The position numbers and the translations under genes were made by a program. A DNA stretch of 25,111 nt from Candidatus Scalinduaceae bacterium (GTDB lineage: Bacteria > Planctomycetota > Brocadiia > Brocadiales > Scalinduaceae). The DNA lies in NCBI GenBank assembly GCA_046759445.1, contig JBHICG010000049.1, positions 1 through 25,111 of the forward strand. Reading direction: 5' to 3'. The notes below the pieces were generated by a model, which did no database searches, was not told the origin of the DNA, and saw nothing but the letters and a program-made list of their open reading frames with translations. This document shows positions 1 to 25,111 of this stretch, piece after piece. Position 1 is the first letter of the stretch. Each line of letters opens with the position of its first letter.

Positions 1-376
1 AGTTGGTGATATAGACGGTAATGGGCAGGAGGATGTCATTATTGATTTTGGATCTGGTGTTGGTATCTGGACACTAATGAACAATAGTACATGGAGAAAG
101 CTGCACGCCATTTCGCCAGAGATCATGACAGTTGGTGATATAGACGGTAATGGGCAGGAGGATGTCATTATTGATTTTGGATCTCGTCATGGTGGTATAT
201 GGATTTGGTTAAACAACAGTAGATGGATTAAGTTGCACAAATCCTCACCCGAGATCATAACAACGGGTGATGTGGATGGTAATGGGAAGGAAGATGTAGT
301 CATTGATTTTGGATCTGGCGTTGGTATCTGGATACGAATGAATAATAGTACATGGAAGCCTATAAATAATCCATAA
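1..376 (+). CDS. 3' end of an FG-GAP/VCBS-like repeat protein (5' part outside the window)
   Basis: Frame is open from base 2 (VGDIDGNGQEDVIIDFGSGVGIWTLMNN...). Three ~43-44 aa repeats carry a GD[IV]DGNGxEDV motif. Bases 1-55 recur identically from base 130. Confidence 0.8.
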   Translation, partial: VGDIDGNGQEDVIIDFGSGVGIWTLMNNSTWRKLHAISPEIMTVGDIDGNGQEDVIIDFGSRHGGIWIWLNNSRWIKLHKSSPEIITTGDVDGNGKEDVVIDFGSGVGIWIRMNNSTWKPINNP

Positions 377-425
377 AGGCGTCTTAACTAGTCAAGTACT
401 ATATTTATGAGGAATTTCAAAGATA

Positions 426-599
426 AGATTCTTCGTCATGGAGTTTACCCTCGAGCCTGTCAATCTGAATACAAAGTTAGAAGACTCTAAAAAGTAAGAT
501 TCTTCGGTCGCTTAGCTCTCCCTCAGAATGACAGGTGAAGGGTTCCTCAGAATGACATCGTGGCGATAAAAGTGTCATTCGGAGCGGAGCGAAGAATCT
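426..599. repeat. Cluster of AGATTCTTCG...CTCAGAATGAC REP-like palindromic repeats between convergent genes
   Basis: AGATTCTTCG at 426 and 497; CTCAGAATGACA at 522 and 546; inverted copy TGTCATTCGGAGCGGAGCGAAGAATCT at 573-599. Confidence 0.75.
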
Positions 600-606
600 A
601 ACTTAT

Positions 607-1086
607 TTAATGGGTAAATTTTTGTCGGAGTAGTTTTTCTACTTCAGAAGGTACAAACACAGAAACGTCACCTCCTAAGCAGACAGCCTCTTTAATCAGG
701 CTTGAATTTAGGAATGAGTATTCTTGACTTGTCATTACGAAAACGGTTTCTACATCGTTTTTTAATACACGATTTGTAAGCGCCCTTTGAAATTCATACT
801 CGAAATCAGAAACTGTTCTAATGCCTCTGAGGATCACGTTAATCTGTATATTTTTCATGTAGTCAACCAGCATGCCTTCGAAACAATCGACCTTAACGTT
901 CGTTATTTCTCTCACGCATCTTGAAATCATACCCATTCGTTCTTCTATTGTGAATATGGGTTTCTTTAAAGGATTATGACCGACAGCGACTATGAGTTCA
1001 TCGAAGATTTTGCTGCCGCGTTTAATCAAATCAAGATGGCCATATGTAACAGGGTCGAAGGTGCCCGGGTAAACTGCTTTTCTCAT
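607..1086 (-). CDS. coaD: Pantetheine-phosphate adenylyltransferase
   Basis: 159 aa; AVYPGTFDPVTYGHLD (HxGH-type motif), RGIRTVSDFEYE and SSSLIKE-like motifs. Confidence 0.97.
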   Translation of the reverse strand: MRKAVYPGTFDPVTYGHLDLIKRGSKIFDELIVAVGHNPLKKPIFTIEERMGMISRCVREITNVKVDCFEGMLVDYMKNIQINVILRGIRTVSDFEYEFQRALTNRVLKNDVETVFVMTSQEYSFLNSSLIKEAVCLGGDVSVFVPSEVEKLLRQKFTH

Positions 1087-1109
1087 GACATTTTCATAGA
1101 AAATATCTA

Positions 1110-3953
1110 TTACTTGCTACTCTGAGGAACCAAAGCGCCCACAGTTTGAAGGCGTTTACCTACGGATCCTACTCCACGCGGGATAATATCAAAGCGCGCA
1201 ATGGTATCACCAGTAATTTCATTTTTATTTATGGTTAAGTTGCCAATCATATCATGGAAAAATCGTGAAAGGACAAACACGGAACTTAAATTTTGGCTCT
1301 CAGCTCTAATGTTTTGGCCGGTTCCGATTCTTTGTTTAGCTCTGAAATCAAAATTCTCAGAGAATACCACACGCCATTTTTCGCTTAAAGAGAATGTTGA
1401 TGAAAACCGAACTGTGGAACTAGTATCATCGATAAATCTATGCCCAATGGAAAATCTATATCCGGGCATAGGGTTATAGCGAAGACGTATGTTTAAAACG
1501 TCAACACCGCCTTTTCGTAGATTAAACTCATTCCGTTCTGAAAGAAGTGAAATTTTATCGGTTAATTTTATCCTTAGATCCAATCCAAAAAAGTCATCCC
1601 GTTTCCTGTTTAGGCCCGCATTGCCCGGAAAGATGTTAAATCCCATGTCAAAATCAATAAAGTCCACGGATTTCTCTTTCCCCGGTTTCCCACGTTTTGT
1701 CTGAAGCCTGTTGCGTAAGCCCAGTTTGATTGATTGATAGTCATCAAGTGCGTCTATTCCATCAAACTGGTTTAAGTCTTCCGGGTTTTGTGTAACTAAC
1801 GGCATGAAATTAAAGCGTACTTCGGGTACGATGATGTGCCTCAGCCTGTTGATGTTTAGGAGTTTATTATAAACACTATAGGTTCGCGAGAGTGTAGTGC
1901 CTATATCAAGGCCGAGAGAACCTGCTATTCGTCCGCGAGGTGTACCACCACCCTTATTTCTCAGTGTTACGGGGTCTACCTTTACGCTTTCACTATAGCC
2001 GGTGAGACGAACGCCCATAAAGGGATTAAACTTTATACCCAGAATGCGAAAAGGGGCATTGATTGTATTATCTGTATCAAATCTTATTGTTTCCTCTGGT
2101 TCAAGCCTGACAGGTACTCTATCAAAAACTCTTTCTGCGGTTAATAAAGCTCCGCGTCCCAGGAATTGCTCCTCAGCCCTCTTTGGTGAAATTTCGTCGA
2201 ATACTCTATCGTGATATGCTAATTCTGTTTCAGAGGAAAAATTTAACTTGCCTTCCCACAAAGGCTCTCCAATTATACTGTATTTTAGCTCAGGGAGAGT
2301 TTGGTTTGTTCTATTAAGCCTTTGTGAATTCACCAGAGTATCATATGTCCTTAACTGCTTTTCAGCCAGGAAGGAAAATCCCCTGTTATCAGAGGCCTTT
2401 CTTAAATAGAATATGGTCTCTCTGTCCTTCTCTACCTTAAAAACATTTCTAAAATATTCTCTGAAGAAATTTCTATCGCTAACGTTTGATACTTCAATAT
2501 CTGCTATCCAATTGTTAGCGAGTAATTGTCTATGTCGCCATAGGAATTGTCCTCTATCTTTACTTGTAATCGGGACATTGTTGATATCAGTATCCTTTTC
2601 GTCTCTGACATAATATGTATTAATGAGGCCAGAAAAATTAGCTTTTTCATATAGAAAATCCAAACCAACTGCGGGTCCCCTCAATTCAAGAAAGTCCGCG
2701 CTAAATGTTAAATCACTCCAATCACCCATTTTTTCACCAAAGGCAATACTGTATATGTCCCAATCCGTCTTAAAAAATCTTCCGAATCTTGAGATTCTGC
2801 CAAATTCCCAATTCTTTAAAAGTTTTCTTTTTTTTCTTTTCATATCAAAGTTTAAAAATGGTAAGTAAGCCACAGGGATATTTCCTGCATAAAATACGTT
2901 TTTTTTTGCTGAGACAATTGAATGATCTGCAGTCTTAAAAATCCTTACCTTAGAGGATTGGAAACGGAAATGTGGATGCCCATAGCTACAGGAGGTAAAG
3001 GATCCATTTTTTACTTCGTATAGGCCCTTACCTTTATGCTTAATCTCATCACCATGTATATAAACGGGTGTTTCCACTGCAGAATAAGGGGTTTTGAAGG
3101 TGCTACTGAAGACGCTTTTAACAAAAATACCTTCATTTTCCTTAATGTTCTCAAAAATTTTCTCAGCTATCATGAGATCCTTTTTACGTCTCATTGTAAC
3201 ATTTCCTTCAGCGTATAATTCTTTATATATTTGTTTAAGAGGTTTGTCCTTTCCACCTTTTTCAATGTCAAAATATAAGATTACATTATCAGCATTTAGG
3301 GTTTCCTCACGTCCTTTTATCATGACATTTCCTGTTGCTACAATTATGCGAACGTCTTTTTCTACCCATGTATCTATATCATCAGCAAAAATGTCTATAG
3401 GTTTTCCCTCGGCAGTCAAACTTGTTGGGGGACGGATTCTAGGCCCTCTAGGTATTTCTTCGGATGCAAATTCTCCCAGGCCTTCAGCCCTTATTAGTTC
3501 CCCTCTTAAGTATAATTTTGTTTTTCGCTCTTCTTCAAGTTTTTGAATTTTGGTTTTTATGGGGTTTACGACTACACCTGCCGTTGTAACTAACCTCAAG
3601 TACATTTGTTCATAATTTTGAACGATTTCCTCTTGTAATAATGATATCTTGCCCTCACAATAGATCTCCATCTGCCCCTCGGCAAATTGTGCAATCTTAA
3701 CTTCTCTAAACCAGCTAATTAATGAATTTGCAGTAATCAAGACGTTACCCTGTTCAATTTTTACGTTACCCCTTGCCATGAAGACTTTAAACCCATTTTC
3801 ATCCCAGGTACTTATTCTGCGTGCAGTGATAGAAATAGGTTGCTTTGAGTTATCCTTGGTTATAAGTGGGCCTTGTGATAAAGCATTGTTGCAAAGTATT
3901 AAGGATGTAAAAAAAATTGTGCTTGCAAAAAGTCGCATTCCAGGCCTTATCAA
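1110..3953 (-). CDS. lptD: LptD/OstA-like outer-membrane LPS-assembly protein (start may be the ATG five codons downstream)
   Basis: 947 aa with signal-peptide-like N-terminus, OstA-like beta-jellyroll segments (ATGNVMIK...LNADNV), NGSFTSCSYGHPHF and IPVAYLPF motifs, and a beta-strand-rich C-terminus. Confidence 0.75.
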   Translation of the reverse strand: MIRPGMRLFASTIFFTSLILCNNALSQGPLITKDNSKQPISITARRISTWDENGFKVFMARGNVKIEQGNVLITANSLISWFREVKIAQFAEGQMEIYCEGKISLLQEEIVQNYEQMYLRLVTTAGVVVNPIKTKIQKLEEERKTKLYLRGELIRAEGLGEFASEEIPRGPRIRPPTSLTAEGKPIDIFADDIDTWVEKDVRIIVATGNVMIKGREETLNADNVILYFDIEKGGKDKPLKQIYKELYAEGNVTMRRKKDLMIAEKIFENIKENEGIFVKSVFSSTFKTPYSAVETPVYIHGDEIKHKGKGLYEVKNGSFTSCSYGHPHFRFQSSKVRIFKTADHSIVSAKKNVFYAGNIPVAYLPFLNFDMKRKKRKLLKNWEFGRISRFGRFFKTDWDIYSIAFGEKMGDWSDLTFSADFLELRGPAVGLDFLYEKANFSGLINTYYVRDEKDTDINNVPITSKDRGQFLWRHRQLLANNWIADIEVSNVSDRNFFREYFRNVFKVEKDRETIFYLRKASDNRGFSFLAEKQLRTYDTLVNSQRLNRTNQTLPELKYSIIGEPLWEGKLNFSSETELAYHDRVFDEISPKRAEEQFLGRGALLTAERVFDRVPVRLEPEETIRFDTDNTINAPFRILGIKFNPFMGVRLTGYSESVKVDPVTLRNKGGGTPRGRIAGSLGLDIGTTLSRTYSVYNKLLNINRLRHIIVPEVRFNFMPLVTQNPEDLNQFDGIDALDDYQSIKLGLRNRLQTKRGKPGKEKSVDFIDFDMGFNIFPGNAGLNRKRDDFFGLDLRIKLTDKISLLSERNEFNLRKGGVDVLNIRLRYNPMPGYRFSIGHRFIDDTSSTVRFSSTFSLSEKWRVVFSENFDFRAKQRIGTGQNIRAESQNLSSVFVLSRFFHDMIGNLTINKNEITGDTIARFDIIPRGVGSVGKRLQTVGALVPQSSK

Positions 3954-4044
3954 AAAGTTTTTAGCAGAGAAATTTTATTATTTACAAGATTTATTTTGCC
4001 AATGTGTCTTAAAGAAGCGCAAACAAGAAATATAAATGTGAATT

Positions 4045-5184
4045 TTATATATGTTTATTAAAGAAATCCTTGATTGTATTAATAACGAAATCTTGTTCCT
4101 CTTTTGTTATTTCTGGAAAGATTGGAAGTGATAATGTTTCTTTGGCCGCTCTTTCTGCTTCAGGCATATCTCCTTCTGTATACCCCAGGTATGCAAGACA
4201 TTTTTGTAAATGTTGTGGAATTGGATAATGTACTGCGCAATCTATATTATTTGCCCTCAAGTGTTCCATAAGTTTGTGTCTCTCCTTTACCCTGATTACG
4301 TAAAGATGAAAGACGTGCCTGTTAAAGTCGATTACTTTTGGTGTTATTATATCCAGTTCCACCATTTTTTCTGTGTAATATGTTGCTTTTTGCCTTCTTT
4401 GTTCACCCCAGGCGTCTATATGACTGAGTTTTTTTATAAGGATAGCGGCTTGTATCGTGTCTAACCGACCATTAATACCCAGGATAGGGTAATAATTCTT
4501 AGGTTTTCCACCATGAATCCTCAACATGTAAATTAACTCTGCAAGTCCGTCATTGTTACATGTAACCATTCCTCCATCCCCATAGGCGCCAAGATTCTTG
4601 CTCGGGAAAAATGAAAAACATCCTAAATCACCCATTGAACCTGTTTTTCTATCTTTGTATTCGGCGCCAATGGCCTGTGCAGCATCTTCTATAACTTTGA
4701 TATCGTGCTTCTTTGCTATTTCCAATATTGGTTCCATATCTGCACACTGCCCATATAAATGAACGGGGATGATAGCTTTGGTATTTTTGCTTATACATTT
4801 TTCTATTAAATCTGGTCTTATGTTGTATGACTCAGGATCAATATCCACGAAAACGGGTTTTGCGCCGGCATTACATATAGCGCCAACTGTGGCAAAAAAA
4901 GTAAAGGGGGATGTGATTACTTCATCTCCATTGCCAATGCCCAATGATTTAAGAGCCAGAAATAATGCATCACTTCCCGAAGAGACACCAATTGCATGGT
5001 TTGTGTTACAGTATGAAGCGAAAAGTCTTTCAAATTCTTTAACTTGTGGCCCCAGGATGAAAGATTGACTTTCAATTACATCATGTATTGCAGAATCTAT
5101 CTCTTCCTTTATGTCGTAATATTGGCGACTTAAATCTAATAAAGGGACCTTTGTTTTTACGATTTTACCAACAGGATGGTTCAT
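4045..5184 (-). CDS. DegT/DnrJ/EryC1/StrS family PLP-dependent sugar aminotransferase
   Basis: Motifs SSGSDAL, VHLYGQ, IEDAAQA, FSFFPSKNLGAYGDGG, NGRLDTIQAA and LSLPIFP. Confidence 0.95.
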   Translation of the reverse strand: MNHPVGKIVKTKVPLLDLSRQYYDIKEEIDSAIHDVIESQSFILGPQVKEFERLFASYCNTNHAIGVSSGSDALFLALKSLGIGNGDEVITSPFTFFATVGAICNAGAKPVFVDIDPESYNIRPDLIEKCISKNTKAIIPVHLYGQCADMEPILEIAKKHDIKVIEDAAQAIGAEYKDRKTGSMGDLGCFSFFPSKNLGAYGDGGMVTCNNDGLAELIYMLRIHGGKPKNYYPILGINGRLDTIQAAILIKKLSHIDAWGEQRRQKATYYTEKMVELDIITPKVIDFNRHVFHLYVIRVKERHKLMEHLRANNIDCAVHYPIPQHLQKCLAYLGYTEGDMPEAERAAKETLSLPIFPEITKEEQDFVINTIKDFFNKHI

Positions 5185-5276
5185 CTTATATTTTTAAATT
5201 GCAACACTAAAAAAGGATTTCCCTCTTTAATATTTAGTAGAGGATATTTGCCAAATTGAAAATACAAATGTAAAAC

Positions 5277-5366
5277 TTATTTTTTCCTTCTTCTTGCTCG
5301 TCTTTTTAGGATGTACTTTTTCCTGTTGAGTCTGTGCTTCTTTTTTCCCTCAAATCCGTTTGCCAT
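5277..5366 (-). CDS. 29-aa Lys/Arg-rich small protein MANGFEGKKKHRLNRKKYILKRRARRRKK, possibly bS22/AURKAIP1-COX24-like
   Basis: Translated by hand (below the ORF-track cutoff). ATG at 5366 is preceded by purine-rich GAGAAAGGG; TAA at 5277-5279; composition is typical of tiny basic ribosomal proteins. Confidence 0.65.
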   Translation of the reverse strand: MANGFEGKKKHRLNRKKYILKRRARRRKK

Positions 5367-5448
5367 ATAAACCCTTTCTCAAACTTAAGTTAAGACATAG
5401 TAATTGCTGGTCTTGAATAAAAAGTCATAATTTGATATTATATTACAA

Positions 5449-5540
5449 GAGGGACTTTAAGAATTGTTTTCTCCTTTCCCCTACCCGTAATCCTTTAACC
5501 TCCTAGAGATTATTGGTAGGCTTTCAATTCTGGGTCCCTC
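5449..5540 (-). ncRNA. Candidate structured RNA (rod-like, four stacked helices) upstream of the small basic ORF
   Basis: Nested pairs GAGGGAC/GTCCCTC, AGAATTG/CAATTCT, CCTACC/GGTAGG and TAATC/GATTA; G-U extensions favour the minus strand. Confidence 0.45.
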
Positions 5541-5570
5541 ATTTTTTCGAGACTTTCTCAAATCCATCGA

Positions 5571-5598
5571 ATTATACTATTTGTAATCCATATTACAA
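5571..5598 (-). promoter_or_regulatory. Sigma70-like promoter TTGTAA-N16-TATAAT overlapped by palindrome TTGTAAT-N4-ATTACAA
   Basis: Perfect -10 TATAAT at 5576-5571; palindrome at 5581-5598. Confidence 0.5.
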
Positions 5599-5832
5599 GT
5601 GATTCTTTTGCTAAAAGGGTTCTAATCCTCTTATAAGAAAACTTCAATATTTGTTTGTTAAGTGTTATAAGGTAATTGGTTGCATTGTCCGAATCTTTGA
5701 ACATGTGTCGATTATGTCAAATTTTTGGTATAAAAATATTTAAGGGTTAATGTTAAGTGTTTCGAGTGGCATAGCTTCAACTATTCAAGGAATTCCTCAC
5801 TAAAACCCGTAATTTTGTCTTATTAGATCAAA

Positions 5833-8445
5833 ATGGCACATCGTCCTCTTGTAGAAATTGTACTATCTTTTGCAATCGGCATATCTGCAGATTATATTCT
5901 CAATATTCCTTTTTTTCTTGTTTTCCCTACAATCTTTGTAACCTTGCTTGTGTATTTGTGTTTATTCGTATTTTACTCCCGACTGACCGAGTCTTTCGGG
6001 CGGGTTCCTTTTCTGTGGGTGGTCGGGCATGGAAGAGGTCCTGTGTTAACACTTCTTTTTTTAACGTTCCTGACAGGTGTTTCATATCACCATTTTAGAT
6101 TTTATTCTTATCCCACCGATAGCATATCGAATCTTATAAGTACCAAAAAAACTCCCGTTCGTTTGCATGGCATAGTCGTGTCACAACCTATTAGCAAATA
6201 TATGTCAAAGCCTCCGTTATCTTCGTTAAAACAACGCAAGGAGGTTGTTACGTTCTTACTGCGAACGGATGCAATAGAAAAAGGAGGAAATATTTCTGAA
6301 AATTTCGTGAACGGGGCACAGCGAGGAGATTGGAAAGACGTTTCAGGTGTAATTAAAGTAAATGTTTACCCAACAAAGGAAGAAGAAAATACGCTAAGCA
6401 GCGAAAAGGATCATCTTGCAAATAAACTAGAATATGGGGATAGGATAGAATTAGTGGGGAATATTTCAACACCTTCAGTGCCTCATAATCCAGGGCAGTT
6501 TAATTATAAAAAGTACCTTCAGAAACAAAATCCACGTACTGAGGCTATTCTCAGTGTTATAAGTGCTAAAAACGTAAAGCTAATATCAGAAAATCATGGA
6601 AATTATTTTTTTACATTTGTCTATAGCCTGAAGAAAAAATTAGATGAAGTTATTAGAAAATATGTGAAAAGAAGAAGTATTCCTCTTGTTAGTAGTATCT
6701 TACTTGGTGATCGCGAGAAGGTGCCAGAGAGACTTATGGATAATTTTGTAAAAACTGGGATTATTCATTTCCTGGCAATTAGCGGCTTGCACGTTGGCAT
6801 ACTGGTTGTTTCATTACATTTCTTATTAAGGCTATTTGGACTTAATATGAGATGCTTGGCAATAATTATCATATTGGTTACATTTTTGTATGCTGCCATT
6901 ACGGGAATGAAAACTCCAATTATGCGAGCTAGTATTATGGTCGCTATCTATTATGGTGCATTCATATTTGATAGGCGTTGGGATATTCTAAATAGCATCG
7001 CAGCGGCAGTATTTATAATACTTTTGATAAATCCATCAGACTTATTTAATGTGGGCTTTCAACTTTCAGTACTTGCAGTGCTTGGAATTATATACATTCC
7101 AGATAGAATTGAAAATTGTCTTTGGAAATCAACTCTCTTGATTGAAAAATTGCAGGCAAAGGAAGAAAGAAATGAGTTCTGGTTTTTGTTTAAGCGATAT
7201 TGCAGAAAGACATTTTGTGTTTCTCTGGCAGCCTGGATTGCCGTAATGCCACTTGTAGCATATTATTTTCATATCGTAACCCCTCTGGTAACATTGTTGA
7301 ATATAGTTGTCCTGCCATTAATATGGATTATACTGGTTGGTGGGTTTGTTGTATTGATCACGGGATTTTTGTTTCCAATATTGGCAACGCCGTTTGCCTG
7401 GCTGATTTCCTATTCTGCGATAACGTTGGAAAGCATAATTTCGTTTCTTTCAACAAATTTCGAGACTTTCTTCTATACATCGGGACTATCGTGGACGTGG
7501 ATAGCAGTCTATTACTTGATAGTCATACTTTTTATAGCAAGGGAGAGATTAAGGGTTAGAATGGTTCATGCTTTAATTGTAGTTTTGGCTGCTTCGAATA
7601 TATTTATCATTTCAGGATTATTTGGCCATAATCAAAGTTGTCTCAAATTTATGTGCTTTGATGTAAGGCATGGGACTTCTATCTTTATTCAATTTCCTAA
7701 CGGCAAAAACATGCTCTTTGATACAGGCACGTGGAGTAATTATGACGTAGGGAAATTTATTGTTGCTCCCTTTTTGAGGCAGGAGGGAATAAGAAAGATA
7801 GATACCATAGTTGTATCCCATGAAGATGATGATCATTGTAATGGGATACCGTCTCTTATTGAAAGGTTTAAGATTGACAATGTTTATGTCAACAAATTTT
7901 TCTTGCAATCTGGCAATAAAGAGAAGTTATTGAGATTAATTAGTGGGAAAAACATAAGCACAGGCCTGCTGGCTAAAGGTGTAGAAATTAATGGATACGA
8001 ACCGGCGAAAATCACGGTACTTAATCCACATGATAGAGACATATTAAGATATGAGGGTTTCCCTGTAAACGGCTTATCCGTTAACGATTCATCCAGCGTG
8101 CTATTGATTGAATATCTGGGTTACAAATTGTTATTGTGTGCGGATATAGGTGAATCTGGAATCGAGTTGATTTTGTCAGGCAAGGATGATCTGGTTGCAG
8201 ACATAATCCAGGTTCCACATCATGGAGGTTTTTGTGTAAAAACAGAAGATTTGATTAAGCGTGTTAAACCAAAACACGCCATAATAAGCGGAATAGAAAA
8301 AATTGTTTCGACATCTACGGTTGAAGCTTATGAGAAGTTTGGATCAAACTTATCTAAGACATACCAGGACGGGGCAATATCGTTTACTATAAATGAGGAT
8401 GGTATTCAAGTATCAAAATTTCTTAATAAACAAATTAGTAACTAA
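5833..8445 (+). CDS. comEC: DNA internalization competence protein ComEC/Rec2
   Basis: NPGQFNY, HFLAISGLHVG, GFQLS, and a C-terminal metallo-beta-lactamase domain (SHEDDDHCNG, QVPHHG). Confidence 0.95.
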   Translation: MAHRPLVEIVLSFAIGISADYILNIPFFLVFPTIFVTLLVYLCLFVFYSRLTESFGRVPFLWVVGHGRGPVLTLLFLTFLTGVSYHHFRFYSYPTDSISNLISTKKTPVRLHGIVVSQPISKYMSKPPLSSLKQRKEVVTFLLRTDAIEKGGNISENFVNGAQRGDWKDVSGVIKVNVYPTKEEENTLSSEKDHLANKLEYGDRIELVGNISTPSVPHNPGQFNYKKYLQKQNPRTEAILSVISAKNVKLISENHGNYFFTFVYSLKKKLDEVIRKYVKRRSIPLVSSILLGDREKVPERLMDNFVKTGIIHFLAISGLHVGILVVSLHFLLRLFGLNMRCLAIIIILVTFLYAAITGMKTPIMRASIMVAIYYGAFIFDRRWDILNSIAAAVFIILLINPSDLFNVGFQLSVLAVLGIIYIPDRIENCLWKSTLLIEKLQAKEERNEFWFLFKRYCRKTFCVSLAAWIAVMPLVAYYFHIVTPLVTLLNIVVLPLIWIILVGGFVVLITGFLFPILATPFAWLISYSAITLESIISFLSTNFETFFYTSGLSWTWIAVYYLIVILFIARERLRVRMVHALIVVLAASNIFIISGLFGHNQSCLKFMCFDVRHGTSIFIQFPNGKNMLFDTGTWSNYDVGKFIVAPFLRQEGIRKIDTIVVSHEDDDHCNGIPSLIERFKIDNVYVNKFFLQSGNKEKLLRLISGKNISTGLLAKGVEINGYEPAKITVLNPHDRDILRYEGFPVNGLSVNDSSSVLLIEYLGYKLLLCADIGESGIELILSGKDDLVADIIQVPHHGGFCVKTEDLIKRVKPKHAIISGIEKIVSTSTVEAYEKFGSNLSKTYQDGAISFTINEDGIQVSKFLNKQISN

Positions 8446-8701
8446 AAATTTATATGCCTCATAGAATTAAGTGGAAAAAGTGATTGGGACAGCAGAATTA
8501 CTTAACCTTCTATATCATAGGTCTCTCTCTCAATGTCTATCCAGAATCTAAAATTAATAAGTGGTCATTGTTCCTGATGCAGTCTAAAACGTTAAAGACC
8601 TGGTTGAAGAGATACCTACTATTCCTAAAGATGACGTCAAAAAACATGAATTAGCGTACTAGGCCAGTAAAGACACATTAAAAGCTTGAATTCTGAAAAT
8701 C

Positions 8702-9046
8702 CTAAGCCATTATGTCTATAAGGCTCTTTTGTGCTTCATCGGTACGTTTAATTACAGCTATATTAGCAGATAAGAGATGTCTGGCATTCATCTGTTCTAC
8801 AATTTCCTCAAATAAACTAACATTTGATGCTTCGACCATGCTACCTTCCTTATTTTGATGCAACGGCCCCGATTCCGTGCTTTCACTTAGATTTACAACA
8901 ACCTCGCCAATTGCACCTTCACTCAAACTAAAGTTTTGTTTTTTAAATCCGTCAGTATTAATGTTAGCTGTATTGTGTGCAGATGAATCCAGAACATCAA
9001 AAGCAGCTCTGATACCGGAAACTGAAGAACTAAATGACAGAGACAT
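8702..9046 (-). CDS. Short flagellar basal-body rod/hook-like protein (FlgC/FlgG terminal domains only)
   Basis: SAHNTANINTDGFKK and ASNVSLFEEIVEQM...SLIDIMA motifs. GGAGG precedes the ATG at 9046, so that start is preferred over 9061. Confidence 0.8.
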   Translation of the reverse strand: MSLSFSSSVSGIRAAFDVLDSSAHNTANINTDGFKKQNFSLSEGAIGEVVVNLSESTESGPLHQNKEGSMVEASNVSLFEEIVEQMNARHLLSANIAVIKRTDEAQKSLIDIMA

Positions 9047-9328
9047 AATTACCTCCAACATTTCTTATCGGCAGTTTTACACGATAACTTTAGAAAAAAT
9101 AAGATTTAGAATAAAACCGGAAAAGTTTTTGATCTTGTAAGGAAATCTTTAGTGTTCCCTAAAAAAAGTAAGAAGGAAGGAAATGAAAAGAAATCTGCTT
9201 TTGGCTTTACTATAACACTTTTTTCAATTGAAAGAAACTGAAAATAAAACACATGTTGAATAAGGATAATTCCTGTCTCACCACAATATTTTCGATTTTA
9301 GTCTTTAGCTTATTATCTTTTAATTTTA

Positions 9329-10183
9329 TCATACGAAATTGAATTGTGCCGATGCGTGGTAGGAGCTACGTACCAGAGGGCCTGATTCTACATGTTTGAA
9401 ACCCATCTTTTCACCCTCATACTTGAGACGTTTAAACTCATCAGGATGATAGAACGTTTCTATCGGAATGAATTGTTTTCCGGGACTGAGGTATTGGCCT
9501 ATTGTAAGTATGTCACAATCTACCTCCCTTAAATCTTTCATTACATCTATTATCTCATCATATTCTTCACCCATGCCCAGGATCAGGCCCGACTTCGTGG
9601 TGCAGTCGGCATAAATCTTCTTAGCTTTCTCTAATAGGCTTAGTGAACGGACATATTCAGACTGTGGTCTTATATCTGGATATAACCTTGGTACTGTTTC
9701 AAGGTTATGGTTAAGTATATCTGGACATTCTTTCAAAACAATCTTAAGGGCTTCTTCAGAACCTTTAAAGTCGGGCACCAAAACCTCTATTGTGCATGCA
9801 GGATTATTAGTACGTATGGTCTTTATTGTCCTTGCATAGATTTTTGCACCACCATCTGGAAGATCATCTCTGGTTACAGACGTAATAACAACATGTCTTA
9901 AACCTATCTGTTCAACTACCCATGCAATCCTTTCTGGTTCATCCTCATCAAGGACTGAGGGGTTTCCTTTGGTAACTGCACAGAAATTACAACTTCGTGT
10001 GCAGACATCTCCGAGTATTAGAAACGTTGCAGTGCCCTGCCCAAAACATTCTCCAATGTTCGGGCAAATTGCCTCTTCACATACTGTATGCAGGTTGGCA
10101 GATCTTAAAATATCTTTTAATCTGTAATATTCTTTGCCTCCCGGCAATTTAGCCTTGAGCCAGTTGGGGCGTTTTGTTTGCAT
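9329..10183 (-). CDS. lipA: Lipoyl synthase
   Basis: CEEAICPNIGEC, CTRSCNFC (radical SAM) and RSSY motifs. Confidence 0.98.
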   Translation of the reverse strand: MQTKRPNWLKAKLPGGKEYYRLKDILRSANLHTVCEEAICPNIGECFGQGTATFLILGDVCTRSCNFCAVTKGNPSVLDEDEPERIAWVVEQIGLRHVVITSVTRDDLPDGGAKIYARTIKTIRTNNPACTIEVLVPDFKGSEEALKIVLKECPDILNHNLETVPRLYPDIRPQSEYVRSLSLLEKAKKIYADCTTKSGLILGMGEEYDEIIDVMKDLREVDCDILTIGQYLSPGKQFIPIETFYHPDEFKRLKYEGEKMGFKHVESGPLVRSSYHASAQFNFV

Positions 10184-10889
10184 CTATTTTCTCCAATATC
10201 TCTTTTAGGCTTGTTGTTGCATAGTTTTTTACCCTAAAAACATCAACAAAATTTCTGATAATAAAATCTGTGGTTTCTTTTATATCTATATTTGTATTTA
10301 ATAGCTTTGATATCGATGTTATTTGAACATTTTGTATGCCGCATGGCACAATCATGTTGAAAGGTGAAAGATCATTGTTTACGTTCAATGAAAAACCATG
10401 CATGGTTGCGCCACCACCTATTCTAACACCCACAAACCCGATCTTTTCTCTACCTGCCCAAACACCCGTATATCCTTCGATACGCTGTGACTTAATTTTA
10501 TAATCCAACAGGGTTCTTATCATCACTTCTTCCAGCATTCGTAAATAATCGCAATATTCCTCCGTATAGGGCTTCATACCAATTATCGGATAACAAACTA
10601 TCTGTCCAGGCCCATGGTATGTGGTGGCGCCCCCCCTATCAACTCTGTATATAGAATATCCCATATTTTTTAGTTGATTCTCATTAGTTAGGAGATGGTT
10701 AACCTTTTTGTTTCTACGACCCAGTGTATATGTTGGAAGATGTTGGAGTGTAATGAGTATGTCTTCTATTTGATTTGACTGTCTTGCATTGAAGAGTCTT
10801 TTTTGGAGTCTCCAGGCGTTACCATACTCCACCAAATCCAGTTTCAGAAGGTGGCATCTTTTCACGGATTTCTTGTTTCCAGTCTTCAA
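10149..10889 (-). CDS. lipB: Octanoyltransferase (start uncertain: TTG 10889 or GTG 10865)
   Basis: QHLPTYTLG, RGGATTYHGPGQ, HGFSLNV and IVPCG motifs. Confidence 0.95.
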   Translation of the reverse strand: MKTGNKKSVKRCHLLKLDLVEYGNAWRLQKRLFNARQSNQIEDILITLQHLPTYTLGRRNKKVNHLLTNENQLKNMGYSIYRVDRGGATTYHGPGQIVCYPIIGMKPYTEEYCDYLRMLEEVMIRTLLDYKIKSQRIEGYTGVWAGREKIGFVGVRIGGGATMHGFSLNVNNDLSPFNMIVPCGIQNVQITSISKLLNTNIDIKETTDFIIRNFVDVFRVKNYATTSLKEILEKIDANKTPQLAQG

Positions 10890-12069
10890 GATTATCTTTT
10901 ATGGTTATTAAAAATTTATCAGCCTGGGCTCCATCAACGACTCTGTGATCGAAAGAAAGACTGATATACATCATGGAACGGATAGCAATGGCATCATTTA
11001 TAATAACGGGCTTTTTTACTATCGTGCCCATACCCAGTATTGCAATTTGAGGGAGCAGTATAATAGGTGTGCCAAATAAACTCCCATTTGATCCATAATT
11101 TGTTATTGTGAATGTGCCGTCTTGAACTTCATCCGGTTTTAGCTTTTTATTCCTGGCCTTATGGGCTAAGTCCTGGCTTATCATGGCAAGTTCTATCAGA
11201 TTTTTTTTATGAGCATCTTTTATCACTGGCACTATCAGGCCGTCTTCTAAAGAAACTGCTATACCTATATTTATATATTTTTTTATTATTATACCTTCAT
11301 CTGACCATGAGGAATTGAAGATAGGATGTTGTTTGAGGGCACGCGCAGTAGTCATAATGACGAAAGGAAGGTAAGTAAGATTAACACTTTCATCTTTAAG
11401 AAATGAATCCTTATGTTCTTCTCTGTATCTTACTATATTTGACATATCTACTTCGAAAGTGGTAGTTACATGTGCGGCAGTATTTTTACTTTCTGACATT
11501 CGTTCAGCAATGATTTTGCGCTTGGGTTTTATGGGAACTATTTCTTCTTTCTCTTTTACGTCTTCTTCAATGACAGGACGTAAATATTCTGGTTTAAATT
11601 TTATATATTTTTGTATGTCCTGTTTAGTAACCCTGCCAGCAATGCCCGTCCCTTGCACCTTGCTTAAATCTATTCTGTATTCTTTAGCCATGCGCCTTAC
11701 TAAAGGCGAGAGCCTCTTTTCAGCCTGTACCTTACCCGGATACGGCTTGACGGAAGGCATTTCTTTTACTGCCTTTTTCTCTTCACCTGGCGCAACTTCC
11801 TCTTTAGGAATTGAAGGGGTTTCTTCTACCTCAGCCTCTTTGAGAGTGGCAATAACGGTTTTTACAGGTACTGTTTCATCTTCCTTGTGAATTATCTTCT
11901 TCAAAATGCCTGATGTAGGGGCAGGAACCTCCGTATCTACTTTGTCAGTGCTTATCTCTACGATTGGCTGGTCTTTTTGTATTTTATCACCTTCCTTAAC
12001 CAGCCAGTGTACGATGGTTCCCTCTGCCACACTTTCACCCATCTGGGGCATGATTATGTCTAATGTCAT
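10819..12069 (-). CDS. Dihydrolipoamide acyltransferase (E2 of a 2-oxo-acid dehydrogenase complex)
   Basis: Lipoyl domain (STDKV), E3-binding domain (SPLVRR...GTGIAGRVTKQD) and catalytic DHRVVDG; AGGAG RBS. Confidence 0.95.
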   Translation of the reverse strand: MTLDIIMPQMGESVAEGTIVHWLVKEGDKIQKDQPIVEISTDKVDTEVPAPTSGILKKIIHKEDETVPVKTVIATLKEAEVEETPSIPKEEVAPGEEKKAVKEMPSVKPYPGKVQAEKRLSPLVRRMAKEYRIDLSKVQGTGIAGRVTKQDIQKYIKFKPEYLRPVIEEDVKEKEEIVPIKPKRKIIAERMSESKNTAAHVTTTFEVDMSNIVRYREEHKDSFLKDESVNLTYLPFVIMTTARALKQHPIFNSSWSDEGIIIKKYINIGIAVSLEDGLIVPVIKDAHKKNLIELAMISQDLAHKARNKKLKPDEVQDGTFTITNYGSNGSLFGTPIILLPQIAILGMGTIVKKPVIINDAIAIRSMMYISLSFDHRVVDGAQADKFLITIKDNLEDWKQEIREKMPPSETGFGGVW

Positions 12070-12102
12070 TTTTCTCCTAGGAAAAAGAAAAAGTTATTTG
12101 TA

Positions 12103-12250
12103 CCTAAATTGAGCGATTTTATATTATATGCCATTGTAGCCGATGGCTTAAGGCAATCTTAAGATTGACCGCCTGCGTTTCTCATCATTTGATGGATCCA
12201 CGTAAGTTGCGCAACCTCAAGGTTGCGGCTACAAAATCGCTCAATTTAGG
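12103..12250. mobile_element. 148-bp MITE-like element with 18-bp perfect TIRs and 5-bp target duplication
   Basis: CCTAAATTGAGCGATTTT (12103-12120) is inverted at 12233-12250; TTGTA is repeated directly at 12098-12102 and 12251-12255; internal TGTAGCCG...CGGCTACA REP-like pair. Confidence 0.8.
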
Positions 12251-12450
12251 TTGTAATATGATAACATTAGGTATTTTACAATATCAACTCATAAAAAATG
12301 ATTTTTGTCTGTACCCAAATGCCGTTTATGTCTGTAAGTTTATTCATGAAATTATTCAGGTATAAAATAAACTTTGCAAGAAAATTATACAATCATAAAA
12401 AATTTAGTCGTGCATTAAATAGAAAGGTTTCCCATACGTGCGAGGGAATC

Positions 12451-13170
12451 TTATATACCTACTGAAAGCCTCTCGGCAAGGAATAATGGCAGTCCAACTT
12501 TTTTTATTTTTGCCATTGTTTCCTGATAATTGTAAGTTAATCTGACTATCTCCACATTCCAATCAACATCATCAAATATGGCAAACGAGAGTAAGGGAGA
12601 ACCATCACGAGGTTGTCCAACACTCCCTACGTTAACAATAGTTTTGCCTTTTTTCGTTAAAATGGTCTTTTTCTCTTCACTATATAACTTATAGTCTGCA
12701 TACACTCCCGGGATATGTGAATGACCAACAAAACAAAGAGAGCATTTCATATCTGCCATGCTCAAATATGCATCCATAGCGTTGCAAATATACTTCCATC
12801 TCATTGGATTGTCTGGTGATGCATGCACATATAATATGCTGTTTTCCTCTGTCTGAATATGAAATTTTTCAATTATCTTTTTAGTTTCTTTACCCAGCAC
12901 GCCTCTTGTCCATCTGATTGCCTCGAGTGCATACCTGGTCATTTGATAATCTAAATCCATATTTGATATAGCATAATCATGGTTTCCCAGACAAATTTTA
13001 TCTGTAAGTGATTGAACTATTTCGAGACACTCTACTGGATCCGGGCCGTAACCGACAATATCACCAAGACAGACTACCCGCTTGTTACCTTCCAGCTTAT
13101 CAATGTATTCCAATGTCCTATTAAGGGCCTCCAGGTTTCCGTGAATATCTGAGATTATGATTATCTTCAT
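12451..13170 (-). CDS. Calcineurin-like metallophosphoesterase
   Basis: SDIHGN, LGDIVGYG, GNHD, GHSH and NVGSVGQPRDG motifs. Confidence 0.93.
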   Translation of the reverse strand: MKIIIISDIHGNLEALNRTLEYIDKLEGNKRVVCLGDIVGYGPDPVECLEIVQSLTDKICLGNHDYAISNMDLDYQMTRYALEAIRWTRGVLGKETKKIIEKFHIQTEENSILYVHASPDNPMRWKYICNAMDAYLSMADMKCSLCFVGHSHIPGVYADYKLYSEEKKTILTKKGKTIVNVGSVGQPRDGSPLLSFAIFDDVDWNVEIVRLTYNYQETMAKIKKVGLPLFLAERLSVGI

Positions 13171-13319
13171 TATTTATATATATTTTTTTTATGCATGAAA
13201 AATAATGATGTAATTTACAATCTCAAAAGCAGAATTCTGATTTGTATCAACGATGATCACTATAACTTTTCTACAGATAACCCTCACAAGGTTGAGCTAG
13301 TACTTACAGCAAAGTAGCA

Positions 13320-13532
13320 CTATTTCATATTTTTGTGGTGGGCACTTCTGACTTTGGCTGCGATGTACCCGAAAATAAAGCCTATAAGCATCGTTAATGC
13401 TATAATGATTATTTGCGGCATACTTGTTTCCCAGAAAAACAATTTCAAGGTGACAACCTGGGAGTTCTGGATGAGAATAACCAGGAACAACACAAACAAA
13501 ATAGTAAAAATGGTGACTTTGAGTTTCTTCAT
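13320..13532 (-). CDS. LapA (DUF1049) family small membrane protein
   Basis: Two hydrophobic helices separated by QNSQVVTLKLFFW; AAGGAG RBS. Confidence 0.8.
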   Translation of the reverse strand: MKKLKVTIFTILFVLFLVILIQNSQVVTLKLFFWETSMPQIIIIALTMLIGFIFGYIAAKVRSAHHKNMK

Positions 13533-13688
13533 GATTTCTCCTTTCTTCTTATAACATGAATACAGTATAATATAATTTTCTTAACGTAAAAGAAGGTTGA
13601 AGTTAATTAGTTTCTCTTGTGGAAAGCTTAAATGCCCAAAAATGTCATTGGCAATTCCGCAACAGCAGAATCTATATAAATTTAGATG

Positions 13689-14468
13689 TTAAGCAATTTT
13701 AACGAATAAATCTACAAATCTTTCTACAAGATAGGCGAGGTATTCTATATCTATGTGTGCCTCTGCACTGATATCTACGTACAATTTGCAACTTGCCTGG
13801 TATTCCTCGTCTGCTTCCCAAAAACACAAATACAGGGGTATACGTGGTAAAAGGTCAAAACGACAAATATAGTCGGCCTTCATTTTGCCCTGTTCTTCTA
13901 TTCCTCCCATTTCTTTACAGCGAGTCTTCATGCCATCTATATTCTTATTGAAGATTTCTGCTACCTTTTCTTCTGCCTTTCTTTGAAATGCCTTCACGTG
14001 CGAAGCGGTATTAGAAAAAGAACCTAACATAACCCAATCACCAGCTAAAGGTTTATTTCCCTTTCTACGGACATAATCATAGATTATGATTTTAGTCCAT
14101 GAATCGTTACAATATTTATTATTTTCGTACAATCCCTCTTTGCGCATTTCGTAAAGTTTGTTCATCATTTTAAGTCTTATGCTTTCTCCTCCATTGTTAT
14201 TCTCAAAATGCCCGCCAATGGAGACGGCAGCCTCTTTGAAATTAGTATTTTTCGCCTCTTCTTCTAATTCGTCACTCACACGCCCATAATTGTCTTCCAT
14301 TGTGACAGGGGGTTTCTCGGGTAATAATTCCTTGTTCTCTTCACTAACATAGGGACAATCCGTTATCTTGAATTGAGCATTTTTTACCTTGATTGCAAAA
14401 GCAATACAGGTGGGAACGCCACATTTCTGGCAGTTAGTTCCAGGTAGTTTCTTGTATATCTCAATCAT
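13689..14468 (-). CDS. Fe-S-binding domain (AcsC/CdhE N-terminal type) fused to a DUF3786-like domain
   Basis: IYKKLPGTNCQKCGVPTCIAFA...CPY; C-terminal LPRIPLYLCFWEADEEY. Confidence 0.8.
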   Translation of the reverse strand: MIEIYKKLPGTNCQKCGVPTCIAFAIKVKNAQFKITDCPYVSEENKELLPEKPPVTMEDNYGRVSDELEEEAKNTNFKEAAVSIGGHFENNNGGESIRLKMMNKLYEMRKEGLYENNKYCNDSWTKIIIYDYVRRKGNKPLAGDWVMLGSFSNTASHVKAFQRKAEEKVAEIFNKNIDGMKTRCKEMGGIEEQGKMKADYICRFDLLPRIPLYLCFWEADEEYQASCKLYVDISAEAHIDIEYLAYLVERFVDLFVKIA

Positions 14469-14615
14469 TGAATATTTTTTATCTTCAAAAATAGGCTAAG
14501 GTTTGAGAATAACCCCTGTTTATTAAATCACAAATTTTGTTTTGCAAGAAAAATAGACGCACATGTTCTTGTTATCTGCAAGTATTAGCGATTGTAAGTG
14601 TCTAATTTATTGAAC

Positions 14616-15017
14616 TCATTTATCAAACATCGTGCCGAACAGTATTGGGTCATGGATGGTTATTATTATAGGACATGGTGATAAGACCGAAGCCTTATCA
14701 AAGGGCGAAAAGAAGACGTCTAACTTGTCTTTTTTGGCTTCTTTCCCCAGTATTACATGGTCCCACCACTGCGTATTCCATTCAGGCGTAATCTTAATTG
14801 TTACTTTTTTATCTTTAAGATTTATGGCTGGAAGTCTTGCAGACAGTACATATTCGGATTGGTTCAAATTAGACAGGTATGAATGTTGATTCCCATACAA
14901 AAAAAATTCATGGTCTGGCCTTTCCCTGATAGCTAATTTTAGAAAATTAATCAAGTATCTATCGGCGCCAGACATGAAATTGTTTTTGAGACCTCTACAG
15001 TCAATTCCAATCCTCAC
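14616..15017 (-). pseudogene. Truncated glycosyltransferase family 4 (N-terminal domain only)
   Basis: MRIGID.R...G..RY..N start and PIIITIHD motif. It stops at 133 aa with no room for the C-terminal GT-B domain before the next gene. Confidence 0.65.
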
Positions 15018-15241
15018 ATTCTATTCCTAACCAGACAGGTTCCGCTAAATAAAAACATTCCTTAACTAGTAAGATATTTTACAGTAAGACGTCTAAGATA
15101 TTCAAGAAATTATAAAAGTTCTCTTTCGCCTTTTTTACATTTTGATAGTTAAACATAATAATTTTTGTGCTAATATATAAATAGATAGAGGGCAAATTTT
15201 GACAAAATATTTGTTTATGTTTGCTAATTGAGGAAAGTCTA

Positions 15242-15814
15242 ATGAAGAACCTAATAACCCTGTTGACCATCTCAATAATCTTAATTGTTGTTAGTGGATG
15301 TGCGGGGATACAATACGGAAGAGGTGTAAGTTATTTAAAGCAACAAAGGTACTCTGAGGCAATTGATTCCTTTAATGCCGTTCTAGAAAAGAATCAAGAA
15401 TATCCGAAGGCACATACTCAGCTTGGAATAGCCTATTATAAAAGCGAATTATATAAACAAGCAATTTCTGAACTTAAAACTGCAAAAGAACTTCGAAGCA
15501 ATGATAAAAGGGCAAGACTTTTTTTGGGTATGTCATATCTAAGGTACGGAAAGATAGACGATACAATTATTGAATGGAGTTCATACCTTAAAATGTTCCC
15601 TTATGATAATATGTCAGAACAACTGCGGAATGGTATAGCGGTACTTGAAAGTAGTGAAATCTTGCCAGAAACTGTAGATTTGATAACAGGTAATATTGAA
15701 ACCATAATTGCACAGGAAGATAGGATTCGTGATACGATATATTATTATAGGGTTAGAAACTTTGGGCACAGGTATAGGTTTTCACATTTCCATGGCTATT
15801 ATCCATGCGATTAG
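15242..15814 (+). CDS. TPR-repeat lipoprotein
   Basis: GAGGAAAG precedes the ATG at 15242; lipobox VVSG-C; TPR-like AHTQLGIAYY and ARLFLGMSY. Confidence 0.85.
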   Translation: MKNLITLLTISIILIVVSGCAGIQYGRGVSYLKQQRYSEAIDSFNAVLEKNQEYPKAHTQLGIAYYKSELYKQAISELKTAKELRSNDKRARLFLGMSYLRYGKIDDTIIEWSSYLKMFPYDNMSEQLRNGIAVLESSEILPETVDLITGNIETIIAQEDRIRDTIYYYRVRNFGHRYRFSHFHGYYPCD

Positions 15815-16029
15815 GTTTACAAAAATAAGTGCCAACCTAATTTGTGAGGGTTTTTTTTACTTCAAATTAGCATGACATTTTGCATCTATTTCTTATTAAA
15901 TAGTTTTTGTAATATTCCTAGATTTTCAAAAAACAATTAGTTATCATCCCTATATAAGCCTTATTTTGAAACTTTGTAACCAAACACCATTATTCTTTCA
16001 AAAAGTGATTAATTCTAAAAGGAGGTAAA

Positions 16030-16983
16030 ATGAATATTCTTGTTTCGGGTTCATTGGCTTATGACAGGATTATGGACTTTCCAGGAAAGTTTTATGACCA
16101 CATACTTCCTGAGAAGGTACACGTTCTTAACGTGTGTTTTATGATAAATGGTTTAAGAGAGAATTTTGGCGGCACTGCAGGCAATGTTGCCTATGCGCTT
16201 TCTCTTTTTGATGAAAGCCCAACAATAATAGCTGCAGCCGGAAGTGACTTTGAAGCTTATAGAAATTGGCTAACGAAGAATAAAATCCCCACAGAACATA
16301 TTAAGATCATAGACGAAGAACTTACTGCGGGCGCTTATATAACCACTGATCAGTCAGATAATCAGATAACGGCCTTTAACCCGGGTGCAATGAAATTCAG
16401 TTCCAACTTTGATTTCGATTCGATTACACACGAAAATACTGTTGCTATCATTTCACCGGGTAATTTGGACGATATGTTTAATTTTTCAAATATATATAAA
16501 CAGAAAAAAATAGATTATATTTTTGATCCTGGACAGTCAATTCCTGCCTGGACCAGAGAGCGTTTAATAGAGATGATAGATGGGGCAAAAATTCTTATTT
16601 GTAACGATTATGAACTTCAGTTAACACAGGAGAAAACATCCATGTCAGTTGACGATATTTTGGATAAGACGGAGATACTTGTTAAAACAAAAGGCGAATA
16701 CGGTTCAGAAGTAATACTTAGAGAACACAACAAAACCAAGAGTATCGATATCCCCGTTGCCAAGGCTGATTCTGTGAAAGATCCTACAGGGGCTGGTGAT
16801 GCCTACAGGGCAGGATTAATTAAGGGGTTCTTTTTATCGGATAATGATATTGTTCATGGTGCAAAAATAGGAGCCGTTTGTGCTGCTTATTCTGTGGAAG
16901 TGTATGGCCCACAGAACTTTCATTTCACACCCGAATCATTTAATAAGCGATTCGAAGCCGTTTTTGGGGAAAAGGCATTTTGA
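16030..16983 (+). CDS. PfkB family carbohydrate/nucleoside kinase (adenosine kinase-like)
   Basis: SGSLAYD, GGTAGNVAY, DPGQ and DPTGAGDAYRAG motifs; AAGGAGG RBS. Confidence 0.93.
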   Translation: MNILVSGSLAYDRIMDFPGKFYDHILPEKVHVLNVCFMINGLRENFGGTAGNVAYALSLFDESPTIIAAAGSDFEAYRNWLTKNKIPTEHIKIIDEELTAGAYITTDQSDNQITAFNPGAMKFSSNFDFDSITHENTVAIISPGNLDDMFNFSNIYKQKKIDYIFDPGQSIPAWTRERLIEMIDGAKILICNDYELQLTQEKTSMSVDDILDKTEILVKTKGEYGSEVILREHNKTKSIDIPVAKADSVKDPTGAGDAYRAGLIKGFFLSDNDIVHGAKIGAVCAAYSVEVYGPQNFHFTPESFNKRFEAVFGEKAF

Positions 16984-17029
16984 AACATGCGGTAAGTGAA
17001 AAAGTTAATTATGAGGAAGCCATGAAGGC

Positions 17030-17572
17030 ATGATACATAGACCTCAGAAACTCACTTTATTTATAGCTACCTTTTCGTTATTATGTTTTTTACTTGCCTG
17101 TAATAGAATCGAAACAAGTGAAAAGCAAGCAGAAACATTGAGTAATTCTAAGCTTACAAAACAAAAAGAGGCGAACATATCTGAGAGAGTAAATAAAACC
17201 GATGAAGAATGGCGACGGTTGCTTACATCAGAGCAGTATAGGGTTACGCGTGCAAAGGGAACAGAACCACCATTTGCAAATGAATATTATAACTTCAAAG
17301 GAAAAGGTATATATCAATGTGTGTGTTGTGGCAATGAATTATTCTATTCAGAAACAAAGTTTGATTCTGGAACAGGTTGGCCGAGCTTTTGGGAAACGAT
17401 TTCGGAGCAAAACGTTAAAACGTCTGTAGATAAAAGCATTGGCATGATAAGGATTGAGGTGATGTGCAGCAGATGTGATGCGCATCTTGGACATGTGTTT
17501 AAAGACGGTCCGCCACCGACCAGGCTCAGATACTGCATTAATTCGGCGTCACTAAAGTTTATGGAGGAATAG
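17030..17572 (+). CDS. msrB: Peptide-methionine (R)-S-oxide reductase with a lipoprotein-like N-terminus
   Basis: GTEPPF, CxxC pairs, KFDSGTGWPSF, HLGHVF and RYCINS motifs; N-terminal LLAC lipobox. Confidence 0.95.
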   Translation: MIHRPQKLTLFIATFSLLCFLLACNRIETSEKQAETLSNSKLTKQKEANISERVNKTDEEWRRLLTSEQYRVTRAKGTEPPFANEYYNFKGKGIYQCVCCGNELFYSETKFDSGTGWPSFWETISEQNVKTSVDKSIGMIRIEVMCSRCDAHLGHVFKDGPPPTRLRYCINSASLKFMEE

Positions 17573-17625
17573 GGGAATAAGTAAATCAGTCACCTTTTCT
17601 GTTTTTTCTGTATTATTTTGAATCA

Positions 17626-17867
17626 GGGGACACCATATCTATTTAATTGACTTATGAGAATACAAAAGCAAAATTCTAGTATGCCAAGAATTGCCCGAGT
17701 AACAGTACTAAGTTTACCACATCATAAAAACCAAAGGGGAAGCCGTAGACAAAAGACGTTTTGTAATAATGATAGTTTATTGACCCACTTGAGAAATCTA
17801 TAGGAAGGGTTCTCAAGCCTAAAAATCAAGAATAAAACCCAAGAAAAAAATAGGCATGATATTCCCC
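17626..17867 (+). mobile_element. Internally deleted REP-associated tyrosine (Y1/RAYT-like) transposase remnant with imperfect inverted repeats
   Basis: 17681-17803 encodes MPRIARVTVLSLPHHKNQRGSRRQKTF (RAYT-type N-terminus). An overlapping frame gives FIDPLEKSIGRVLKPK (C-terminus-like). Flanked by GGGGACACCATATCTATT and AATAGGCATGATATTCCCC. Confidence 0.7.
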
Positions 17868-17948
17868 GATCGATCTTGATTAATTATACAAAAACAATAT
17901 AATAACTTATATTTTTTTCATTTTCAATAAATCATAGGAGGTCTTAAT

Positions 17949-18089
17949 ATGGCTAATATCGTACCAACCCTTTTTGGATTGTTTTTATTAGCGCAATTTG
18001 TTTACCATATGTTTGTTCCTCATGCTCTTTATAAATCTTTTTTTGGGATACCTTGTATTTACGATTATCTTATAAGGCTCTTCACATGA
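17949..18089 (+). CDS. 46-aa hydrophobic small protein MANIVPTLFGLFLLAQFVYHMFVPHALYKSFFGIPCIYDYLIRLFT
   Basis: Translated by hand; strong AGGAGG SD upstream of the ATG; one predicted TM helix. Confidence 0.55.
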   Translation: MANIVPTLFGLFLLAQFVYHMFVPHALYKSFFGIPCIYDYLIRLFT

Positions 18090-18300
18090 TCAAGTGGGGG
18101 CGGTTAATGGTGTCACCTTGATTTGTGATTATAATTTTTAATACTATAATGTTGTTTGTTTTATTTGAAAGCAAATTCGGAGACACAGATGCAACGTTTA
18201 AAAACCGGTATCCAGTGAAAATAATTGGGACACTATTTATTCACACCTTATCTCTTTGGTATTTTTTTTAATGCAGAAGAATGAATTTTTCTCCTTTGCT

Positions 18301-18483
18301 TTATACCTCAACCGTCCAATTCGGATCAAAACGAGCATGGCAGCTTGGACATATCAGGATAATCTTACATTTTTCTTTCGTTAGTCGCACAAATGAAGTA
18401 TGGAATCCATCCTCGTATCCACATTCAGGGCAAATATGAAGTTCCTTTTCTATTGATATTTGCACGGGTTCCCTATTATCCAA
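18301..18483 (-). CDS. Small zinc-ribbon protein
   Basis: CPECG...CPSCH; AAGGAG lies 7 nt before the TTG start. Confidence 0.75.
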   Translation of the reverse strand: MDNREPVQISIEKELHICPECGYEDGFHTSFVRLTKEKCKIILICPSCHARFDPNWTVEV

Positions 18484-18566
18484 AGCATTTCTCCTTTTTT
18501 ATGGTTTCGTTGTTACGATCCAGCAACTATTATTTTAAATAAAAATGACACATGTTCTCTAAATAA

Positions 18567-19118
18567 TCACTCCTTCCACTTAATCGAACATCCCAGCGAT
18601 GGATACTGATTGGGAGAAGGCTTATTCCCTTCCAGCAGCGCTTCAATGGCATCGTTCAAGTCATGTGAGGTTACTTTATCTGGTTCTTGCCAGTTATCAT
18701 CTACACGGCCATGGTAGCACAATTCTCTTTCCTTATCATAGACGTATATATCAGGAGTACATTGTGCCTGGTATTTTTTTGCTATCGATTGGTCGCCATC
18801 TCTTAGATAGGGGAAATTGTATCCCTTTTCCTTTGCCCTATTAACCATGTTTTCAAAATTGTCTTCAGGGTATGCAACATCATCATTTGGGTTGATGCCT
18901 ATGAATTGAACGTTTCTGTTTGCAAATTTCTCCTGCAAATGAACAAGCCTGCTATCCACGGCCTGAACGTACGGACAATGATTGCACATAATGACAATGA
19001 CTAATACATCTTTATGGTTATAGTCGGCAAGAGAGTGCATTTCCCCATCTACACCCTTTAAGCAAAAATCAATTGCCTGTGTTCCTAATGGAATGTTAAT
19101 TGACTTTAGTAAAACCAT
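18567..19118 (-). CDS. Thioredoxin-like AhpC/TSA (redoxin) family protein
   Basis: CNHCPYV, NFPYLRD, AQCTPD, YHGRVDD and GCSIKW motifs; GGAGG RBS. Confidence 0.92.
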   Translation of the reverse strand: MVLLKSINIPLGTQAIDFCLKGVDGEMHSLADYNHKDVLVIVIMCNHCPYVQAVDSRLVHLQEKFANRNVQFIGINPNDDVAYPEDNFENMVNRAKEKGYNFPYLRDGDQSIAKKYQAQCTPDIYVYDKERELCYHGRVDDNWQEPDKVTSHDLNDAIEALLEGNKPSPNQYPSLGCSIKWKE

Positions 19119-19193
19119 TTTTCCCTCCAGATAGAAAAAAAGATCTAAATTAACATTAAAAAATTTGTTATTGAATTTAAGCCAAAATTCTTA

Positions 19194-19237
19194 AATCCCC
19201 CTAACCCCCTTTAGAAAAGGGGGAAAGAGGGGGATTT
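19194..19237. repeat. CCCCCTAACCCCCTT...AAGGGGG REP-like hairpin (related copy at ~21200-21298)
   Basis: AAATCCCCCT...AGGGGGATTT inverted arms. Confidence 0.65.
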
Positions 19238-19353
19238 AAATTGTGTCAAGTGGCGAGATGTGATCCTGGGTACATTATTGGAATTTAGAATACCTTTTTC
19301 CGAAAGTAATAATAAGTTTTCTTTGGCCTTCATGACAAGATTTGGTTTTTAAT
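19230..19353. repeat. 124-bp conserved tail of cassette module, copy 1
   Basis: Direct repeat of 21291-21414; 8 mismatches by manual alignment. Confidence 0.9.
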
Positions 19354-19371
19354 GAATACGCAATTTTTTTA

Positions 19372-19444
19372 AGCTAACGCAAAATGATAACTGGTTTTTA
19401 AGGAGCACAGCGATTTAAAAAGCCGGTTTATCCGCTTGTTAGCT
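19372..19444 (-). mobile_element. Integron attC site (73 bp)
   Basis: Minus strand reads AGCTAAC-AAGCG-GATAAAC...GTTATC-ATTTTGC-GTTAGCT. The R''/R' boxes are perfectly complementary, L''/L' pair with one extra base, and the gene's TAA stop lies in R''. Confidence 0.85.
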
Positions 19445-19978
19445 TGTGCATGAGCTATTTTGTGTGCAACATACTGTTTTGAGGACAATTATCAAAACAG
19501 AGATTAACCCAATGATACACATACCTGCAGATGGAATTGCCAGGAAGGACAGCGCTTCTTTTGCTGCTCCTGTGCTACCAAGTCCTGGAGCCTTTAAAGC
19601 AGCAAACATCCAAAAAAGGGAATATCCCAAAGAACCCAATCCTAAGAATATTGCGGTGATGTTTTTAACAATCAATGGGGTTTGCATAAACATAAGAAGC
19701 AAAATGGCAGCTAATGAAATTGCCCCTAGTCCACTTGCGTGAAGGTGAGCACGTTTAAAGTAAACCCAGGATTTATCTGTAATCTTTTTCATTTTGACAG
19801 AATCACCTTTGTACACAGTATCAAAGACAGCCCGTGCTTCCTCCTTCAAATGGCCTTTGATCTTGCCTTCGATAGCTCCAAAAAGGCCTCCTAAGATAAA
19901 GCCAAACAACAATGTAAGAAGTGATAAGAGAAAGCCAATTCTTACAACTTTAATTTTTTCAATAATTTCTTTTTCCAT
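19439..19978 (-). CDS. Membrane protein of unknown function (~4 TM), gene cassette 1
   Basis: 179 aa with AAGGAG RBS and a RAHLHA motif; bounded by a GTTAGCT core (20004-19998) and attC. Confidence 0.8.
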   Translation of the reverse strand: MEKEIIEKIKVVRIGFLLSLLTLLFGFILGGLFGAIEGKIKGHLKEEARAVFDTVYKGDSVKMKKITDKSWVYFKRAHLHASGLGAISLAAILLLMFMQTPLIVKNITAIFLGLGSLGYSLFWMFAALKAPGLGSTGAAKEALSFLAIPSAGMCIIGLISVLIIVLKTVCCTQNSSCTS

Positions 19979-19997
19979 TTGTTTCTCCTTTTTTAAA

Positions 19998-20377
19998 AGC
20001 TAACAAGTTATTCTATAGTTTCTGTATAACACCACTATTGTAATGATATCCAGTAAGACCAGATTACTACTTTATGGAAAAACGGGATGAAAGTTCATGT
20101 TTCTACACTCGTGTAGACATAAATCTAACCCGCACAAGACAGAACCGACCAGAAGTTTAGAAAATACAAATGTCAAATTACAAATCCCAAACATATTCCA
20201 AATTACAATGTCTTAATGACCAAAACCATTTTGTTTGAAATTTTAGATTAAGGCAATTGTGATTTGTTTGTTATTTGGAGTTTGTTATTTGTCGTTTATC
20301 ACATATCCACATCACATATTGTGGTATAGTTTTTATGGTGTTTGAATTGAATGAAATGTGATGATAAATCTATATAT
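19998..20377 (-). repeat. Conserved ~380-bp module leader, copy 1, ending in an attI-like site (AATAACTT-GTTAGCT)
   Basis: Aligns with 22541-22922; similarity stops at the GTT core. Confidence 0.8.
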
Positions 20378-20402
20378 CCTCTTAATTATTCTGTCCACGA
20401 AA

Positions 20403-20672
20403 TTATTCAAACAAGTCGCTATGGCTACCTGTACGTTCCAAACGAAGAGTATTTGAATCGGTGTAATAAATGAGAATCCAATCTGGTTCAATGTGACAAT
20501 CTCGACAGGTTTTCCACTCGCCCACCAAAGGATGATCCCGGTGCCTGGGATGGAGGGTTTCATTGTTGGCAAGTTTATTTACCACGGATTGCAGCTTTTT
20601 GATGTCCTTGCTCCGTTTTCTCATCCTTTTAATATCTTTTAAGAATTGGTTAGACTGGGATAGCCTTTTCAT
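20403..20672 (-). CDS. yafQ: Type II TA toxin, YafQ family mRNA interferase
   Basis: DHPLVGEW, RDCHIEPDWILIY and RTGSHSDLF motifs; the ATG at 20672 overlaps the antitoxin stop (ATGA). Confidence 0.92.
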   Translation of the reverse strand: MKRLSQSNQFLKDIKRMRKRSKDIKKLQSVVNKLANNETLHPRHRDHPLVGEWKTCRDCHIEPDWILIYYTDSNTLRLERTGSHSDLFE

Positions 20673-20929
20673 TTCTCCCAACTATCAAACATTTCTTCAA
20701 GAGAATCAAAGGATTGAACATCTTCGCCCCGGCTACTTTTTTTCAAGGTTTCTTTTGTTAGCTCATTAGGAATAAGAATCGGGAATGGAATGCCACCACG
20801 AAGGCATATTTGATTATAAAAAAGGCGAATGGCTTCGGTAGGACTCATTCCCAATTTTTTCAGAACCCCTTCGGCTTTCTTTTTAGTCTTGGGCTCAATT
20901 CTGGCATGAACGGTTGCTGATTTTTCCAT
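20669..20929 (-). CDS. Type II TA antitoxin, RelB/DinJ family
   Basis: RHH-type VHARIEPKTKKKAEGVLKKLGMSPTEAIRLF and GIPF...PNELT; lies upstream of yafQ. Confidence 0.92.
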   Translation of the reverse strand: MEKSATVHARIEPKTKKKAEGVLKKLGMSPTEAIRLFYNQICLRGGIPFPILIPNELTKETLKKSSRGEDVQSFDSLEEMFDSWEK

Positions 20930-20935
20930 TTTATG

Positions 20936-20964
20936 ATTGTTTCACATATGCAACACATTTGCAA
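20936..20964 (-). promoter_or_regulatory. Putative TA promoter TTGCAA-N17-AACAAT with a quasi-palindromic operator
   Basis: The spacer contains ATGTGTTGCATAT; the ATG is only a few nt downstream, suggesting a near-leaderless transcript. Confidence 0.45.
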
Positions 20965-21290
20965 GTGATTTTTTTACGTCAAAAAAATAAATGCAGTCAA
21001 GAGGAAATTTAATCCCTTAGGATCTTTATAAGGAGAATGTTTCTTCAAAATATCAAAATGAAAGACCTGATCATAGAAGCAAAAACAGTCGCTGACCCTG
21101 TTTCGCTCAGACCCTGTTTCGCTCAGGGGTTTTTGAATTGTGTCAAGTGGCGAGATGTGACCCTAGGTTCTCCTAGGTTCCCTAATTCAAGACCCTAACT
21201 TCCACTAACCCTCTTTTTTCTATTTTTCTTATCCCCTCTTTACGCCTGCGTGCTGTCCTGTAGACGACCATAAGCAGGAAGGGGGGTTAG

Positions 21291-21414
21291 GGGGATTTGA
21301 ATTGTGTCAAGTGGCGAGATGTGATCCTGGGTTCATTATCAGAATTTAAAATACCTTCTTCTGAAAGTAATAATAAGTTTTCTTTGGCCTTCATGACAAG
21401 ATTTGTTTTTTAAT
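21291..21414. repeat. 124-bp conserved tail of cassette module, copy 2
   Basis: Direct repeat of 19230-19353. Confidence 0.9.
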
Positions 21415-21486
21415 AGGCTCATAAGCTGCCGCGAGTCTATAAGCTCTAAAATGGGCGCTGTTGTCCCTAATTGCCTCTGGTTAAGC
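21408..21486 (-). mobile_element. Degenerate attC-like site
   Basis: GCTTAAC at the gene end ... GCTTATGAGCCT-ATTAAAA; size and position fit, but L-box pairing is poor. Confidence 0.4.
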
Positions 21487-22514
21487 TCTTTTCATTAAAT
21501 TTTTTCTTGATATAGTCTGCAAATTCATAAGGCAACTGAAATACTGTTTGTCTGAATCTATAACTTGTATTGAAATAATCATTAATTTCCCAAGCATGAA
21601 TTGCCATCTCATGCCAGTTGCTTTGTTTTATATCTACTAAATATTCAAAGTCAATTGGAATATAATATTCCTCATCGGACTCTCCATTTACATCTTTTTT
21701 TAGAAAATCAGTTTTTGCTTGCCCTATTCCAATAACACCAGCACCAACATGATAAAGACAAACCGTATTACCTGCATGAATATTTTTTATGGAATATTTT
21801 TTCCCATAATAAGCGGCCCCTTTCTTTTCATGTATCATATCTTTGTAAGCAACTGGCATGTAGGTTTTGTTTGTATTTAATTACAAATAGACCACTTTCA
21901 GGTTGTTTAGGAGCATCCAGAATTGGACCGTACGGGTCAAAATCAATAAACAACTTATCTTCTATTTTGAAAACTCTGTAGATTTGTGCCGTTATATTTA
22001 TGCCTTTATTTTTCCAGTATGCAATAGCATCCCAAGTGTCATAATCAAGTCCATTGGTTACAATTACGAAATGTTGGTTGTTATTAAATCTATCCTTGTT
22101 AATAGGAGCATCTAAATCATAGAATTCTTCATGAGCTTGCTGAAGTTCTAGACTTTCTCCCTTGCCGTGTCTATACGATTGAAAAAACCAATTTAATTTA
22201 TCATAGTTATAACGTCCAAATTTCTGACCGTAACGAAGTGCTTGAAGTAAATTCTCACTTCTTCCTTCCCACCTTTTCAATTCAAAAATATAAAGGGCTC
22301 CTTCTTGATCAATTGCAATAATATCTGGTTCTTCTTGTCGTCGACGCTCTTGCATGATTACCATTAGTTGATCCGTACGTACTAACTCTTCAATTCTTTT
22401 TGAAATAATGTTTTCTAAGTCCTTTTCTTCAAGATTAGATGAGGATAGAGAGATTTCTTTGACTTTCTCTACATCTGATTCATTAGTACATGGATTTATC
22501 CATTGAAAAAGCAT
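21467..22514 (-). pseudogene. Frameshifted PD-(D/E)xK (NucS-like) endonuclease gene, gene cassette 2
   Basis: EKDLE...PDIIAIDQEGALYIFELKR...QALRY. ORFs 21828-22514 and 21467-21859 join into 348 aa (...FVINTNKTYMPV...) if one A is removed at ~21876-21878; GGAGG RBS. Confidence 0.75.
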
Positions 22515-22540
22515 TCGGCCTCCTTTATAGGTTCTTTATA

Positions 22541-22935
22541 GCATAGCAAGTTATTATAGATTTTCCGAATAACACCACTATTGTAATAATATTCGTAAAG
22601 ACCAGATTACTACTTTATGGAGAAACGGTAAGAAAGTTCATGTTTCTACACTCATGTAAACATAAACCTAACCTGCACAAAACAGAACCGACCAGAAGTT
22701 TAGAAATTACAAATGTCAAATTACAAATCCCAAACAAATTCCAAATTACAATGTCTTAATGACCAAAACCATTTTGTTTGAAATTTTAGATTAAGGCAAT
22801 TGTGATTTGTTTGTTATTTGGAGTTTGTTATTTGTCGTTTATCACATATCCACATTACAGTGGTGTAGTTTTTATGCTGTTTGAATTGAATGAGGCTGAA
22901 ATGTAGTAATAAATCTATATATTATTGAAGTCAAG
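22541..22935 (-). repeat. Conserved module leader, copy 2, with TTGACT-N17-TATTAC promoter and mutated attI-like core (AATAACTT-GCTATGC)
   Basis: Aligns with 19998-20377; -35 at 22934-22929 and -10 at 22911-22906. Confidence 0.8.
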
Positions 22936-22988
22936 GGAAAATGGGGTTTGGTGAGATGTAGTTTGGGGCAGGATGTTTCCCCCCTGAA

Positions 22989-23666
22989 TTATTTATTAAT
23001 TAATCTAAACAGTTTATATGCCAGTTCAGGGACGAGGCTTTTTAGTATTTCATACTGCTCTAAGGCAGAGTCTTTATCGTTTGATAAATTATAAATAAGA
23101 CCGAGATTATAATAAGACATTGCATAGTCAGGGTTTCTCTTTATTGCAACCTTTAACGCCTCAATCGCCTCTTTATACTTGCCTAGTTCACCATAGGCAT
23201 TACCGAGATTATTATAAGCAACTGTATAATCAGGGTTAATAAATATTGCACGCTTGTATACCTCAATCGCCTCTTTATACATGCCTGATTTGTCATAGAC
23301 AAAACCAATATTATAATGAGCTGTTGCAGAATTAGGCTTAATCCTTATTACGTGCTTTAACGGCTCAATTGCCTCTTTATACATGTGTAAATTTAAATAG
23401 ACATAACCGAGAGTTTTATGAGCCTTTGCATCATCAGGGTCGTTCCTTATTGCCTGCTTGAATGCCTCAATCGCCTCTTTATACATGCCTGATTTGAGAT
23501 AGGCAACGCCGAGATTAAAATGAGCCTGTGCATCATCAGGATTCTTCCTTACTGCCTGTTTGCATGCCTCTATCGTCTCTGCGTTAGAGTCCTTTGCCAG
23601 AGACATACCGCCTGTCAACGCTAGATACAGGGTTGCCGTGATTATTAAAAGATATGATTTCTTCAT
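22989..23666 (-). CDS. Exported TPR-repeat protein
   Basis: Signal peptide and ~5 TPRs; DNA repeat CCTCAATCGCCTCTTTATAC with 102-bp period (23159, 23261, ~23363, 23465). Confidence 0.9.
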   Translation of the reverse strand: MKKSYLLIITATLYLALTGGMSLAKDSNAETIEACKQAVRKNPDDAQAHFNLGVAYLKSGMYKEAIEAFKQAIRNDPDDAKAHKTLGYVYLNLHMYKEAIEPLKHVIRIKPNSATAHYNIGFVYDKSGMYKEAIEVYKRAIFINPDYTVAYNNLGNAYGELGKYKEAIEALKVAIKRNPDYAMSYYNLGLIYNLSNDKDSALEQYEILKSLVPELAYKLFRLINK

Positions 23667-23800
23667 GGTAGGATAGGATTATAAATTAATGGGGGAATTA
23701 GGCAAGGGCTTTTTGAGGTTATATCTTACCACTTGACATAACCCTTTTAATGTTTATTTTAAAAGAAATATATTCTACTGTGAGAATGGACGTATCTGGC

Positions 23801-23948
23801 AAGAAAGTTCATGTTTCTACACTCATGTAGACATAAACCTGAATCTAAGACAACTTATCCACATCACAAGTTGTGGTATAGTTTTTGTGCTGTTTGAATT
23901 GAATGAAAATGAGATTTGATAATAAATCTATATATTATTGAAGTCAAG
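23801..23948 (-). repeat. Partial third copy of the module leader with TTGACT-N17-TATTAT promoter
   Basis: Shares GAAAGTTCATGTTTCTACACTCATGTAGACATAAACCT and the distal ~90 bp, but lacks the central heptamer-rich insert and the attI-like end. Confidence 0.8.
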
Positions 23949-24020
23949 ATGAAAGATCTGTCCTCCAGGTTCTTCTTATTCGGTTGAGGTTTCGTAAGGC
24001 AATTCTGCGAATTGCACGGA

Positions 24021-24565
24021 ATCGTAATTTGTACTTCGTAAATCGTAATTTATGTCTTTCCAAATCCTGAAAATCATTATCCCTATTATTGCTATTCCGC
24101 ATTCCTCTATCACGGTTGGACTATCTATTAATTTCACAATTTGATCCTTCATATAGTTATTAAGATTCAAGATGGTTGCGGTTACCCGCCTGACATTAAT
24201 ATCTCCCTCACCTTAATCCTCTCCCCGAAGTGGCGAGGGAAAAAAATCCAATGTTTAACGCTTTGTCTTTCTTCTTATCTGCGTCCTATTTTCTTGCTTC
24301 CCGTGTTTTTAAATCTTAAATCGTAATTTATGTCTTTTCGCTTCGACATTCTACATTCTACATTCTACATTTCTTGTTCGACCCTTTCTAAACAGATTCC
24401 CGATCGGTGTCGAGAATGACAATGGGGCGTTTTTCTTATATCTAATATCTTATATGTCCTGTTAATCCTGTCAAAAACCTCTATGTCTTTTATTTCTATA
24501 TTCCTTGTTCAATATTCGACATTCATTTCTTATTACTCCGAACTCCAAACTTTCCACTCCGAACT
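24021..24565. repeat. Mosaic of degenerate heptamer repeats and REP-like hairpins downstream of rtcB
   Basis: AAATCGTAATTTATGTCTTT occurs twice; (CATTCTA)3; CCCTCACCTTAATCCTCTCCC...GAGGG at 24204-24240; AGATTCCCG...GAATGACA at 24394-24421. Confidence 0.6.
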
Positions 24566-24607
24566 ATTTAAGCAGCATTTGCCGTATTCGCTTTGCATCT
24601 ATCATCA

Positions 24608-25111
24608 CTAGCCCTTTATATTACCAATGGGTTTTAGTCTGACAACCTTTTTTGATATTCCTAGGACGTCCATGGTTTCAACGACTTCTGATATGTCCTT
24701 ATAGGCAATACCGGCTTCTTCTGCGAGGCCAGGCATAGAGACTGCCTTAACAATTATGCCTTCCTTTTCCATTGTCTTTAGAAGCTGTTCGCCTCTTACT
24801 TTCTTCTTTGCAGCTCTCCTTGACATGGTCCTGCCTGAGCCATGCATTGTAGAGCCAAATGTTTCTTCCATTGCCTTTTCGGTACCTACCAGCAGGTAAG
24901 AACCTGTTTGCATTGAACCTCCAACGATAACGGGTTGCCCGACGTCTCTGTATATTTCCGGAAGTTCACTTCTATCGGGACCAAAAGACCTTGTAGAACC
25001 TTTTCTGTGAACTAAGAGGTCTTTTTCCTTGCCGTTTACTTTATACTTTTCTATCTTTGCGATATTGTGGGCTACGTCATACACTATCTCTATCCCAAGC
25101 TTATGTGCATC
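24608..25111 (-). CDS. rtcB: RNA-splicing/repair ligase RtcB, 3' part (5' end outside the window)
   Basis: YDVAHN, VHRKG, GGSM, HGSGR and AEEAGIAYKD motifs; frame is open to the window end. Confidence 0.95.
   Translation of the reverse strand, partial: DAHKLGIEIVYDVAHNIAKIEKYKVNGKEKDLLVHRKGSTRSFGPDRSELPEIYRDVGQPVIVGGSMQTGSYLLVGTEKAMEETFGSTMHGSGRTMSRRAAKKKVRGEQLLKTMEKEGIIVKAVSMPGLAEEAGIAYKDISEVVETMDVLGISKKVVRLKPIGNIKG

Follow-up and report, generated by a model that had tools for sequence, protein, structure and literature searches.

The window analysed here, which is the whole 25,111-nucleotide stretch of contig JBHICG010000049.1 (C49) from a Candidatus Scalinduaceae bacterium that we take to be a marine anammox bacterium, contains two minus-strand units, each of which is probably an integron platform without an integrase of its own, loaded in trans from elsewhere in the genome. 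The analysis suggests that one integrase encoded elsewhere in the genome may serve many such scattered landing pads. The initial annotation had read the units as an integrase-less landing pad; the homology of the leader end to attI, the cassette of unit 1 and the turnover of cassettes at a related site uphold this reading, while its picture of a single-cassette system with a unitary leader, a constant tail and a second cassette in unit 2 was not supported.

Repeated architecture of the window

The proposal that a common leader and tail surround unrelated genes in both units was confirmed. The leader copies (20001-20377 and 22544-22922) are 90.3% identical over 383 columns (BLAST) and include the direct repeat D2 (19989-20288 and 22532-22831, 300 nt, 91%), the tail copies (direct repeat D4, 19228-19353 and 21289-21414, 126 nt) are 94% identical, and the enclosed genes of unit 1 and unit 2 show no similarity to each other. 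A third, truncated leader copy is present at 23807-23948 and a third, partial copy of the tail motif at 21125-21170. The features on which the argument rests are as follows.

19185..19235 (no strand): GC-rich palindrome, a REP-like or terminator-like repeat that relatives carry in dozens of copies, on either strand
19228..19268 (minus): unit 1 tail part B, a 41-nt motif ..CACATCTCGCCACTTGACA.. (repeat D7, three copies in the window)
19269..19377 (minus): unit 1 tail part A, in which a BNR-propeller cassette gene, termed gene X, is cut off after its 5' UTR and ~22 codons (ATG 19333-19331)
19372..19444 (minus): predicted unit 1 attC, R'' AGCTAAC and R' GTTAGCT, with a fold of attC architecture
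19378..20003 (minus): predicted unit 1 integron cassette, 626 nt, bounded by the crossover TT of attI and the R' box G of attC
19439..19978 (minus): ORF of this cassette, 179 aa, predicted membrane protein without Pfam family
20004..20099 (minus): predicted unit 1 attI module, long form, ending ...CAGAAACTATAGAATAACTTG, with the crossover G^TT between 20004 and 20003
20126..20305 (minus): long hairpin repeat within the unit 1 leader, 180 nt, CA/GU-rich
20303..20377 (minus): unit 1 promoter-module remnant, -10 box and first hairpin kept, -35 box deleted
20403..20929 (minus): relB-yafQ toxin-antitoxin pair between the units (Pfam RelB E 6e-13, YafQ_toxin E 3e-34)
21289..21469 (minus): unit 2 tail, comprising a 55-nt block TAGGGACA... 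(21415-21469) and a truncated gene X start with the 41-nt motif (21289-21414), the counterpart of the unit 1 tail
21467..22514 (minus): unit 2 cargo, consisting of a 228-aa ORF (21828-22514) that overlaps a 130-aa ORF (21467-21859)
22544..22939 (minus): whole unit 2 leader, promoter module plus hairpin insert plus predicted attI module
22547-22635 (minus): predicted unit 2 attI module, core mutated (G at 22547, then CTA)
22669-22848 (minus): unit 2 hairpin insert, counterpart of the 180-nt repeat of unit 1
22860-22939 (minus): unit 2 promoter module, TTGACT-17-TATTAC
23807-23948 (minus): third leader copy, promoter module only, TTGACT-17-TATTAT and twin hairpins, without attI module

Given that the metagenome-assembled genome is a draft of 145 contigs, and that no Logan contig spans a whole unit because these contigs break inside the repeats, the duplication or its junctions could in principle be artefacts of assembly. 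We regard this as exceedingly improbable, as the unit copies differ at 6-10% of positions and each unique junction (tail-cassette-attI, leader-toxin-antitoxin-tail and tail-cargo-leader) was matched with 0 differences (spans 19315-20043, 20283-21329 and 21376-22713) in Logan contigs from two DNA runs, both of one study that may include the source sample. RNA contigs matching the window are 90-95% alike and stem from relatives rather than from this organism.

The attI homologue and the cargo of the two units

Leader similarity had been said to stop at the position of an integron crossover, and it does so: it runs out at ...AATAACTTG, beyond which unit 1 continues with TTAGC and unit 2 with CTATG (last shared G at 20004 and 22547, respectively), and in other leader copies the divergence begins precisely behind G^TT. 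The comparison of this edge with an intI-adjacent attI identifies it by sequence as an attI homologue. Its last 27-33 bases match a site found in divergent orientation ~460 bp upstream of the integrases of one integron-integrase clade, namely that on contig C104 of the same genome and those at the five loci inspected in relatives (L076, L077, L078, L087 and L091). The C104 locus comprises intI with a divergent promoter, the site ...ACAGAAACTATAGAATAACTTG^TT and then three attC-ended cassettes, and its attI is 96% identical to that of unit 1 over 27 nt. By coordinates, there are 9 places at which the motif and an intI match are no more than 700 bp apart. Across 26 copies the information content is ~2 bits from -17 to the G, 1.5-1.6 bits at TT and at most 0.6 from +3 onwards, with the R-box type consensus GTTaggc after the crossover.

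Behind this site, unit 1 evidently carries an IntI-type cassette with a canonical attC. Its ORF ends in what had been called a textbook attC, a description that stands: the R'' and R' boxes are 7/7 complementary, the folded bottom strand (plus) exposes an extrahelical G and T five bases apart, and R'' is the exact reverse complement of the first 8 bases of the cassette, occurring once, at the ORF stop. Three home-made attC covariance models, built without the unit 1 attC and only roughly calibrated, all ranked it top in the window with exact ends on the minus strand and modest scores (R1, 13.4 bits, E 0.24; R2, 16.5 bits, E 0.018; R3, 17.7 bits, E 0.0098); the next-best match (2477-2520, 13 bits, E 0.17) lies within a 947-aa ORF. 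The same cassette recurs in a different context at G014:C244 with identical G^TTAGCT start and end points and an attC of 30.6 bits (E 2.9e-6). Homologues of the 179-aa protein come from 8 genomes that belong to another genus (82-89% amino acid identity), and the 2 same-genus genomes yielded none. The complementarity of R'' is not confined to unit 1. In 4 of 11 copies in this genome the reverse complement of the 8 nt past the junction is unique downstream, at the stop of the first ORF or 30 nt past it, and with relatives included this holds for 8 of 28 regex-defined copies, whereas 500 permuted controls averaged 0.83 and never exceeded 4.

Unit 2 is different. Its junction reads GCT instead of GTT, models R1, R2 and R3 detected no attC at 21400-21500, and its right boundary is the 55-nt block, which is shared with G005:C16 and C26:37104. 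Neither a G^TT junction at the 5' end nor an attC at the 3' end was thus recognised. The cargo had been described as NucS-like, for which Pfam offers only a sub-threshold NERD match (E 0.016), and a counterpart of the 228-aa protein turned up in a single genome among the 27 others of the family (31% identity). With its core mutated, the unit 2 pad is therefore probably inert now.

Mosaic leaders, truncated tails and orphan sites

The leader had been regarded as one promoter-attI unit. The attI part of that description was retained, and the leader as a whole is a composite of three separable repeats, i.e., a portable promoter, an inserted hairpin repeat and an attI module. The 180-nt hairpin repeat, shared by the two units and absent from other leader copies, also stands alone at C20:39403-39581 and in relatives L091 and L080. 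The -35/-10 module has 9 copies in this genome, ahead of differing sequences; matches to it were obtained for 23 of the 24 other family genomes and for none of 16 genomes outside the family. Sister copies display the family consensus TTGACT-17-TATTAT, from which both unit promoters have departed and are impaired: that of unit 1 is without a -35 box (its alignment with other copies begins past this box, and G001:C26 retains TTGACTT at the orthologous place), and that of unit 2 has its -10 box weakened to TATTAC. A conserved hairpin with G-T wobbles is located immediately upstream of the attI core.

The tail, taken earlier for a constant part, is what remains of the 5' end of an older cassette gene, for a BNR-propeller protein, rather than a designed terminator. 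Part A begins at the TT of the R' box and is 90% identical to G001:C26:3239-3149, likewise from the R' box, and an intact gene X of 314 aa is found behind an attC at G001:C122. The 41-nt motif of part B also occurs inverted behind promoter-only leader copies.

No integrase or other tyrosine recombinase had been noticed in the window, and this was substantiated genome-wide, as all matches lie on contigs other than C49. Only C8 and C104 exceed the cut-off for a TIGR02249-type integron integrase (C104, 377.6 bits versus 265), and the remaining tyrosine-recombinase matches, on C6, C82, C37 and C89, are below it. The attI pattern is abundant: 22 of the 28 family genomes contain it, with 97 matches in total (reversed control, 7), and 9 of these matches plus 1 convergent site have an intI match no more than 700 bp away. 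This genome alone has 12 matches versus 1 beside intI.

One of these orphan sites is a pad of a congener, G001:C26, at which relB-yafQ (91.7% identical and likewise kept upstream of the leader), leader and tail are 82-92% identical to those of unit 1. The similarity halts at the attI G^TT and is taken up again at the last attC, from its R' box on, and in between are two cassettes unrelated to that of unit 1 (attC matches of 39.2 and 25 bits). Since the flanks are this similar and the cassettes differ, exchange must have occurred at a site without intI in both genomes, and cassette content at this orthologous pad has evidently turned over, which fits loading by an integrase encoded elsewhere. 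A second sister pad, on C1 (122.3-118.3 kb), carries at least three attC-ended units; the notion of a mini-integron with one variable cassette, unlike ordinary arrays, thus no longer applies. A recognisable cassette is nevertheless missing from many pads: behind the copies on C14 (R'' only), C128, C46 and C1a, no attC was recognised.

We consider the following course of events probable. A portable sigma-70 promoter with twin hairpins, widespread in the family, constitutes the 5' part of the leader, into which the 180-nt hairpin repeat was inserted later, and the last ~27 bases of a ~100-nt module correspond to the attI of one integrase clade with the crossover AACTTG^TT. The intact integrase encoded on C104 would act in trans, inserting circular cassettes at the orphan G^TT, and every newly inserted cassette would displace older ones downstream. 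Because the hairpin insert and the gene X truncation occur in each of the two units, we derive these from the duplication of one platform; unit 1 now bears the membrane-protein cassette and unit 2 a cargo of unproven cassette origin. We infer in this scheme which integrase acts, that recombination is ongoing and that the promoter drives the cassettes.

The leader could alternatively be a portable promoter or 5' UTR element only, with a coincidental attI likeness at its edge. Promoter modules that have no attI module do exist, one at 23807-23948 of the window, others on C37, C2 and C65, and many more in relatives, and a conserved wobble hairpin just before the core would suit an RNA leader. Nevertheless, at 9 places the end motif lies at a constant distance from intI and in a constant orientation, attC-bearing cassettes begin exactly at its G^TT with R'' complementing their start, and the attI module is found without the promoter on C14, all of which makes this explanation very improbable. 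A more serious alternative is that the units are relics of complete integrons or split-off arrays that were loaded when an integrase adjoined them and no longer recombine. Some orphan sites are decayed integrons, as at C54, where two attI-like sites with a mutated core adjoin intI fragments, and integrase loss and rearrangement are listed among the origins of integrase-less clusters (Cury et al. 2016, PMC4889954). The short-form orphan sites on C128, C46 and C6 have the same promoter as the intI-linked platform, and unit 2 combines a mutated core with the lack of a detected attC. In addition, 6 and 8 attI-like sites occur in G001 and G002, two genomes of the same genus whose assemblies are 97% and 93% complete, and a C104-clade integrase was not found in them at E<=1e-40; their integrases belong to the other clade only, with neighbourhoods that are devoid of the attI motif, and the cognate integrase is therefore not always present in assemblies. 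However, long-form copies have the portable promoter upstream instead of the intI-side promoter, no intI debris was found on C1, C14, C48 or C49, ~87 of the 97 attI sites are not beside intI, and the cassettes at the orthologous intI-less pad differ between congeners in spite of the similar flanks. We thus judge the relic explanation unlikely, albeit worth keeping in mind, and prefer loading in trans.

Relation to known systems and significance

The units resemble a chromosomal integron platform in having a putative promoter upstream, cassettes of ORF plus attC at G^TT with older ones further downstream, and a simple site with inverted R-type boxes (TAAC-TT-GTTA) and a G^TT crossover, a homologue of the attI that belongs to a complete integron of this genome. 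They differ in that there is no intI on C49, the site is multi-copy and a portable promoter-leader lies upstream of attI; of the hallmarks of a complete integron, the window offers the attI at the head of the array, as judged from the letters, and no adjacent intI. Clusters of attC sites lacking an integron integrase are known as CALINs, and approximately half of them sit in genomes encoding IntI elsewhere (Cury et al. 2016, PMC4889954), whereas a single attC without integrase is termed a SALIN (Loot et al., 10.1101/2022.09.11.507474). With one detectable attC (19372-19444) and no intI nearby, the window is by definition a SALIN and not a CALIN, while the sister pads G001:C26 and C1, with two or more sites of the attC type and no intI nearby, are CALINs. 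All share with these classes attC cassettes far from any intI, but the array here is headed by an identifiable attI and a putative promoter.

Cassettes can also land at attG sites away from the integron and be expressed near a host promoter, and attG sites differ greatly from att sites in sequence and structure (Loot et al., 10.1101/2022.09.11.507474). The receptor in the window is, in contrast, a conserved stretch of 27-33 nt that is homologous to a genuine attI and recurs at many loci, and its 96% identity to the C104 attI over 27 nt sets it apart from attG. The 5' module of the leader, a highly similar promoter before unrelated genes, corresponds to the putative mobile promoters described previously (PMC3575422), unlike which a subset of its copies is fused to a site-specific recombination site. 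This fusion offers a concrete route for unrelated genes to arrive behind a promoter.

CALINs are common and their origin is unsettled, partly since attI sites are not known outside the clinical integron classes, which makes a search for them impossible (Cury et al. 2016, PMC4889954). A literature search yielded no account of attI sites that are orphaned or present in several copies, and none of integrons in Scalindua. In the present family attI is recognisable by its sequence, so that orphan copies become countable for the first time; they are visible fused to a portable promoter, and one of them varies in its cassettes between congeners. All sequences for a direct recombination assay are now defined.

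Integron biology assumes one attI per integrase, adjoining that integrase. It can be speculated, although we lean somewhat against it, that the integron of the Scalindua family is polycentric, with ~ten promoter-equipped attI pads per genome served by one integrase in trans and several 'first cassettes' expressed at once; the promoter-attI unit might itself be moved by the integrase via attI x attC, as a promoter cassette with attI as its recombination site, and this might be an origin for many integrase-less clusters. If the integrase does act in trans, a genome would have several expressed cassette slots instead of one, which, if true, would change the picture of cassette expression and of the silent 'reservoir'.

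Two duplicated units and a mosaic leader

The window corresponds to contig C49 of a draft genome (G000) of 145 contigs and carries two minus-strand units in which a leader and a tail enclose different cargo. The leaders are 90.3% identical (383 columns) and the tails 93.7% identical (126 nt), and the cargo of unit 1 shows no similarity to that of unit 2, so that the two units described in the initial annotation are real.

20377-20001, minus strand: leader of unit 1, followed by a cassette with a 179-aa ORF
19353-19228, minus strand: tail of unit 1
22922-22544, minus strand: leader of unit 2, followed by ORFs of 228 and 130 aa
21414-21289, minus strand: tail of unit 2
23807-23948: third, shorter leader copy
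21125-21170: final 41 nt of the tail, third copy

Read along the minus strand, rtcB is followed in turn by the promoter-only leader, the TPR gene, unit 2, relB-yafQ, unit 1 and an ahpC/TSA-family gene. The TPR gene (23082-23591) contains four tandem 102-nt repeats that are 67-73% identical, and repeats of 129-132 nt lie within an ORF at the start of the window (5-356). Contigs from two DNA runs, which belong to one study and possibly include the source sample, are identical to 19315-20043, 20283-21329 and 21376-22713. They thereby show each unique junction independently of the assembly, and the duplication is not the assembly artefact that had been considered. Contigs from the RNA runs X12 and X20, 90-95% alike and derived from relatives, match the leader and the gene of unit 1 but no part of the unit 2 gene, and they do not bear on transcription in G000. 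Given that both units share a hairpin insert and the same truncation point of gene X (a BNR-propeller cassette gene whose truncated start forms the tail), sequence comparison shows them to be duplicated copies of one pad, that is, a leader copy ending in attI with the crossover G|TT.

A comparison of the unit 1 leader with its own genome gave 23 matches, which sort into three separable pieces.

Leader positions 1-80 and 252-290: promoter module, sigma-70, family consensus TTGACT-17-TATTAT, two small hairpins
Leader positions 72-251 (window 20126-20305 and 22669-22848, minus strand): hairpin repeat, 180 nt, CA/GU-rich
Last ~100 nt of the leader: third piece, ending ...CAGAAACT(A/T)TA(G/T)AATAACTTG

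Nine copies of the promoter module are found in G000, each before a different sequence, and some of them (window 23807-23948, C37, C2 and C65) lack the third piece, the attI end. Compared with the same-genus genome G001, the -35 box of the unit 1 promoter is deleted, and the -10 box of unit 2 reads TATTAC; read-through from relB-yafQ may be what unit 1 relies on. No leaders other than the two window copies contain the 180-nt repeat, and it also stands alone at C20:39403-39581 and at the relatives' loci L091 and L080. It forms one long imperfect hairpin, with a CA-rich and a GU-rich arm that pair well on the minus strand only, and may represent either a small RNA or an element of the MITE type. 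An Rfam scan of the window at E<=1 returned nothing relevant, the U6-like and REN-SRE-like matches being under their gathering scores. The leader is present in 23 of 24 other family genomes and in none of the 16 genomes searched from four neighbouring families. No fixed recombination junction was found at its 5' edge: some copies have a GTT 33-62 nt upstream, others have none, and the hairpin preceding the leader of the C1a pad has no attC score. These edges neither support nor refute the idea of a 'promoter cassette'. The article 'Promoter reuse in prokaryotes' (PMC3575422) bears on putative mobile promoters.

The leader end as an attI site

Two integron integrases in G000 exceed the cut-off of the profile TIGR02249 (265 bits), one on C8 (415 bits) and one on C104 (377.6 bits). 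Divergent from the intI gene of C104 is a promoter, TTGACA-17-TATAAA, with its -35 box within a palindrome, followed by the site ...CCGTTACTACACAGAAACTATAGAATAACTTG|TTGTGAG and three attC-ended cassettes (attC 4211-4338, 5246-5326 and 5925-6050), the first of which has an R'' box, CTCACAAC, that exactly complements GTTGTGAG. The same attI motif lies ~460 bp upstream of, and divergent from, intI of the same clade (364-381 bits) at the five further loci inspected (G018:C12, G009:C22, G004:C1, G011:C13 and the fragment G007:C1), and the sequence 3' of GTT differs in each of them. Judged by coordinates, the motif is placed likewise near intI in G015:C57, G005:C19 and G005:C58. The neighbourhoods of the other integrase clade contain neither the motif nor the long-form (leader-type) attI module, with the one exception of G017:C78, where a long-form leader is convergent and points at the intI 3' end.

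All 11 copies with the ~100-nt end diverge directly 3' of AAC(T/C)TG-TT. In a profile of 26 copies anchored on the G, one of which (C54) is probably a chance regex match, the information content stays at ~2 bits between -17 and the G, falls to 1.5-1.6 bits at both T and is <=0.6 bits from +3, with a weak consensus past the crossover of GTTaggc. The core, TAAC-TT-GTTA, is an inverted pair of R-type boxes, which the attC models match as R''/R' without intervening sequence (window 19998-20013 and C48:4250-4265). Homology to the intI-linked site on C104, together with conservation that halts at G|TT, argues that the leader end is an attI, as the initial annotation had proposed. The leader was also considered as a VCR-like attC repeat and rejected as such: no R''/L'' partner lies 5' of the leader end, and in the intI-linked copies the short site stands by itself.

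Two further structures accompany these sites. The intI-linked platform (G000:C104:3760-3800, L076-L078 and L087) has a palindromic -35 region, TTGACATTTGTCAA, with TTGACA on both strands, which suggests face-to-face promoters for intI and cassettes, or an operator. Just 5' of the attI core, a conserved hairpin or palindrome, CTG(G/T)ATATCATTAC-AATA-GTGGTGTTAT(A/C)CAG, is found in the window (20040-20075) and in all long-form copies; one pair apparently covaries, being G..C in some copies and T..A in others, and the element may serve as an RNA structure, as a site for a regulator or as an accessory region bound by the integrase.

Cassettes at the pads and their turnover

The first 8 nt past the junction of unit 1 (GTTAGCTT) have their reverse complement exactly once within the next 3 kb, overlapping the stop of the 179-aa ORF. 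The attC there, which runs to 19372, consists of R'' AGCTAAC, a 5-nt spacer, L'', a loop, L', a spacer and R' GTTAGCT, and when folded as the bottom (+) strand it has a bulged G and a bulged T, five positions apart on the '' side, which we take to be the canonical extrahelical-base pattern. Covariance models for attC were seeded from sites elsewhere in G000 and its relatives, with the window and its G014 orthologue excluded; three heuristic scanners of our own, too strict or noisy, were used for seed collection only.

Matches of the three home-made attC models to 19372-19444 (minus strand)
R1, 4 seeds: 13.4 bits, E 0.24
R2, 12 seeds: 16.5 bits, E 0.018
R3, 26 seeds: 17.7 bits, E 0.0098

The site is the top-ranked match of the window in all three models and its ends are exact, with scores that are modest and roughly calibrated; R1 is narrow, having recovered its 4 seeds and one more site. 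The second-best match (2477-2520, minus strand; CGCTAAC...GTTAGCG, 13.2 bits, E 0.17) falls within an ORF of 947 aa and is probably due to chance. Homologues of the 179-aa protein, at 82-89% identity, occur in eight genomes of another genus and in neither of the two genomes of the same genus. At G014:C244 the same gene starts at G|TTAGCTTTTAAAAA and ends with an attC (30.6 bits, E 2.9e-6 with R2) and then G|TTAGCT, in a different context. This copy with the same ends is independent support for the cassette and for the attC that the initial annotation had placed here, and unit 1 contains, judged by its boundaries, a real integron cassette.

The orthologous pad in G001 (C26) has the order rtcB, relB-yafQ (91.7% identical), leader (81-87%), cargo of ~2.1 kb and tail (90%). 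The two loci cease to align at the attI G|TT (window 20000), and alignment is regained at window 19379, the base preceding the R' box in the attC of unit 1. The interior in G001 holds two unrelated ORFs of 279 and 318 aa, without a firm Pfam family and each followed by an attC (39.2 and 25 bits), and such attC-ended ORFs between conserved flanks indicate that cassette content has changed at a site that is without intI in both genomes. Other leader-to-tail pairs enclose 7.4 kb in G002:C71, including HNH, DUF6932, HTH/M78-like and DUF4186 proteins, and 2.8 kb in G005:C16, including a PRTase-CE protein.

The tail had been read as a constant element. It starts TTAG(C/G)TTAAAAAA... and has an ATG (19333-19331) and ~22 codons, and in G001:C122 and G005:C16 its reading frame is extended to a protein of 314 aa that has repeats of the BNR/Sortilin type, the gene being directly preceded in G001:C122 by an attC of 46.3 bits. 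It follows that the tail is the truncated 5' start of an older cassette gene, gene X, whose truncation point varies among genomes and is identical in both window units. Past the truncation, the window has a 41-nt motif and then a GC-rich palindrome that is frequent as a repeat in relatives. The motif (..CACATCTCGCCACTTGACA..) lies at 19228-19268, 21289-21329 and 21125-21164, and in inverted orientation behind promoter-only leader copies (23717-23741, and likewise in G014:C81 and C65). At G002:C64 (L118 3650-3775, minus strand) the tail is represented by its first ~80 nt, fused directly to an attI module that is followed by another cassette; there is thus more than one arrangement in which the gene X start and the attI module recombine.

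In unit 2 the junction reads AACTTG-CTATGC, and none of the three models found an attC between the 130-aa ORF and the tail. The right boundary is a 55-nt block (TAGGGACA...GAGCCT, 21415-21469); this block, which is conserved and starts TAGGGACA(AC)AGCGCC, also precedes the gene X start in G005:C16 (L119 ~2135-2200) and occurs at C26:37104. The G005 copy overlaps the end of a CMD-family ORF. The 228-aa protein has a sub-threshold NERD match only (E 0.016) and a single relative in the family, at 31% identity (G005:C291), with which a comparison is limited to the N-terminal nuclease-like part; the 228-aa and 130-aa ORFs may be one gene broken by a frameshift. The NucS-like label of the initial annotation is therefore tentative, and the unit 2 cargo is a possible cassette.

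Among the 11 copies in G000, an R'' box complementary to the 8 nt past the junction was found for 4 (unit 1, C48, C14 and C104), and with relatives' loci added it was found for 8 of 28 regex-defined copies. Of these 28, ~7 are chance regex matches, and at many loci the sequence extends just 1-1.5 kb downstream. When the 8-mers were permuted among the copies in 500 trials, the number of complements averaged 0.83 and never exceeded 4. An attC lies behind the first ORF at the pads C48, C129, C1b and C104, and the home-made models recognised none behind C14, C128, C46 and C1a. The C14 pad has the R'' only and then an unrelated repeat, and the C75 pad stops at a contig edge. A 4-kb stretch at C1b contains two recognised attC (121435-121492 and 119713-119839), then a further ORF, an AAC/GTT-flanked hairpin without a model score and the next leader. 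With two recognised attC here and two in G001:C26, the single-cassette design suggested in the initial annotation is not borne out. No empty pad, with the leader directly abutting the tail, was seen among the loci examined. The far end of cassette arrays carries genes for Y1 transposases of an IS200-like or REP-associated kind (G000:C104:6100-6757 and C46:24400-24700), and upstream of each lies a conserved motif, GGGTCACACCTTGA....

Distribution of the sites and the integrase

A search of 28 family genomes with the pattern RAAAYTNTANAMKAACYTGTT, one mismatch allowed, gave 97 matches in 22 genomes, compared with 7 for the reversed pattern as control; G000 has 12. Nine of the 97 lie <=700 bp from an intI match, a tenth is the convergent G017 case, and no intI is listed near the remainder, for which short contigs can hide a neighbour. 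Decayed integrons account for some of the orphan sites: at G000:C54:22447-23170, two attI-like sites with a mutated core, AACGTGTT, lie beside short intI fragments (32 aa, 72% identical to the IntI of C104), and the locus looks like a decayed, duplicated integron head. The orphan short-form (intI-linked type) sites C128, C46 and C6 have kept the intI-side promoter and have no intI sequence. G001 has six sites and G002 eight, and only the other-clade integrase was found in these two genomes, which weakens the claim of the C104 clade as the constant partner.

Cury et al. define CALINs through attC sites and describe attI as unknown for most integrons and not searchable; as possible origins of CALINs they name loss of the integrase, rearrangement and insertion at secondary sites (Cury et al., 2016, PMC4889954). 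Cassette insertion at attG sites unlike att sites is reported in a preprint (Loot et al., bioRxiv 10.1101/2022.09.11.507474). In a literature search of a library with few subscription journals, we found no description of multi-copy or orphan attI sites and, judged by title, nothing relevant on integrons in Scalindua.

The attI homology, the cassette boundaries, the attC and the cassette turnover are established at the level of sequence. From them we infer that an integrase acts in trans, which enzyme it is, that the sites are still active and that the promoters are used. An integrase encoded elsewhere in the genome would deliver cassettes to the orphan attI copies. The best account is an integron with a multiplied attI; most of the orphan copies are joined to a portable promoter, and they would be loaded by that distant integrase.
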